A DNA stretch of 64,000 bases from contig JAVKJV010000008.1 in NCBI GenBank assembly GCA_031458775.1, positions 3,823-67,822 on the forward strand. Direction: 5' to 3'. The translations under genes and the position numbers were made by a program. This document shows, piece after piece, positions 1 to 64,000 of this stretch; positions within the stretch are counted from its first letter, which is position 1; every line of letters starts with the position of its first letter. This DNA comes from Candidatus Fervidifonticultor quartus. GTDB taxonomy: Bacteria; Sysuimicrobiota; Sysuimicrobiia; Sysuimicrobiales; Humicultoraceae. The notes under the pieces are model-generated. The model had not been told where the DNA came from. It was given only the letters and a program-made list of their open reading frames with translations, and searched no databases.

Positions 1-49
1 CCGTCGTCTTCCCGACGCCGCCTTTGCCGGTGAAGAGCAGCACCCGCAT
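1..49 (-). CDS. ArsA/GET3-family ATPase, N-terminal fragment (runs off window)
   Basis: Reverse strand from ATG at 49 reads MRVLLFTGKGGVGKTT, the deviant Walker A typical of ArsA-family ATPases; too short for the ORF track. Confidence 0.85.
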   Translation of the reverse strand, partial: MRVLLFTGKGGVGKTT

Positions 50-54
50 GCGGG

Positions 55-276
55 CTACTTCACCTTCACGCGTCGGGACCGGCGGGCCGGCGGCACACCC
101 TCCAGACGGCTCAGCGCGCCGTCGATCGTCGAGCGAACCGCGAGGAGCAGTTCCCGGCGCGCCGCGGCGAGATGCCCGCGCACGTCGGCGGGGACGGCGT
201 GCTCCACCGCCTCCCAGAAGCGCTCCTCGGCTTCGGCGAGCGCCTTGAAGGGACGTGCGGCGCGTCGTGCAGCCAT
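55..276 (-). CDS. Small helical hypothetical protein (73 aa) upstream of the ArsA-like gene
   Basis: ATG at 276 preceded by strong RBS GGAGGTGA; MAARRAARPF...VRGHLAAARRELLLAVR; stop 5 nt before ArsA start. Confidence 0.7.
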   Translation of the reverse strand: MAARRAARPFKALAEAEERFWEAVEHAVPADVRGHLAAARRELLLAVRSTIDGALSRLEGVPPARRSRRVKVK

Positions 277-308
277 GGTCCTCACCTCCCTGTGGTTGGG
301 TGTCCTGT

Positions 309-959
309 TCACGCCTGTGGCTCGGCGACCGGTGGCGACGCCGTGGCGCCGGCCAGCCTGCGGTACGCAAACGCGGCCGCGACGAGTGCCGTTGGCGCGG
401 CCCACAACAAGCCGATCACCAAGGCCAGGGCCCCGAGCACGATGATACCCAAGAGGACCAGACCAAGCAGAAACAGGCGCCACCGTGCGCCCTGGGTGAG
501 CTCAGCGCTGGCGCGCAGGGCGTCCATCGGGCCCAGCCCCCGGTCAACCACAAGGTACGTGGACAGGCTGTAGCGCACCGCCAGGATGACACCCGGCACG
601 ACCAGGAGGACCAGCCCGACGGCGACGATGATCGCGTAGAGCAGGCCCGTCAGCAGGTACTTGAAGAACAGCGGATATCCTGACCACAGGTCGGCGAGCT
701 CCGGCGTCAGGCCGTCGGCGAACTTGATGGAGATTCGCGTGTACCCGATCCCGAGCACCTGTCCGACGACGATGCTCGCCAGACCGAAGAGGAACGACAG
801 GAACGGCGCGGTCTTCTTGGTGGCTGCCTGCACACCGTCGACCACTCCGGCGACAACGAGACTGATGATGATGACCAGCACAAAGAAACCGATATGACGC
901 TTCGCCACATCCCAACCGAACCGCACAGCCTCGCCGACGGAGAACCTGGGCGTATCCAC
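309..959 (-). CDS. Integral membrane protein, DUF975-like
   Basis: Several hydrophobic segments; family-like motifs LLVVPGVILAVRYSL and ALRASAELTQG; start uncertain (959 or 977). Confidence 0.7.
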   Translation of the reverse strand: MDTPRFSVGEAVRFGWDVAKRHIGFFVLVIIISLVVAGVVDGVQAATKKTAPFLSFLFGLASIVVGQVLGIGYTRISIKFADGLTPELADLWSGYPLFFKYLLTGLLYAIIVAVGLVLLVVPGVILAVRYSLSTYLVVDRGLGPMDALRASAELTQGARWRLFLLGLVLLGIIVLGALALVIGLLWAAPTALVAAAFAYRRLAGATASPPVAEPQA

Positions 960-985
960 GGCGCCATCCCCCCTCACCGAGGCTT

Positions 986-1801
986 TTAGCGACGCGGGGC
1001 GACTCTCCTGTAGCCGGACAGCGAGGCGAGCCCGAACAGCGCCAGCGCGGCAAACACGATCGCGCCGCCGGCGGCGATGTTCAGATAGAACGACGTCACC
1101 ATCCCGACCAGCACCGCGGTCAGCGAACAGAGCACCGCGATGACGAGTGTTTCGTGGAAGCTGCGCGCCAGCCGCAGGGCCGTCAGCGCCGGGATCACCA
1201 GCAGCGCACTGGTGAGCAGGATCCCCACGATCCGCATTGCGACGACCACCGTGACGGCGACGAGCGTTGTCAGCATCAGGTTGAGCGCATCGACCGGCAC
1301 GCCCTGGACGCGGGCACCCTCCTCGTCGAACGCAATCGCGAACAGTTCCTTGTAGAGCAGCACGACGTGGGCCAGCACCACCAGCCCGAGCACCAGAATG
1401 ACCCAGAGATCGCGAGGCTGCACCACCGTGATGGCGCCGAACAGATACGAGAACAGGTCCACGTTGAATCCATTGGCCAGGCTGATCAGGACCACCGCCA
1501 CGGCGAACCCGCCCGACAGGAAGACGGCGAGCGCGGCTTCGCCGAAGAGCCGACCCGAGACCCGGAGCCGCTCGATACCCACGGCGCCCGCGAGCACGGC
1601 GGCCAGCGCGCCGGCGATGGGATAGGTCTTCAGGAGGATGCCGGCGGCGACGCCGGCGAGCGCCACGTGCGACAGCGTGTCGGCGATCAGGCTGAGTCGC
1701 CGCAGCACGATGAAGACGCCGATGAGCGGGGCGATGGTACCGATCATCACGCCGGCGAGCAGCGCCCGCTGCATGAACCCGTACTGCAGGATCTCCGGCA
1801 T
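986..1801 (-). CDS. znuB: Metal (Zn/Mn) ABC transporter permease
   Basis: FMQRALLAG, DTLSHVALAG, FDEEGARVQG, ALLVIPA motifs of the ABC-3 permease family. Confidence 0.9.
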   Translation of the reverse strand: MPEILQYGFMQRALLAGVMIGTIAPLIGVFIVLRRLSLIADTLSHVALAGVAAGILLKTYPIAGALAAVLAGAVGIERLRVSGRLFGEAALAVFLSGGFAVAVVLISLANGFNVDLFSYLFGAITVVQPRDLWVILVLGLVVLAHVVLLYKELFAIAFDEEGARVQGVPVDALNLMLTTLVAVTVVVAMRIVGILLTSALLVIPALTALRLARSFHETLVIAVLCSLTAVLVGMVTSFYLNIAAGGAIVFAALALFGLASLSGYRRVAPRR

Positions 1802-1806
1802 GGCCG

Positions 1807-2541
1807 CTAGTGGCGATGGGTCACGATCAGGCTCTCGGCACGGTACATCTGCGCGACCGCGCCGCACCGGATGGCCTCGTCGGGACTGCCGTGAAAGACG
1901 AGCGTCCGGTTGAGGCACGCGATCTGGGTCACCTCTTTGGCGATGACCGCGACATCGTGCGAGACGAGCACCAGCGTCGTGCCCATCTCACGGTTGAGAC
2001 GCCGGAGCAGACTGTAGAACTGCTCCTGCGCCTCGGGATCCACGCCGACGGTCGGTTCGTCGAGCACCAGCAGCTCGGGGTGGTTCGCCAGAGCGCGGGC
2101 GATGAAGACCCGCTGCTGCTGTCCGGCCGAGAGCCGCCCGATGAGGCGGTCGCGAAAGTCGGCCATCCCGACCGTCTCCAGCGCCTCCAGACCCGCTCGG
2201 TGGTCCGCCGGCCCGAACGGCCGGCCCAGACCGGTGCGGCCGACGCGGCCGCTCAACACGACCTCGGCCACCGTGGCCGGGAAGCGCGACTCGAACGCCA
2301 CGGCTTTCTGCGGGACGTACCCGATGCGGTGCCAGTCGCGGAAGTCGCGGACGTCGATCCCGAAGAGCCGGACGTGCCCGCACTCCGACCGGGCCAGCCC
2401 GAGCATGATTCGCAGCAGCGTGGTCTTCCCGGACCCGTTCGGGCCGATAATGCCCAGGAAGTCACCGGGCTGAATCGTCAGGCTGACCTCATGGAGCACC
2501 TGCTCGCCGCCGTAGCTGAAGCACACGTGCTCCATGGCCAC
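1807..2541 (-). CDS. znuC: Metal ABC transporter ATP-binding protein
   Basis: Walker A GPNGSGKTT, GYVPQ, signature LSAGQQQR, LDEP, SHD; start placed after the znuA stop. Confidence 0.9.
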   Translation of the reverse strand: MAMEHVCFSYGGEQVLHEVSLTIQPGDFLGIIGPNGSGKTTLLRIMLGLARSECGHVRLFGIDVRDFRDWHRIGYVPQKAVAFESRFPATVAEVVLSGRVGRTGLGRPFGPADHRAGLEALETVGMADFRDRLIGRLSAGQQQRVFIARALANHPELLVLDEPTVGVDPEAQEQFYSLLRRLNREMGTTLVLVSHDVAVIAKEVTQIACLNRTLVFHGSPDEAIRCGAVAQMYRAESLIVTHRH

Positions 2542-2554
2542 GAGCGGCGTGTGG

Positions 2555-3478
2555 CTAGCGGCACTCGAGACCGTCGGCGAGGTGTCGAAGGTTCTCATGC
2601 ATCACCGTGAAATAGGTGGTGCCCGCCGCCTGCTCGTCGCGCGTCAGGCCTTCCACCGGATTGAGGACCAGCGTCCGCGCCCCGACCTCGCGCGCGATGG
2701 TCTGGGCCACCTTCGGGCTCGCAAGCGTCTCGAAGTAGATCGCACGCACGCGGTGCGTGCGCACCTCGCGCAGCACCGCGCGCAGCCGGGCGGGCGCGGG
2801 TTCGACCTCCGGGGAGAGGCCCGTGATCGGGATCAGCCGGAGACCGTAGCGGTTGGCAAAGTACTGGAACGCGGCGTGCGCGGTCACGAGCGTTGTCGAG
2901 CGGCAGTTCTTGAGGGTCTCGGCGGCGCGCCGGTGCAGCGCGGCGAGATCGGCGCGCAGCACGGCCGCGTTGGCCTCGTAGGTCCTCCGCCGTTCGGGAT
3001 CGACCTTCACGAACGCGGCCAGGATGCGGTCAACCTGACGCTGCGCCAGGACCGGGTCGACCCACACGTGCGGATCGGCCGCATCGCGGTCCTCGATTCC
3101 CCGCAAGAGTGGGAGGCCCTCGGTGGTCTCCACACGCTCGACCGCGGCCGGGAGCGCGGGCAACAATTTCTCGATCCACGGCTCGAACCCGGCGCCGTTG
3201 TAGATGAGCACCCCGGAGGCGTAAAGGGCCGCGACGTCGCGCGGCGAGGGCTCGAAGTCGTGCGGCGCGGCGCCGGCCGGGACCAGGTTCCGCACCGCGA
3301 TGGCATCTCCGCCGACGCGCGCCGCGAACTCATACAGCGGATAGAATGACGCGACGACCGAGACCCGCCGACCTGTCGGCGGCGATGGCGCGGGGCCCGG
3401 CTCCGCATCCGGGCGCAGCAATGCGCATCCTCCGGCCAGCCAGGCGGCCATCACGGTGAGCGCAAGGACGCGGATCAT
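2555..3478 (-). CDS. znuA: Zinc ABC transporter substrate-binding lipoprotein
   Basis: Lipobox-like LAGGC; PHDFEP, DPHVW, HAAFQYF, LNPVEGL of cluster A-I binding proteins. Confidence 0.9.
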   Translation of the reverse strand: MIRVLALTVMAAWLAGGCALLRPDAEPGPAPSPPTGRRVSVVASFYPLYEFAARVGGDAIAVRNLVPAGAAPHDFEPSPRDVAALYASGVLIYNGAGFEPWIEKLLPALPAAVERVETTEGLPLLRGIEDRDAADPHVWVDPVLAQRQVDRILAAFVKVDPERRRTYEANAAVLRADLAALHRRAAETLKNCRSTTLVTAHAAFQYFANRYGLRLIPITGLSPEVEPAPARLRAVLREVRTHRVRAIYFETLASPKVAQTIAREVGARTLVLNPVEGLTRDEQAAGTTYFTVMHENLRHLADGLECR

Positions 3479-3936
3479 GCGGCCACCTTGCGGCGCCGGC
3501 TCACCCGGCGCGCGCCCCGTGATGCGACACCGCGGCGGTCGACCGACTGCCGGCACCGCGCGCAGTACCCGAATACTTCGAGTTGATGCCCGGTGACCAC
3601 AAACCCGGACATCCGGCGCGGGGCCCCGATCACGAGGCACCGCTCGAGCGGCCGCCACGCGCCGCAGCCCAGGCAGACCAGGTGATCGTGGTGCTTGGCC
3701 GCCAGGCCGTACCGGACCCTGCCGTCACCGACGTGCGCCGGCTCGACGAGCCCCTCGCGCACGAAGGCATCAAGCGCGCGATAGATGGTCGCCAGCCCGA
3801 TCGGCCGCGGGCCGCGCCGCAGGCGGCGGTACAGATCTTCGGCGGTGAGATGACACGACGCGGCCTCGATGGCGGCCAGGATCGCGCCGCGCTGCCGGGT
3901 GTTGCGCTGACGAACAACGGGATGACGCACGGACAA
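3475..3936 (-). CDS. zur: Fur-family transcriptional regulator, probably Zur
   Basis: TRQR..IL, HLTAEDLY, GLATIYRAL, HHDHLVCxxC and C-terminal CxxC; first gene of the znu operon. Confidence 0.8.
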   Translation of the reverse strand: MSVRHPVVRQRNTRQRGAILAAIEAASCHLTAEDLYRRLRRGPRPIGLATIYRALDAFVREGLVEPAHVGDGRVRYGLAAKHHDHLVCLGCGAWRPLERCLVIGAPRRMSGFVVTGHQLEVFGYCARCRQSVDRRGVASRGARRVSRRRKVAA

Positions 3937-3952
3937 ACACCCGCTGCCTCGT

Positions 3953-3973
3953 TATTGAGAACTATTATCGAGA
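3953..3973. promoter_or_regulatory. Putative Zur/Fur operator
   Basis: AT-rich imperfect palindrome TATTGAGAAC-T-ATTATCGAGA (minus strand CGATAAT-A-GTTCTCA, 7-1-7 type) between promoter and zur start. Confidence 0.7.
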
Positions 3974-3983
3974 TGCAAAATCC

Positions 3984-4012
3984 AGCGTAGCGCCCGGGGG
4001 CGGCGTTGTCAA
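3984..4012 (-). promoter_or_regulatory. Sigma70-type promoter of the zur-znu operon
   Basis: TTGACA (4012-4007), 17 nt, TACGCT (3989-3984). Confidence 0.75.
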
Positions 4013-4027
4013 TGGATACCTCGCCGG

Positions 4028-4819
4028 TCAGCGCAGATAACCGATGGCGAGCACGACGATCAGCAGCACGCCGTAGGCGAGTTCCTGGACGCCGACCACC
4101 GCGGGGCGTACGATCGGCCGGCCGGGCAAGAGTCCGTACACCGCCCGGACGAGCAGCACTGCGAACGCGGGCACCGCGATCCACGGCACGAGGTGCACGG
4201 CCGTAAGCGCACCGACGACGACCAGGCCGGCGGCATGGGCGAGCAGGGGCGGCGTCGCCGGCGCCGACACCCCCCGCATCTGCCGCAGCCGGGCACGCAC
4301 GTACAGAATGGCGGGCGCCGCCCGCGCCATTAGGACCACCCACAGCGCGACGGCCGGCGCCGGCGTCCATCCGCCGGCCAGGGCGATCGCGGGCGCCATC
4401 ATGCTCAGCGCCGCGGCACCGGTCAGCTCCGGAGCCAGGCGCCGCTGCTGGTTGCGGAGGTCGTACCCGAATTGGACCAGCACCAGCGACACGGCCGCGA
4501 GCAGCGCTACCGTCGCCGCCGCACCGGCCGTACGCAGCGCCAGGACGAGCGCGAGAAGCGCGACGGCGCCATGGAGCAGCGCGAAACGCTCGGCAAGGAT
4601 CGTACGGGGGTAGCGGACACGCCGTCGCCGATCGGCGAGCGCGATCTTCAACGGCTGGCGGGTGAGGAAGCCGGCGATCGCGGCCAACCCCAGGAAGAGA
4701 CCGGTCTGACTCGGCGCCACGGCGAGCCCGAGGGCGATCGGCTCCAGCAGCAGGCCCCAGCCGCCGTGCTCGGTCGGCAACGCGATGAGACGCAGGCGAG
4801 GCCCGACCGTTGCCCCCAC
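4028..4819 (-). CDS. YwiC-like membrane protein
   Basis: N-terminal LPTEHGGWGLL and C-terminal VGVQE motifs, many TM helices; start uncertain. Confidence 0.8.
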   Translation of the reverse strand: MGATVGPRLRLIALPTEHGGWGLLLEPIALGLAVAPSQTGLFLGLAAIAGFLTRQPLKIALADRRRRVRYPRTILAERFALLHGAVALLALVLALRTAGAAATVALLAAVSLVLVQFGYDLRNQQRRLAPELTGAAALSMMAPAIALAGGWTPAPAVALWVVLMARAAPAILYVRARLRQMRGVSAPATPPLLAHAAGLVVVGALTAVHLVPWIAVPAFAVLLVRAVYGLLPGRPIVRPAVVGVQELAYGVLLIVVLAIGYLR

Positions 4820-4947
4820 GTTGGCTCGCTCAAGCGGTGGTTCGTGAGTCGCGCGACGCACAGACGGGGGTGTTCGCCGCGGGCATTTGGTATCCTGGGA
4901 TACGGACGGAGTGGCGCGCACGCGCTGCGCACCCCGCTGCCGCGACC

Positions 4948-5289
4948 ATGCACGGGCGATCTCCACTGACAAGACGTGCCGGACTGTGCGCGCTCGCCGT
5001 GTGCCTGGCGCTCGGGCCGCTGCACCTCATCAGCCTGGCGCCTTGTGTCGTGCTGTGGCCGGTCGCCACATCTGTGACCGCCGTGCATGAGACTCGGGCG
5101 GTCGCGGTCAGTCGGACCGACACCGGCGGCACGACCGGCGTGGCGCTCTCGGATCAGACGCCCGCGTCCGCGGCCAAACCCGGCCCCCCGGAACCCTCAC
5201 CGTCCGGCCCCGGGGCGTGGCCAGCGATCCCGCACCTCGGCCTGTCAATCACGATCCCCGTTCCGGACCCACCGCCGCGAGCGACCTGA
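4948..5289 (+). CDS. Hypothetical leader-type protein (113 aa) with signal-like N-terminus and C-terminal DPPPR
   Basis: ATG 4948, hydrophobic N-terminus with Cys/His, low-complexity middle, ends PVPDPPPRAT; extended -10 TGGTATCCT at 4888-4896. Confidence 0.55.
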   Translation: MHGRSPLTRRAGLCALAVCLALGPLHLISLAPCVVLWPVATSVTAVHETRAVAVSRTDTGGTTGVALSDQTPASAAKPGPPEPSPSGPGAWPAIPHLGLSITIPVPDPPPRAT

Positions 5290-5325
5290 GCGCTGTCGCA
5301 GTTCGTCATCGCGAGGGAGGCTCAC

Positions 5326-5898
5326 ATGCGACGGTGGATCGCAGCCATCATCTTTGTTGTGCTTGCCGCGTCGTGCCAGCGGGTCTCGTTCCGCGGGAAG
5401 GCGCTGGAAACCCCCCGGCCGGTCCCGGGGTTTGCGCTCATCGATCAGCACGGACAGGCGTTCACGTTCACCGACCAGCGGGGCCGAGTCGTTCTGGTCT
5501 TCTTCGGCTATACGCGCTGTCCCGACGTGTGCCCGTTCACACTGGCGACGTTCAGAGACGTGGCCAGGCAACTCGGTCCCGAGGCCGCCCGGGTGCGCTT
5601 TGTCTTCGTGACCGTGGATCCCGAACAGGACACGCCCGCGTTTCTGAACCGCTACATGCGGCTGTTCCATCCGGACTTCGTGGGACTGACGGGCACGCCG
5701 GAGGCGCTGAAGCCGGTCTACGCGTTCTTCGGCGCGTCGTTCCGAAGGGTCAAGGTGCCCAACAGCGCCGTCGGATACCTGATGGCGCACTCGGTGAACG
5801 TCGCGGTTATCGATCGTGACGGCCGATGGCGCGTGAACCTCGACCACAACGCGCCAGCCGCGGACATGCTGCACGATATTCGGCAACTGCTGCGGTGA
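5326..5898 (+). CDS. SCO family copper chaperone (lipoprotein)
   Basis: Lipobox LAASC, FGYTRCPDVCP (CxxxC), TVDPEQD, conserved His (MAHS); RBS GGAGG. Confidence 0.93.
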   Translation: MRRWIAAIIFVVLAASCQRVSFRGKALETPRPVPGFALIDQHGQAFTFTDQRGRVVLVFFGYTRCPDVCPFTLATFRDVARQLGPEAARVRFVFVTVDPEQDTPAFLNRYMRLFHPDFVGLTGTPEALKPVYAFFGASFRRVKVPNSAVGYLMAHSVNVAVIDRDGRWRVNLDHNAPAADMLHDIRQLLR

Positions 5899-5947
5899 CA
5901 TCCACGCCAAAGTGCACAAGACGATGATGACAGAAGGGGTGAGCGGC

Positions 5948-6448
5948 ATGCGCAGGCAGCACAACACGCGACGATGGGCCGCCGCCGGCCTCGTCGCCCT
6001 CAGTCTCACGGCGACGTGGGCGGTGACGGTTCAGGGACAGACGAGAATCAGGGTCGAGCAGGTCTGGGCCCGCCCAGGGCTGGCCGCGGCAGCGCCGTCC
6101 TCGAGCGCGGCGCACGGGCCAATGAGCGGGGGCAACTCCGCGGTCTACATGATCCTCCACAACGACGGCGATGCGCCCGACCGATTGACCGACGCCGAGA
6201 CCGACGTAGCGGCGAGCGTGGAACTGCACGAGACGCGCGTCGAGGGCGGCATGGGACAGATGTTCCGCGTCCCCAGCATCGTGGTCCCGGCACGCGGCCG
6301 CGTCGAGCTGAAGCCGGGCGGCCTGCACATCATGCTCATCGGACTCCGCCGTGACCTCAAGGTGGGGGAACGGTTCCAGGTCGTCCTGGTGCTCGAGCGG
6401 GCGGGCCGGGTGCCCACGACCGCGGAGGTGCGGATGTCCGCGCCGTAG
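5948..6448 (+). CDS. PCu(A)C copper chaperone
   Basis: WAR, SAVYM, VELHET..M..M, LKPGGLHIMLIGL. Confidence 0.92.
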   Translation: MRRQHNTRRWAAAGLVALSLTATWAVTVQGQTRIRVEQVWARPGLAAAAPSSSAAHGPMSGGNSAVYMILHNDGDAPDRLTDAETDVAASVELHETRVEGGMGQMFRVPSIVVPARGRVELKPGGLHIMLIGLRRDLKVGERFQVVLVLERAGRVPTTAEVRMSAP

Positions 6449-6458
6449 GCCGGACGGT

Positions 6459-7337
6459 CTACTGGCTGCAGCGCGCCGTACCGATATCGCGGAACGACTT
6501 GCCGGCTTCGGGGATGAACTCCCACGCGTAGCCCGCCGCCTCAAGCTCGAGCCGGAGCACGCCAAACGTGCCGGACTGGCGGACTTCGCTGTGCGCGGCG
6601 AGCGTGCGAAACGGGTAGTGACTGCGGCCGCCGGTGCCGATGACGAACTGCCTCACACCACGGTGGGGGTCGAGGCGGCCCTGGGCGTCCATCGGCGCGA
6701 AGCGTTCGTAGAGATGGTCGTGCCCTGTCAGCGCGACGTCCACGCCGGCCGACGCCAGCACCTGCCACATCGCCTGCAGTGCCGGATCGCTCCCGTGCAG
6801 GCCCGAGCTGAAGCGAGGATGGTGCCAGTACGCGACGGTGCACGCGGCGCGGCTCCTGTCCAGGTCCCGCCGCAGCCACTGCATCTGCGGCGAATCGGGG
6901 CCGCAGCCGATGAGCCGGCAGTTGCTGTTCAGGACGATGACGTGCCAGGAGCCGAGGTCGTAACTGTAGTAGCCGAGCCCCGGCTCGCCGGCCGCGGCGC
7001 CGAAGTAGCGGAAGTAGCCGGCCGCGCCGGGCGTGTAGTACTCGTGATTGCCAACCGACGGCCGCGTGCGCGCGCGGTGCCGTCCCCACGACGGATGGTA
7101 GCAGTTGGCGAACTCGTCATCGGTGCCGCGCTCGTAGACGTTGTCTCCGGTGGTGAACACCGTACCGTCGATCGCGTCGAGAAGGCGGGCTGTGGCTTCA
7201 TCACCGGGGCTCTGGCAGCTCGCGATGTCTCCGGCGCCAACCAGTACGGCCGGCGTCTGCGCATGCAGCGCGCCGCGACGCGATCCGGGAGGGAACATAC
7301 CGGCGAGCAGTATTGCGGCAACGACGACGCTCGCCAT
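6459..7337 (-). CDS. Secreted calcineurin-like metallophosphoesterase (purple acid phosphatase-like)
   Basis: GAGDIA, GDNVY, GNHEY, WHHP, GHDHLYER; signal-like N-terminus. The longer 639-aa ORF extension is not credible. Confidence 0.88.
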   Translation of the reverse strand: MASVVVAAILLAGMFPPGSRRGALHAQTPAVLVGAGDIASCQSPGDEATARLLDAIDGTVFTTGDNVYERGTDDEFANCYHPSWGRHRARTRPSVGNHEYYTPGAAGYFRYFGAAAGEPGLGYYSYDLGSWHVIVLNSNCRLIGCGPDSPQMQWLRRDLDRSRAACTVAYWHHPRFSSGLHGSDPALQAMWQVLASAGVDVALTGHDHLYERFAPMDAQGRLDPHRGVRQFVIGTGGRSHYPFRTLAAHSEVRQSGTFGVLRLELEAAGYAWEFIPEAGKSFRDIGTARCSQ

Positions 7338-7341
7338 CGGC

Positions 7342-7507
7342 AAAAAGAAAAACCTGACGCGACCGGGCCGGGGAAGGCAGATGGGGATGCGACGGTGCGC
7401 CTCAGTTGCCCGCTGGGCGCCGCGGGAAATCCCACGTCGCTGGTCGCCAGACGCCGTGCCGGATTCGGCGGCTGGCGGGTTCTCCCCCGGGGTCCCGGCC
7501 GCGTCAG
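7342..7507 (-). ncRNA. Unidentified structured RNA (about 155 nt) closed by a long stem and followed by a U-tract
   Basis: CUGACGCGGCCGGG pairs with CCCGGUCGCGUCAG, then CCGGGGGAG/CUUCCCCGG; internal hairpins at 7445-7477 and 7397-7420; most stem mismatches are G-U on the minus strand; followed by UUUUUCUUUUU. Confidence 0.55.
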
Positions 7508-7555
7508 ATCTGCACGCGACAGGACTGGTGGCAAGCCGTCCGACGGGCGCCCCGG

Positions 7556-7590
7556 AGAAAGAAAACGCGAGCGCGATTGGAAGCACTCGC
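7556..7590 (-). terminator. Intrinsic terminator, expression platform of the riboswitch
   Basis: GCGAGUGC-loop-GCGCUCGC stem followed by GUUUUCUUUCU. Confidence 0.8.
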
Positions 7591-7604
7591 CCTCGCTTGT
7601 GCTT

Positions 7605-7689
7605 CCTCTTCGGCAGCCCGGCTGACCACGTTGTGCGTGGTCCCGCAGCTTTGCGTCCCCGGATTGCTCCGGGTTTGCCCGTTCGGAGG
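7605..7689 (-). ncRNA. Cyclic di-GMP-I (GEMM) riboswitch
   Basis: Minus strand GGGCAAACCCGGA-GCAA-UCCGGGGACGCAAAGCUGCGGGACC...GGUCAGCCGGGCUGCCGAAG matches the GEMM-I consensus with GNRA loop; G at the position equivalent to G20. Confidence 0.9.
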
Positions 7690-7715
7690 GTTCCTCTCCC
7701 TATTCGATTATTTTC

Positions 7716-7744
7716 ACCATACACCATGATCGTCATTCTGGCAA
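7716..7744 (-). promoter_or_regulatory. Sigma70-type promoter driving the riboswitch leader
   Basis: TTGCCA (7744-7739), 17 nt, TATGGT (7721-7716) in an AT-rich patch. Confidence 0.7.
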
Positions 7745-7953
7745 CAAGAAGTTTGCCGGCCCGACCTTGTGCAGCGACGAGTCGAGAAATCTGATGGCGA
7801 TTTCCGGGAGTATCATCGCAGGAATGTGTTGTGCGTCTGAGGCCGCAGCCGTCCGGGCACGGTAGTCCCTGCCATGATACCGTCTGGCCCGCGTCACCTA
7901 CCAGCCCGACCGTGCACACCCGCCGACGGTCGGGCACCGGGAGGAAGTACCAC

Positions 7954-8370
7954 GTGGCGATACGAACTCGGCTAGCAATGGCGCGCGCCGGTGTGCTGTT
8001 GCTGGTCATCGCGCTGGCCACATCGGCGTGCGGCGGGCCGGTGCCCGGTGCACGCCCGCGACCCAAGCGCGAGGTCGTCCGGTCGACGCCCGGGCCGAGC
8101 ACACCGGTCGTCATCGAGATCTTCGGCACCCCGGGCACCAGGTTCGGTGGATCGTACGGGGAGATCGACGCCGCCAAGAGCGTCGAGGGCGCGGTGCCGG
8201 CGCGCCTGACGTTCGAGTTCCGGCGGGCCTTCTCGATTGCGCTGCAGAAGCGCGTGCCCGTCGGCGAACTTGGAATGCAGGTCATGGTGGGGGGCAAGCC
8301 CGTGGGACGGGTCAGCACGACGAAAGCGTTTGGGGTCATCACGTACAAGCACGGCATCTCGTCCCCATGA
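7954..8370 (+). CDS. Hypothetical lipoprotein
   Basis: RBS GGAGG before GTG 7954; hydrophobic signal ending ATSAC; beta-rich mature domain. Confidence 0.7.
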   Translation: MAIRTRLAMARAGVLLLVIALATSACGGPVPGARPRPKREVVRSTPGPSTPVVIEIFGTPGTRFGGSYGEIDAAKSVEGAVPARLTFEFRRAFSIALQKRVPVGELGMQVMVGGKPVGRVSTTKAFGVITYKHGISSP

Positions 8371-8412
8371 CGGCGCACGATCGGTCCACGTCACCGTACC
8401 TCTCGTGAGGCC

Positions 8413-9153
8413 ATGAGCACCATCGCCCCCGAACAGGTCGCCCAGTACCTCGTCCGCTGGCTCCGTGAGCGTGCCGATGAGGCCGGCGCGACCGGCGCGG
8501 TGGTGGCCGTCTCCGGCGGCGTGGACTCGGCGGCGGTCGCCGGCCTGTGCGTCCGCGCATTCCCGCAGGCTGCGCTGGGTGTCCTGCTGCCATGCCACAG
8601 CGACCCCAGAGACCTGGCCGATGCCGAGCGTATCTGCGGCGTCCTCGGCCTGCCGCACACGACCGTTGTGCTGGACGGCGCCTACGACGCGCTGGTCGCG
8701 GCGCTGCGCACGTCGCCGCACTACGCCGACTACCACGTGGCGCTCGCCAACCTGAAGCCGCGGCTGCGCATGACGACCCTCTACTACTTCGCCAACCGGA
8801 TGAACCGTCTCGTCGTCGGTACGGGCAACCGCAGCGAGGCCTATGTCGGCTACTTCACCAAGTACGGCGACGGCGGCGTGGACGTGCTGCCGCTGGCCAG
8901 CCTCGTCAAGTCCGAGGTGCGGGTGCTCGCCGCGCATCTGGGCGTGCCGGCCGACATCGTCGAACGAACGCCCACCGCCGGGCTGTGGCCCGGCCAGACC
9001 GACGAGGGCGAGATGGGGCTGACGTACGCGGTGCTCGACGCCTACCTGTTGACCGGACACGCACCGGCAGACGCGCGCGCGCGCATCGAGCAACTCCACG
9101 AGAAGAGCGCACACAAGCGCCGCACACCCCCGATTCCGGACATCCCGCGCTGA
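8413..9153 (+). CDS. nadE: NH3-dependent NAD+ synthetase
   Basis: SGGVDSA, NLKPRLRM, TGNRSE, GYFTKYGDG, PTAGLWPGQTDE, HKR. Confidence 0.95.
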   Translation: MSTIAPEQVAQYLVRWLRERADEAGATGAVVAVSGGVDSAAVAGLCVRAFPQAALGVLLPCHSDPRDLADAERICGVLGLPHTTVVLDGAYDALVAALRTSPHYADYHVALANLKPRLRMTTLYYFANRMNRLVVGTGNRSEAYVGYFTKYGDGGVDVLPLASLVKSEVRVLAAHLGVPADIVERTPTAGLWPGQTDEGEMGLTYAVLDAYLLTGHAPADARARIEQLHEKSAHKRRTPPIPDIPR

Positions 9154-9164
9154 CCCCTGTCACG

Positions 9165-9192
9165 TTGCCCGTCCGAACCGCAGCGGTACAAT
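9165..9192 (+). promoter_or_regulatory. Putative sigma70 promoter of mfd
   Basis: TTGCCC, 16 nt, TACAAT. Confidence 0.5.
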
Positions 9193-9220
9193 AGAAGTTA
9201 CGGCGGTTCGGGAGTGCGCG

Positions 9221-12200
9221 GTGTTCAGTGGTATCCTGGCGCTTCTTCGCGAAGCGCCTGCCTACAACCAGGTGCGGGACGCGCTGCTCGGGCGCGGCCG
9301 GCCGCCTGCCGCCGTCGGCCCGGGCGAGACGGCCGCCGCGTATGTGCTGGCAGCCCTGGCCACTGATCCCGAGGTGGACTGCCGCCACGCGCTGGTCATC
9401 GCCGCGAGCCCAGACGCCGCCACGCGCCTGACCGACGACCTCCGGTCGCTGCTCGCGGGCACGCAATTCACGATGCACCTCGCGGCCGCCGACGCGACGA
9501 CCCGCGACCGTCTGGCGGTCCTTGACGCGCTAGGCGCAGACGCTCCGGCGATCGTTGTGGCGCCGGTTGCGGCGTGCATCGAGCCGCTCCCGTCCGCAGC
9601 GGCGCTGGCCGCGTCCACCCGCGAGGTCGAGCCCGGGCAGCGCTACCCCCGGGAGCGGATGGTCGCAGACCTCCAGGCCACTGGATACGCTCGCGTCGGA
9701 TTGGTCGCGAACCCGGGAGAGTTCGCCGTACGCGGCGGCCTCGTCGACCTCTACGCACCCGACGCCGCAATGCCGGTCCGCATCGAGTTGTGGGGGGACG
9801 AGATCGACTCGATTCGGGGCCTGGACCCGCTCTCCCAGCGCAGCCTCGAGGTGCTGCCTCGTGTCAGGATTCGTCCGGCCCGGCTGCAGGTGCCGCTCGA
9901 ACGCGCCGTGCCACTGTCGGCACATCTGCGGACGCGCGGCCTGCTGGTCCTGATCGAGCCCGCCGAGACCGAGGCCGTCGCGCGCGGGCTGGTCGACCGC
10001 GCAGGGCGGTCCGACGAGGCGGGAGCGTTGGAGTGGAGCGAAGTCGTGGGCGCCGCGCCCGGCGTGCGGCGAGTGGCGATCGCCGCGGCCCGGCCGCCGG
10101 ACGGCGCGTGGCACGAAGTCCGCCTGGCGGCTTCGGGCATCGAGGCCCACGGCGGACAGACGCACTTGCTGGCCCAGATGCTCGGCGCGCTCGCCGCTGA
10201 GGGGCTGCGGGTGGTCATCGCGTCGGCGCAGGCCGCCCGGCTCAGCAACATTCTGCGCGACGCCGGCGTCGCGATCAGGCTGGCCGACCGGATCGAGACC
10301 CCGCCGCCTGCCGGCGGCATCGTGGCGGTGACGATGCCGCTCGGCCGGGGCTTCCGGCTCGATGGTCTGGCCGTGGTCACCGACGCGGAAGTCGTCGGCT
10401 GGCGCCGGCGGCGGCCACGCATGCGCTTCCTGCGCGACGGCGAGCGGCTCTCGTCATGGGCCGACCTCGCGCCGGGCGACCTGGTCGTGCATCTTCACCA
10501 CGGGATCGGCCGGTATCGGGGCCTGACGCGCCTGACGATGGACGGCGGCGAGCGCGAGTACATGCTGCTGGAGTACGCCGGCGAAGATCGGCTCTACGTC
10601 CCGACCGATCAGATCCACCTGGTGCACCGTTACATCGGCTCCGAGGGCGAGACGCCGGTCATTCACCGGCTCGGCGGTGCCGAATGGGACCGCGAGAAGC
10701 GCCGCGTGAAAGAGGCCACGCGCGAGATGGCCGCCTCCCTGCTGGCGCTGTACGCGGCGCGTGCATCGGTGCCCGGTCACGCGTTTGCGCCTGACACGAC
10801 GTGGCAACGCGAGATGGAAGCGCTCTTTCCTTACCAGGAGACGCCGCACCAGCGGCAGGCGATCGAAGACGTCAAGCGCGACATGGAGTCGCCCAAGCCG
10901 ATGGACCGGCTCGTCGCGGGCGACGTGGGATACGGCAAGACCGAGGTAGCGCTGCGCGCCGCGTTCAAAGCCGTGATGGACGGCAAGCAAGTGGCGGTCG
11001 TGGTACCGACGACCGTGCTCGCCCAGCAGCACTTCAACGTCTTCAGTGAGCGCTTTGCAAAGTTCCCGGTGACGGTGGAAATGGTCAGCCGGTTCCGGAG
11101 CGCGGCCGAGGTCAAGGACATCTTGAACCGGGTCGCCGCCGGCCAGGTGGACGTGCTGGTCGGCACCCACCGCATCCTCGGCAAGGACGTGAAGTTCCGC
11201 GACCTCGGGCTGGTCGTGATCGACGAGGAGCAACGGTTCGGCGTCGTTCACAAGGAGTACCTGAAGCAGCTCCGCAAGACGGTCGACGTGCTCACGTTGA
11301 CGGCGACGCCGATCCCGCGCACGCTCCACATGTCGCTCGCCGGCCTGCGCGACATGACGGTCATGGAAACGCCGCCCGAGGCCCGGCTGCCCATCCAGAC
11401 CGAGATCCGCGCCGAGAGCGACGAGTTGATCCGCGAGGCGATCCTCCGCGAGCACGGCCGCGCCGGGCAGACCTACATCGTCCACAATCGCGTGGAGTCG
11501 ATCGAGCGTGCGGCGCGGCGGATTCGCGCGCTCGTCCCGGGCGTGCGCGTCGGCGTCGCGCACGGGCAGATGCCCGAGGAGCGACTGGAGCAGGTCATGC
11601 TCGACTTCCTGGGCGGCCGCTACGACGTGCTGGTCTGCACGACGATCGTCGAAATCGGGCTCGACATCCCGTCCGTCAACACCATCATCATCCAGGACGC
11701 GCATCTGATGGGCCTGGCGCAGCTCTACCAGCTCCGCGGCCGCGTCGGCCGGGCCGACCGGCAAGCGTACTGCTACCTGCTCTACCCGCCGGCGGTACCC
11801 CTCACGCCGGAGGCGGAGCAGCGCCTGCGTGCCATGGCCGAGTTCGTGGAGTTGGGATCGGGGCTGGGGCTGGCGATGCGCGATCTCGAGATCCGCGGCG
11901 CCGGCAACATCCTGGGCCCGGAGCAACACGGCCACGTGGCCGCGGTGGGCTTCGACCTCTACTGCCGCCTGCTGGACGAAGCCATCCGCGAGGCGCGCGG
12001 TGAGATCGTAGAAGAGCCGCGTGAGCCGATTCTCGAACTGGGCGTGAACGCGCTGCTCCCGTCTGCGTACATAGACGATGAGCGGGACCGCATGGCCTAC
12101 TACCGGCGGCTGGCCGCGGTGCGGACGGCGGATGACCTGGAGGCGGTCGCGGCTGAACTGGAAGAGCAGTACGGGCCGCCCCCGGCGGAAGCCGTCGCGC

Positions 12201-12487
12201 TGCTCAACGCGGTGCGGCTGCGGATGGCGGCGCGCGCGTCGGGTGTCGCGTCGATCACGCGTCAGAACGGCCGGTTCATCGTGCGGTTCGGCGAGGGAAC
12301 GTCCCTCGACGAGTCGCTGCAGGTGCAGTTGCGGCTGGCGCTCGGCAACCGGGCCCAGGTGACCCCGACGGGGCTGGTCGTGCGGGCAGCCGATCGAAGC
12401 TTCGCCAAACAGACCGCGGTGCTCGGCGAGGTCTTGATGCTGGTCGGACGTGTGTCGGCGCGGGTGGCCGAGGCGACGCGCGGCTAG
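9221..12487 (+). CDS. mfd: Transcription-repair coupling factor
   Basis: GEFAVRGG, CarD-like VVHLHHGIGRY, GDVGYGKTEVA, DEEQRFG, TATPIPRT, QLRGRVGR, DLEIRGAG, C-terminal TRCF domain. Confidence 0.97.
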   Translation: MFSGILALLREAPAYNQVRDALLGRGRPPAAVGPGETAAAYVLAALATDPEVDCRHALVIAASPDAATRLTDDLRSLLAGTQFTMHLAAADATTRDRLAVLDALGADAPAIVVAPVAACIEPLPSAAALAASTREVEPGQRYPRERMVADLQATGYARVGLVANPGEFAVRGGLVDLYAPDAAMPVRIELWGDEIDSIRGLDPLSQRSLEVLPRVRIRPARLQVPLERAVPLSAHLRTRGLLVLIEPAETEAVARGLVDRAGRSDEAGALEWSEVVGAAPGVRRVAIAAARPPDGAWHEVRLAASGIEAHGGQTHLLAQMLGALAAEGLRVVIASAQAARLSNILRDAGVAIRLADRIETPPPAGGIVAVTMPLGRGFRLDGLAVVTDAEVVGWRRRRPRMRFLRDGERLSSWADLAPGDLVVHLHHGIGRYRGLTRLTMDGGEREYMLLEYAGEDRLYVPTDQIHLVHRYIGSEGETPVIHRLGGAEWDREKRRVKEATREMAASLLALYAARASVPGHAFAPDTTWQREMEALFPYQETPHQRQAIEDVKRDMESPKPMDRLVAGDVGYGKTEVALRAAFKAVMDGKQVAVVVPTTVLAQQHFNVFSERFAKFPVTVEMVSRFRSAAEVKDILNRVAAGQVDVLVGTHRILGKDVKFRDLGLVVIDEEQRFGVVHKEYLKQLRKTVDVLTLTATPIPRTLHMSLAGLRDMTVMETPPEARLPIQTEIRAESDELIREAILREHGRAGQTYIVHNRVESIERAARRIRALVPGVRVGVAHGQMPEERLEQVMLDFLGGRYDVLVCTTIVEIGLDIPSVNTIIIQDAHLMGLAQLYQLRGRVGRADRQAYCYLLYPPAVPLTPEAEQRLRAMAEFVELGSGLGLAMRDLEIRGAGNILGPEQHGHVAAVGFDLYCRLLDEAIREARGEIVEEPREPILELGVNALLPSAYIDDERDRMAYYRRLAAVRTADDLEAVAAELEEQYGPPPAEAVALLNAVRLRMAARASGVASITRQNGRFIVRFGEGTSLDESLQVQLRLALGNRAQVTPTGLVVRAADRSFAKQTAVLGEVLMLVGRVSARVAEATRG

Positions 12488-12543
12488 CGGGGCCCGGTGG
12501 CCTGCGGTATGCTGGACGCGTCTCGCATAGAGGAGGCATAGAC

Positions 12544-13527
12544 GTGATGAACATGCGCAGAGTACTGGTGGCCGTGGCCGTCGTCGTGGTGATCGCGGCG
12601 GCCGGAGCGGCCGCCTGGACGCTCAGGGGCGGCGCCCGCCGCGCGGCCGCGGTCGCGGCGACGGTGAACGGCGAAGCCATCCTGTGGTCTCAGGTTGACA
12701 TGGAAGTCGCCCGCGCCGCGGCGCAGCTCGGCATCGACACCAAGAGCCCGGACTTCGACAAGCAACGAGCGGAAATCAGCAAGGCGATGCTCGACCAGTT
12801 GATCAGCGTGCGGCTGGTGCTCCAGGAGGCGCGCCGCCGCAACCTGCAGGCGACCGACAAGGACGTGGACGAGCAACTCGACAGCATCAAGAAGCGGTTT
12901 CCCTCCGAGGCCGACTTCACCAGTGCCCTGACCCGCAACGGGTTCACGCTCGCCTCGCTGCGCGAGGTCCTCCGGGTGAACGCTACCCAGCGTCGCGTGG
13001 CCGAGGCGGTCGCCACCGCGTCGGTCACCGAGGCCGAGGTGCGCGCGCAGTTCGACAAGGACCGCGCGCAGTACGATCAGCCGGCGCAGATCAAGGTGAG
13101 CCACATCCTGTTCCGCACGGGCGAGAAGGAACAGGAAGCGATCGCCCAGGCGAAAGCCAGAATCGTCCAGGCGAAGCTCGCCGAAGGGGCCAAGTTCGAC
13201 GACCTGGCCAAGCAGTACTCGGACGACAAGGCCAGCGCGGAGCGCGGGGGTGACCTCGGGTTTGTCGGCAGGGGGACCCTGGTCAAGGAGTTCGAGGACG
13301 CCGCCTGGTCGCTCAAGCCGGGCGAGACGAGCGGACCGGTGAAGACGCAGTACGGCCTGCACATCATCCGCGTCGTCGAGGTCAAAGAGGCGGCCAAAGC
13401 TGACTACGACAAGGTCAAGAGTCAGATCAGAGAGCAGTTGCTGACCGGCAAGCGCGAGAAGGCGTTCGAAGCCTGGTTGAACCAGCAGCGCAAAGCGGCG
13501 AAGATTGAGCGGTTCGATCGTCAGTAG
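12544..13527 (+). CDS. PrsA/SurA-like parvulin peptidyl-prolyl isomerase
   Basis: N-terminal anchor, ATVNGE, SHIL, FDDLAKQYSDD, GGDLG, PVKTQYGLHII; RBS GAGGAGG. Confidence 0.9.
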   Translation: MMNMRRVLVAVAVVVVIAAAGAAAWTLRGGARRAAAVAATVNGEAILWSQVDMEVARAAAQLGIDTKSPDFDKQRAEISKAMLDQLISVRLVLQEARRRNLQATDKDVDEQLDSIKKRFPSEADFTSALTRNGFTLASLREVLRVNATQRRVAEAVATASVTEAEVRAQFDKDRAQYDQPAQIKVSHILFRTGEKEQEAIAQAKARIVQAKLAEGAKFDDLAKQYSDDKASAERGGDLGFVGRGTLVKEFEDAAWSLKPGETSGPVKTQYGLHIIRVVEVKEAAKADYDKVKSQIREQLLTGKREKAFEAWLNQQRKAAKIERFDRQ

Positions 13528-13549
13528 AGCGTCCCTGCCGGATCTCCTG

Positions 13550-14290
13550 ATGCGTTTCACGTTCGACGACCTCGTGGCGGTCATGGCCCGGTTGCGCGGC
13601 GCCGACGGGTGTCCGTGGGATCGCCAGCAAACGCATGCCTCACTGGCGCCGTACGTGCTGGAGGAAGCGCACGAGGTCCTTGACGCGATCAGCCGCGACG
13701 ATCGCGGGGCGCTGCGCGATGAACTCGGTGACCTGCTGCTCCAGGTGGTCTTTCACGGGCAGATGTCCGCCGAGGCGGGCAGCTGGACCGCGGGTGACGT
13801 GGTCGATGGGCTCACACGGAAGCTGATCGAGCGGCATCCTCACGTGTTCGGGGACACCAAGCTTGGGACGCCGGCCGAGGTGCTGGCCCAGTGGCATGAA
13901 CTGAAACGCCGGGAGGCGCCGGGACGCGGGGTGTTTGACGGCATCCCGACCTCGCTGCCCGCCCTGGCCCGGGCGCAGAAGGTGCTCCACCGGGCCATGG
14001 TCAACGGGATGACCGCGCAGGTTCCGGGCGAGCCGCTCGAGGCCGCGTCGCACGTGGCCGAGCGCCTGCACCGCGTCATGGCCGCCGTGGCCATGACGGC
14101 CGGCGAGCCCGCGCCCGGACCACCGCAGGACGGCGACAAGCCGGAGGCGAGTCCACCACCAAAGGTGGACGAGGAGTTTGGGGAGCTGTTGCTCGCGGTG
14201 GCCGCGCTGGCGGCGACGGTGGATGTCGATGCCGAGTCGGCGCTGCGCGCCGCGTGTCAGAAATTCCTCGCGCGGATCTCCGCGGGGTAG
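13550..14290 (+). CDS. mazG: Nucleoside triphosphate pyrophosphohydrolase
   Basis: GCPWDRQQT, EEAHE, DELGDLLLQ, RHPHVF, second EEFGELL domain. Confidence 0.92.
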   Translation: MRFTFDDLVAVMARLRGADGCPWDRQQTHASLAPYVLEEAHEVLDAISRDDRGALRDELGDLLLQVVFHGQMSAEAGSWTAGDVVDGLTRKLIERHPHVFGDTKLGTPAEVLAQWHELKRREAPGRGVFDGIPTSLPALARAQKVLHRAMVNGMTAQVPGEPLEAASHVAERLHRVMAAVAMTAGEPAPGPPQDGDKPEASPPPKVDEEFGELLLAVAALAATVDVDAESALRAACQKFLARISAG

Positions 14291-14293
14291 TCG

Positions 14294-14554
14294 GTGCGTC
14301 TCGACAAGTTCCTCCAGGTCAGTCGCCTGGTGAAACGCCGCACGCTGGCCAACCGTCTCTGCAACGCGGGGCGGGTGACCCTCAACGGCCAACGCGCGAA
14401 GCCGTCGGCGGAGATCGACGCCGGCGACCTGATCAGCGTGAACTTCGGCACGCGGCGTGTCACCGCGAGAGTGACGCGCGTCCCGTCCGGGCGGCCGTCG
14501 CCTGATGCCATCGTCGAGATCCTCGACGATCAGCGAATCCAGGACGCGTGGTAG
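14294..14554 (+). CDS. S4-domain RNA-binding protein (YabO/RqcP/Hsp15-like)
   Basis: MRLDKFLQVSRLVKRRTLA...GRVTLNG..AKPS. Confidence 0.9.
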   Translation: MRLDKFLQVSRLVKRRTLANRLCNAGRVTLNGQRAKPSAEIDAGDLISVNFGTRRVTARVTRVPSGRPSPDAIVEILDDQRIQDAW

Positions 14555-15889
<1,335 letters not shown>

Positions 15890-15928
15890 CGCCCGGGCGC
15901 CTGCCGCGGCCACCCGGTCGCGGGCACA

Positions 15929-15955
15929 GGAGGATTCGTCCGCCTCGCCGCGAAT
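15929..15955 (+). promoter_or_regulatory. SigmaH-like promoter upstream of ftsB/divIC
   Basis: AGGA (15931-15934), 17 nt, GAAT (15952-15955). Confidence 0.55.
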
Positions 15956-16006
15956 CGCGCGAAGGGGACCACCGAGGACAACGCACCCATCGTCGCAGCA
16001 CCGATC

Positions 16007-16405
16007 ATGCCCAACGTCGCCGCACGCCGTCTCTTCCTGCCTCCTGGTTCAGCCCGACGGCCAGTCCCGCGCTGGATCGGCCCGTTGGGGGCGGGCGTCC
16101 TCTTGCTCGCGATCGCCGTGGCGTTCGGCGGCGCCTACTGGGACGGGTATCAGCTCCGGCGTGAGGCGGCCGAACTGGCTCGGGAGCGCGACCAACTGCG
16201 GCGGCAGAACGCACAGCTCCGCGAGGAGATCCGGCTCCTGAATACACCGGAGTACGTCGAGCGTCTGGCCCGAGAGCAGTTGGGCCTGGTGAAGCAGGAC
16301 GAGATCGCCGTGATCGTGGTGCAGGCAGCGCCGTCTCCGGCACCGACCCCGGCGCCGAAGACGCCGCCGGCGCGGCCATGGTGGTCCCGCTGGATGGACC
16401 GCTGA
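16007..16405 (+). CDS. ftsB: Septum formation initiator FtsB/DivIC
   Basis: One TM helix, coiled coil, YVERLAREQLGLVKQDE; follows eno. Confidence 0.88.
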   Translation: MPNVAARRLFLPPGSARRPVPRWIGPLGAGVLLLAIAVAFGGAYWDGYQLRREAAELARERDQLRRQNAQLREEIRLLNTPEYVERLAREQLGLVKQDEIAVIVVQAAPSPAPTPAPKTPPARPWWSRWMDR

Positions 16406-16410
16406 CCTGA

Positions 16411-16440
16411 TTGACACTGCCGGGAGGGCACGCGTATACT
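16411..16440 (+). promoter_or_regulatory. Sigma70-type promoter of the S1 gene
   Basis: TTGACA, 18 nt, TATACT. Confidence 0.75.
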
Positions 16441-16485
16441 CCGACGTGCTCCAGCACCCAGCGGAAGGAGTGTGGCAGTGCAGGA

Positions 16486-16875
16486 ATGGATGTGACTCCC
16501 AGTACGGTGACACCGGGCACGATCGTCGAGGGAACCGTCGTCAAGATCACGCACTATGGGGCGTTCGTGGAGCTCCCTGACGGCAAGAGCGGCCTCGTCC
16601 ATATCTCCGAGATCGCCGACACCTACGTCAAAGACGTCAAGGACTACCTCAAGGAGCAGGACAAGGTCAAGGTCAAGATCCTCGGCTTGAACGACAAGGG
16701 GAAGCTCGACCTCTCGGTCAAACAGGCCCTGTCCCCCGAGGAACGCCAGGCCCGTGCCCGCGCCCGCACCTCGTTCGAAGAGAAACTCAAGGCCTTCATG
16801 AAGGAGAGCGAGGAGCGGCTGCTCGACCTCAAGCGCAACACCGAGGCCAAGCGGGGCGGACGCCGCAAGAAGTAG
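16486..16875 (+). CDS. S1 RNA-binding domain protein (YabR/GSP13-like)
   Basis: YGAFVEL..GKSGLVHISEIA, LSVKQA, SFEEKLKAFMKESEERL. Confidence 0.92.
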   Translation: MDVTPSTVTPGTIVEGTVVKITHYGAFVELPDGKSGLVHISEIADTYVKDVKDYLKEQDKVKVKILGLNDKGKLDLSVKQALSPEERQARARARTSFEEKLKAFMKESEERLLDLKRNTEAKRGGRRKK

Positions 16876-16878
16876 CTC

Positions 16879-17229
16879 CTACTCGATCCCCAGCGCCCAG
16901 ACGACCTCTTCGAACGTCCGCCAGGTGATGTCGTCGCGCTCCAGGGCGCGCGACTGCTCGGAGATCTCCTCTCGTGCGTCGAGTTCCTTGACCTGTTCGT
17001 CCATGCGGACAAGCCGGCTTTGCACGCCAGCGATCTCGGCCGACATAACCATCTGCGGCAAGGCGGCGCGGATCTTCTCCAGCGCATCGCGCTCGACCTG
17101 ACGGGCCAGGCGATCCATCTCCTGCGCGTCCATGCGCGAGTAGATGACGAGGCCACGGCGTTCCTCGAGTGCGGCGATCGCGATCTCACGCAGTTGTTTC
17201 AGTACGGGGTCCTTGCTGCTGTCAGCCAC
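16879..17229 (-). CDS. Hypothetical helical protein (116 aa)
   Basis: GTG 17229 with RBS GGAGGGG, overlapping the ABC gene stop; charged amphipathic sequence. Confidence 0.7.
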   Translation of the reverse strand: MADSSKDPVLKQLREIAIAALEERRGLVIYSRMDAQEMDRLARQVERDALEKIRAALPQMVMSAEIAGVQSRLVRMDEQVKELDAREEISEQSRALERDDITWRTFEEVVWALGIE

Positions 17230-19129
17230 TGCTGCGCTCCCCTCCACGTCGGTCGGACACCCCGGACGGCGGGGCCGCGGCGACACCCGCCGCGGGCCAC
17301 CACTCCTGATCTCGATACTGCAACTGGTAGAGCTTGGTGTAAATCCCGCCTCGGGCCAGCAGCGCGCGGTGGGTCCCCTCCTCAACGATCCGGCCCTTGT
17401 GGATGACCAGGATGCGGTCCACGTGCTGAATGGTCGAGAGCCGGTGCGCGATGATGATCGACGTCCGGTCGCGCATCACCCGGCGCAGGGCATCTTGAAT
17501 GAGGATCTCGGTCTCGGTGTCAACGCTGCTCGTGGCCTCGTCGAGCACCAGCAGGACCTCGAGGTTGTGCGCGATGGCCCGCGCGAAGGCGATGAGCTGT
17601 TTCTGCCCGACCGAGAGCGTGGCCCCGCGCTCCTGGACCTCGGCCGCGTAGCCGCCCGGCAACCGCTCAATGAACGCCGAGGCGCCGACGAACTCCGCGG
17701 CACGGCGCACGTCGTCGTCGGTGATCGTCCTCGTCCCCAGCCGGATGTTGTCCGCGATGGTCCCCGCAAACAGGAAGACGTCCTGCAGGACGAGCCCGAT
17801 GTGCCGCCGCAGGTCGCGCTGGTCCCATGCGCGCACATCGTGGCCCTCGACCAACACCTGGCCGCGCTGTGGGTCGTAGAACCGCATGATCAGGTTGATG
17901 ATGGACGATTTGCCCGCGCCGGTGTGCCCGACCAGCGCCACGCGCTCACCGGGCGCGATGCGGAACGACACGCCGCGCAACACCCAGTCCTCGACGTCCG
18001 GCCCGGTGCGGACAGACGACGTCCCGTCATCGGGCGCCGACGTCGGCTCGTAGGCGAACCACACGTCGCGGAACTCGATCGCGCCGCGGACACGCTCGAC
18101 GCGCACCGGCGCCGGCGGGTCCTGCACGTCCACTGGCTCGTCCAGCACGCGGAAGATGCGCTCCGACGACGCCATCGCCGCCTGAAGGATATTGTACTTC
18201 TCGGCCAGGTCCTCGATCGGCTCGAAGAACCGCTGCGCATACTGGATGAACGCCACCACCAGTCCGACGCTCACCGCGCCGCCCAGCGCCTGGATGCCGC
18301 CGTAGCCGATAATGATGGCCACGGCGACGGCGCTCATGACACCCACCGAAGGCATGAAGACCGCGAACGAGCGCAAAGCGGCCAGGTTGGCCGCCAGGTG
18401 GTCGCGGTTCAAGGCGTCGAATCGCTCGAACTCTCGCGGCTCCCGGCCGAAGAGCTGCACGATCCCCATGCCCATGATGTGCTCGTTGAGGAAGGCGTTC
18501 ATCCGCGCGAGGCGCACCCGCACGGCCCGGTACGACTCGCGCGCGCGCGCCGAGAATCGGGCCGTGATCCAGCCGATGACCGGCAGGACGAGCATCGTCG
18601 CGAGCGCAAGGCGCCAGTCCATGAACAGCATGATCCCGACGATGAGCACGAGCGTGAACAGGTCGCCGAAGATCGCGACGACGCCCTGGGTAATCATCTC
18701 GTTGAGCGCGTCGATGTCGTTGGTCACGCGGGTGACGAGGCGCCCGACCGGCTGGCGGGTGTAGAACGCGACCGAGAGCCGCTGCAGGTGGCTGAAGAGC
18801 TCGACCCGGAGGTTGTACGTCGCCTGCTGGCCCACCCACTGCATGACGTACGACTGCGCGTAGCGGAGCGCGAAGGCCGCGGCCAGTGCGCCCGCGTATG
18901 CGAGGACCACCAGCCCCAGCCCCTCGAGCCGCCCCGGCGCGATGTGGTCGTCGATCGCGATCCGCACCAGGTAGGGGCCGGCGAGGCCCGCGGCCGAGGT
19001 GAGCAGCAGGAGCACGACTGAAAGCGCGACCTGCGGCCGGTACGGTCCCACGTACGACAGCAACCGGCGCATCAGCCGCGGGTCGTAGGCCTTTCCCAGC
19101 ACCTCGTCTTCGTGGAATGCCACACTCAT
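17222..19129 (-). CDS. ABC exporter, fused permease/ATPase (heterodimer subunit 2)
   Basis: TM domain plus GHTGAGKS, LSVGQKQ, LDEATS, IAHRLST. Confidence 0.93.
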   Translation of the reverse strand: MSVAFHEDEVLGKAYDPRLMRRLLSYVGPYRPQVALSVVLLLLTSAAGLAGPYLVRIAIDDHIAPGRLEGLGLVVLAYAGALAAAFALRYAQSYVMQWVGQQATYNLRVELFSHLQRLSVAFYTRQPVGRLVTRVTNDIDALNEMITQGVVAIFGDLFTLVLIVGIMLFMDWRLALATMLVLPVIGWITARFSARARESYRAVRVRLARMNAFLNEHIMGMGIVQLFGREPREFERFDALNRDHLAANLAALRSFAVFMPSVGVMSAVAVAIIIGYGGIQALGGAVSVGLVVAFIQYAQRFFEPIEDLAEKYNILQAAMASSERIFRVLDEPVDVQDPPAPVRVERVRGAIEFRDVWFAYEPTSAPDDGTSSVRTGPDVEDWVLRGVSFRIAPGERVALVGHTGAGKSSIINLIMRFYDPQRGQVLVEGHDVRAWDQRDLRRHIGLVLQDVFLFAGTIADNIRLGTRTITDDDVRRAAEFVGASAFIERLPGGYAAEVQERGATLSVGQKQLIAFARAIAHNLEVLLVLDEATSSVDTETEILIQDALRRVMRDRTSIIIAHRLSTIQHVDRILVIHKGRIVEEGTHRALLARGGIYTKLYQLQYRDQEWWPAAGVAAAPPSGVSDRRGGERSSG

Positions 19130-20874
19130 GGCGACACGCTCTCGTCCGCTTCCAGCGCGTCGCGGAGGAGCTGCTTCTGATAGAGGTCCGCGTACAGCCC
19201 GCCGGCGGCCAGCAGCTCGTCGTGGGTGCCGCGCTCGACGAGACGGCCGCCGTCGAGCACGACAATCAGGTCGGCGTGTCGCACGGTCGAGATGCGGTGG
19301 GAGATGATCAGGCTGGTCCGCGTCGCCATGAAGCGCCGGAGACCCCGCAGGATCTCCTCCTCGGTGCGCGTGTCCACGCTGGAGAGCGCGTCGTCGAGGA
19401 TCAGGATGGCCGGGTCGCGGGCCAGGGCCCGCGCGATCGTCGCGCGCTGCTTCTGGCCGCCGGAGAGGGTCACCCCGCGTTCTCCGACCATGGTCTCGTA
19501 GCCTCTTGGGAAATCGCGCACATCCCGGGCGAGCTGCGCGATCTCGGCGGCTTCGCGGACGCGCTGCCCGTCGCCGCGCTCGACACCCCAGGCCAGATTC
19601 TCGGCCAGCGTGTCCGAGAAGAGGAACGGCTCCTGCGGGACGACTCCAATGCCGCCGCGCAGCGTTGCCAGGCTGTACTCCCGCGCGTCGACTCCGTCGA
19701 TTAGCACGGCACCCTGGGTGGGGTCCAGCAACCGCGGGATTAGCGACACGAGCGTGGTCTTGCCCGATCCGGTCGGGCCGACGATCGCGACGGTGCGGCC
19801 GGCGGGAATCGTGAGACTGACGTCGCGGAGCACGGGCACGTCGGTGTAGGCAAACGTCACGCGGCGGAACTCAATCGCGCCGCGGAGCCGTCGGGCGGGC
19901 ACCGGCGCCGGGGGATCAGTAATCAGCGGCTGCCGGTTGAGGATCTCGTCGAGCCGGCCCATGGACGCCATCCCCTGCTGGAATAGGTTCGTCGTCCAGC
20001 CCAGCGCGATCATCGGCCACGAGAGCATCAGCAGATACCCGAAGAACTGCACCAACTGGCCCAGCGTGATGCGGCCCGCCACCACGGCCACGCCGCCCTG
20101 CCACAGCACGACCGCCGATGCCGCGCCGAGAATCAGCGTCATGGCCGGCCACAGCGCACCGGAGGTCCGGGCCAGCCGCAGCGCCCGGCGCACGTACTCC
20201 CGATTGATCCGCGCGAACGCGTCGATCTCCGGTGTCTCCTGGGCGAAGGCCTTGACGACGCGGACCCCGGAGAAGTTCTCCTGCGCCCGGGCCGAGATCC
20301 TGGAGAACTGCTCCTGCACCTGTTCGAACTGATGGTGAATGCGCCGGCCCAGCGCGATGAACACAATGGTGACCAGGGGCAGGATCCCGAGCACGGCCAG
20401 GGCGAGCGGCGGGTCAATCGCCAGCATCAGCGTACTCGCGGCGAGCAGCATGATCACGGTGTTGAACGAGTGCATGATGCCGGCGCCGACCATGCGGCTC
20501 ACGGCGTTCAGGTCGTTGATGGCGCGCGCCATCAGGTCGCCGGTGCGGGTGTGATGGAAGAACCCCTGGTGCAACCGCTGGAGGTGCGCGAAGAAGTCAT
20601 TGCGGATCTCGTACTCGATCCGCCTAGCCGCGCCGAGGATGCGCGTGCGCCAGAAGTACCGGATGACGGCGCCAACGAGCGCCACGCAGACGTAGACGGC
20701 CGCCAGGGTCAGGAGCCGGACCGCCGGCGCACCGGCCCGGATGCTGTCCACGGCCTGCCGGAGCACCCAGGGGTTCACCAGCGCCACCCCGGTGCTGGCG
20801 ATGCTCAGCGCGAACCCGGTCAGATAGGCGCGCCGGTGCCTGGAGATGTAGGTGCGCAGGCGCTGGACCTTCAC
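19126..20874 (-). CDS. ABC exporter, fused permease/ATPase (heterodimer subunit 1, degenerate site)
   Basis: GPTGSGKT, LSGGQKQR, LDDALS (E to D), ATGA overlap with partner. Confidence 0.93.
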   Translation of the reverse strand: MKVQRLRTYISRHRRAYLTGFALSIASTGVALVNPWVLRQAVDSIRAGAPAVRLLTLAAVYVCVALVGAVIRYFWRTRILGAARRIEYEIRNDFFAHLQRLHQGFFHHTRTGDLMARAINDLNAVSRMVGAGIMHSFNTVIMLLAASTLMLAIDPPLALAVLGILPLVTIVFIALGRRIHHQFEQVQEQFSRISARAQENFSGVRVVKAFAQETPEIDAFARINREYVRRALRLARTSGALWPAMTLILGAASAVVLWQGGVAVVAGRITLGQLVQFFGYLLMLSWPMIALGWTTNLFQQGMASMGRLDEILNRQPLITDPPAPVPARRLRGAIEFRRVTFAYTDVPVLRDVSLTIPAGRTVAIVGPTGSGKTTLVSLIPRLLDPTQGAVLIDGVDAREYSLATLRGGIGVVPQEPFLFSDTLAENLAWGVERGDGQRVREAAEIAQLARDVRDFPRGYETMVGERGVTLSGGQKQRATIARALARDPAILILDDALSSVDTRTEEEILRGLRRFMATRTSLIISHRISTVRHADLIVVLDGGRLVERGTHDELLAAGGLYADLYQKQLLRDALEADESVSP

Positions 20875-20908
20875 AGGATACTCCCCGAACCCGCAAGAGA
20901 ACTCATTG

Positions 20909-20917
20909 ATTGTAGCA
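20909..20917 (-). promoter_or_regulatory. Extended -10 element for the ABC exporter operon
   Basis: TGCTACAAT about 35 nt upstream of the start. Confidence 0.55.
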
Positions 20918-21056
20918 CGGATGCTCAGGCGCCCCGGCCGGGCGCCCGGCCGAGACTAACGCCACCCGCCTCTGGGCAGATTAGACGGCGGGGAGCCAGC
21001 TCAGACCACCCACCGCCGACGTACGCCGTGGCTAGCCGGCTTGCCAGAGGGCGGTC

Positions 21057-21497
21057 ATGCGGAACCATACCAGGTGGTTGACACGCCTCCGTGGACACGA
21101 GGGTTTCACGCTCATGGAGATCCTGGTGGCCATGTCATTGTTTGCCGCCTTCTCGCTGATCGTCTTGCAGGCGCTGATGGCGGCGTTGGGGCAGACCGGT
21201 CGTGCGAACGAGCGGGCCGCGGCCACCACCCTGGCGCTCCAGGTGATGGAGCAGGTGCGCGCCAGCGCCAACCCCTACGAGATGGTCAACCTCGGGCCGT
21301 TGGCTCGCAGCGCGCTGCCGCTGCCAGCGCCGTATGACAACGTGACGAACCCGACGCCGTACCCGCTGCAGGTCGCCGTGGAGACCGCGCAGGACGCCAA
21401 CCTGACCCTGCTGACCGCGACCATCAGAGTCTACCGGCCAACGGACCCGGACGCGGCCCCCTTGGTGAGCCTCACTACGGTGCTCGATGACCAGTAG
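21057..21497 (+). CDS. Type IV minor pilin (PilV-like)
   Basis: Class III signal EG/FTLMEILVAM with Glu at +5. Confidence 0.85.
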   Translation: MRNHTRWLTRLRGHEGFTLMEILVAMSLFAAFSLIVLQALMAALGQTGRANERAAATTLALQVMEQVRASANPYEMVNLGPLARSALPLPAPYDNVTNPTPYPLQVAVETAQDANLTLLTATIRVYRPTDPDAAPLVSLTTVLDDQ

Positions 21498-22092
21498 CAC
21501 CGTGCCGCGTGCCGCAGCCCGGCGGGCCCGAGTGGCGCGCGAACGGGGGGTATCCCTGGTCGAGTTGGTGGTGGCCATGAGTATTGTTGCGCTGGCCGCG
21601 GGCGGCATCTACGCGCTGGTGACGGTGGGCAACCGCTCAACCATCAAGGCCAATGACTTCCTGCACATCCAGACACAGGTCCGGGCGGCGCTCGACAACG
21701 TGCTCGACGAGACCCGATGGGCGCAGCGGGCTAGCGCGGCGAGTGGCACATCGGTCACGCTGCTGGTGCCGCAGGCAACCCCGTTCTCGGCCGCGAGCCC
21801 GTACCTCGTGACCTTCGCGTATGATGCGGCGGGTCAGACGGTCACGCGGCAGGAGGATCCCGACGCGACCGGGCCGCAGCCGGCCAGGCCGGCGGAACCG
21901 CTCGCCTACTCCGTGGTGACGGCCGGCGGCGGCGCCGGGCTTTCGTTCGAATACTTCGACGCCCTGGGCGCGTCGCTCGGCTCGACACCGGCCGACCTCA
22001 ACGCTGTCGTGCGGCTGCGGATGACCGTGACGGTGACCCGCAACGGGGTGAGCCGAACCTTCAGCGGCGACGTCGCCCTGCGGGGCCGGTAG
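21487..22092 (+). CDS. Type IV minor pilin (PilW-like)
   Basis: RG/VSLVELVVAM prepilin motif; C-terminal beta strands ending VALR. Confidence 0.85.
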   Translation: MTSSTVPRAAARRARVARERGVSLVELVVAMSIVALAAGGIYALVTVGNRSTIKANDFLHIQTQVRAALDNVLDETRWAQRASAASGTSVTLLVPQATPFSAASPYLVTFAYDAAGQTVTRQEDPDATGPQPARPAEPLAYSVVTAGGGAGLSFEYFDALGASLGSTPADLNAVVRLRMTVTVTRNGVSRTFSGDVALRGR

Positions 22093-22128
22093 TCGTCGCC
22101 ATGTACGGCCACCGATGCCGAGGGGGGC

Positions 22129-24162
22129 ATGATGAAGCGGCATAGACGCGGTGAACGGGGGCTGGCACTGCTCTCGGTGCTCGCGGTCATCCTCGTCCTG
22201 GTGATCGTGAGCACCATCATCCTCTATCAGACCGGCAAGGAACTGGCGTTGAGCGCGGTCAGGATGATCGGCGCCCAGAGCGTGGCCATCGCCGAGGGCG
22301 GCGCGTTCTCGGGCCGGGCGGCGCTCATGGCGTTCATGAACGCCGATCCGATTGGTGTCGCCACGGTGGACCCGTCGCTCAGCGGGAGTACGCTCGCCGC
22401 CTGGTACGCCGGGGGCACCGCGGCCAATCAGAATCCGTTCGGCCTCTTCGACTACATTATCCTCGATGGGCAGCGCTTCACGATCAGTGCGACGCCGGCG
22501 ACGTCCTCGGTGACGTTCGATGTCAACTGGGCCCTGGCCACCCCGCGCCGCAAGCTCCAGATCCCGACCGGCACCCGGCCCCAGAACCCGCTGGGCGGAG
22601 GCACGCACGCCACCAGCGTCGTGATCACCAGGCGATTGGCCCCGCACCCACTGGACGCCGCGCAGCCACAGCGATACATCCAGCAACTCGCCCCGGACTT
22701 CTACGAATACTACTTCAGCTACACCGTCACCAGCGACGGCGCCATGCCCGCGATGGCGCGACGGCGCGTCGTGCTCTCGCGCGACTTCAGCATTCGGGTC
22801 CGCCGGCAGAGCTTCGCCCAGTACTCCCTCTTCACCCACGTGCACAGCACGCCGGGCGGAGGTGCCATCTGGTTCACGAACCGCACGAGTTTCGACGGCC
22901 CGGTCCACACCAACGGCGAGTTCCGCTTCGCCTTCTTCCCGAAGTTCGGCACGCCGGATTCCGGCAGCCCGTGCGATGCGTCCCGCATCGGCCCGACCAC
23001 GCTCACGAGCGTCAGCACCTACGCGTGGTTCAACAACAATGGCAGCAACGTGCGGCGGCAGGCGAACGAGAACGTCGTGGGCGGCGTCCGGCGCGACGCG
23101 CCGGTCCTGCCCGATTGCACCACCGGCACGATCACCGACGACAATGACAACGCGCCGGCCAACTTCACGCGCGGCGTCCCCACGATTCCGTACCCCACGA
23201 ACTCCTTCAGCCAGCAGGGCGTGGCGATCGGTCGGGATCCCTACGACACCTCCGCCGTGACCAACCTGCAGATCCGCCAGGCCGTCCCGGAGCTCGCGGA
23301 CAACACTAACACCGTACCCGCAGGCATCTACGTCCCGGTGATCGATGGCAACGGCAACAGCACCTCCGATGCCGGCGAGTCGCTGGCCGGCGGCATCTAC
23401 GTCGAGGGTGATCTCGACAGCCTGACCCTGAGCACCGGTGGGCCGTCCAATAATCTGGCGATCTACACCCTCGTGCGCGGCAGTCAGACCGTGACCATCA
23501 CCGTGGACCGCGTCGCGCAGACCACGACCGTGACGAACACCGCGTGGCCCTCGCCGCAGACGCGCACCTTCGCCGGTGTGCCCAAGGGCTGGCAGGGGCC
23601 GGGCAACGCCAACGCGGCCATGATCTACGTGCGCGGCAACGTCCTCGGGCTCAGCGGCACACTCGAGGAGAAGGAGCAGACGACGATCGCGGCCTCGGGA
23701 CGCATCGACATCACCAACCACCTGCGCTACGAGGATCCGCCGAACGTCTATGACCCCAACGACAACCCCCTCAACGTGCTGGGGCTGTACTCGTCGGCCA
23801 GTGACATTCGCATCCGGACGACTGCGCCCAACGACCTGAACATCCATGCCGTGATGATGGCCGGCAATGTGAGCGACGCATACAATAGCTCGATCTTCGT
23901 CGAGAACTACAACAGTGGTTCGCCCAGGGGGTACGTGAATCTCATCGGCGGGTTGATCGAGGAATACTACGGGGCGTTCGGCACGTTCGACCCGAATACC
24001 GGCGCGCCGAGCACCGGCTACGGCCGCAACTTCACGTACGACCGGCGCATGGGCCGCGGCTTCGCACCGCCGTTCTTCCCGTCGACCAACCTCTTCGTCA
24101 TCGATCCGGGCGGGGAACCGCTTGCCGGCGTCCGGCCGGTCTGGCGCGAAGCGACTCCGTGA
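22129..24162 (+). CDS. Large PilX/ComZ-like minor pilin (DUF4900-like)
   Basis: RG/LALLSVL lacking Glu+5, AEGG motif, FAQYSLFT, FDGPVHTNG, beta-solenoid-like IYVxG repeats, GYGRNFTYDRRM..GFAPPFFP. Confidence 0.8.
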   Translation: MMKRHRRGERGLALLSVLAVILVLVIVSTIILYQTGKELALSAVRMIGAQSVAIAEGGAFSGRAALMAFMNADPIGVATVDPSLSGSTLAAWYAGGTAANQNPFGLFDYIILDGQRFTISATPATSSVTFDVNWALATPRRKLQIPTGTRPQNPLGGGTHATSVVITRRLAPHPLDAAQPQRYIQQLAPDFYEYYFSYTVTSDGAMPAMARRRVVLSRDFSIRVRRQSFAQYSLFTHVHSTPGGGAIWFTNRTSFDGPVHTNGEFRFAFFPKFGTPDSGSPCDASRIGPTTLTSVSTYAWFNNNGSNVRRQANENVVGGVRRDAPVLPDCTTGTITDDNDNAPANFTRGVPTIPYPTNSFSQQGVAIGRDPYDTSAVTNLQIRQAVPELADNTNTVPAGIYVPVIDGNGNSTSDAGESLAGGIYVEGDLDSLTLSTGGPSNNLAIYTLVRGSQTVTITVDRVAQTTTVTNTAWPSPQTRTFAGVPKGWQGPGNANAAMIYVRGNVLGLSGTLEEKEQTTIAASGRIDITNHLRYEDPPNVYDPNDNPLNVLGLYSSASDIRIRTTAPNDLNIHAVMMAGNVSDAYNSSIFVENYNSGSPRGYVNLIGGLIEEYYGAFGTFDPNTGAPSTGYGRNFTYDRRMGRGFAPPFFPSTNLFVIDPGGEPLAGVRPVWREATP

Positions 24163-24608
24163 GGGACGCGCGCGGGCACCAGGGGTTCACGCTGCTCGAG
24201 ATGGCGGTGACCGCGGGAGTCATCGCCCTCCTGATGACACTCGCCGTCACGCGGTGGACCGGCTACCTGGCCATCCAGCGTGTGCGCCAGGGGACGATCC
24301 AGGTCGCGACCGACCTGCGACAGGCGATCGAGCGGGCGAAGTCTGAACGCGCCGAATACACGGTGACGTTCGTCGCGTCGTCATCGTCATACGTGATCGC
24401 GCGCGTCGCGGGCGGGTTCACCGAGAACACGCGGCTGCCCGATGGGGTGACCGTCACGGCATCCCAGGTGGTGCGCGTGTCGCCGTACGGTCAACCGGTG
24501 GACGGCGCGGGCGTACGTCAGGCGTACACCGTGACCGTCCAGAACTCCGCCGGAACCGGCAATGTCTCCGTCAACGCCACCGGCGGCGTGAGCTACACCG
24601 TGCCATAA
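24159..24608 (+). CDS. Type IV minor pilin (FimT/FimU-like)
   Basis: QG/FTLLEMAV; C-terminal VSVNATGGV. Confidence 0.85.
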   Translation: MRDARGHQGFTLLEMAVTAGVIALLMTLAVTRWTGYLAIQRVRQGTIQVATDLRQAIERAKSERAEYTVTFVASSSSYVIARVAGGFTENTRLPDGVTVTASQVVRVSPYGQPVDGAGVRQAYTVTVQNSAGTGNVSVNATGGVSYTVP

Positions 24609-24644
24609 GGCGTCCGTACGCGGAGAACTCGTGCTGCGATGCGA

Positions 24645-25412
24645 TCAGCGGGCCACGTGCGGGGCCGTGATCGCCACGCCCGCAGCCTCAAGGGCCTGGC
24701 GCGCCGCCCGGGCGAGCGCGGCCGCACCCAGTGTATCGCTGTGAATGCACAGCGTCTGCGGCCTGACGGTGATCTTGGTCCCGTCAAGTGCCGTCACCGT
24801 CCCCTCGATCGCACACTGTACCGCGCGCGCCGCCACCAGGGCCGCATCGGTCACCACCGCGCCGGGCTCGCTACGGGGCGCGAGCAGGCCGTCGCGGCGG
24901 TACCCCCGGTCGAGAAAGGCTTCGAGCACGACCGGCACGCCGCGCGCCGACGCCGCGGCGGCCATGGCCGAGTTGAGCGGCGCGAACAGCGTCAGCCCGG
25001 GAAAGGCGGCCGCGGCCTCGGCAATCGCGCCGGCCAGTCCGGGATCGGAGACCGCCATGTTGTAGAGCGCACCGTGCGCCTTGACGTGGCGGAGCGGCAC
25101 GCCCTCGGCCTGCGCGAGCGCGGCAACCGCGCCGATCTGATAGATCAGCATGTCGCGAAGGTCGGCCGGCGCGATCTGCATCGCCCGGCGTCCGAACCCC
25201 TGGAGGTCGGGAAATCCCGGGTGCGCGCCGGCGGTCACGCCCGCGGCGGCGGCAGCCCTGAGGGTGCGCCGGATGACGACCGGATCGCCCGCGTGGAATC
25301 CGCACGCGACGTTGATCGACGACACAACCTTCAGCAGTTCAACGTCGGCGCCGATCGTATACGCGCCGTAGCCCTCCCCGCCATCCGCGTTGAGATCGAC
25401 CCACGCCCTCAT
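24645..25412 (-). CDS. pxpA: 5-oxoprolinase subunit A (LamB/YcsF family)
   Basis: DLNADGGEG, NVACGFHAGDP, GAHPGFPDLQGFGRR, HVKAHGALYN, TLCIHSDT. Confidence 0.93.
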   Translation of the reverse strand: MRAWVDLNADGGEGYGAYTIGADVELLKVVSSINVACGFHAGDPVVIRRTLRAAAAAGVTAGAHPGFPDLQGFGRRAMQIAPADLRDMLIYQIGAVAALAQAEGVPLRHVKAHGALYNMAVSDPGLAGAIAEAAAAFPGLTLFAPLNSAMAAAASARGVPVVLEAFLDRGYRRDGLLAPRSEPGAVVTDAALVAARAVQCAIEGTVTALDGTKITVRPQTLCIHSDTLGAAALARAARQALEAAGVAITAPHVAR

Positions 25413-26116
25413 GCCGTGCCTCCATCGTGGCGCTCGTTGAGGCGCCTGAGGAATCGCCTGATCGCCGCGTTGACCGTGTGCGGCTGCTCGAGCATAACCA
25501 TGTGACCCGCATCGGGCACGATCTCCAGCACGGAACCGGCGATGCGCTCGTGCAGGTACCGGCTGAACTTCGGCGGCGTCAGGCGGTCGTCCGCCCCGCA
25601 CAGCACGAGCGTGGGAACCGCCAGGCGGTCGAGGCGGTCCGTCACGTCGAATCGGTCGGCGGCGTGCAGGTCCGCGAGCAGCACGTCGGGCGGTGTGGCG
25701 CGAAGGAGCGCCAGCGACTTATCCCGGAGACGCGCGCCGGCCGTGGGCCCGAACCACGCGGCGCCGAACTCCTCGAGCGCGGCGCGGTCGCGGCGCGCCA
25801 GGCCCTCGAGCCAGACCGGGTTGACGCGCATCTTCGCTCCGGCGCCGACGAGCACCAGCCCGCGCACGTCATCCGGATGCTCCAACGCCCACAAGAGGGC
25901 GATCGCGCTGCCGAGCGAGTGCCCGACCAGCACCCAGGGACCGCCGGGGAATGCCCGGCGAAGGGTTTCGACATGGACGTCGACGCGGTCCGGCGCGCCG
26001 CCCGCGCGGCCTGCCAGATCAGGAGTGCGGGCGCGCGGAAACGCCAGCGCCTGGTGCTGCCAGACCAGGCCTCGTCCGCCGGCACCGTGGATGCACAGCA
26101 ACGCGTCGTCGGTCAC
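25409..26116 (-). CDS. Alpha/beta hydrolase
   Basis: IHGAGG, GHSLG, GADDRLTP, AGHMVMLE. Confidence 0.9.
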   Translation of the reverse strand: MTDDALLCIHGAGGRGLVWQHQALAFPRARTPDLAGRAGGAPDRVDVHVETLRRAFPGGPWVLVGHSLGSAIALLWALEHPDDVRGLVLVGAGAKMRVNPVWLEGLARRDRAALEEFGAAWFGPTAGARLRDKSLALLRATPPDVLLADLHAADRFDVTDRLDRLAVPTLVLCGADDRLTPPKFSRYLHERIAGSVLEIVPDAGHMVMLEQPHTVNAAIRRFLRRLNERHDGGTA

Positions 26117-26754
26117 GCGAGCGGCGCGAGCCCTCTCAGGAACGGATTCGTGCGCCGCTCCCTGCCGACGGTCGTCGCCGGCCCGTGTCCGTTGTAGAGG
26201 ACGGTCCCGTCGGGAAGCGGCAACAGGTGGCGCGCGATCGAACGCAGCAGGGTATCGTGGTCACCGCCGGGCAGGTCGGTTCGGCCGATGCTGCCCTGAA
26301 AGATGACGTCGCCCACGAACGCGAGACCGTCGCCGAGCAGGCAGATGTGCCCGGGGCTGTGCCCGGGCGTATGGACGACGCGGAACGGCCGGCCGCCCAG
26401 CGTTACGACGTCACCCTCGCGCAAGAGGCGATCGGGCGGCGGCGGCGGCGCGATGGTGATGCCAAACAGCGCCGCGGCCCGCTCTGAGGCCACCGCCAGG
26501 ACGGGGGCCTCAGCGGCGCCGATGGCCACGGGCGCGCCGGTGGCCTCTTTGAGCCCGCGCACGCCGCCGACGTGATCGAAGTGCGCGTGCGTCAGCACGA
26601 TCAGGTCGGCGGTCAGGCGGAGCCGTTGCAGCAGCGTCAGCACGCGGGGTGCATCATCACCGGGATCGATGATCTCGGCGCACCCGGTGGCCTCGTCGCC
26701 GACAACAAAACAGTTGGTGCCGACCGGCCCGAGTTGAAGGGTCTCGACGATCAT
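26113..26754 (-). CDS. MBL-fold metallo-hydrolase (YcbL/glyoxalase II-like)
   Basis: THAHFDHVGG, HTPGHSPG, GDVIFQGSIGRTDLPGG, GHG, NPFL. Confidence 0.92.
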   Translation of the reverse strand: MIVETLQLGPVGTNCFVVGDEATGCAEIIDPGDDAPRVLTLLQRLRLTADLIVLTHAHFDHVGGVRGLKEATGAPVAIGAAEAPVLAVASERAAALFGITIAPPPPPDRLLREGDVVTLGGRPFRVVHTPGHSPGHICLLGDGLAFVGDVIFQGSIGRTDLPGGDHDTLLRSIARHLLPLPDGTVLYNGHGPATTVGRERRTNPFLRGLAPLA

Positions 26755-26800
26755 CGCGCGGAATAGACCATCGCGCCGGGGAGTCCGCGGGACGACGCGG

Positions 26801-27067
26801 TCATCGCGCGCGACCGGGAAATCCGAGTAGGTAGCGGTGCGCAGCGTCCAGGCGCGACGGCAGGCGTTGCTCCCACCCGGGCTCGGCAATGTCGGCGGCG
26901 GGCAGGAACAGGAGGGCATGTGCGCCCTTCAATGCCAGCCCGTATGCGACGCCCGGCACCGGGTGATCGCGCCAGTGGATCGAGCCCTTGTCGACGACCA
27001 GCGCGGGATCGACCGCGCGCGCGGCCTTCGCGATGCGCTCGTAGGCCTCGGAGGTTGACAGACCCAT
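26801..27067 (-). CDS. Hypothetical protein (88 aa)
   Basis: ATG 27067 just downstream of TACAAT; co-oriented with downstream genes. Confidence 0.55.
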   Translation of the reverse strand: MGLSTSEAYERIAKAARAVDPALVVDKGSIHWRDHPVPGVAYGLALKGAHALLFLPAADIAEPGWEQRLPSRLDAAHRYLLGFPGRAR

Positions 27068-27145
27068 CGCGCCGATATTGTAGCGCATTCAGGGGCATGG
27101 CACGGACTGACGCCGAAACGATCTGCCTGACGGAGGGAGCGTCGC

Positions 27146-27706
27146 ATGGACTGGCGTGAGGTGTGGACGGCCGCACTGCCGTACGCGGAGTTCCTGAGCC
27201 GCCACGGCGAGCCGCGGCACCAGGAACGTTGGCAGCGAATCTACGATCAGATCCGGCTGACCGACGAGCAGCGGGCGCTGGTGAGCAGCTACTCGCGCAC
27301 GATGCATCTGTTGTGCCTGGCGGGTGCATGGTGCGGCGACTGCGTGCTGCAGGGCCCTATCCTGCAACGTATTGCCGAAGCCTCGCCGGCCGTCGCGCTG
27401 CGGTTCGTCGACCGCGACGCGCGGGCCGACGTGCAGGACGCGCTGGTCCTCAACCAGGGCCGGCGGGTGCCGGTCGTCGTGTTTCTGAGCGAGGACTTCG
27501 AGGAGTGCGGCCGCTACGGTGATCGCACGATCTCGATGTACCGCAAGATGGCGCAGGAGCGTCTGGGACCGGCGTGCCCGACCGGCATTGTGCCGCCGTC
27601 GGACGCGTACACGGACGCCGTCACGGCTGACTGGCTCGACGAGATCGAACGCGTCCAGTTGATGCTGCGGTTGTCGCCGCGGCTGCGGCAGAAGCACGGC
27701 GACTGA
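27146..27706 (+). CDS. Thioredoxin-family protein
   Basis: WCGDC motif, RVPVVVFLSEDF; RBS GGAGGGAG. Confidence 0.88.
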   Translation: MDWREVWTAALPYAEFLSRHGEPRHQERWQRIYDQIRLTDEQRALVSSYSRTMHLLCLAGAWCGDCVLQGPILQRIAEASPAVALRFVDRDARADVQDALVLNQGRRVPVVVFLSEDFEECGRYGDRTISMYRKMAQERLGPACPTGIVPPSDAYTDAVTADWLDEIERVQLMLRLSPRLRQKHGD

Positions 27707-27738
27707 AGCACACACGGCACGCGGAGGGAGGGTCGCTC

Positions 27739-28476
27739 ACGACACATCGGTTCCCATCGCTGCCCTCGACGCTGGCGCGCCTGGCTGGCGGCCTGATCGT
27801 GTCGTGCCAGGCCCGCCCCGACAATCCCCTGCACGGCCCGCGGTTCATGGCCGCGATGGCGCAGGCGGTTGAGGACGGCGGCGCTGCCGGGCTGCGGGTG
27901 AACGGACCCGACGACATCCGGGCGGTCGGCGCGGTGACCTCCCTGCCCGTGATCGGACTGTACAAGCGTCGCCACGGCGACCACGCGATCGAGATCACGC
28001 CCACATTCACCGAGGCCCAGGCCGTGGCAGAAGCCGGCGCCGCGATCATCGCGCTGGACGCGACCGCCCGGCCGCGACCCGACGGCGTCGCGCTGCCCGA
28101 CCTCATCGCGCGGATCCACCGCGCGTTGGGCCGTCCGGTGCTGGCTGACTGCGCCGGCCTCGAGGATGGCATGGCCGCGGAGGCCGCGGGCGCCGATGCG
28201 GTGGCGACGACCCTGTCGGGCTACCTCGACCCAACGGTGCCGCCGCCCGACGAACCCGATCTCGACCTCGTCGAGGCCCTCGCCGACCGGCTGCGCATCC
28301 CGGTGATCGCGGAGGGACGCATCAAGACACCGGGGCAGGCGCGCGAGGCCCTGGACCGGGGCGCCTACGCGGTGGTCGTCGGCACCGCGATCACGAACCC
28401 GCGCGAGATCACGCGATGGTACGTCAAGGCGTTGCGGGCGAGGCCTGCCGGAGGCCCGCTGCCGAGCCCACGCTGA
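27739..28476 (+). CDS. nanE: N-acetylmannosamine-6-phosphate 2-epimerase
   Basis: GGLIVSCQA, LPVIGLYK, ITPT, IALDAT, TTLSGY, IAEGRI, VVVGTAIT; start placed at an in-frame ACG after the RBS (first canonical start 27799). Confidence 0.9.
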   Translation, partial: TTHRFPSLPSTLARLAGGLIVSCQARPDNPLHGPRFMAAMAQAVEDGGAAGLRVNGPDDIRAVGAVTSLPVIGLYKRRHGDHAIEITPTFTEAQAVAEAGAAIIALDATARPRPDGVALPDLIARIHRALGRPVLADCAGLEDGMAAEAAGADAVATTLSGYLDPTVPPPDEPDLDLVEALADRLRIPVIAEGRIKTPGQAREALDRGAYAVVVGTAITNPREITRWYVKALRARPAGGPLPSPR

Positions 28477-28493
28477 GAGGGACGGTGAGGCGG

Positions 28494-29405
28494 ATGAATC
28501 TTGCGAACACGGTCGGCCTGACGCACAAGGAGCGCGGCCCCGCGGTGACCGATCTGCAGCGCGCGCTGCTGCGGCTCGGCTACTACGGGATTCGCTTTGC
28601 CCTCGACGGCGACTACGGCCGCAACACGCTGGGCGCGGTGCTGGCGTGCAAGTACGACCTGGTCAGGGTCTACGGCGTCGCCCGCAAGGACCTGCAGTAC
28701 GCGCCCCGCGCGGGAAACCCGGGCAGTCTGAGCGCGTCCGGTGAGGTCACGCGCGTGTTCGCCGACTGTCTGCAAACGCTGGTCGCCGGCGGGACACTGC
28801 GCGGCGTGGAGGCGTGGCGGACGCCGGCGCGCGACGAGGTCGCGGACGCGGACCTCAAGGTGCGGGAGTTCCTGCTCGCCGAAGCCGCCAGGACCGCCTT
28901 CCCGGCGCAGTTGCTGTGGACGATCTTTGGCGTCGAGTCGGGCGCCAACCACTTCGATCACTTCGGCCACGTCAAATTTGGGATCGACTGGCGGGGCCGC
29001 AACTACGGCGAGACGGTGAATTTCAGCGTCGAGGGCGCGGCCGAGCCCTGGGTGCGGTCACGGGGATGGGGCCTGACGCAGTACACCCCGACGAACGTCT
29101 CGGCGCTGCCCCGTCCCATGCCCGCCTACATCAGCTCGGTGGGGGCGAACCTGCGCACGGCGATCCGGCTGTTCGTCCACAAATTCACGGCCTTCAGCAA
29201 GCGCCGCCCCTGCTCATTCCCAACGGCCGCGGCGGCGTCATACGACTGCCGGACGTGCCTGCGGTCGAAGGGATTCGACCCGGTCACCTACAGTGACGCC
29301 GTGCAACAGCCGTGTTCGTGGCTGAAGGCCGTGTGGGCATACAACGGCGTGACACCCGCCGGGCGAAGGTATATGGAGCACGTCGTGCGGAACATCATAC
29401 GGTAG
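28494..29405 (+). CDS. Peptidoglycan-binding domain plus lysozyme/SLT-like lytic transglycosylase
   Basis: GPAVTDLQRALLRLGY..DGDYG..T..AV (PG_binding_1); VES, GLTQ and AYNG correspond to SLT motifs I-III. Confidence 0.75.
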   Translation: MNLANTVGLTHKERGPAVTDLQRALLRLGYYGIRFALDGDYGRNTLGAVLACKYDLVRVYGVARKDLQYAPRAGNPGSLSASGEVTRVFADCLQTLVAGGTLRGVEAWRTPARDEVADADLKVREFLLAEAARTAFPAQLLWTIFGVESGANHFDHFGHVKFGIDWRGRNYGETVNFSVEGAAEPWVRSRGWGLTQYTPTNVSALPRPMPAYISSVGANLRTAIRLFVHKFTAFSKRRPCSFPTAAAASYDCRTCLRSKGFDPVTYSDAVQQPCSWLKAVWAYNGVTPAGRRYMEHVVRNIIR

Positions 29406-29428
29406 GATCAGCCGAAAGGAGGAGGTCT

Positions 29429-30684
29429 ATGAGGCGACGGTCGATCCTGCTCATGGTCGCAGCGGTGCTCGTCGCGACGGCATTTCCGCCGGGCGCGTGG
29501 GCTCAGGCGCCCGTGAAACTCACGTTCTGGTCGTGGCGCAGCGAGGACAAGTGGGCGTACGACAAGATGATCCAGGTGTTCGAACAGCGGAACCCGGGCA
29601 TCAAGGTGGAGTTCGTCCCGTTCCGGCAGACCGAGTACAACACGATCCTCTCGTCCGGCCTCACCGCCGGCAAGGCCGCGGACATCCTGCACCTGCGGGC
29701 CTACGGCGGCCTCGGACGTTTGCCGCACCCGGCTACCTCGCGCCGCTCGATCCGGAGCAGATTCCCGAGCTCAAGCGCTTCTCGCTCCAGACGATGGTCG
29801 GCGCCCGCAGCCGTAAGGATGGCAAGATCTACGGCGTGCCCTTCGCCACGCAGACGCTGGTGATCTTCTACAACAAGAAGATCTTCCGGCAGCACGGTGT
29901 CTCGGTCCCGAAGACCTGGGACGCGTTCCTGACCCTCATGAAGACGCTGAAGGACAAGGGTGTGACACCGCTCGCCAACGGGGCCAAGGAAGGCTGGACG
30001 CTCGAGATCCTCTCCGGCGTCATCGCGCCCAACTTCTACGGCGGCACCAACTTCTACGAGGCCGTGACGCGGGGACACACGACGTTCCGCGACCCGACGT
30101 ATACCAACGCGCTCGCCAGGATGCTCGACCTGCGGCCGTACATGCCGCAGGGCTTCATGGGCGTGGACTACGCCACGATGCAGCAGTTGTTCCTCAACGA
30201 GCAGGCCGCGATGTTCATCGGCGGCTCGTGGGAGATCGGGTTCTTCAAGCAGCAGAACAAGAACCTCGATTTCGACGTCTTCGCCGCGCCGCCCGAACGG
30301 GCCGACCAGATTCCGTGGGTGTCGTCGTTCAACGACGGCAACTACGGGATCAACGCCAAGACCCCCTACATGGACGCGGCGATGAAGTTCATCCGCTTCA
30401 CCGCCACCAAGGAGTGGGGTCAGATGTTCACCGACATGCTGGCGCAGATGTCGCCCGTGCCGGGTGTGGTCATCAAGGATCCGGTCCTGCTGCAGGTGCA
30501 GGCGATGAACCGCAAGTCCACACCGTACATCATGCTGGTCGGCTTCCGCTGGCAGGCGCCGACCGGCTCCACCCTGCTGCAGAGCGCGCTCCAGGCCATG
30601 ATGGCCGGGCAGATGACGCCGGCGCAGGTCGGCGACGAGGTGACCCGGGGGTTGAGCGCCTGGGTTGACAGCTTCCGCCGTTAG
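29429..30684 (+). pseudogene. Sugar ABC substrate-binding protein with a one-base frameshift near 29714 (pseudogene or assembly error)
   Basis: Signal peptide and NPGIKVEF in one frame; DGKIYGVPF, IFYNKKIF, PKTWD in the next frame; RAYGGL continues as TFAAPGY after the shift. Confidence 0.8.
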
Positions 30685-30695
30685 CAGCGGCGCCG

Positions 30696-30728
30696 GCCGG
30701 GGCGGGCGGCGTCGCCGCCCGCCCCGGC
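30696..30728 (+). other. GC-rich 15-bp hairpin after the binding-protein gene (mRNA stabiliser/attenuator)
   Basis: GCCGGGGCGGGCGGC-GTC-GCCGCCCGCCCCGGC, no U-tract. Confidence 0.6.
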
Positions 30729-30774
30729 GCGCGTCCATCAGCCGGTGACCCCCTCCTCTTCGCGCGGGCTCTCC

Positions 30775-31686
30775 ATGCGGGCCAGCCGCCGCCTCTGGCT
30801 CATTGTCTTCCTCGGGCCAGCGCTGGTGCTGTTCGTGGTATTCGTGACGTATCCGATCCTGTCGGCGCTCGCCTACAGCCTCTACGCCTGGGAAGGCATC
30901 GGCCGTCGCGGCTTCGCCGGTCTTGCCAACTTCGTCCGGCTGTTCCAGACGTTTCCGTACCCAAGGCTGCTTGCCGGCGCGTTCTGGCACAATGTCGTGG
31001 TGTTCGTCCTGACCATGCTGATCCAGAATGTGGTGGCCCTGGGTCTGGCCCTCCTGCTCGCCCGCGGCCCGCGGGGCGCCCGCGCCTACCGCGTCATCTT
31101 TTTCTTGCCGGTGACGCTGTCGCTCGTGATCGTTGGCTTCATGTGGGCCTTGTTCCTCAACCCGGTGTTCGGCGTCGTGAACAAGAGCCTTGCGGCCATC
31201 GGCCTGAGCGGCCTGGCGCGGCCGTGGCTCGGCGACCCGTCGACCGCGCTGGTCACGCTCACGCTGGTCAACGCTTGGCGGTGGCTCGGCTTCCCGACGC
31301 TGGTGTTCCTCGCCGGCATCAATGCAGTGCCCGACGACTACCTCGAAGCAGCGCGCATCGACGGTGCCGGCGAGACCGCGGTACTGCGCCACATCATCTT
31401 CCCGCTGCTCGCGCCCGCGGTGACGATCATCGTCACCCTGACCTTCATCGGGTCGTTCAACTGGTTTGAGCTGCCGTACGTGGTGCAGGGCGTGTCAGGG
31501 CCACCTAACCGGGCGACGGACGTACTCGGGCTGCTGTTCTACCGCACCGCGTTCGGCGAGGTGGACACGGGCCTGCAGGACATCGGGATCGGATCGGCCA
31601 TCGCGGTGCTGATGTTCATCCTCATGGCCACGGTCTCGACGCTGGGCGCCCTCTACATGCGGCGCCGCGAGGTCGAACTGGCATGA
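30775..31686 (+). CDS. Carbohydrate ABC permease
   Basis: GLANF, EAARIDGA loop, TM helices. Confidence 0.92.
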   Translation: MRASRRLWLIVFLGPALVLFVVFVTYPILSALAYSLYAWEGIGRRGFAGLANFVRLFQTFPYPRLLAGAFWHNVVVFVLTMLIQNVVALGLALLLARGPRGARAYRVIFFLPVTLSLVIVGFMWALFLNPVFGVVNKSLAAIGLSGLARPWLGDPSTALVTLTLVNAWRWLGFPTLVFLAGINAVPDDYLEAARIDGAGETAVLRHIIFPLLAPAVTIIVTLTFIGSFNWFELPYVVQGVSGPPNRATDVLGLLFYRTAFGEVDTGLQDIGIGSAIAVLMFILMATVSTLGALYMRRREVELA

Positions 31687-32510
31687 GCCGCCGGTCGCCG
31701 TGGACGCCCGCGATGCACGTGGTGCTTGTCGCCAACGCGGCGCTCGTGCTCATCCCGATCGTCCTCATGGGCCTGTCCGGCTTCAAGACGACCCGCGAGA
31801 TCTTCCAGAGCCCATTCGGGCTGCCGGCGACGTGGAGCCTGGAGAACTTCGCGAAGGTCTGGGTTGAAGCGCGGTTCGGCGCCTACTTCCAGAACAGCGT
31901 CGTGGTCACGGTCGCGTCGGCCGCCATCCTCGTCGCCTTCGGCGCCATGGCGAGTTACGCGCTCGGCCGGTTCGCATTCCGGGGCAACGAACTGCTCTAC
32001 GTCTACTTCCTGACCGGCCTGCTCCTGCCGATCCGGCTCGCGATCATTCCGCTGTTCATCCTGATGCGCAACCTGCACCTGCTGGACAGCCTGTGGTCGC
32101 TCATCCTGATCTACGCAGCATCCGGGCTCCCGAGCGCGATCTTCATCCTGACCGGGTTCTTCCGTCAGCTGCCGGCCGACCTGGACTCCGCGGCGCGCAT
32201 CGACGGCGCGGGCGAGTGGACGATCTTCACCAGGATCATGCTCCCGCTGGTGCGGCCGGCGCTCGTGATCGTGACGATCTACAACATCATCCCGATCTGG
32301 AACGACTTCTTCTTCCCGCTGGTGTTCATCAAGTCCGAAGCGCTGAAAACGCTGCCGCTGGGCATGACGACGTTCTTCGGGCAGTACTACACGGACTACG
32401 CCGCCCTGTTCGCGGGCCTGACCCTGGCCGCGCTGCCAGTCATCGCGTTGTACGTGGCGCTCTCCCAGCATTTCATCCGCGGCCTGACGGCCGGCGCGGT
32501 CAAGGGATGA
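31683..32510 (+). CDS. Carbohydrate ABC permease
   Basis: SAARIDGA, WNDFFFP, TLPLG, GLTAGAVKG. Confidence 0.92.
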   Translation: MSRRSPWTPAMHVVLVANAALVLIPIVLMGLSGFKTTREIFQSPFGLPATWSLENFAKVWVEARFGAYFQNSVVVTVASAAILVAFGAMASYALGRFAFRGNELLYVYFLTGLLLPIRLAIIPLFILMRNLHLLDSLWSLILIYAASGLPSAIFILTGFFRQLPADLDSAARIDGAGEWTIFTRIMLPLVRPALVIVTIYNIIPIWNDFFFPLVFIKSEALKTLPLGMTTFFGQYYTDYAALFAGLTLAALPVIALYVALSQHFIRGLTAGAVKG

Positions 32511-33358
32511 CGCGGATGCGGCTCGGTGTCTGCGCGTGGATCTACGGCAAAGCGCCGCTGGACGCGACGCTGGCCAGGATCGCGGCCGCGGGCTACGACG
32601 GCGTCGAACTGCCCGGCGAGCCGGACCGCTGGCAGCCGGCCGAGGTCCGCCGGCTGCTCGAGCGGTACGGTCTGGCGCCGCTCGCGTTGACCGCCTCGTG
32701 CATGTACCCCCAAACGCCCCGAGATTTGGCCAATCCGGATCCCGGTGTGCGGGCGAAGGCCGTGCAGTATGTTGTCGAATGCCTCCATTTCGCCGCAGAC
32801 GTCGGCGTCCCACTCGTCCAGATGTTACCGTCGGGCGAGACCCGGCTGGCGCCGATCGCCGCGCGCGACGACGAATGGCGGTGGTCGGTTGACGCGATGC
32901 AGCGCGCCGCCGGCGAGGCGGCGCGCTGCGGCGTACGGATCGCGGTCGAGCCGCTCAACCGCTATGAGACCTACCTGGTCACGACCGTGCACGATGCGCT
33001 GGCGTACATCCACGACGTCGGCTCGCCGTGGGTTGGGCTGACCGTGGACGTGTTCCACGCCAACATCGAAGAGCCCGACGTCGCCGGCGCGATCCGCGCC
33101 GCCGGCCCGCGCCTGTTCCACGTGCACCTCGCCGACACGAACCGGCAGGCCTTGGGCCTCGGTCATCTCGACCTCGGCGCCGTGCTGGCCGCGCTGCGAG
33201 ACGCGAGGTATCAAGGGTCGGCGGTCCTGGAGGTCACGCCGCCGGGCCCCGACCCGTTCCGTTCGATCAAAGACGACCGCTCGGCCGGCGTGCTCGACGA
33301 GTACCTAGCGGCGTCGCTGGCGCGGATCCGGGACGTGATCAGCGGCCGCGAAGGATGA
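32507..33358 (+). CDS. Sugar phosphate isomerase/epimerase (ketose 3-epimerase-like TIM barrel)
   Basis: GYDGVEL, EPLNRYE, DVFHANIEE, HVHLADTNR, final E metal ligand. Confidence 0.88.
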   Translation: MTRMRLGVCAWIYGKAPLDATLARIAAAGYDGVELPGEPDRWQPAEVRRLLERYGLAPLALTASCMYPQTPRDLANPDPGVRAKAVQYVVECLHFAADVGVPLVQMLPSGETRLAPIAARDDEWRWSVDAMQRAAGEAARCGVRIAVEPLNRYETYLVTTVHDALAYIHDVGSPWVGLTVDVFHANIEEPDVAGAIRAAGPRLFHVHLADTNRQALGLGHLDLGAVLAALRDARYQGSAVLEVTPPGPDPFRSIKDDRSAGVLDEYLAASLARIRDVISGREG

Positions 33359-33376
33359 CCGGCAATCGAATCGAAG
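33350..33376 (+). promoter_or_regulatory. SigmaH-like promoter
   Basis: GAAGGA (AGGA 33352-33355), 17 nt, GAAG (33373-33376). Confidence 0.45.
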
Positions 33377-33404
33377 CCGTAGCCGAGCCCTGAGAGGTGA
33401 CCTG

Positions 33405-33872
33405 ATGAAGACGCGACGCGTGACGCTCGTGCTGACCTTGATCGTCATCGCCGCCGTGCCCGCGGGTCTGCGGGCCGGGCCGACGCCGGCGGTCGGCGAG
33501 TGCCGGCCCCAGAGCGTCGGCGAACGGCCCAATTTGACGGCCGATGATGTCGTGAACTGCGTCGTCGGCGCCGCAAGCGCGACCCGGCTGCGCGTGAGCG
33601 CCGCGTACACGTACGCGTCGCCGCTCGGCCGGCAGAACATCTGGATGGGTCTCGACGTGCTGGCGGGCGGCAACCGTCTCAAGTGGTTCGGCTACCGGCC
33701 CGTCGCGATCACCGGGAGCAACGGCACGGCGGAGTTCGAGATCGTCTATGGCCTGAACAGCCCGCCGAAGGGGAAACTGACAACTGATCAGATCGAGTTC
33801 TTCATGTACGTGGGCGGCGGCCAGATCTTCTACCGCCGGTTGTTCAATCTCAAGCACGAGTGGCAGCTCTAG
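33405..33872 (+). CDS. Secreted hypothetical protein
   Basis: RBS GAGGTGA, signal peptide, two Cys, beta-strand-rich. Confidence 0.75.
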   Translation: MKTRRVTLVLTLIVIAAVPAGLRAGPTPAVGECRPQSVGERPNLTADDVVNCVVGAASATRLRVSAAYTYASPLGRQNIWMGLDVLAGGNRLKWFGYRPVAITGSNGTAEFEIVYGLNSPPKGKLTTDQIEFFMYVGGGQIFYRRLFNLKHEWQL

Positions 33873-33888
33873 GATCAGGGGTGTGCTC

Positions 33889-34236
33889 ATGTCACGAACC
33901 TCACTGACCATCGCCGTCGTGTTGGGCCTGGTCGCCCTCGTCGCGATCATCCTCGGCGCGGGCCAGATCGTCATGCGCGAGCTGCAGGCCACCGCGCCCG
34001 GGTCGGTCGCCCCCGCGCCCATGCCTGCCGGGCAGGGCGACGCGCCGGCCGCGGTCGCCCTCACCCCGACGCCGCTGCTCATGCGGGAGTTGATTCGCTC
34101 GGTCATGCCGGCGCTCATCAGCGTCATCCTGCTGATCCCGTCGAGCGTGGTCGTGATGTCGAAGAACCGGCCGCCGGATCACCAGCGCTGGGCGACTGCG
34201 ACGATCAGCAGCATCGTGACGTACTGGCTGACCTAG
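33889..34236 (+). CDS. Small membrane protein
   Basis: N-terminal TM, Pro/Ala linker, two C-terminal hydrophobic segments. Confidence 0.65.
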   Translation: MSRTSLTIAVVLGLVALVAIILGAGQIVMRELQATAPGSVAPAPMPAGQGDAPAAVALTPTPLLMRELIRSVMPALISVILLIPSSVVVMSKNRPPDHQRWATATISSIVTYWLT

Positions 34237-34240
34237 CCCG

Positions 34241-36142
34241 ATGATGAATCCTCGGCTGCTCCGGCGCACGCTCGAGCTGGCGACGCACTTCCTCGACACG
34301 CTGCCCGGTCGCCGCGTCGGCGCGACGGCGACGCGCGAGATGCTCCGCGCCTCGCTCGGCGGGTCGCTGCCCGACAGCGGCGAGGACCCGCTGCGGGTGA
34401 CCGAGGCCCTCGCGCAGGCCGCCGATCCCGGTCTCGTCGCGACCGCCGGCCCGCGGTATTTCGGCTTCGTGATCGGCGGGAGCGTCCCCGCGGCCCTGGC
34501 AGCCGACTGGTTGACGTCCGCCTGGGATCAAAACGCCGGCTTGTTCGTGTCGTCTCCCGCGGCCTCGGTCGTTGAGGAGATCGCGGGCGCGTGGGTGCTC
34601 GACCTGCTCGGCCTCCCCGGGGGCGCGAGCATCGGGTTTGTCACCGGCGCCACGATGGCCAACTTCACGTCGCTAGCGGCGGCGCGGCACGAGGTGCTGC
34701 GCCGCGCGGGGTGGGCGGTCGAGGAGAACGGGCTGATCGGCGCGCCCTCCGTGCACGTAGTGGTCGGCGACGAGGTGCACGTCACGGTGCTGGCGGCATT
34801 GCGGATGCTCGGGCTCGGCGCGGGCCGGGTGCATCGCGTGCCGGCCGACGCGCAGGGTCGCATGCGGGCCGACGAGCTTCGCCGGATGCTGCCGCAGTTG
34901 CGCGGCCCCCTCATCGTCTGCGCGCAGGCCGGCAACGTGAACACCGGCGCCTTCGATCCCCTCGATGAGATCGCGATCGCCGCGCACGAGCAGGGCGCGT
35001 GGGTGCACGTCGACGGCGCCTTCGGCCTCTGGGCGGCCGCGTCACCCACGCTCCGAACGCTGGTGCGGGGAAGCGAGCTGGCGGATTCATGGGCCGTCGA
35101 TGCCCACAAGTGGTTGAACGTCCCGTACGACTCCGGGCTGGCCATCGTCGCGAACCCCGCGCCGCACCGGGCGGCTATGTCCGGAACCGCCGCCTACCTG
35201 ATGCAGGCCGAGGGCGCCGAGCGTGATCCGTTCGATTGGACGCCGGAGTTCTCGCGCCGCGCGCGCGGCTTCGCCATCTACGCCGCGCTGCGCTCGCTGG
35301 GCCGTCGCGGCATCGCCGAGATGATCGAGCGATCGTGCCACCACGCCCGGCGCCTGGCCGAGGAGCTGGCGAAGACCCCGCGGGTCCAGATCCTCAACGA
35401 CGTCGTGCTCAATCAGGTGCTGGTCAGGTTCCTACCGCCCGACGCGCAGGACGCCGACGCCTTCACGCGAGCCGTGGTCGAGCGCGTCCAGCGGGACGGC
35501 ACCTGCTGGCTGGGCGGGACCATCTGGCACGGGCAGGCCGCCATGCGCGTCTCGGTCTCGGGTTGGTCGACGACCGAGGACGATATCGCCCGAACGGTGT
35601 CGGCGATCCGCTCAGCGGCGGCGGCCAGCCATGAGCCGGCCGCCCCGGAAGGAGGCGACCCGGGCAGCAGGAAACACAGGAGCAGTTCAGTCAGGGGGGT
35701 GAGCCGCGTGGCGCTGTGGCGGTCCAAGTCGGGCAAGGTCGAGTTGCTCCGCAACGTGCCGCTCTTCCGAGGGCTCTCGCAGCGCCAACTGGAGCAGGTG
35801 GTCCGGCTGGCCGACGAGGTGGAAGTTCCCGCGGGCAAGCGCCTCGCGACGGCGGGCGAGACTGGCCACGAGCTGTTCGTCATCGTACGCGGGGAAGCGG
35901 TCGTCAGGCTTCCCAACGGCCGGACGGCGCGGCTCAAGCCGGGCGAGTTCTTCGGCGAGATGAGCCTGGTGGACGGTGGCCCGCGATCGGCGCACGTCGA
36001 TGCGATCTCGCCGATGACGTTGCTGGTTATCGGGCACCGCGAGTTCTGGTCTCTGTTGAACGAGGTACCGCCGATGGCGGGCAAGATCATGCGCACGCTC
36101 TCGCAGCGTCTGCGTGACGCGGAACGGGCGCCGACGGCGTAG
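34241..36142 (+). CDS. Group II PLP-dependent decarboxylase in frame with a C-terminal cNMP-binding domain
   Basis: PRYFGFV, AGNVNTGAFD, HVDGAFG, DAHKWLNVPYD; from 35708 VPLF, GEFFGEMSL..GPRSA. Confidence 0.85.
   Translation: MMNPRLLRRTLELATHFLDTLPGRRVGATATREMLRASLGGSLPDSGEDPLRVTEALAQAADPGLVATAGPRYFGFVIGGSVPAALAADWLTSAWDQNAGLFVSSPAASVVEEIAGAWVLDLLGLPGGASIGFVTGATMANFTSLAAARHEVLRRAGWAVEENGLIGAPSVHVVVGDEVHVTVLAALRMLGLGAGRVHRVPADAQGRMRADELRRMLPQLRGPLIVCAQAGNVNTGAFDPLDEIAIAAHEQGAWVHVDGAFGLWAAASPTLRTLVRGSELADSWAVDAHKWLNVPYDSGLAIVANPAPHRAAMSGTAAYLMQAEGAERDPFDWTPEFSRRARGFAIYAALRSLGRRGIAEMIERSCHHARRLAEELAKTPRVQILNDVVLNQVLVRFLPPDAQDADAFTRAVVERVQRDGTCWLGGTIWHGQAAMRVSVSGWSTTEDDIARTVSAIRSAAAASHEPAAPEGGDPGSRKHRSSSVRGVSRVALWRSKSGKVELLRNVPLFRGLSQRQLEQVVRLADEVEVPAGKRLATAGETGHELFVIVRGEAVVRLPNGRTARLKPGEFFGEMSLVDGGPRSAHVDAISPMTLLVIGHREFWSLLNEVPPMAGKIMRTLSQRLRDAERAPTA
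35648..35674 (+). promoter_or_regulatory. Internal sigmaH-like promoter ahead of the cNMP domain
   Basis: GAAGGA (AGGA 35650-35653), 17 nt, GAAA (35671-35674), then RBS AGGGGGGTGA and GTG 35708. Confidence 0.45.
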
Positions 36143-36179
36143 AGGGACCGGCAGGCGACGCGAAGACCCCGGGCATGCC

Positions 36180-36515
36180 GTGACGGCACCGCAGACCTCG
36201 CCGGCGCGCGGCCGCGCGACTGGCCGCGGGCTCGCCTCCCTGGCGGCCGCGCTCCTGGCGTTTGCGGCCAGCCAGCATCACAACCTGCACATGGTGATCA
36301 TCGCGCTCGGCGCGGGCAGCGCCGGATCGACGCTCATGCAGGGCTACCCGATGGTGCGCCGGGCGATGCTGCTGGTCTCGATTGGCGTCGTGGCGCTGAA
36401 CCTGCGTTCCCTGCGGCGGCGCCCGCCGTCCCCGGGCATGCGATGGTGGATTCTGGGCGTCTCGGCCCTGACGCTCGCGCTGGTCATCTGGTCCACCGCC
36501 CGCTTCGGACTCTAG
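36180..36515 (+). CDS. Three-helix membrane protein, MerT-like layout with His motif
   Basis: LAFAASQHHNLHMVIIALGAG, YPMVR, three hydrophobic segments. Confidence 0.65.
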   Translation: MTAPQTSPARGRATGRGLASLAAALLAFAASQHHNLHMVIIALGAGSAGSTLMQGYPMVRRAMLLVSIGVVALNLRSLRRRPPSPGMRWWILGVSALTLALVIWSTARFGL

Positions 36516-36533
36516 GTCAGGCAAGGAGGACAC

Positions 36534-37373
36534 ATGCGCATCTATCTCTCGGTCGACATGGAGGGCATCACGGGCGTGGCGGCCGCCAAGCACGTGCAGC
36601 CGGGCGAGCGCGACTACGATCGGTTCCGCAAGCTGATGACGCAGGACGCCAACGCCGCGATCGAGGGCGCGCTCGCCACGGGTGCGACCGAGGTCGTGGT
36701 GAGCGACGGCCACGGCCCGATGACGAACCTCTTGATCGAAGAGCTCCATCCGGCGGCGCGCCTGATGAGCGGCAGCAACAAGCTGCTCGGCCAGATGGAG
36801 GGCATCGACGGCGGGTTCGACGCGGCCTTCCTCGTCGGGTATCACCAGCGCGAGGGCGGCGGCGATGGGATCCTGAACCACACGTTCATCGGCCGCGTTG
36901 TCTACGAGGTGCGCATCAACGGCGACCCGGCCGACGAGGCGGCGGTCAACACCGGGCTGGCCGGTGCGTTCGGTGTGCCGGTGGCGCTGGTGACCGGCGA
37001 TCAGACCGTCTGCGCAGACGCCGAGCGCCGTATCCCCGGCGTCGTCACCGCGCCGGTCAAGGAGGCGTTCGATCGCTACGTGGGTTTGAGCCTGACACCG
37101 GAGCGGTCGCGGGCGCTGATTCGCGAGCGCGCCACCGAGGCGGTCCGCGCGGTGCAGGCCGGCCGCATCGTCGCACGCCGGCCGCCGTCGCCGGTGACGT
37201 TCGAGATCGACTTCAAGCGGACCGCGCCGGCCCACATGGCCACCCTGTTCCCCGGCGTCGAGCGCCGGGGTCCCCGCACCATCGCCATCACCGACACCGA
37301 CTACGTCCGCGCCTTCAAGCTGGCCTGGGGGTGCATGATCGTCGCAATGGCGTCGGCGGAGGGGATCCTATAG
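36534..37373 (+). CDS. dppA: D-aminopeptidase, peptidase M55
   Basis: SVDMEGITG, SDGHG, VGYH, LNHT, VTGD; RBS AAGGAGG. Confidence 0.92.
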   Translation: MRIYLSVDMEGITGVAAAKHVQPGERDYDRFRKLMTQDANAAIEGALATGATEVVVSDGHGPMTNLLIEELHPAARLMSGSNKLLGQMEGIDGGFDAAFLVGYHQREGGGDGILNHTFIGRVVYEVRINGDPADEAAVNTGLAGAFGVPVALVTGDQTVCADAERRIPGVVTAPVKEAFDRYVGLSLTPERSRALIRERATEAVRAVQAGRIVARRPPSPVTFEIDFKRTAPAHMATLFPGVERRGPRTIAITDTDYVRAFKLAWGCMIVAMASAEGIL

Positions 37374-37405
37374 CGGGCGCCGGAGAGTAGGCGCCGCCAG
37401 CGGTC

Positions 37406-38833
37406 GTGTCGACGCATCGCTCCGCCTCCCTCGCCAGCCCGCGCTGGCACTCGGCCGTATGGAGCGCCGCGGTGCTGGTCTTTACCGCGGCACTCTTGCT
37501 GCCGTTGCCTCCGGGGCTGTCCCGCTCGGCCACCCTGGCGATGGCCGGGCTGGTGGCCGCGGTCATCTTCTGGGCGAGCGGCGTACAGGACCCGGCGATG
37601 ACCGGCCTGATCATCATCACGGCGCTCTCGGCCCTCGGGGTCATGCGCTTTGCCGAGGCGACCGCCGGGTTGGGCACCGAGTTCGTGTGGCTGCTCGCCG
37701 CGACGTTCATGATCGCACAGGCGATGGAGGACTGCGGGCTGGGCCGCCGCATCGCGCTCCGGATTCTCGGAATGGCGGGCGGCCACGCGTCCACCGTGCT
37801 GCTCGCGTGTCTCGTCGTCGTCCTGGTCCTGTCGTTCATGGTGCCCACCGCGGCCGGCCGCATCGCCATGGTGCTACCGATCTGCCTGGGCATTCTCAGC
37901 GCAGCCGACATCCAGGGACCGTCGAACTTCGCGAAGGCGGTGCTGATCGGCGTCTCGCACACGTCGATCATGGCCGGCATCGGGCTGGCGACCGCGGCCG
38001 GGGCGACGGTCTACTCGGTCGGCGCGTTCGGCACGCTGATCGGCGTGAGGTGGACCTACGTGGCGTGGATGACCGCGTTCCTCCCGCCGGTAATCCTCTT
38101 CACGCTGGTGCTCTGGCGCACGCAGCTCTGGGTCTTCCCGCCGGAGCGGGCCAACCTGGTGGGCAGCGCCGAGTACGTGCAGGCCGAACTGCGGCGTCTG
38201 GGGCCGTTGAACGGCGGCGAGCGCAGGATGCTGGCCGTTTTCGCAGGCGTGTACATCCTCTGGATTGTCGGCCCCGAGTGGGGCATCACGACCGCGCAAG
38301 CCGGGGTGATGGGCGCAGTGGCGCTGCTGCTGTCCGGCATGCGGCTGCTCACCTGGGAGCGCGCGGTCGCCGCGGTCAAGTGGAACGTGCTCATCATCTT
38401 CGCGGTCGCCCTGGCCCTCGCGAACGCGCTCGAGAGTTCCGGGGCCGCGAGGTGGCTCACCGACGCGACGCTGGCGATCTTCCGGCACCCCCGGCCAGTG
38501 GTCGTGGCGCTGGTGCTCACACCGCTGGTGCTGCTCATGCGCGTTGGCTTTGTCAACAACCTCGGGATGCTGGCCGCAGGGCTGCCGCTGATCTTCACGC
38601 TCGCGCGTGGCTGGGGCCTGAGCCCGCAGTGGGCGGGCATGATCTTCGTGATGGCCGCCGGCCCGGGCTTCCTGCTGCCAACCCAGAGCCCTACCGGTCT
38701 GATCACGCTGGGGTACGAGTATCACACGACCGCGGACTATCTGCGGTCAGGCATCCCGGCATCCATCGCGCTGATCCTTCTCACCTGGCTCGCCGCGTTG
38801 TTCTACTGGCCGCTGCTGGGGTACGGCCCCTGA
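37406..38833 (+). CDS. DASS/SLC13 family transporter
   Basis: Many TMs, GLGRRIAL, PTAAGR, FLLPTQSP, DYLRSG. Confidence 0.85.
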   Translation: MSTHRSASLASPRWHSAVWSAAVLVFTAALLLPLPPGLSRSATLAMAGLVAAVIFWASGVQDPAMTGLIIITALSALGVMRFAEATAGLGTEFVWLLAATFMIAQAMEDCGLGRRIALRILGMAGGHASTVLLACLVVVLVLSFMVPTAAGRIAMVLPICLGILSAADIQGPSNFAKAVLIGVSHTSIMAGIGLATAAGATVYSVGAFGTLIGVRWTYVAWMTAFLPPVILFTLVLWRTQLWVFPPERANLVGSAEYVQAELRRLGPLNGGERRMLAVFAGVYILWIVGPEWGITTAQAGVMGAVALLLSGMRLLTWERAVAAVKWNVLIIFAVALALANALESSGAARWLTDATLAIFRHPRPVVVALVLTPLVLLMRVGFVNNLGMLAAGLPLIFTLARGWGLSPQWAGMIFVMAAGPGFLLPTQSPTGLITLGYEYHTTADYLRSGIPASIALILLTWLAALFYWPLLGYGP

Positions 38834-38910
38834 CATCCACGCGTACGACGGCGACCTGATACCATAGCGGCCGTTCCGGGGGATAATAGGCAGAGAGGAC
38901 AGATCAGGGG

Positions 38911-39042
38911 ATGAACTCGATGCGATACGCTCGCGCAGCAGTGGTCATGCTCGGCGTCCTGTTCGCGGTGAGCCTCGCGGCGATGGCACTGTACGTTGGG
39001 TACGTGACGCGCCTCTGGTACGAGGCCTCCGGGAACTGGTAG
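38911..39042 (+). CDS. Small single-pass membrane peptide (43 aa)
   Basis: MNSMRYARAAVVMLGVLFAVSLAAMALYVGYVTRLWYEASGNW; purine-rich RBS region; below ORF-track cutoff. Confidence 0.5.
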   Translation: MNSMRYARAAVVMLGVLFAVSLAAMALYVGYVTRLWYEASGNW

Positions 39043-39183
39043 CGCTGCTCCGGATCGTCCGGACTCGCCGGATTTCGTTTCCACCCCCTTGACCGGGCCG
39101 AGTGCCACAATCTCGCGGCCTCCAGCAAGCCCGAGGAGGAGAGCGGCGCCGTCCCGCGTAACTCTGAGTCGCCCGAAACACGT

Positions 39184-42100
39184 GTGTCCGTGATGCTGGC
39201 CGAGCACTTGGAAGAGTCCTCCCACCCACCCGACGCGCGACCCGAGGAACTCGCCTCAGCGAACGGCGGGGCCGGTGATTTGCCCACCGGCATCGTCACG
39301 CTCGTCTTCACCGACATCGAGGGGTCCACCCGGCTCATGCAGGAACTCGGACCGCGGTACGAGGCCGCCCTGGCCGATCATCACCGGCTGATTCGAGAGG
39401 CATTGCGGCGGCACGACGGCCGCGAGGTCCTGACCGTCGGCGACGGGTTCTTCCTCGTCTTTCAGCACGCGTCGGACGCCGTGCGCTTTGCGGTCGCCGC
39501 CCAGCAGGCCCTCACGCGCCACGAGTGGCCGACGGGCCTCCCGCTGCGCGTGCGCATGGGGATGCACACGGGCGAACCCACGCTCGCCGGCGGCCAGTAC
39601 GTCGGGCTGTCCGTGCACCGCGCCGCACGCATCGCGGCCGCAGGGTACGGAGGGCAGATCCTCGTCTCTGAGGTCACGAAACAGCTGGCCGACAGCGGCA
39701 TCCCCGAGAGCATCGCCCTGCGCGACCTCGGCATGCACCGGCTGAAAGACCTGCACCAGTGGGAACACCTCTTCCAGGTCGTGCACGCCGATCTGCCGGC
39801 AGACTTTCCGCGCCTGCGCTCGATCGACACGTTGCCCAACAACCTCCCGCGGAAGCTCACGAGTTTCGTGGGACGGGAGCGCGAGGTCGCCGCGATCAAG
39901 GACCTCGTGCGCACGGCGCCGCTCGTGACGATCGTCGGCATCGGCGGCGCGGGCAAGACGCGGCTCGCCCTTCAAGCCGCGGCCGACCTGCTGACCGAGT
40001 TCCGGGACGGCGCCTGGCTGGTGGAGATCGCCCCCGTGAGCGACCCGAAACAAGTGGTCCAGGCGGTCGCCGCGGCCGTGGGCGTCCGTGAGTCCCCGGG
40101 CCTGTCGCTGAAGGCCAGCATCCTCGACTACCTGAGTACGCGGCACTTGCTCCTGATCGTGGACGGTTGCGAGCACGTGGTCGCGTCGGTGGCCGAGTTC
40201 GTGCAGACGCTGCTGACGACGGCGCAGGACGTACACGTGCTCTGCACGAGCCGTGAATCGCTGCGGATCAACGGAGAGAAGGTCTGGCGCATCCCGTCGC
40301 TCCCGCTCCCCGATGTACGCGGTGTGTCCGATCTCGAGACGCTGGCGCAAAACGCGGCGGTACGCCTATTCGCCGAGCGCGCCAGGGCCGTCGCGCCGGG
40401 GTTTGCCCTGACCGAGCGGAATGCGTCGCTGGTGGCGCAGATCTGCGTCCGGCTCGACGGCGTCCCCCTGGCGATTGAGCTGGCCGCCGCCCGCGTCGCG
40501 GTGCTGACGGTGGATCAGATCGCCGCGCGCCTGGACGACCGGTTCCGGCTCCTGGCCGGAGGCGGTCGTACCGCGATGCCGCGGCACCAGACGCTTCGCG
40601 CCACCATGGACTGGAGCTACGATCTCCTGTCCGAGCCGGAGCGCGCATTGCTGCGGCGGCTCTCGGTCTTCGCCGGGAGCTGGACCCTGGAAGCCGCCGA
40701 GGCGGTCTGCCCGGACGGCGTCATCACGCGAGACGCCGTGCTCGACGGCCTGACGCAACTGGTGGACAAGTCGCTGGTAGACCCGCGCGGCGATGTCGAG
40801 ACGCGGTACGCGATGTTGGAGACCATCCGGCAGTACGCTCAAGAAAAGCTTGTCGCCGCGCGCGAAGCCGAGGAGCTTCGCGCCCGGCACCGCGACTGGT
40901 TCCTGACGCTGGCCGAGGAGGCCGAGCCGCACCTGCGCGGCCCCCAGCAGAAAGCATGGCTGGATCGGCTGGAACGCGAGTGGGACAACCTGCAGGCAGC
41001 CCTGCGGTGGTCGGTCGAGGGCCGCGAGGCCGACGCCGCGGCCCGCCTGGCCACGGCGCTCTGGCGGTTCTGGTATCTCCGCGGTCATCTCACCGTGGGC
41101 GGCGACTGGCTCGGCACGGTCCTGACGATGGGCGCCGAGCCGAGCGCGGCGCGGGCCCGCATCCTCAACGGCGCGGCCGTCCTCGCGTTCGCCGTAGGGA
41201 ACTATGCGCCGGCGGTTGAGTTGGCGGAGCGGGCCGCCGAGACGTCCCGGGCGTTCGGCGACATCGGCACCGAGGCGTCTGCGCGGCTGCTGCTCGCCGT
41301 CGCACACCTGGCCCGCGGCGACTGCGCGCAGGCGACGACCCTGGTCGAAGAGAGCCTGGCCGCGTTTCGGATGGCCCGCGATCTGTGGGGCGAGGCACTG
41401 GCCCTGTCCGTCGTCGGCGACGTGGCGCTCGACCGCGGCGAGTACGAACGCGCGCTATCGGTCTACGGTGACAGCGTGGCGTTGTTCCGTCGTGTGGGCG
41501 ACGCGTGGGGCGTCGCGCTCAGCGAGCGCGGCAGAGGATTTGCGGCGCGGTTGCTGGGCGACTATGATCGCGCGGTGTCGGTGCAGACGGCCAGCCTGGC
41601 CCTGACCCGGGAGTTGGGAGACCGAACCGGCATGGGCGCGTCGATGATGCAGTTGGGGTTTCTGCACTGGCGCCAGGGCCAGTATTCGCAAGCGCGGGCG
41701 GTCCTCGAGGAAGCGTTGACGATGTTCCGTGAAGCGGGCAACCGGCGAGGGATCGCCGACGTGCTCTCGGTGCTGGGACTCGTCGAAGACAGCCAGGGTC
41801 ACTACGCGCGGGCCACAGAGGTGCTGCAGGAAAGCGCCGAGGCCTATCGCGCGATCGGCTCGCGGTTCGGCGTTGCCGCAGTCCTGGGCACCCTCGGGCG
41901 GACCGCGCTGCATGAGGGCGATGAGGCGCGCGCTGTCGCCCTGGCAGAAGAGGCCGTGGCTCGGTTCCGCGAGATCGGAGACCGTCGCGGCGCCGCGACC
42001 TCGCTGCGCGTGCTCGGGGAGGCCGCGCTTCACCGCGGGGACCACGCGCAGGCGCTGAAGTACGCCGAGGAGAGCCACGCGATCTTCCGCGATCTCAACG

Positions 42101-42501
42101 ATCAGTGGGCGATCGGCTACGTGCTGCGCATCCTCGCCGGGATCGCGCTGGCACAGGGAGACGTGACCGGCGCGCGCCGCCGCTACGCGGAGAGCCTGGC
42201 GCTGCACACGACGCATCGCGACCGTCTCGGCATCGTGAAGTGTCTTGAAGGCCTGGCGTGCGTGCTCACGGCAGAAGGGCGGCACGAGCAGGCCGCCCGG
42301 GCCCTGGGGAGCGCCGAGCAGATGCGGACAGCAATCGGGGCGCCGCGGACGAGCGTGGAGGTGCCGGTGTACGACCGGTGCATGACCCGGTTGCGCGAGG
42401 CGCTGGGCGCCCCACAGGTCTCCGCGCTCATGGAAACCGGGCGCGACCAGACTGCCGAGGCCGTGTTGGACCAGGTCCTCAGGCTCGACGGCAACGCCTG
42501 A
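39184..42501 (+). CDS. Class III adenylate/guanylate cyclase - STAND NTPase - TPR protein
   Basis: FTDIEGST, GDGF, RMGMHTGE; SFVGRE, GIGGAGKTRL, LDGVPLAIELAA, RHQTL..MDWSY; long TPR array. Confidence 0.9.
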   Translation: MSVMLAEHLEESSHPPDARPEELASANGGAGDLPTGIVTLVFTDIEGSTRLMQELGPRYEAALADHHRLIREALRRHDGREVLTVGDGFFLVFQHASDAVRFAVAAQQALTRHEWPTGLPLRVRMGMHTGEPTLAGGQYVGLSVHRAARIAAAGYGGQILVSEVTKQLADSGIPESIALRDLGMHRLKDLHQWEHLFQVVHADLPADFPRLRSIDTLPNNLPRKLTSFVGREREVAAIKDLVRTAPLVTIVGIGGAGKTRLALQAAADLLTEFRDGAWLVEIAPVSDPKQVVQAVAAAVGVRESPGLSLKASILDYLSTRHLLLIVDGCEHVVASVAEFVQTLLTTAQDVHVLCTSRESLRINGEKVWRIPSLPLPDVRGVSDLETLAQNAAVRLFAERARAVAPGFALTERNASLVAQICVRLDGVPLAIELAAARVAVLTVDQIAARLDDRFRLLAGGGRTAMPRHQTLRATMDWSYDLLSEPERALLRRLSVFAGSWTLEAAEAVCPDGVITRDAVLDGLTQLVDKSLVDPRGDVETRYAMLETIRQYAQEKLVAAREAEELRARHRDWFLTLAEEAEPHLRGPQQKAWLDRLEREWDNLQAALRWSVEGREADAAARLATALWRFWYLRGHLTVGGDWLGTVLTMGAEPSAARARILNGAAVLAFAVGNYAPAVELAERAAETSRAFGDIGTEASARLLLAVAHLARGDCAQATTLVEESLAAFRMARDLWGEALALSVVGDVALDRGEYERALSVYGDSVALFRRVGDAWGVALSERGRGFAARLLGDYDRAVSVQTASLALTRELGDRTGMGASMMQLGFLHWRQGQYSQARAVLEEALTMFREAGNRRGIADVLSVLGLVEDSQGHYARATEVLQESAEAYRAIGSRFGVAAVLGTLGRTALHEGDEARAVALAEEAVARFREIGDRRGAATSLRVLGEAALHRGDHAQALKYAEESHAIFRDLNDQWAIGYVLRILAGIALAQGDVTGARRRYAESLALHTTHRDRLGIVKCLEGLACVLTAEGRHEQAARALGSAEQMRTAIGAPRTSVEVPVYDRCMTRLREALGAPQVSALMETGRDQTAEAVLDQVLRLDGNA

Positions 42502-42646
42502 ACTCACCCGGATTTGGGCACATTTTAGGTACACCTTCAAGCTCGGGTAGCCAGGCGCCGGTTGTTCGCCACGCGGCGCCCTGCCAATATGCCAGCTCCT
42601 GTGGCGGCGTGGCCGGAGACCTCCACGGCGGGACAGGAGGTGCACG

Positions 42647-43237
42647 ATGACTCTCTCCCCCGAGGTCCGTCAGCGGATCGCCGAGGAAGAGCGGTTCAGG
42701 ACCCAGATACGCGAGCGCGCCCGGGAAGAGATCCGGTTGCGCCAGCAAAACGTCGAACTCGGCCTGCGCATCGTGTTGTTGGCCGGCCTGTTCGTCGTCT
42801 CGTTCCTGTTTTCGAAGCTATTCCTGGTCAGAGGCGAATCGCTGACCGCGGTCGAGACACCGACACCCCCACCCCCGTCACTGGTGAGCGAGACGGTGCT
42901 GGCTGACATCGCCAGGACGCTCCCGCCGCGCGTTCCGGCCGAGGTGTGCGTGGCCGCCGTGGGCCGCGGCCAGCCTCAGATCCGGGCGACAATCGAACTG
43001 CGGCAGGATACCTGGCGCGAGGTCGCCCGGCGCATCGCGATTGACAAGGCCCGGGCGGTCGGCGCGACGCTGCGGCAGCATGGACTTGCGCTGCCTGCCT
43101 ACGTCGAGGTGGTCTCGCCGAAGCGCTGGTACGGGATCGCGGTCTACGATCGTGACACGCTCCGCATCACCTGGGATCCGTGCCCCGGCAACTGCGAGCG
43201 GGAAGGCACGACGTACGTCAACCGCTGCCCCCAATAG
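42647..43237 (+). CDS. Hypothetical membrane-anchored protein
   Basis: RBS AGGAGG; charged N-terminal helix, one TM, Cys-containing outer domain. Confidence 0.75.
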   Translation: MTLSPEVRQRIAEEERFRTQIRERAREEIRLRQQNVELGLRIVLLAGLFVVSFLFSKLFLVRGESLTAVETPTPPPPSLVSETVLADIARTLPPRVPAEVCVAAVGRGQPQIRATIELRQDTWREVARRIAIDKARAVGATLRQHGLALPAYVEVVSPKRWYGIAVYDRDTLRITWDPCPGNCEREGTTYVNRCPQ

Positions 43238-43249
43238 GCGCGTCCGCGG

Positions 43250-43330
43250 CGTCGTACCGCCACAACGGCGCGGAGAGATAGCGCCCGCCGTGGTCGGGGA
43301 ACACGACGACGATCACCGCGTCGCGCAGGC
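43250..43330 (-). pseudogene. C-terminal remnant of a cysteine synthase-like gene
   Basis: Minus strand reads DAVIVVVFPDHGGRYLSAPLW, resembling the CysK/CysM C-terminal PDxGxRYLS motif. Confidence 0.55.
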
Positions 43331-43648
43331 ACCGGAACGGGCGAAGGATGAGCTCGAGCGCCTCCGCCGGCGCTACAATCCGCATGCGGCCACCGCGGGA
43401 ACCTCTGCACCTTTGAGACTATGGTGAAGGCGTTCGGCCCGACCGACCCTGCGCTACGCGCGATGGCCGAGATCGTCCATGAGACCGACCTGCGCGACGG
43501 CCGGTACGCACGGCCCGAGACCGCGGGCGTCAACGCCATCCTGCGCGGCTGGCGGGCGCTGCCGGATCGCGACCGCGAGACGCACGGCGTCGCGTTGTTC
43601 GAAGGCCTCTACACTGCGTTCTCTCGGACGTCCGCGCGGCCCCGGTAG
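43331..43648 (+). pseudogene. Truncated chromate-resistance ChrB-like gene
   Basis: HRGNLCTFETMVKAF..DPALRAMAEIVHETDL.D...PETAGV; no start and most of the N-terminus missing. Confidence 0.7.
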
Positions 43649-43703
43649 CGACGGCCGCGCGGTTGATGTTGCGCGAAGACACACGAACCAGGGGGTGTCC
43701 GGT

Positions 43704-44144
43704 GTGAAGTGGGTAACCCGCAAGAACGCCAACGTCGATCGCGTGGCTTGCCCGTGGCTCATCAAGCGGTTTATCGATGCTCATCCCGCGTTCCTCTTTG
43801 TGCCGGCGGAGGACGTCCTGAGCGTTGCCGGGCGTGAAGGCGCAATTCCGTTCGACGTCCAGGGCGCCGAACTGGGACACGTGGACGGCCGCTGCAGCTT
43901 CGAATCCATCCTCGTGAAGTACAACCTCACAGATCCGGCGCTGCGCCTGCTGGGGCGTATCGTGCACGGCGCCGATATCCCGGCCGAGCTAACGATCGAA
44001 CCCGAGGCCGCCGGGCTGCGGGCCGCCGCCTACGGCTTCGCCATGCTGCATGGCGAGGACGACCACGAGAAGCTGCGCGTCGAGGCGCCGATGTACGACG
44101 CGCTGTACGCGTGGTGCCAGCACCGGGTGTCGCAGGGCGGTTGA
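43704..44144 (+). CDS. ChrB-domain (chromate resistance) protein
   Basis: MKWVTR..VDRVACPWLIKRFID, PFD, H..RCSFE, IVHGAD, YDALYAW. Confidence 0.9.
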   Translation: MKWVTRKNANVDRVACPWLIKRFIDAHPAFLFVPAEDVLSVAGREGAIPFDVQGAELGHVDGRCSFESILVKYNLTDPALRLLGRIVHGADIPAELTIEPEAAGLRAAAYGFAMLHGEDDHEKLRVEAPMYDALYAWCQHRVSQGG

Positions 44145-44507
44145 GAGCCACGGGTCTGATGCTCCTGGAAGCCACTCCGATTGCGCCCCACCATCCGGGC
44201 GGTTCGGTCAGAACCGTGTGCGCCAGCGGCTCTACGTGTTTCTCCCGCAACGTTGCAGCGTGGCCGTGCATGGGGAAGCGTGAAGGCTGGAGGGCGTCGA
44301 GCGAAAGTGATCAAACTCAACTGGCCGCAGCCAGGTCAGATCTCGTTGGGCGCCGTCGGGTTCAAGCAGACGCCAGTCGCCGAGCCGGTTCTCCGTGACC
44401 GTCAGTGGCTCTCGAGCGAGGAGCGCTCTACGCTGCGGTGGGCACTCGGCCGCGAGCCTTGTTCCGACAAGGTGGGAGGAGCTGTCTGGGCACTGTGGCG
44501 CGGACTC

Positions 44508-44583
44508 TGGTGGCCCCAGGGGGATTCGAACCCCCGTTTCGGCCTTGAGAGGGCCGCGTCCTGGTCCCCTAGACGATGGGGCC
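44508..44583 (-). tRNA. tRNA-Glu (anticodon CTC)
   Basis: GGCCCCA acceptor stem, anticodon loop CTCTCAA, GTTCGAATC T-loop, encoded CCA; 76 nt. Confidence 0.97.
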
Positions 44584-44620
44584 ACGCGAACGAAGCACCG
44601 GGGGACCGACCGGCTCACGC

Positions 44621-44649
44621 ATTATAGGGCATTCCGCGCGAGCCTGGAA
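44621..44649 (-). promoter_or_regulatory. Sigma70-type promoter of tRNA-Glu
   Basis: TTCCAG, 17 nt, TATAAT. Confidence 0.6.
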
Positions 44650-44706
44650 GTCCCCGCACCGCGCCGCCCGTGTACAATGGTCCGCAGACCGGTCACGGAG
44701 GCAGAC

Positions 44707-45204
44707 ATGGCGGTCATCAAATCGGAACAACTCGTCGCGACGCTGGCGAACCTGCTGGAAGAAGTGCACGTGGCCCCACCTGATCCGAAGCTGACCTGGA
44801 TGACGAGCAACGAACCAAACTCGGGCTTCCTCGGCACGCTCTCCGGCATCTCCGCGGAGATGGCGTCTCGGGCGCCGGGCATGAACACGATCGCCGCGCA
44901 CGCCGCGCACCTGCACTTCAGCCTGACGCTGGCCAACCGCGCCTTCCGCGGCCAGGACGCGTACTCGAACGCCGACAGGAAGGAGAGCTGGCGCACGCAG
45001 CAGGTCGATGCCGCGGCGTGGAACCGCCTGCGCGAGGCACTGCGGTACGAGCACACGCAACTGCTCGAGGCGGTCCGCGGCCGCGACCGGTGGGACGACC
45101 CGATGCTCTTTCAGGGCGCGCTCGCGCTGATCGGGCACGGCGCGTACCATCTGGGCGCGAACCGGCAGATTCGGCGGTTGTTGGCGTCTGCCGGCAGCGC
45201 GTGA
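44707..45204 (+). CDS. DinB-like four-helix protein
   Basis: NTIAAHAAHL and HGAYHLGA His motifs; RBS GGAGG; TACAAT upstream. Confidence 0.8.
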   Translation: MAVIKSEQLVATLANLLEEVHVAPPDPKLTWMTSNEPNSGFLGTLSGISAEMASRAPGMNTIAAHAAHLHFSLTLANRAFRGQDAYSNADRKESWRTQQVDAAAWNRLREALRYEHTQLLEAVRGRDRWDDPMLFQGALALIGHGAYHLGANRQIRRLLASAGSA

Positions 45205-45239
45205 AGCGAGCACGTCCGTCGAGCTCAGAGGGGGCATCT

Positions 45240-46157
45240 GTGCGACGTTACCGGTTCGTCCAAGCCGACGTCTTTACGAGCCGGCCGTTTGCCGGCAACC
45301 AGCTCGCGGTCTTTCTCGACGGCCGCGGCCTTACCGGCGAGGAAATGCAGGCGATCGCCCTGGAGATGAACTTCTCGGAGAGCACGTTCGTGCTGCCCGC
45401 CGAGATCCCGGGCGCGGCGCGCCGTGTACGCATCTTCACCACCGCCCGGGAGTTGCCCATGGCCGGGCATCCAACGGTGGGCACGGCGTTTGTGCTGGCA
45501 AGCCAGGGCCTTCTGCCGATGGCCGGCGCCAGGACCGACGCGATCCTGCAACTCGGAATCGGGCCGGTGAAGGTTACGCTGGAGCAGCGGGACGGCCGGG
45601 TACGGTTCGTCTGGATGAGCCATCGCAGCTCGGAGTTCGGCGAGGTGTTCGCCGACCGCACGCGACTGGCGGCGGCGCTGGGCCTCGAGGTCGGTGACCT
45701 GCATCCGACATGCCCGCCGCAGGTCGTGTCCACCGGCACGCCGTTCCTCTTCGTGCCGCTGGCTTCGTTGGCCGCGGTGCAACGCTGCGCGCCGAGCGCC
45801 CCGGGCCTGGTCGGTCTCTACGACGGCGTGGATCCGGAGGGCGCGTACGTATTTTCAACGGAGACGACATCCCCCGACGCGCAGATACACGCCCGCATGT
45901 TCGTCCGGCAGAAGGGTGCTGTCCCGGAAGACCCAGCGACGGGTGCGGCCGCCGGGCCGCTCGGCGCGTACCTGTTCCGCTACGGCATGCTCTCGAAGGA
46001 GACGCTACGGCGTTTCGTGTGCGAGCAAGGTGTTGAGATGAGACGACCTAGCCAAATCCACATCGAAGTGGACCACGACGGCAGTGCGGTCACCGGGTTG
46101 CGCATCGGCGGCCAGGTCGTGATCGTCGGCGAGGGAGAGATCTTCTGGGACGGATAG
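45240..46157 (+). CDS. PhzF-family isomerase
   Basis: DVFT..PFAGNQLAV, SESTF, ELPMAGHPTVG, EDPATG, QGVEMRRPS. Confidence 0.92.
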   Translation: MRRYRFVQADVFTSRPFAGNQLAVFLDGRGLTGEEMQAIALEMNFSESTFVLPAEIPGAARRVRIFTTARELPMAGHPTVGTAFVLASQGLLPMAGARTDAILQLGIGPVKVTLEQRDGRVRFVWMSHRSSEFGEVFADRTRLAAALGLEVGDLHPTCPPQVVSTGTPFLFVPLASLAAVQRCAPSAPGLVGLYDGVDPEGAYVFSTETTSPDAQIHARMFVRQKGAVPEDPATGAAAGPLGAYLFRYGMLSKETLRRFVCEQGVEMRRPSQIHIEVDHDGSAVTGLRIGGQVVIVGEGEIFWDG

Positions 46158-46191
46158 ACACGCGGTGGCTGCCTGAAGCCGCGCCCCGCGT

Positions 46192-46478
46192 CTACGCCGG
46201 CAGACCTCTCGTGAGGCCGAGCACCCACCGCATGCAGCGGTGTCCGAAGTCCGCGGTCTTGCCGAACATGAGCGGGCATCCGCCGGCGATCACCGTAATG
46301 CCGTGCTGCTCGCAGAACTCGACCGCGGCCGGCGACACACTGGTGCCGGCGCGCATCATGGATTGATGCATCCAGACCCGTCGTACTCCGGCTGTCGGAT
46401 ACTGACGCACGAGACGCCGGCGACCGCAATGCGGGGCTGTGCCAGGAAGTCGCGCACTTTCTCATCGAGCGTCCCCAC
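46192..46478 (-). pseudogene. CoA-binding protein with internal deletion
   Basis: RBS plus GTG gives MGTLDEKVRDFLAQPRIAVAGVS, jumping out of frame to GVRRVWMH..SVSPAAVEFCEQHGITVIAGGCPLM; central part absent. Confidence 0.75.
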
Positions 46479-46496
46479 GGAAGGCTCCCTCCTCGG

Positions 46497-47666
46497 CTAC
46501 ACGTTCTCCGCCATCATCTCGCCCGCGACCACCACGCGCCGGATCCCGACACGGTCCGATCCGAGCTCGTAGTCGATCTCGATCACGTCTCCGCGCGCCC
46601 CCTCGGCGAGCACGCCGGGGTCAACACCCAGCAACCGTGCCGGATTGCCGCAGGCCATCGTCACCGCATCGGCGAGGCTCACGCCAGCGTAGGCCATCAC
46701 CTTCGGCAAGGCCGATGCCAGCTCGAGGGCCGAACCGGCCAGGTACGGCGTGCCGGTCAGGCTGATGCGGCCCCTGGACGAGAGTGTCACCCTCAACCCC
46801 AGCCAGTCGTAGTCACCCGGCGGCATGCCGGCGAGCGCCACGGCGTCGCTGATCAGGATTGTCCGCTCCACGCCCTTGGCCCGCACAAAGGTCTTGACGA
46901 CCGACGGCGGGAGGTGATGGCCGTCGCTGATGATGCTGGCGGAGAGTTCGTCAGCGCCCAGTTGCTCCCAAATGTAGTTGGGATGCCGGGGCAGCATCGC
47001 GTGCGACCCGTTGCCCAGGTGGGTGGACAGGCGAGCACCTGCGACAACAGCCTCGCGGATGTTCTCGGGCGACGCGGCGGTGTGGCCGATGGCCACGAGC
47101 ACGCCGGTTCCCGCCACCTTCCGGATGAAGGACGGCGCCTGCGGCCACTCCGGGGAGAGCGTGAGGATACGGACCCGTCCGCCGGCCGCATCCTGAAAGG
47201 CCTGGAACTCGTCCCAGTCCGGCGGCCGGACATGCTCAAGCGGATGCGCACCGCGCGGGCCGTCTTCCGGCGAGAGGTACGGCCCCTCGACGTGGATGCC
47301 AGCGACCGCGCGCGCGATCCACAGGTGCGTCCGGCAGGCGTCGGCGATGACGCGCAACGCGCGTGTCATGCGCTCGTGGCTCTGCGTGCAGATGGTCGGG
47401 CAGAAGCGGGTGACGCCAACCGCCTGCAGGCGGCGCACGACCCGACCGACCCCGGCCACGTCGATCTCCGTGCCGTTCAGGTCGGTGCCGGCAAAACCGT
47501 TGACCTGGACATCCACCAGGCCCGGCAGCACCCAGCGGCCAGCCGGCACCTCGGCGTCGGCAATCGGACGGACGCGCGCGATGCGGTCACCTTCGACGGT
47601 GATCTCGACCGGGACGCCGCGCCACGGGTCCCGACCCGCCAGGGTCTGCGGCGTCACGCGCGTCAC
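46497..47666 (-). CDS. NagA-like amidohydrolase (N-acetylhexosamine-6-P deacetylase family)
   Basis: PGLVDVQVNG, GIHVEGPY, GAH, IGHT, THLGNG, DGHH, LAGS, NPA. Confidence 0.88.
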   Translation of the reverse strand: MTRVTPQTLAGRDPWRGVPVEITVEGDRIARVRPIADAEVPAGRWVLPGLVDVQVNGFAGTDLNGTEIDVAGVGRVVRRLQAVGVTRFCPTICTQSHERMTRALRVIADACRTHLWIARAVAGIHVEGPYLSPEDGPRGAHPLEHVRPPDWDEFQAFQDAAGGRVRILTLSPEWPQAPSFIRKVAGTGVLVAIGHTAASPENIREAVVAGARLSTHLGNGSHAMLPRHPNYIWEQLGADELSASIISDGHHLPPSVVKTFVRAKGVERTILISDAVALAGMPPGDYDWLGLRVTLSSRGRISLTGTPYLAGSALELASALPKVMAYAGVSLADAVTMACGNPARLLGVDPGVLAEGARGDVIEIDYELGSDRVGIRRVVVAGEMMAENV

Positions 47667-48559
47667 CGCACCCCGGCGCGCTCAAGCGCGCCACGGATGT
47701 ACGCGAAGCCCTCCCGGTACTGGGCGTCGAGATCAGGCACCCCGCCCACGTCAATTCCGATGTAGCCCGCAAAGCCGTGGCGCTTTAGCCCGGCGATGAG
47801 CGCGTCCCAATCCACGGTGCCGCGTCCGGGCGCCAGGTGCTCGTTGTCGCGGCCGTCGTTGTCCGAGGCGTGGACGTAGAAGATGCGCGAGCCGAGCTTC
47901 TCGACGGACAGCGGCAAGATCTCCTTCTGCGCGTGCAGGTGGCCGCAGTCCAGTACAGCCCCAAAGACCGGATCGTTGACGTGCTCAGAGAGCCGCATCA
48001 GCGCGTCGGTGTTGCTGACCAGTTCCCCCACCCGGGGCTCGAGGCAGAGCCGGAGCCCGGCGTCCCTGGCGATCGCGGCGCAGGCGCGGATCGTCTCGAC
48101 CAGTGTGCCCCAGGTCCGCGCCCACGAGAATCCCTCGGGAATCCGCACGTCGAACTGCCGCTTGAACTCGACGGTATCGGCGTACGGCCGGTGCGTCACG
48201 TACTCGACCGGCGCGGCATAGCTGTCCACCTGGACGGTCGGCGCGCCGAAATACACGGTCGCCTCCACGGCCAGCCGGAACAGATCGATCGCCGCCCGTC
48301 GCTTCGCGTCGTCGAGACTCACCAGGTCCGGGAGAACCGGGCAGAAGTTGATGATGCGCAACCCGAGATCGTCGCAGCGGCGGTGCAGGTCCGCCCGCGC
48401 GGACCAGACGGCCCTGAGGTTCTCCTCGCGGACGCCTTCGAGTTCGACGGCATCGAAGCCGAGCGCGGCCATCTCGCCGAGGACTTTGTGCGTATCGGCG
48501 ATCGACGGCGGGTAGCCATACTTGTTGATCGCGTAAAGCCAGCAGCAGTTGATCTTCAA
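47663..48559 (-). CDS. Sugar phosphate isomerase/epimerase (AP-endonuclease-2 TIM barrel)
   Basis: GFDAVELE, LCLEP, LDCGH, HASDNDG, PGRGTVDW; TTG start after GAGGAG. Confidence 0.85.
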   Translation of the reverse strand: MKINCCWLYAINKYGYPPSIADTHKVLGEMAALGFDAVELEGVREENLRAVWSARADLHRRCDDLGLRIINFCPVLPDLVSLDDAKRRAAIDLFRLAVEATVYFGAPTVQVDSYAAPVEYVTHRPYADTVEFKRQFDVRIPEGFSWARTWGTLVETIRACAAIARDAGLRLCLEPRVGELVSNTDALMRLSEHVNDPVFGAVLDCGHLHAQKEILPLSVEKLGSRIFYVHASDNDGRDNEHLAPGRGTVDWDALIAGLKRHGFAGYIGIDVGGVPDLDAQYREGFAYIRGALERAGVR

Positions 48560-48707
48560 CGGTGTGCTCCTCTCAGCATTCAGGCCTGGTATCGTTGACT
48601 TCCTCCCGGTGTCCATCGGCCTCCTGCCGGTAGGGAGTCGGCCCGGTCAAAGCGAAGCCGAGCTATAAGGATCGTCGCGTCTGATCCTGGGTTGAGGGGG
48701 AGTGTGC

Positions 48708-50018
48708 ATGCGTACGGGACGACCTCGGCACGCCGGCGTCCTGGGGCTCTGCGCCCTGCTGGCCGCCGCTCTCCTTGCCGTCGCGCCGGCCTACGGCGCA
48801 CCGACCGTCCGGCTCAACCTCTGGGGCGGATTCCCGGAGATCGGGCCGTTCTACGAGAAAATGGCCGCGGACTACCGCCGCGCCAATCCGTCGGTCGAGG
48901 TCTCGATCCTCACGCACCCGCTGCGGGACTTCGAGCGCAAACTGGCCGCGACGATCCCGGCCGACAGCGCCGCCGACATCCTGGAGATCTCGACGTATGC
49001 GCTGCAGCGATTCATCGAGGCCGGGTTCATCCCACCGAACCCGCCGGCCCAGGACACGTTCCTGCAGGGCAAGGCGTTTCCGGACGCAATGCGCCTCATC
49101 AACACGTACCAGCGCAAGACGTACGGCGTGCCGTTCTTCCAAGGACGCCAGGTGCTGTTCTGGAACATCAAGATGTTTCAGGAGGCGGGGCTCTCCCGCG
49201 CGCCGCAGACATGGGATGAGGTCATCGAGTACTGCCAGAAGCTGACCAGGAAGGACGCCTCGGGGAAGCTCACGCGCGCCGGCATCAGCCTCCGGTTGTT
49301 CGGCGGCGGCAGCGGCGTGGGCGAGAAGTGGTGGTTCTGGCTCTATCCCGCGGGCGGCACGATCATCGAGCAGCGGTCGGGCGGCAAGTACCGCGCCGGC
49401 TACAACAACCAGGCAGGCCGCGACGCGCTGAAGCTCTATGTCGATCTCGTCCACAAGTACCGCTGCGACGACCCGACGCTCAAACGCGATGCCGAGGCGT
49501 TTGCGCTGGAGCAGGCCGCGATGTTCACGCGCGAGTCGTGGGTCATCGGCTTCGTGCGCCAGAACAATCCCGGCCTGCTGTACACGACGGCCCTGTTGCC
49601 GCGCTACCGGCGGGCCGGCACGATCATCAACCCCGTCAACCTCTACGTGACGCGTTCGTCGAGGAACGCCGAGGCGGCGTGGGATTTCGTCAACTTCATC
49701 CTGCGGCCCGAGAACCAGCAGCAGTTGCTGGAGATGACGGGCTGGATGCCCGCGCGGCAGGACGTGAGCTACGTCGAGCAGATTCGCAAGGCGCCGCAGT
49801 TCAGAGCGTTCTTCGAGGCGCCGGAAGGCTACGGGTTCTACTGGTACCTGCCGATCGGGCCGTTCGACGAGATCCTGACCAAGCTGGCGGCCCGGCTCGA
49901 GCGCGCGTACGCCGACCGATCGCTGGTGGACAACCCGGCCGGCATCGCCCGCGTCATCGAAGAGATGGCGAATGAGACCAACGCGATCCTGCGGCGGGAG
50001 AATCTGTACGGCGACTAG
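48708..50018 (+). CDS. Sugar ABC substrate-binding protein
   Basis: Signal peptide, ANPSVEV, KTYGVPF, LFWN, PQTWDE, AAWDFVNF. Confidence 0.9.
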   Translation: MRTGRPRHAGVLGLCALLAAALLAVAPAYGAPTVRLNLWGGFPEIGPFYEKMAADYRRANPSVEVSILTHPLRDFERKLAATIPADSAADILEISTYALQRFIEAGFIPPNPPAQDTFLQGKAFPDAMRLINTYQRKTYGVPFFQGRQVLFWNIKMFQEAGLSRAPQTWDEVIEYCQKLTRKDASGKLTRAGISLRLFGGGSGVGEKWWFWLYPAGGTIIEQRSGGKYRAGYNNQAGRDALKLYVDLVHKYRCDDPTLKRDAEAFALEQAAMFTRESWVIGFVRQNNPGLLYTTALLPRYRRAGTIINPVNLYVTRSSRNAEAAWDFVNFILRPENQQQLLEMTGWMPARQDVSYVEQIRKAPQFRAFFEAPEGYGFYWYLPIGPFDEILTKLAARLERAYADRSLVDNPAGIARVIEEMANETNAILRRENLYGD

Positions 50019-50045
50019 CTTGAGCCAGGACCTCGAGCAGGCGGC

Positions 50046-50078
50046 CGAGGGGCCAGCCCGGGACGGGCTGGCCCCTCG
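50046..50078 (+). other. GC-rich 15-bp hairpin after the binding-protein gene
   Basis: CGAGGGGCCAGCCCG-GGA-CGGGCTGGCCCCTCG. Confidence 0.6.
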
Positions 50079-50096
50079 CGAACCTGACGGGCGCGA

Positions 50097-51047
50097 GTGA
50101 ACATGGCGTCGGTCGACGATCCTGCACGGCAGCTCGCGGCTGAACTCGCGGTCGCCCGGCCGGGCGTGAGCCGGCGCACGCTGGGTCTGTATCTCTTCTG
50201 CTACCTCGGGCTCGCGCCGGTGTTGTTGCTATTCCTGTACCTGCGTGTCATCCCGATCGTGACCACGCTGTTCGCCGGGTTCTACAACTGGGACATGATC
50301 CGGCCGATTCGCGTCTTCGTCGGCCTGAGCAACTACGTCGAGTTGCTCCGCGATCCCAACTTTCAGAACGCGCTGTCGAACACCGCGATCCTCGCCGCGG
50401 GCAGCGTCATCTTGGGCACGGTCCTGGCCCTGGCCCTTGCGGTGACGGTGAACGCCCGGGTGACCGGCGCGCCGATCTACCAGTTGATCTACTTCCTGCC
50501 TGTCGTCACGCCGTGGGTCCCGGTGACGGTGGTCTGGAAGTGGATCTACGACGCGCGCTTCGGCCCGCTGAACGCCGCGCTGGTCGCCCTGGGGCTGCCG
50601 CCGCAAGCGTGGCTGGTGGAAGACACACTGGCGCTGATCGCGATCCTCATCGTGATGGTCTGGAAGACGCTGGGCTACAACCTGATCATGTTCCTCGTCG
50701 GCCTCAACAACATCCCCCAGGAGTACTACGAGGCCGCGGTCGTCGACGGCGCCGCCGGCGGCAAGATCTTCCGCTACATCACGCTGCCGCTGCTGCGGCC
50801 GATGCTGCTGTTCGTCGTCGTCATCTCGACGATCAACGCGTTCAACGTGTTCACGCCGGTGTTCATGATGACCAGCGACATCCAGGGCGCGGCCGCCAAG
50901 CTGGTGCGCACGCTGGTCTATGACATGTGGGAGAACGGCTTCCGCTACTTCAAGGTAGGCTACGCGTCCGCCGAGGCCGCGCTGCTGCTACTGATCGTCC
51001 TGATGCTCACGCTGATGCACATGCGCCTGTTCCGGGAGGATCGCTAA
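50097..51047 (+). CDS. Carbohydrate ABC permease
   Basis: FVGLSNY, EAAVVDGA, GYASA. Confidence 0.92.
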   Translation: MNMASVDDPARQLAAELAVARPGVSRRTLGLYLFCYLGLAPVLLLFLYLRVIPIVTTLFAGFYNWDMIRPIRVFVGLSNYVELLRDPNFQNALSNTAILAAGSVILGTVLALALAVTVNARVTGAPIYQLIYFLPVVTPWVPVTVVWKWIYDARFGPLNAALVALGLPPQAWLVEDTLALIAILIVMVWKTLGYNLIMFLVGLNNIPQEYYEAAVVDGAAGGKIFRYITLPLLRPMLLFVVVISTINAFNVFTPVFMMTSDIQGAAAKLVRTLVYDMWENGFRYFKVGYASAEAALLLLIVLMLTLMHMRLFREDR

Positions 51048-51048
51048 G

Positions 51049-51879
51049 ATGGTCGGGCGCGTCCACTACCTCCGGAGCCTGGCGCTGCACATGATCCTGA
51101 TCACCGCCGCGCTCCTCATGCTGCTGCCGTTCCTGTGGATGCTCACGACGTCGCTGACGCCGTCGTCGGAGATCCTCAACCCGTCGCTCCGCCTGTGGCC
51201 GGACAACCCGACCCTGCAGCACTACCGCGAGGTGGTGCAGGCGGCGCCGTGGCTCAAGTACTTCTGGAATACGCTGGTCGTCTCGACCGCGTCGGCGTTG
51301 GCCATCCTGCTCACGTCGTCGCTCGCGGGGTTCATCTTCGCCAAGTACCGGTTCCCGGGCCGGAACCTGCTCTTCATCATCATCCTCGGCACGGCCATGA
51401 TCCCGTTCGAATCATACATGATCCCGTTCTACCTGCAGATGAAGGCGCTCGGGTGGATCAACACGTACCAGGGGATCGCCGCGCCGCTGCTGATCATGAG
51501 CTTCGGCATCTTCTTCATGCGCCAGAGCATCATGACGATCCCTGACGAACTGCTCGACGCGGCGCGCATCGATGGCGCCACCGAGTTCTACATCTACCGG
51601 CGCGTGATCTTGCCGCTGTCGAAGCCGGCCCTCGGCGCACTGGCCATCCTGGCCGTGCAGAACGCCTGGGCGTTCTTCATCTGGCCGATGATCGTCACGA
51701 GCGACCGCAGTCTGTTCACGATGGAGCTCGGCCTCGCCATGTTCCAGCGGGCGTTCACCGTGGACTACGGACGCATCACCGCCGGCTCGGTCATCACCGT
51801 GCTGCCGGTGCTGGTCGCGTTCCTGATCCTGCGGCGCAGCATCATCCGGGGCGTCACACTGGCCGGGATGAAGGGCTGA
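51049..51879 (+). CDS. Carbohydrate ABC permease
   Basis: DAARIDGA, FIWP, GVTLAGMKG. Confidence 0.92.
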   Translation: MVGRVHYLRSLALHMILITAALLMLLPFLWMLTTSLTPSSEILNPSLRLWPDNPTLQHYREVVQAAPWLKYFWNTLVVSTASALAILLTSSLAGFIFAKYRFPGRNLLFIIILGTAMIPFESYMIPFYLQMKALGWINTYQGIAAPLLIMSFGIFFMRQSIMTIPDELLDAARIDGATEFYIYRRVILPLSKPALGALAILAVQNAWAFFIWPMIVTSDRSLFTMELGLAMFQRAFTVDYGRITAGSVITVLPVLVAFLILRRSIIRGVTLAGMKG

Positions 51880-51882
51880 CCG

Positions 51883-52899
51883 TTGAGCGTACGGTTCGCG
51901 ATCGTCGGGTGTGGCACGATCGCGCCGAGGCACGCCGAGGCCATCGGACGCGTCGACGGCGCCCGGTTGGTGGCGGTCGCCTCGCGGCGGGCCGATCAGG
52001 CGCAGGCGTTCGCCCAAACCCGCGGCATCGCCTGGGAGCCCGACCTGGCCTCGCTGCTCCGCCGTCCCGACGTTGACGCGGTGACGATCTGCACGCCGAG
52101 CGGCCTGCACAGTCAGATCGCCGTTGCCGCGATGCGTGCCGGCAAGGACGTCGTGGTCGAGAAACCGCTGGCCATCACGCTGGAACAGGCCGATGCGGCG
52201 CTGGCCGCGGCCCGTGAGACCGGCCGGACGCTCGCGGTCATCTCGCAGTTGCGCTTTGCGCCCGATGTCGTAGAGACGAAGCGGGCCGTTGCCGGCGGCC
52301 GGCTGGGACGCCTGCTGCTCGCCGACCTCTCGATGAAGTACTTTCGCTCGCAGGCGTACTACGACTCGGCCGGCTGGCGCGGCACGTGGGCGATGGACGG
52401 GGGCGGCGCGTTGATGAACCAGGGCATCCACGGTATCGACCTGTTGCTGTGGCTCGCGGGCGCGCCGAGAACCATCTACGGCTACGCGCGGACACTGGCG
52501 CGGCAGATCGAAGTGGAAGACACGGCCGTAGCCGTGGCCGAACTCGAGGGCGGGTGTCTGGCGACGATCACAGGCACGACGTCGGTCTCGCCCGGACTCC
52601 CGCGCCGGCTGGCGCTCCACGGCGAGCGGGGCTCGATCGTGCTGGAAGAGACCCGAATCGTGCAGTGGCAGATCGAAGGCGAGCCGCCGCGGGAGGCCTC
52701 ACCGCCGGCGACCACCGGCGCCGCGAGCGTGCCAACCGCGATCGGTACGGATGAGTTCGCCGCGCAGTACCGGGCGATCGTCGCGAGCCTGCGCGCGCGG
52801 ACGCCGCCGCCGGTGAGCGGCGACGAAGCGCGGCGCGCAGTTGCCGCGGTGCTCGCCATCTACGAGTCGTCCCGAACCGGGCGGGCGACCACGCCGTGA
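51883..52899 (+). CDS. Gfo/Idh/MocA family oxidoreductase
   Basis: VGCGTIA, TPSGLH, EKP, WRGTWAMDGGGALMNQGIHGID. Confidence 0.93.
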   Translation: MSVRFAIVGCGTIAPRHAEAIGRVDGARLVAVASRRADQAQAFAQTRGIAWEPDLASLLRRPDVDAVTICTPSGLHSQIAVAAMRAGKDVVVEKPLAITLEQADAALAAARETGRTLAVISQLRFAPDVVETKRAVAGGRLGRLLLADLSMKYFRSQAYYDSAGWRGTWAMDGGGALMNQGIHGIDLLLWLAGAPRTIYGYARTLARQIEVEDTAVAVAELEGGCLATITGTTSVSPGLPRRLALHGERGSIVLEETRIVQWQIEGEPPREASPPATTGAASVPTAIGTDEFAAQYRAIVASLRARTPPPVSGDEARRAVAAVLAIYESSRTGRATTP

Positions 52900-53831
52900 T
52901 GTTCAAGCGCGCGATCATCACCGATGAGGTCTCGCAGGACCCGGCCGAAGCGATCCGGCTCGCCGAGCGGTTCGGGCTGCACGGGATCGAGATCCGCTCG
53001 GTGTGGGACCGCCGGCCGCACGAGTTGTCCCGCGAGCAGATCCGCACGCTCCGCGGCATGGCCGGTGACGCGCGCCTGGCTGTCTGCGGCGTGGCGACGC
53101 CGGTCTTCAAGTGCGCGCTTGGCGACCGGGACGCGGTCCGAGAGCATGACGAGATGCTGAGGCGTTGTCTCGACCTCTGCGGCGAACTCGGCGCGCCGCT
53201 CGCGCGCATCTTCACGTTCTGGAGACCAGGCGCGCCGGGCGCACCGGCCGACGCCGGTCTGGAGCGGCCGTGGACCGAGGCGCTGTCCCCGATCGCCGAC
53301 CGCATCGCCCACGCCGCGGAGATCGCGGAACGCTTCGACGTCACGCTCGCGGTCGAGAACGAGCCCAGCGTCTATGCCTCGACATGCGCCAGGGTCGCCG
53401 AACTACTCCGTCGCGTGCAGCACCGGTTGCTGGCCGCGGTGTGGGATCCGGGTAATGCCCTCTACGGCCCGGAACCCGAGCCGCCGTATCCTGACGGCTA
53501 CGAGACGTTGAAGCCGTATCTCGCGCACGTCCACGTGAAGGATGCGCGGCGAGACGCGGCCGGCGGTCCCGCGGTGGCCGTGGTGCTGGGTGACGGCGAC
53601 GTGCCGTACCGCGACATCTTCCGGCGGCTGCTCGACGACGGGTACGAGCGCTTCGTCGCGCTCGAGACGCACTATCGCGCGGCCGGACCGCTGAGTGCCG
53701 AGGCGGCGCGGTTGCCCGGCGGCGGGGACTTCTCCGTCGGGGGGTTGGAGGCAAGCATGCTCTGCCTGGAGCGCTGGCAGGCCATGCTGGTAGATCTGGG
53801 CGTCGCCGTTCCGGAGCGGCGTCGCCGGTAA
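52896..53831 (+). CDS. Xylose-isomerase-like TIM barrel protein
   Basis: ITDEVS, IEIR, AVENE, WDPGN, HVHVKD, ALETH. Confidence 0.88.
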   Translation: MMFKRAIITDEVSQDPAEAIRLAERFGLHGIEIRSVWDRRPHELSREQIRTLRGMAGDARLAVCGVATPVFKCALGDRDAVREHDEMLRRCLDLCGELGAPLARIFTFWRPGAPGAPADAGLERPWTEALSPIADRIAHAAEIAERFDVTLAVENEPSVYASTCARVAELLRRVQHRLLAAVWDPGNALYGPEPEPPYPDGYETLKPYLAHVHVKDARRDAAGGPAVAVVLGDGDVPYRDIFRRLLDDGYERFVALETHYRAAGPLSAEAARLPGGGDFSVGGLEASMLCLERWQAMLVDLGVAVPERRRR

Positions 53832-53832
53832 C

Positions 53833-56649
<2,817 letters not shown>

Positions 56650-56737
56650 AGGACGCTGAACGCGACGATGCCGCCAGCCCGGTGCGGCCCATCGCGCTGG
56701 CACCGGCAACGGGCTGAACGCCATCAACGGACACGCC

Positions 56738-58072
56738 ATGTCGAGCGTGCGGGTCGGATTTGGCAAGGTGGCGATCACGCCTCCCCTCGGCATCTCCCTG
56801 GCGGGATTCGGTGCTCGAACCAGTCCGGCGCGCGGGGTCCACGACGATCTGTTCACCCGCGCGGTGGTGCTCGATGACGGCCGGACGCGGTCCGGACTCC
56901 TGGTCTGCGATCTCTGTGAGATCGATGCCGCGTTCGTGGCCGCGGTCCGCGACCGCGTGGAGACCGCTGTCGGCATCGCCCCTGACCAGTTGATCGTCGC
57001 CGCCACGCACACGCACGCGGCGCCGGCAACGTTCCCTCTCTACAGTGAGCCGCCCGATCCCCGGTGGCTGAGGGGCCTTGCCGATCGCGTCGCCGGCGCC
57101 GTGGTCGCAGCGGTCGAGGATGCCGGCCCCGCGACGCTCTCCTTCGGCAGCGGGCGTGAGGAGACGGTGGCGCGGAATCGCCGCCGGCCTGATGGTCCGG
57201 TCGATCCCACCGTGAGCGTGGTCCGCGCAGACCGTAGTGCGGGACCGGCTGTCCTGCTTGTGCACTATGCATGCCATCCAACGGTGCTGGGACCCGACAA
57301 CCTGCTGATTTCCCGCGACTTCGTCGGCTTTGCCGTGGATGCCGTCGAGCGTGCCACGGGCGGTCGCGCCGCCTTCGTCAACGGTGCCTGCGGCGATGTG
57401 AACGTCGGGCACTCAGCCGACCGCTCAGCCCTTGGACTGCCGCTGCCCGGACGCACGTTCGAGCGCGCGGAAGCCCTGGGCCTGCGGATCGCGGCTGCAG
57501 CGGTTCGGGCGTCACAGGACACACGCCTGCTTGCGCCCGCCGCTGGCAAGCACGCGACGGCGCTGGCCGCCGCGCGCCGAGCGATCAACGTACCGCTGCG
57601 GGCGACGCCGCCGGCAGCCGCGGCGCGTGCCCACGTTGAGAAACGGCGGCAGGACCTGCGGCGGGCGACAGCGGCGGGCGCCGACCCTGACGTCATCGCC
57701 GGGGCGCAGCTCGAGGTCCTGTACGCGGAGATGGCGCTGCGGTGGGCTGAGGAGCGGCCCGCGGCAGAGACCGAGCGCGCCGAGATCCAGGCCCTGGCCA
57801 TCGGGGATCTCGCGCTGGTCGCGTTGCCGGGCGAGTTCTTCGCCGAGTCCGGACTGCGGCTCAAAGCGATGTCCCCGTTTCCGCAGACCCTGGTGGTCGG
57901 TTACGCGGGCGGCGGCATTGGGTATGTCCCCCCGCGCGAGGCCTTTGCCGAAGGCGGCTACGAGACGCGCCTGGCTCATTGGAGCCGGGTCGCGCCCGAG
58001 ACAGAATCTCTCGTGCTGGCGGCGGCGGCTGGCCTGCTCGAGGACCTCAAGCGGCGGCAGGATGCCGTGTGA
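56738..58072 (+). CDS. Neutral/alkaline ceramidase-like amidohydrolase
   Basis: ITPP, GVHDDL, ATHTHAAP, YACHPT, GACGDVN, PGEFF, GYVP..GGYE. Confidence 0.82.
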   Translation: MSSVRVGFGKVAITPPLGISLAGFGARTSPARGVHDDLFTRAVVLDDGRTRSGLLVCDLCEIDAAFVAAVRDRVETAVGIAPDQLIVAATHTHAAPATFPLYSEPPDPRWLRGLADRVAGAVVAAVEDAGPATLSFGSGREETVARNRRRPDGPVDPTVSVVRADRSAGPAVLLVHYACHPTVLGPDNLLISRDFVGFAVDAVERATGGRAAFVNGACGDVNVGHSADRSALGLPLPGRTFERAEALGLRIAAAAVRASQDTRLLAPAAGKHATALAAARRAINVPLRATPPAAAARAHVEKRRQDLRRATAAGADPDVIAGAQLEVLYAEMALRWAEERPAAETERAEIQALAIGDLALVALPGEFFAESGLRLKAMSPFPQTLVVGYAGGGIGYVPPREAFAEGGYETRLAHWSRVAPETESLVLAAAAGLLEDLKRRQDAV

Positions 58073-58106
58073 TGGCCTGGATGGGCACCGCCCGACGCGC
58101 CGGAGG

Positions 58107-58133
58107 GCAGGAAGTGCTGGGCGGGCCGAGAAT
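58107..58133 (+). promoter_or_regulatory. SigmaH-like promoter of the methyltransferase-GT2 operon
   Basis: GCAGGA (AGGA 58109-58112), 17 nt, GAAT (58130-58133). Confidence 0.6.
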
Positions 58134-58249
58134 CTACAACCGCACACCGGAGCACCTGCTGTTGCACCGCTCTCCGGTCTGGCCGACGCGCCAGCTTCCG
58201 TCCTCCGCGTCAGGGGACGCTGTAACAAGGCCCTCAAACGGAGCGTTCG

Positions 58250-58897
58250 ATGCGGGCGATCTGGCTGGGATCGTTTGTCACTGACACCATCTATCTCGCC
58301 GCCGGCGCGTTCACGTCCCGCTTCATCGGTTCGCCGCTGCAGAAGGCGCTGGCAAGGCGCCGGTATGGCAGCCTCGCGGCCCACTATGACGCCGACGTCA
58401 TCCCTCAGGCCGGGTACTTCGCGCCACTCGAAGCGGCACTGAGTCGGCTACCCGCGCCGCCGGCCTCCGCGCTCGACGTGAGCACCGGGACCGGCGCGGT
58501 CATCAGTGCGGTCATGCGCCGGTTCCCGTCGTGCCGGGCCTTCGCGGTCGATCTCTCACCGGCGATGCTGTCCCGCGCGGTGCGCAACACACGCCATGAG
58601 GGGCTGCGGGCGCGATTTGCCTCGGCCAACGCGGCGCGTCTCCCATTCCCGCCAGCGTCGTTCGACCTGGTGACCGTGCAGAACGCGTTCCCGGTGCCGC
58701 GCGAACTCGTCCGGGTGGCGAAGCCCGGCGGCTGGGTGATTCTCTGCTACTCGGCGGGTGGTCCGGTCTTCCCATGGATCGTCCGCTCGCTGGCCGGCCA
58801 ATTCCGGGCGTTGGGCTGTGAGGGCGTCGAAACGCACCGCGTGGAGACGGGTCGGTACTTCCTCGCGCGGCGCGGCGTCGGGGTGACGCAGGCATGA
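58250..58897 (+). CDS. Class I SAM-dependent methyltransferase
   Basis: LDVSTGTG, VDLSPAML, LPFPPASFDLV, RVAKPGG. Confidence 0.88.
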   Translation: MRAIWLGSFVTDTIYLAAGAFTSRFIGSPLQKALARRRYGSLAAHYDADVIPQAGYFAPLEAALSRLPAPPASALDVSTGTGAVISAVMRRFPSCRAFAVDLSPAMLSRAVRNTRHEGLRARFASANAARLPFPPASFDLVTVQNAFPVPRELVRVAKPGGWVILCYSAGGPVFPWIVRSLAGQFRALGCEGVETHRVETGRYFLARRGVGVTQA

Positions 58898-60468
58898 AGG
58901 CGTCGTGTGTGATCGCCGCGTACAACGAGGCCCGCACCGTCGCCTCGGTGATCGAGGCGGTCCGGCGGGTCCCAGAGGTCTCGGAGATCATCGTCGTCTC
59001 GGACGGGTCCACCGATGACACCGCGGAGGTCGCGGCGGCGGCAGGTGCCGACCTGATCGTGCAGCTCCCCAAGAACCTCGGGAAGGGCGGCGCCATCATG
59101 GCCGGGGCCCGGCGCGCGACCGAGCCCGTGCTGTTGCTGCTGGACGCCGACCTCGAGAACCTCAAGCCCTCTGAGATCAGCGGTCTCGTCCGGCCGGTGC
59201 TCAGCGGCATCTGCGACATGGCGGTCGGTGTCATGGCCGAGGACCTCGTCCAGAACGTCCTGCCGATTCTGTCGGGGCTGCGGGTGATCCGTCGCGACGC
59301 CTTGCTCAGCCGTCCCGATCTGGCCGTTACCGGGTACGGGATCGAGATGGCGCTCACCGAAATGGCCCGCAAGCTGAAATGGAAGGTCGCGCGGGCGCCA
59401 TTCACCGGGGTCGTACACCTCCGCAAGGAGAAGAAGCACAACCTCGTCCAGGCGTACCGGGGAAAGGTCTCCATGACCCTCGACGTGCTCGGTCTGCGAC
59501 GACGGCGGCGTAACGGCGCGACCAGACCCCGGGCGCGAATTCTGGCCGTGGCCAGCCTGATCGCGATGGTGACCTACGTGGGCATAGGACTCTTCTCAGC
59601 GAAACGCGCAGTGGGGAGCGCGCTCGACGTGTTCCCAGACCCGGTCTATGGTGACCGCTTCCTCGTCGTTGCCGCGCACGCCGACGACGAACTCCTGGCC
59701 GCAGGCGGGCTGATTCAGCGCGCGCTGGCCTCGGGCGCCGATGTCTGGGTCGTGTTTGTAACGAACGGTGACGCCAACCGGTTCGCGGCCTCGATCAGCG
59801 GCAAGCGGCTGCTGCCGAGACCGGCGGACTACGTGGCCGAGGGTGAGGCACGGCAGCAGGAAGCGTACCGGGTGCTCAACCGGTTGGGCCTGCCAGCGGA
59901 CCGCGTCATCTTCCTCGGGTATCCGGACCGCGGCTTGATGGCGCTGGCATCCGTCCGCCGCGATCCCGGGAAGCCCTATACGTCACCGTTCACAAAGGCG
60001 TCGGCGTCACCGTACCGTCTGACATTCAGGCCCAAGGCCCCCTACACCGGGAGTGATCTCCTGCGCGATCTGGAGGCGGTCGTGCTCCAGACCCGGCCAA
60101 CCGTAGTGCTCACCCATCACGAGAGAGACCGCCACAGCGACCACCAGGCGCTCAACCTGCTCGTGCGCGAGACCATCCGCTCGCTCGAGCAGCGGGGCCA
60201 GCTCTACCGGCCGCAGCTCTTCACCTACCTCGTGCACGCGTGGGACTACCCCCGACCGCTGCGTTACGCGCCGGATCTTCCGCTGCTACCGCCCCGATCG
60301 CTCCAAGACGGCGAGCGCTGGGTGCGTCTTGAGCTGACGTCCGAGGAACTCGCGACCAAGCAGGCCGCCATGCGCCACTACCGTAGCCAGCTCGACAGCC
60401 CGTATCTGCGCCTGCTCCTGCACAGCTTCCTGCGGCAAAACGAGCTGTTCGCGGTCACCGAGCCCTGA
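58894..60468 (+). CDS. GT2 glycosyltransferase - TM - PIG-L family deacetylase fusion
   Basis: IAAYNE, SDGSTD, NLGKGGA, DAD; one TM; AHADDE, TNGD, FLGYPD, HSDH, SQ. Confidence 0.88.
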   Translation: MKASCVIAAYNEARTVASVIEAVRRVPEVSEIIVVSDGSTDDTAEVAAAAGADLIVQLPKNLGKGGAIMAGARRATEPVLLLLDADLENLKPSEISGLVRPVLSGICDMAVGVMAEDLVQNVLPILSGLRVIRRDALLSRPDLAVTGYGIEMALTEMARKLKWKVARAPFTGVVHLRKEKKHNLVQAYRGKVSMTLDVLGLRRRRRNGATRPRARILAVASLIAMVTYVGIGLFSAKRAVGSALDVFPDPVYGDRFLVVAAHADDELLAAGGLIQRALASGADVWVVFVTNGDANRFAASISGKRLLPRPADYVAEGEARQQEAYRVLNRLGLPADRVIFLGYPDRGLMALASVRRDPGKPYTSPFTKASASPYRLTFRPKAPYTGSDLLRDLEAVVLQTRPTVVLTHHERDRHSDHQALNLLVRETIRSLEQRGQLYRPQLFTYLVHAWDYPRPLRYAPDLPLLPPRSLQDGERWVRLELTSEELATKQAAMRHYRSQLDSPYLRLLLHSFLRQNELFAVTEP

Positions 60469-60472
60469 TCCG

Positions 60473-61354
60473 TTGTTTCGCGGCTACGCGCAGGTCGCAG
60501 CGGCGGCGTGCCTGTGGGGCACGATTGGGCTCGCCGCCCGCCGCGCCTTCGCCGCCGGTCTCACGCCACTGAACGGCGCCACCTGGCGGGCCGCCGGCGC
60601 GTTCGCGCTGCTGCTGGTTTTCTGCCTCGTGGCGGACCGCCACGCGCTGCGCGTGCGGCGCGGTGACCTGCCGCTGCTCGGCGCCTACGGCGCCGTCAGC
60701 GTGGCCGGATTCATGACCGTCTACTTCGCCGCGATCAATCTGACGACCGTGGCAACGGCCGCGGTGCTGCTCTACACGGCGCCGGCATGGGTGGTCGTGC
60801 TCGCGCGCGCGGTCTTCGGCGAACCCGTGACGCCGATGAAGGCGTCGGCCGTCATGCTGACGTTCGCCGGGTGCGTGCTCGTGATCGGCGCGGTCGGGTC
60901 GGGCGCGGTGCGGCTGGCACCCGCCGGACTCCTGACCGGACTCGGCGCGGGGTTGACCTACGCGTTGTACAGCATCTTCGGCAAAACCGCGCTGCGCCGG
61001 CTGTCGCCGCTCACAACCGTCACGTACACGCTCGGCTTCGGCGCGCTGTTCCTGGCGGCTCTCTCGGGCGGGCTGCCGGCGCTGCCGCCAGGCGGGGTCC
61101 TGCCGCTCGCCTATATCGCGACGTTCCCAACGGCAGTCGCCTACGTGCTGTACATCAGCGGCCTGCGGTGGGTGGAGGCGGGTCGGGCGAGCGTCGTGGC
61201 GACCCTGGAGCCGGTCGTCGCAGCGCTGACCGGCGCGCTGGTGCTGCGGGAGGCCTTCGGCATCACCCAGTGGATCGGCGCGGCGCTGGTCATCGCCGGG
61301 GTGGCGCTGGTCCAAGGTGAGCAAATCTGGCGCTGGCCGAGGCGCCTCGGGTGA
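60473..61354 (+). CDS. EamA/DMT family transporter
   Basis: About ten TMs, LLYTAP, ATLEPVVA, LRE. Confidence 0.9.
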   Translation: MFRGYAQVAAAACLWGTIGLAARRAFAAGLTPLNGATWRAAGAFALLLVFCLVADRHALRVRRGDLPLLGAYGAVSVAGFMTVYFAAINLTTVATAAVLLYTAPAWVVVLARAVFGEPVTPMKASAVMLTFAGCVLVIGAVGSGAVRLAPAGLLTGLGAGLTYALYSIFGKTALRRLSPLTTVTYTLGFGALFLAALSGGLPALPPGGVLPLAYIATFPTAVAYVLYISGLRWVEAGRASVVATLEPVVAALTGALVLREAFGITQWIGAALVIAGVALVQGEQIWRWPRRLG

Positions 61355-61363
61355 AGGAGATGG

Positions 61364-62635
61364 ATGGCTGATCGCCGCCGGGTGATCATCGTCGGCGGAG
61401 GGTTCGGCGGGTTGTGGGCGGCCCGCGCGCTGGCCGGGGGTCCGGCCGACGTGCTGCTCATCGACCGGTGCAACTATCACACGTTCCTGCCGCTGCTCTA
61501 CCAGGTCGGCGCCGCCGAACTGGAGCCCGAGGCGATCGCGTACCCCATCCGCAGCATTCTGCGAAGACAGCGGTCCCTCCGCTTCATGATGGCCGATGTC
61601 AAAGCCGTGGACCTCGCCGCCCGCACCATCGCGACCGAGCACCAGCGTGTGCCCTATGACTTCCTCATCCTGGCCGCGGGCAGTGTCTCGCATTTCTTCG
61701 GCGTGGCCGGCGCGGCGGAACACGCGTTCCCGCTCAAGACGCTCCCGCAGGGAGGGACACTGCGCAATCACATCCTCTGCTGCTTTGAACGCGCGGCGCA
61801 CGAACCGGACGCGGCGCTGCGCCGGGAGCTGCTCACCTTCGCCATCGTCGGTGGCGGCCCGACCGGCGTCGAGTTCGCCGGCGCGCTCGCGGAGCTGATC
61901 CGCGGCCCACTGGTCAAGGACTATCCTGGGCTGGATTTCCAAGAGGTACGGGTGGTCCTGCTCGAAGCCGTGGAGAGACTGCTGCCGGGCCTCCCTGACC
62001 GGCTGCAGGCGTACGCGCTGTCACGGCTCCGCCAGATGGGCGTGGACGTGCGGGTGCGAGCGGCGGTCGGCGAGATCAGGCGCGAGGCCGTGTGCCTGAG
62101 GGACGGCACGATCATCCCGGCGCGGACCGTGGTGTGGACCGCCGGGGTGCGCGGCGAGCCGCTCGCCCAGGCCTGGGGGCTACCAACGAGCCGGGCCGGA
62201 CGCGTGACCGTGCTGCCGACGTTGCAGGTGCCGGATCATCCCGACGTCTATGTCGTGGGCGACCTGGCCCATGTCGAACAGGATGGCCGGCCGCTGCCGA
62301 TGATTGCGCCGGTGGCCATTCAGCAGGGAGAGGCGGCCGGCCGCAACGTCGCGCGACAACTGCGTGGCGAGGCGCCACTCGAGTTCCGCTATCGCGACCG
62401 GGGCGCGATGGCCGTAATCGGCCGGAACGCGGCCGTCGCGCACGTCTGGGGCCGCGGGTTCACAGGCTTCCCCGCCTGGGTGCTCTGGCTCGGCGTCCAC
62501 CTGGTAAATCTGATCGGTTTCCGAAACCGCCTGGTCGTGTTGATCAACTGGGCGTGGGACTACTTCTTCTATGAGCGCGCCGTGCGCCTGATCCTGACAG
62601 CCGAAGAGACGCGAGTGGGAAGTTCCGGCGACTAG
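61364..62635 (+). CDS. ndh: Type II NADH dehydrogenase
   Basis: [46 protein letters not shown]. Confidence 0.9.
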
Positions 62636-63666
62636 AACCGCAGGGCCACGTCCACGTCGTAGAGCACGCCGCCGGTGCGGATCCCGGGCAGGGTCAGCCG
62701 CGCCGACGTCACGGCCGGCGGATACGGCAGCGGCTCGAAGACCAACCGGCCGCGTGCCTGGCCGCGTGCCTCGACGCGGTTCGGCAAGTCGCTGCGCATG
62801 ACCCGCACCGCGTACGTCACCCCGGTGCCATCGGTCAGCCGCGCGTCCGCGATGGCCATGAACAGCTCGGCCGGCGTCGCAGCCGTGTTCTCAACGGTCA
62901 CGATGAGCGTGGTCGCGTCCTTGATGAACTCCGCTCGCGACACGCTGACCGCGATCGGGCCGGTCTCGGCGCGGGCGCTCACGGGAAACGCTTGAAGGCC
63001 GGGCGGGAGCGGCGCGAAACCGACCGGCGGCTCGGCGGGCCGGAACGACATCTGACAGTTGCGCACCTCGACCGGCGGGAGCGGCGTGCCGACCTCGGTG
63101 GTGAGTCCGTCGAGCACTACGGAGAACCGAGCCGGCCACGCCGTGGGCCGGAAGTACACGGAGCCCCTGACCGATGCACCGGGTGCCAGATCGCCGGCTC
63201 TGAGGAGCCGCGACTCGATCGCCCGGCTCTGGAGGTCGAACGGGCCGAGGCCGACCGCGACACCGAACGAACCGGATTGGAAGACACCGTAGACGCTGGC
63301 GTACGACGCGGTGGCGGTACGCAGCGTGTAGACGACGTCGTCGCGGGCTGCTGCACTAATGGAGTTGCCTTGCTCAGGCATCAGCGTAAAGCGTGCCGGG
63401 TCGAGCCGAAGCCGGCCCTGGCTCTTGTTCGCCAGCGTCAGTTCGACCTCAACGTAGTACGGCACCGCTCGGGTGTGCACGGCGCCTGTCGCGGCCAGCG
63501 CTGCGGTCTCTGTCTGACACCGGGGCGCGGCCTGCGCGACGAGTGCCGACCCCTGGGCCGACGACGAAGACTGAGCGGGTGTTGCCAGCATAGACCCCAC
63601 GAGCATCGCCGCCGCGCACCACGCGGTGACTGCTCTGCTGATCGACCCCTGTGTTCGCCGCCTCAT
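62632..63666 (-). CDS. Secreted hypothetical protein with two Ig-like (DUF4352-like) domains
   Basis: Signal peptide; repeated pattern of V.N..., [13 protein letters not shown] and [15 protein letters not shown]. Confidence 0.7.
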
Positions 63667-63700
63667 CGTGGCCCGCCCCCCGACCAAGCAGCTCTCCCCA

Positions 63701-64000
63701 CTATTCTAATGCCCGAACCCGCCTCCGCCGCAGCACCGCCGCGGCGAGCAGGGCGCCGGCGGTCAGCGCGGCCGCGCTCGCCAGGAACGGAGCCTGCGGA
63801 CCGAGACTATCCCACAACAGCCCGCCCAGCAGCGGGCCGAGCACAAGGCCCAACCCCTGCACGGTCTCCGAGGCGCCGACCGCCAGGCCGAGACGTCCGG
63901 GCGGCGCGAGGTCGGTCACCAGCGCCAGCCAAGCCGGGATCACGAGCGCGTAACTCCCGCCCAGCAGGACGCCGGCGGCGATGAGCCAGCTCAGGTGCCG
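63701..64000 (-). CDS. MFS transporter, C-terminal part
   Basis: DLAPPGRLGLAVG, GLVLGPLLGGLLWD..G..APF. Confidence 0.85.
   Translation of the reverse strand, partial: RHLSWLIAAGVLLGGSYALVIPAWLALVTDLAPPGRLGLAVGASETVQGLGLVLGPLLGGLLWDSLGPQAPFLASAAALTAGALLAAAVLRRRRVRALE

Follow-up and report, generated by a model that had tools for sequence, protein, structure and literature searches.

A conserved, structured RNA domain placed behind a c-di-GMP-I riboswitch in one family of the candidate phylum CSP1-3

The window analyzed here, a 64,000-nt stretch of the genome of Candidatus Fervidifonticultor quartus, carries on its minus strand a real, conserved, structured non-coding RNA domain of ~157 nt that represents a new RNA family. 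In one family of CSP1-3 bacteria, this element is obligately placed under a c-di-GMP-I riboswitch, of which it is most likely the regulated product. RNAs of this kind, i.e., non-coding RNAs gated by a riboswitch, are known, and it is the family itself that is new. On balance, we favor the view that promoter, riboswitch and element make up a self-contained non-coding RNA gene of ~370 nt, in which c-di-GMP would decide whether the 3′ domain is made.

Genomes, Search Models and Alignments

The genus Candidatus Fervidifonticultor belongs to the candidate phylum CSP1-3 which, in the available part of its description, is named Sysuimicrobiota and comprises one class and one order (PMC11604079); because of this taxonomic structure, 'phylum' and 'order' searches yield the same 94 genomes. 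The same paper reports that genes are transcribed in chemoautotrophic enrichments of Sysuimicrobiota. The source genome (G000; 3.7 Mb, 94.5% complete) is one of the 34 genomes of the host family (f1), to which 60 further genomes from six other families were added. A covariance model, R1, was built from 17 sequences and run on all 94 genomes, G000 included. Copies of the element are found at 34 places (the window, 16 loci from relatives and 17 further loci), which amount to 32 distinct sequences from eight genera; these 32 sequences form the alignment A3. One unpublished genome, G022, contributes a row to each of the alignments A1 and A3, and counts as one of the 22 element-bearing genomes and as one of the four phosphatase-linked loci discussed below; the conclusions are independent of it.

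The Riboswitch Module

The following features lie upstream of the element:

7716..7744, minus strand: promoter, TTGCCA-17 nt-TATGGT (promoter scan; both hexamers conserved in the 17-sequence alignment)
7608..7688, minus strand: c-di-GMP-I aptamer (covariance-model scores; mean column conservation 0.92)
7554..7607, minus strand: expression platform (terminator scan; helix covariation in relatives)
7606-7599 paired with 7586-7579, minus strand: antiterminator (pairing kept through two-sided changes in relatives)
7596-7587 paired with 7576-7567, followed by the U tract 7565-7554, minus strand: terminator (the scan flags 7590-7567 and the T run)
7539..7553, minus strand: post-terminator motif GGGrnGCCCGUCGGA, 15 nt (mean conservation 0.84)

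The promoter scan yielded two sites against 0.2 expected. The promoter at 7744-7716, upstream of the riboswitch, appears to be of the sigma-70 type and the sole conserved promoter; from its position, transcription would start near 7709 on the minus strand. The aptamer scores 71 bits with RF01051 (canonical c-di-GMP-I, clan CL00126; cut-off 35) and 64.4 bits with RF03167 (cut-off 59). Where the model of the GGC variant calls for G, the window aptamer carries the canonical A in the RF03167 alignment; the orthologues flip among RF01051, RF03167 and RF03168 at similar scores, so that the variant label carries no weight. The terminator and antiterminator helices both stay paired despite two-sided changes, for example in the G009 row of the 17-sequence alignment. 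With a score above the family cut-off and mutually exclusive platform helices, the upstream part can be assigned, on sequence grounds, to the canonical c-di-GMP-I riboswitches.

The 3′ strand of the aptamer P1 shares two G residues with the antiterminator. When this P1 is enforced, the terminator fold is favored by 3.2 kcal/mol, whereas without P1 the terminator and antiterminator folds are within 1.2 kcal/mol of each other, which gives a weak lean to an OFF switch. The post-terminator motif is part of the riboswitch module, outside the element, because it is also present behind a paralogous riboswitch (G010:C133) that lacks the element. Conserved along with the element are both promoter hexamers, the aptamer, the two helices of the platform and the post-terminator motif.

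Anatomy and Fold of the Element

The element and the spacer that separates it from the riboswitch module consist of the following parts:

7510..7538, minus strand: variable spacer (mean conservation 0.51; zero columns at 0.9 or more)
7534-7529, minus strand: TTGCCA within the spacer (not conserved)
7520-7514, minus strand: spacer stretch able to pair with the 5′ strand of P1 (duplex prediction)
7353..7509, minus strand: the element, a conserved 3′ domain of ~157 nt (fold z, conservation, covariance model)
7507-7494 paired with 7367-7354, minus strand: P1, 14 bp (minimum-free-energy fold)
7490-7482 paired with 7376-7368, minus strand: P2, 9 bp (minimum-free-energy fold)
7477-7445, minus strand: P3 hairpin CGCCAG.CGCCG / CGGCG.CUGGCG (minimum-free-energy fold)
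inside 7465-7457, minus strand: P3 loop UCCGGCA (invariant in the alignment)
7440-7377, minus strand: 3′ sub-domain (fold and alignment)
7433-7424, minus strand: hairpin GGG-AUUU-CCC (minimum-free-energy fold), which lies in a variable stretch and is peculiar to the source genome
7420-7397, minus strand: invariant hairpin GCGCC.CAG / CUG.A.GGCGC (minimum-free-energy fold; never varies)
7388-7377, minus strand: unpaired C-rich stretch (fold and conservation)
7390-7380, minus strand: invariant unpaired GCAUCCCCAUC (fold and alignment)
7342..7352, minus strand: U tract after P1, 11 nt with 10 U, the likely 3′ end of the RNA (read from the sequence)

The minus strand from 7509 to 7353 folds with an energy of -100.6 kcal/mol (z -4.06; 0 of 200 shuffles as good), compared to a z of -1.39, with 20 of 200 shuffles as good, for the plus strand. 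The z of the sense strand is below that of the antisense strand in 31 of the 32 distinct homologues (medians -3.5 vs -2.2), and the G-U pairs that are frequent in the element fit the minus strand as the sense strand. The preliminary description of this DNA, made from the letters alone, had favored the same strand, and these statistics bear it out. The 14-bp and 9-bp stems and the three internal hairpins that it listed all recur in the minimum-free-energy fold, its borders of 7342-7507 agree with the BLAST conservation limits given below, and the U tract, the ATG 4 nt (GCCG) downstream and the lack of a purine-rich Shine-Dalgarno sequence are seen as claimed.

The same description had pointed to the TTGCCA at 7534-7529 as a possible separate promoter of the element. 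This hexamer is not conserved and lacks a -10 partner, and the promoter scan places no site there; the proposal is therefore abandoned. A pairing between the spacer and the 5′ strand of P1 was also considered as a switch and rejected as too weak: z is negative in 30 of 32 sequences, mostly from -1 to -3, but the duplexes are only modestly better than shuffles.

Conservation and Covariation

BLAST against 40 relatives detects the element in 16 of them at 75-90% identity, with sharp borders that correspond to positions 40 to ~200 of the query 7545-7338, i.e., 7506 to ~7346. The element has a mean column conservation of 0.81, above the value for the spacer and above the 0.35 of the next 82 nt downstream. 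With R1, the element is found in 22 of the 34 f1 genomes (21 of 33 without G000), at 85-173 bits in the relatives, and in 0 of the 60 genomes from the six other families; the 'phylum' search with R1 adds one hit, of 24 bits (E 0.0099). Scanning metagenome contigs with a pattern yielded 48 loci, 11 of which are true by the covariance model, with the other 37 taken as chance.

The preliminary description had proposed a structured RNA that ought to show conservation and covariation among homologues, and both are present. With the structure taken from a single aligned sequence, that of the window, and the aligned sequences being kin, 83.8% of the A3 cells are paired, compared to 37.0-46.5% when the partners are shifted by 1-3 columns; two-sided changes are seen in 16 pairs, against a shuffled mean of 10.9 (1 of 500 shuffles reaches 16), and the covariation score of 0.146 vs 0.112 is reached by 0 of 500 shuffles. 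Compensatory changes are present in P1, P2, and P3. In P1, the nine inner pairs form in nearly all sequences, P2 is 86.8% paired, and P3 is 95.9% paired with five pairs changing on both sides; the pair 16:154 is seen as GC, GU, CG, UA, and UG. Pairing in the helices of the variable stretch is poorly maintained (47-79%), and the hairpin at 7420-7397 never varies in the 32 sequences and hence is uninformative on pairing.

Across the eight genera, 37 positions are invariant and another 26 are nearly so. The invariant positions form three clusters, namely the P3 loop UCCGGCA, the motif G.GCA.CG and the unpaired C-rich stretch. The genus g4 has a short form from which ~45 nt of the 3′ sub-domain are cleanly deleted while the rest is kept.

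These patterns bear on the view that there is no RNA feature here at all, only chance folding of GC-rich DNA or part of an open frame of 639 codons (6459-8378). The frame does span the element and GC-rich DNA does fold well by chance; however, the fold z of -4.06 with no shuffle as good, the sharp conservation borders, the compensatory stem changes and the frame-shifting indels in relatives are all at odds with this view, and the same frame also crosses the bona fide riboswitch, so that we regard it as scarcely credible. Protein coding was rejected since most rows show indels of 1-2 nt dispersed over the conserved blocks and no frame is kept on either strand; the 639-codon open frame is an artefact of high G+C.

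Comparison with Known RNA Families

No Rfam 15 model (4227 models, E up to 10) matches the element, either in the window segment 7200-8000 or at eight homologous loci. A scan of the whole window at the Rfam gathering cut-offs likewise leaves the element without a match. The scan included 6S, SRP, raiA, ykkC, NiCo, both c-di-GMP classes and the small ribozymes, none of which falls on the element, and the lack of resemblance to known families reported in the preliminary description thus extends to the whole of this collection. Two other identities were considered. A second, enlarged c-di-GMP-I aptamer was rejected, clan CL00126 having no match on the element, as was a repeat or mobile element, the element being single-copy in G000. 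In the literature, supplementary files aside, we found no description of the element RNA.

Link to the Riboswitch and Genomic Context

An aptamer of the c-di-GMP-I clan is located ~95-120 nt upstream of the element at 33 of the 34 places (the window, 16 of 16 loci from relatives and 16 of the 17 further loci), and at the only place without one, the contig ends 24 nt before the element. The platform-specific signature is present in 22 of the 34 f1 genomes, the same 22 that carry the element, co-occurrence counts that overstate independence because all homologues are kin within one family. At one locus, G010:C133, this leader, aptamer, platform and post-terminator motif all recur; ~75 nt further on, a Shine-Dalgarno sequence precedes the ATG of an ORF that is rich in Cys, and the element is absent (best R1 score 8.7 bits with filters off). 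Since the module leads an ORF at this locus, it is portable, and the element occupies a position that can also be taken by an ORF. Behind each of the nine other aptamers in G000, an apparent ORF start, as judged by eye, is present within ~130 nt.

Pfam was run on 97 candidate ORFs at 23 genome places, with the following outcome downstream of the element:

G009, G001, G010, G012, G041: Fur-family gene and ZnuA, same strand, both scored
G020, G018, G008: ZnuA alone scored
G047: Fur alone scored
G000, G014, G022, and an N-terminal piece in G015: metallophosphatase
G003: HMA P-type ATPase
G002: PCuAC, convergent
G005: SCO1, convergent
G004: ISL3 transposase, convergent
G011: luciferase-like gene, convergent
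G019: M20 peptidase, convergent
G044: YibE/F, convergent

At G015:C66 and G046, no downstream Pfam family was found. The window's own genus shows five different downstream contexts among six species. Thus, no single conserved gene or operon has the two domains in its leader, as the downstream genes differ; what recurs is an aptamer with a terminator and, behind them, a conserved non-coding segment that lacks a fixed ORF. The preliminary description had wavered between a stand-alone RNA as the output of the switch and a second riboswitch; the near-constant presence of the upstream riboswitch and the lack of a fixed downstream gene favor the former, shorn of the separate promoter that had been suggested for it.

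The convergent genes of six relatives lie 16-307 nt past the element and raise the possibility of an antisense-acting riboswitch, i.e., read-through into the convergent gene, with the element as mere intervening sequence. The c-di-GMP family is the one most prone to face convergent genes (152 antisense vs 2,554 sense riboswitches in the available text of PMC9943018). However, the convergent genes belong to six different families, same-strand genes are found at sixteen other places, conservation is confined to the element itself, and P1 with its U tract would block read-through; we consider this explanation very improbable.

The gene immediately downstream in the window is:

6459..7337, minus strand: calcineurin-like metallophosphoesterase, secreted, 292 aa (Pfam PF00149, E 1.1e-07)

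This phosphatase is present in eight of the 34 f1 genomes and adjoins the element in four. It is located on other contigs in G009, G011, G019 and G044 and was not found, with the query used, in the other 14 element-bearing genomes, so that in 18 of the 22 it is either unlinked or was not found. Accordingly, the phosphatase is a neighbor, not a fixed partner, of the element. In the window, its ATG is 4 nt past the U tract without room for a promoter of its own, so the element is also a leader there.

This arrangement is one of several observations that fit another explanation, in which the element would be a new class of aptamer, the second in the series, with P1 and the U tract as its terminator, and the tandem forms a two-input gate on the downstream gene (the phosphatase in the window; zur-znuA elsewhere, by read-through). 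Covarying stems beside invariant loops and junctions are an aptamer-like signature, P1 leads directly into a T tract in 15 of the 32 homologues, the spacer may pair with the 5′ strand of P1 as an antiterminator (with the negative z values given above), and the available text of PMC9481103 describes tandems of unlike riboswitches, each with its own terminator. Nevertheless, no known aptamer class matches the window or the eight homologues even at E up to 10, and the anti-P1 pairing is weak and GC-driven. No conserved gene is gated: the downstream gene is convergent in six genomes, the phosphatase has the scattered distribution described above, and the Fur-family gene of the zur-znuA pair is preceded by a promoter-like site and a TGAGAA-N3-TTCTCA, operator-like palindrome of its own in five of the 17 aligned loci, so that the gated gene would have to vary by genome. 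We therefore hold a two-input gate to be unlikely, albeit worth keeping in view, and retain the self-contained RNA gene as the preferred reading.

The 3′ End, Transcript and Possible Targets

A T-rich tract follows P1 in 15 of the 32 homologues, and the other 17 have no clear T tract. P1 encloses 130 nt, which is unusual for a terminator, and the terminator scan does not flag P1 with its U tract because the enclosed loop exceeds the 8-base limit of the scan. No RNA run is on record as containing the window's own sequence, and it was not found in the contigs of one hot-spring metatranscriptome run; a single 375-nt contig there, from a relative, matches 7359-7489 and 7599-7689, and the 107 letters that separate the two matches are unlike the window. 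Its length and ends are near those of the predicted unit, yet it reaches ~20 nt beyond the inferred start; given that contigs cannot show ends and that DNA carry-over is possible, it is a weak hint that riboswitch and element are on one RNA.

Another explanation is that the element has no effector role and is a long structured tail of the riboswitch, serving as a second terminator or insulator, a 3′ stabilizer or the body of a merRNA-like sponge. Long c-di-GMP-I platforms with two terminators exist, such as Bc1 (PMC11218506, available text), merRNA provides the precedent of a proposed c-di-GMP store (PMC3627812, available text), and P1 with its U tract would end transcripts before convergent genes. 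On the other hand, 37 invariant and 26 nearly invariant positions are needless for a plain terminator or stabilizer, the 7-nt loop and most of a ~40-nt stretch are kept across eight genera, and the first terminator already ends the short form. The clean deletion of ~45 nt in g4, with the rest kept, likewise has the look of a modular functional RNA, and a structured tail thus appears improbable compared to the self-contained RNA gene.

If the domain acts in trans, its targets are not apparent from exact antisense words. Among words of at least 11 nt in G000, the best match is a 17-mer at C107:7472, inside an apparent coding sequence, which is about chance level for a GC-rich genome; no trans target beyond such chance-level matches was found with exact words in G000. 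As for RNA-binding partners, Hfq is marginal in G000 (28.8 bits, cut-off 27), and CsrA was not found in this 94.5% complete genome.

Relation to Known Systems

A riboswitch is nearly always taken to be the leader of a protein gene, and to our knowledge, the cases in which an RNA is the riboswitch-regulated product are few (EutX/Rli55, merRNA and a c-di-GMP-II aptamer with a group I intron). EutX/Rli55 is a non-coding RNA of Enterococcus and Listeria that is controlled by an AdoCbl riboswitch and sequesters an ANTAR protein via paired hexaloop hairpins. It resembles the present unit in that the output of a terminating riboswitch is a regulatory RNA, with the ligand deciding on the 3′ part. The ligand and the phylum are different, however, and the fold of the element, inspected by eye, has no pair of hexaloop hairpins of the ANTAR-site kind.

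Nearest in kind is merRNA of Bdellovibrio bacteriovorus, described in the available text of PMC3627812 as a 445-nt sRNA with a c-di-GMP riboswitch and without a conserved ORF behind it, massively expressed, proposed by its authors to store c-di-GMP, and showing no conservation outside Bdellovibrio. In both cases, a c-di-GMP riboswitch is inside a discrete non-coding RNA that is restricted to one lineage; however, as far as that text goes, merRNA is defined by its massive expression, whereas the present unit is known from its sequence. Furthermore, the conserved terminator and antiterminator between the aptamer and the 3′ domain make the element conditional, in contrast to the storage proposed for merRNA.

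Three other arrangements share some features with the unit, again going by the available text of the sources. Riboswitches of unlike classes arranged in tandem, such as a glycine or an AdoCbl riboswitch combined with c-di-GMP-I (PMC9481103), also consist of two RNA domains in series, each followed by a stem and a U tract, and a c-di-GMP-I riboswitch takes part, in the present unit as the first domain; the second domain of the unit, though, matches no known class, and no gene is consistently gated. Bc1, a c-di-GMP-I riboswitch of B. thuringiensis whose long platform has two terminators at a distance of 28 bp (PMC11218506), similarly has a c-di-GMP-I aptamer followed by two terminator-like structures; its terminators are simple, whereas in the present unit ~210 nt separate the two structures, the second being formed by the stem that closes a conserved, multi-helix domain of 157 nt. 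In C. difficile, a c-di-GMP-II aptamer is coupled to a group I ribozyme (PMC9481103), so that a c-di-GMP aptamer is likewise wired to a second functional RNA domain and not to a simple platform; there the second domain is a group I intron, whereas here it is a 157-nt domain without a match to Rfam ribozymes, behind a class I aptamer that has its own terminator. As far as Rfam can tell, the element has no sequence kinship to any of the compared systems.

Proposed Mode of Action and Implications

In the self-contained RNA gene that we favor, riboswitch and element would be co-transcribed, and the binding of c-di-GMP would decide whether the polymerase passes the first terminator and hence whether the 3′ domain is synthesized. 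If the lean in the fold energies is taken at face value, c-di-GMP would favor termination, and the domain would be made at low c-di-GMP. P1 and the U tract probably end the long transcript in the roughly half of the homologues that have the tract. Our preferred guess is that the 3′ domain acts in trans through the unpaired UCCGGCA loop and GCAUCCCCAUC (7390-7380), by base pairing with mRNA or by binding a protein. There is also a minor chance that the 157-nt domain represents a new class of functional RNA, either a ligand-sensing aptamer or a catalytic RNA, in series behind the c-di-GMP-I riboswitch; if so, the unit would be an all-RNA, two-signal device with an RNA activity, not a protein, as its output.

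The scope of the finding is one bacterial family, uncultured and from hot springs and soil, with ~34 known copies of the element. Within this scope, it offers a natural case of RNA as riboswitch cargo, in which a canonical c-di-GMP-I switch and a conserved structured RNA are combined in eight genera, and the presence of the same switch module before an ordinary ORF in one relative makes the case clean. At ~160 nt, the element is a compact candidate for probing for a ligand, a partner or catalysis. For the uncultured CSP1-3/Sysuimicrobiota themselves, c-di-GMP signaling gains a probable post-transcriptional arm.

Ligand specificity and distribution of the aptamers

Competition within the Rfam clan assigns the orthologous aptamers, that of the window (7608-7688) and those of its relatives, to the canonical c-di-GMP-I family (RF01051) or to the variant models RF03167 (GGC) and RF03168 (UAU) in a near-random manner. 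At the position that defines the variants, the window aptamer has the canonical A, and its score against RF01051 is 71 bits. In this case, the variant labels should not be taken to indicate a changed ligand specificity.

The 3.7 Mb genome of Candidatus Fervidifonticultor quartus encodes 10 c-di-GMP-I aptamers, all of which score above the RF01051 cut-off and which are located on contigs C1, C24, C67, C75, C94, C101 and C116; three of these, at positions 175666, 176954 and 181194 of C1, lie within 6 kb. By eye, the ORFs located 3′ of the aptamers include those for putative sigma-factor-like, HD-domain, response regulator and glycosyltransferase-like proteins.

Genomic context and additional copies

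The genes on the other side of the riboswitch promoter, and one unrelated RNA gene of the window, are the following:

7955-8370, plus strand: putative gene for a small lipoprotein (by eye, its signal peptide ends in ...ALATSAC)
8413-9153, plus strand: putative nadE-like ORF (our reading)
44511-44583, minus strand: tRNA gene (61.4 bits), bearing no relation to the riboswitch and the element

Transcription of the lipoprotein gene and the nadE-like ORF diverges from that driven by the riboswitch promoter. A nadE-like N-terminus is also found upstream of the unit in six relatives (G001, G004, G018, G046, G047 and G049), and in four of the six a lipoprotein-like ORF is present there as well.

A paralogous copy of the riboswitch module was detected in the relative G010:

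Contig C133 (locus L128), about 1095-700, minus strand: riboswitch module leading a Cys-rich ORF (N-terminal start MSKQDFGNDPLDEL)

The element itself is represented by two non-identical copies on two contigs of genome G015 (3% contamination), namely G015:C236:535-708 and G015:C66:25-201, each with a phosphatase gene close by. These copies represent either a true duplication or two strains within one bin.

Gene turnover and metal homeostasis downstream of the element

The ends of structured RNA genes are frequently used as integration sites. In genomes G000-G005 and others, the DNA directly 3′ of the element forms a gene-turnover hotspot: within one genus, six species display five distinct downstream contexts, one of which is an ISL3 transposase. 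The majority of the downstream neighbors are metal-homeostasis genes (Zur/ZnuA, PCuAC, SCO1, cupredoxin and HMA P-type ATPase).

In Bc1, the dual-terminator c-di-GMP-I riboswitch of B. thuringiensis, the platform DNA is reportedly bound by Zur (PMC11218506). At five loci of the relatives (L014, L015, L023, L024 and L025), an operator-like palindrome, TGAGAA-N3-TTCTCA, is located 60-130 nt 3′ of the element, directly behind a −10-like hexamer and upstream of a Fur-family gene and znuA, an arrangement that looks like putative Zur autoregulation.
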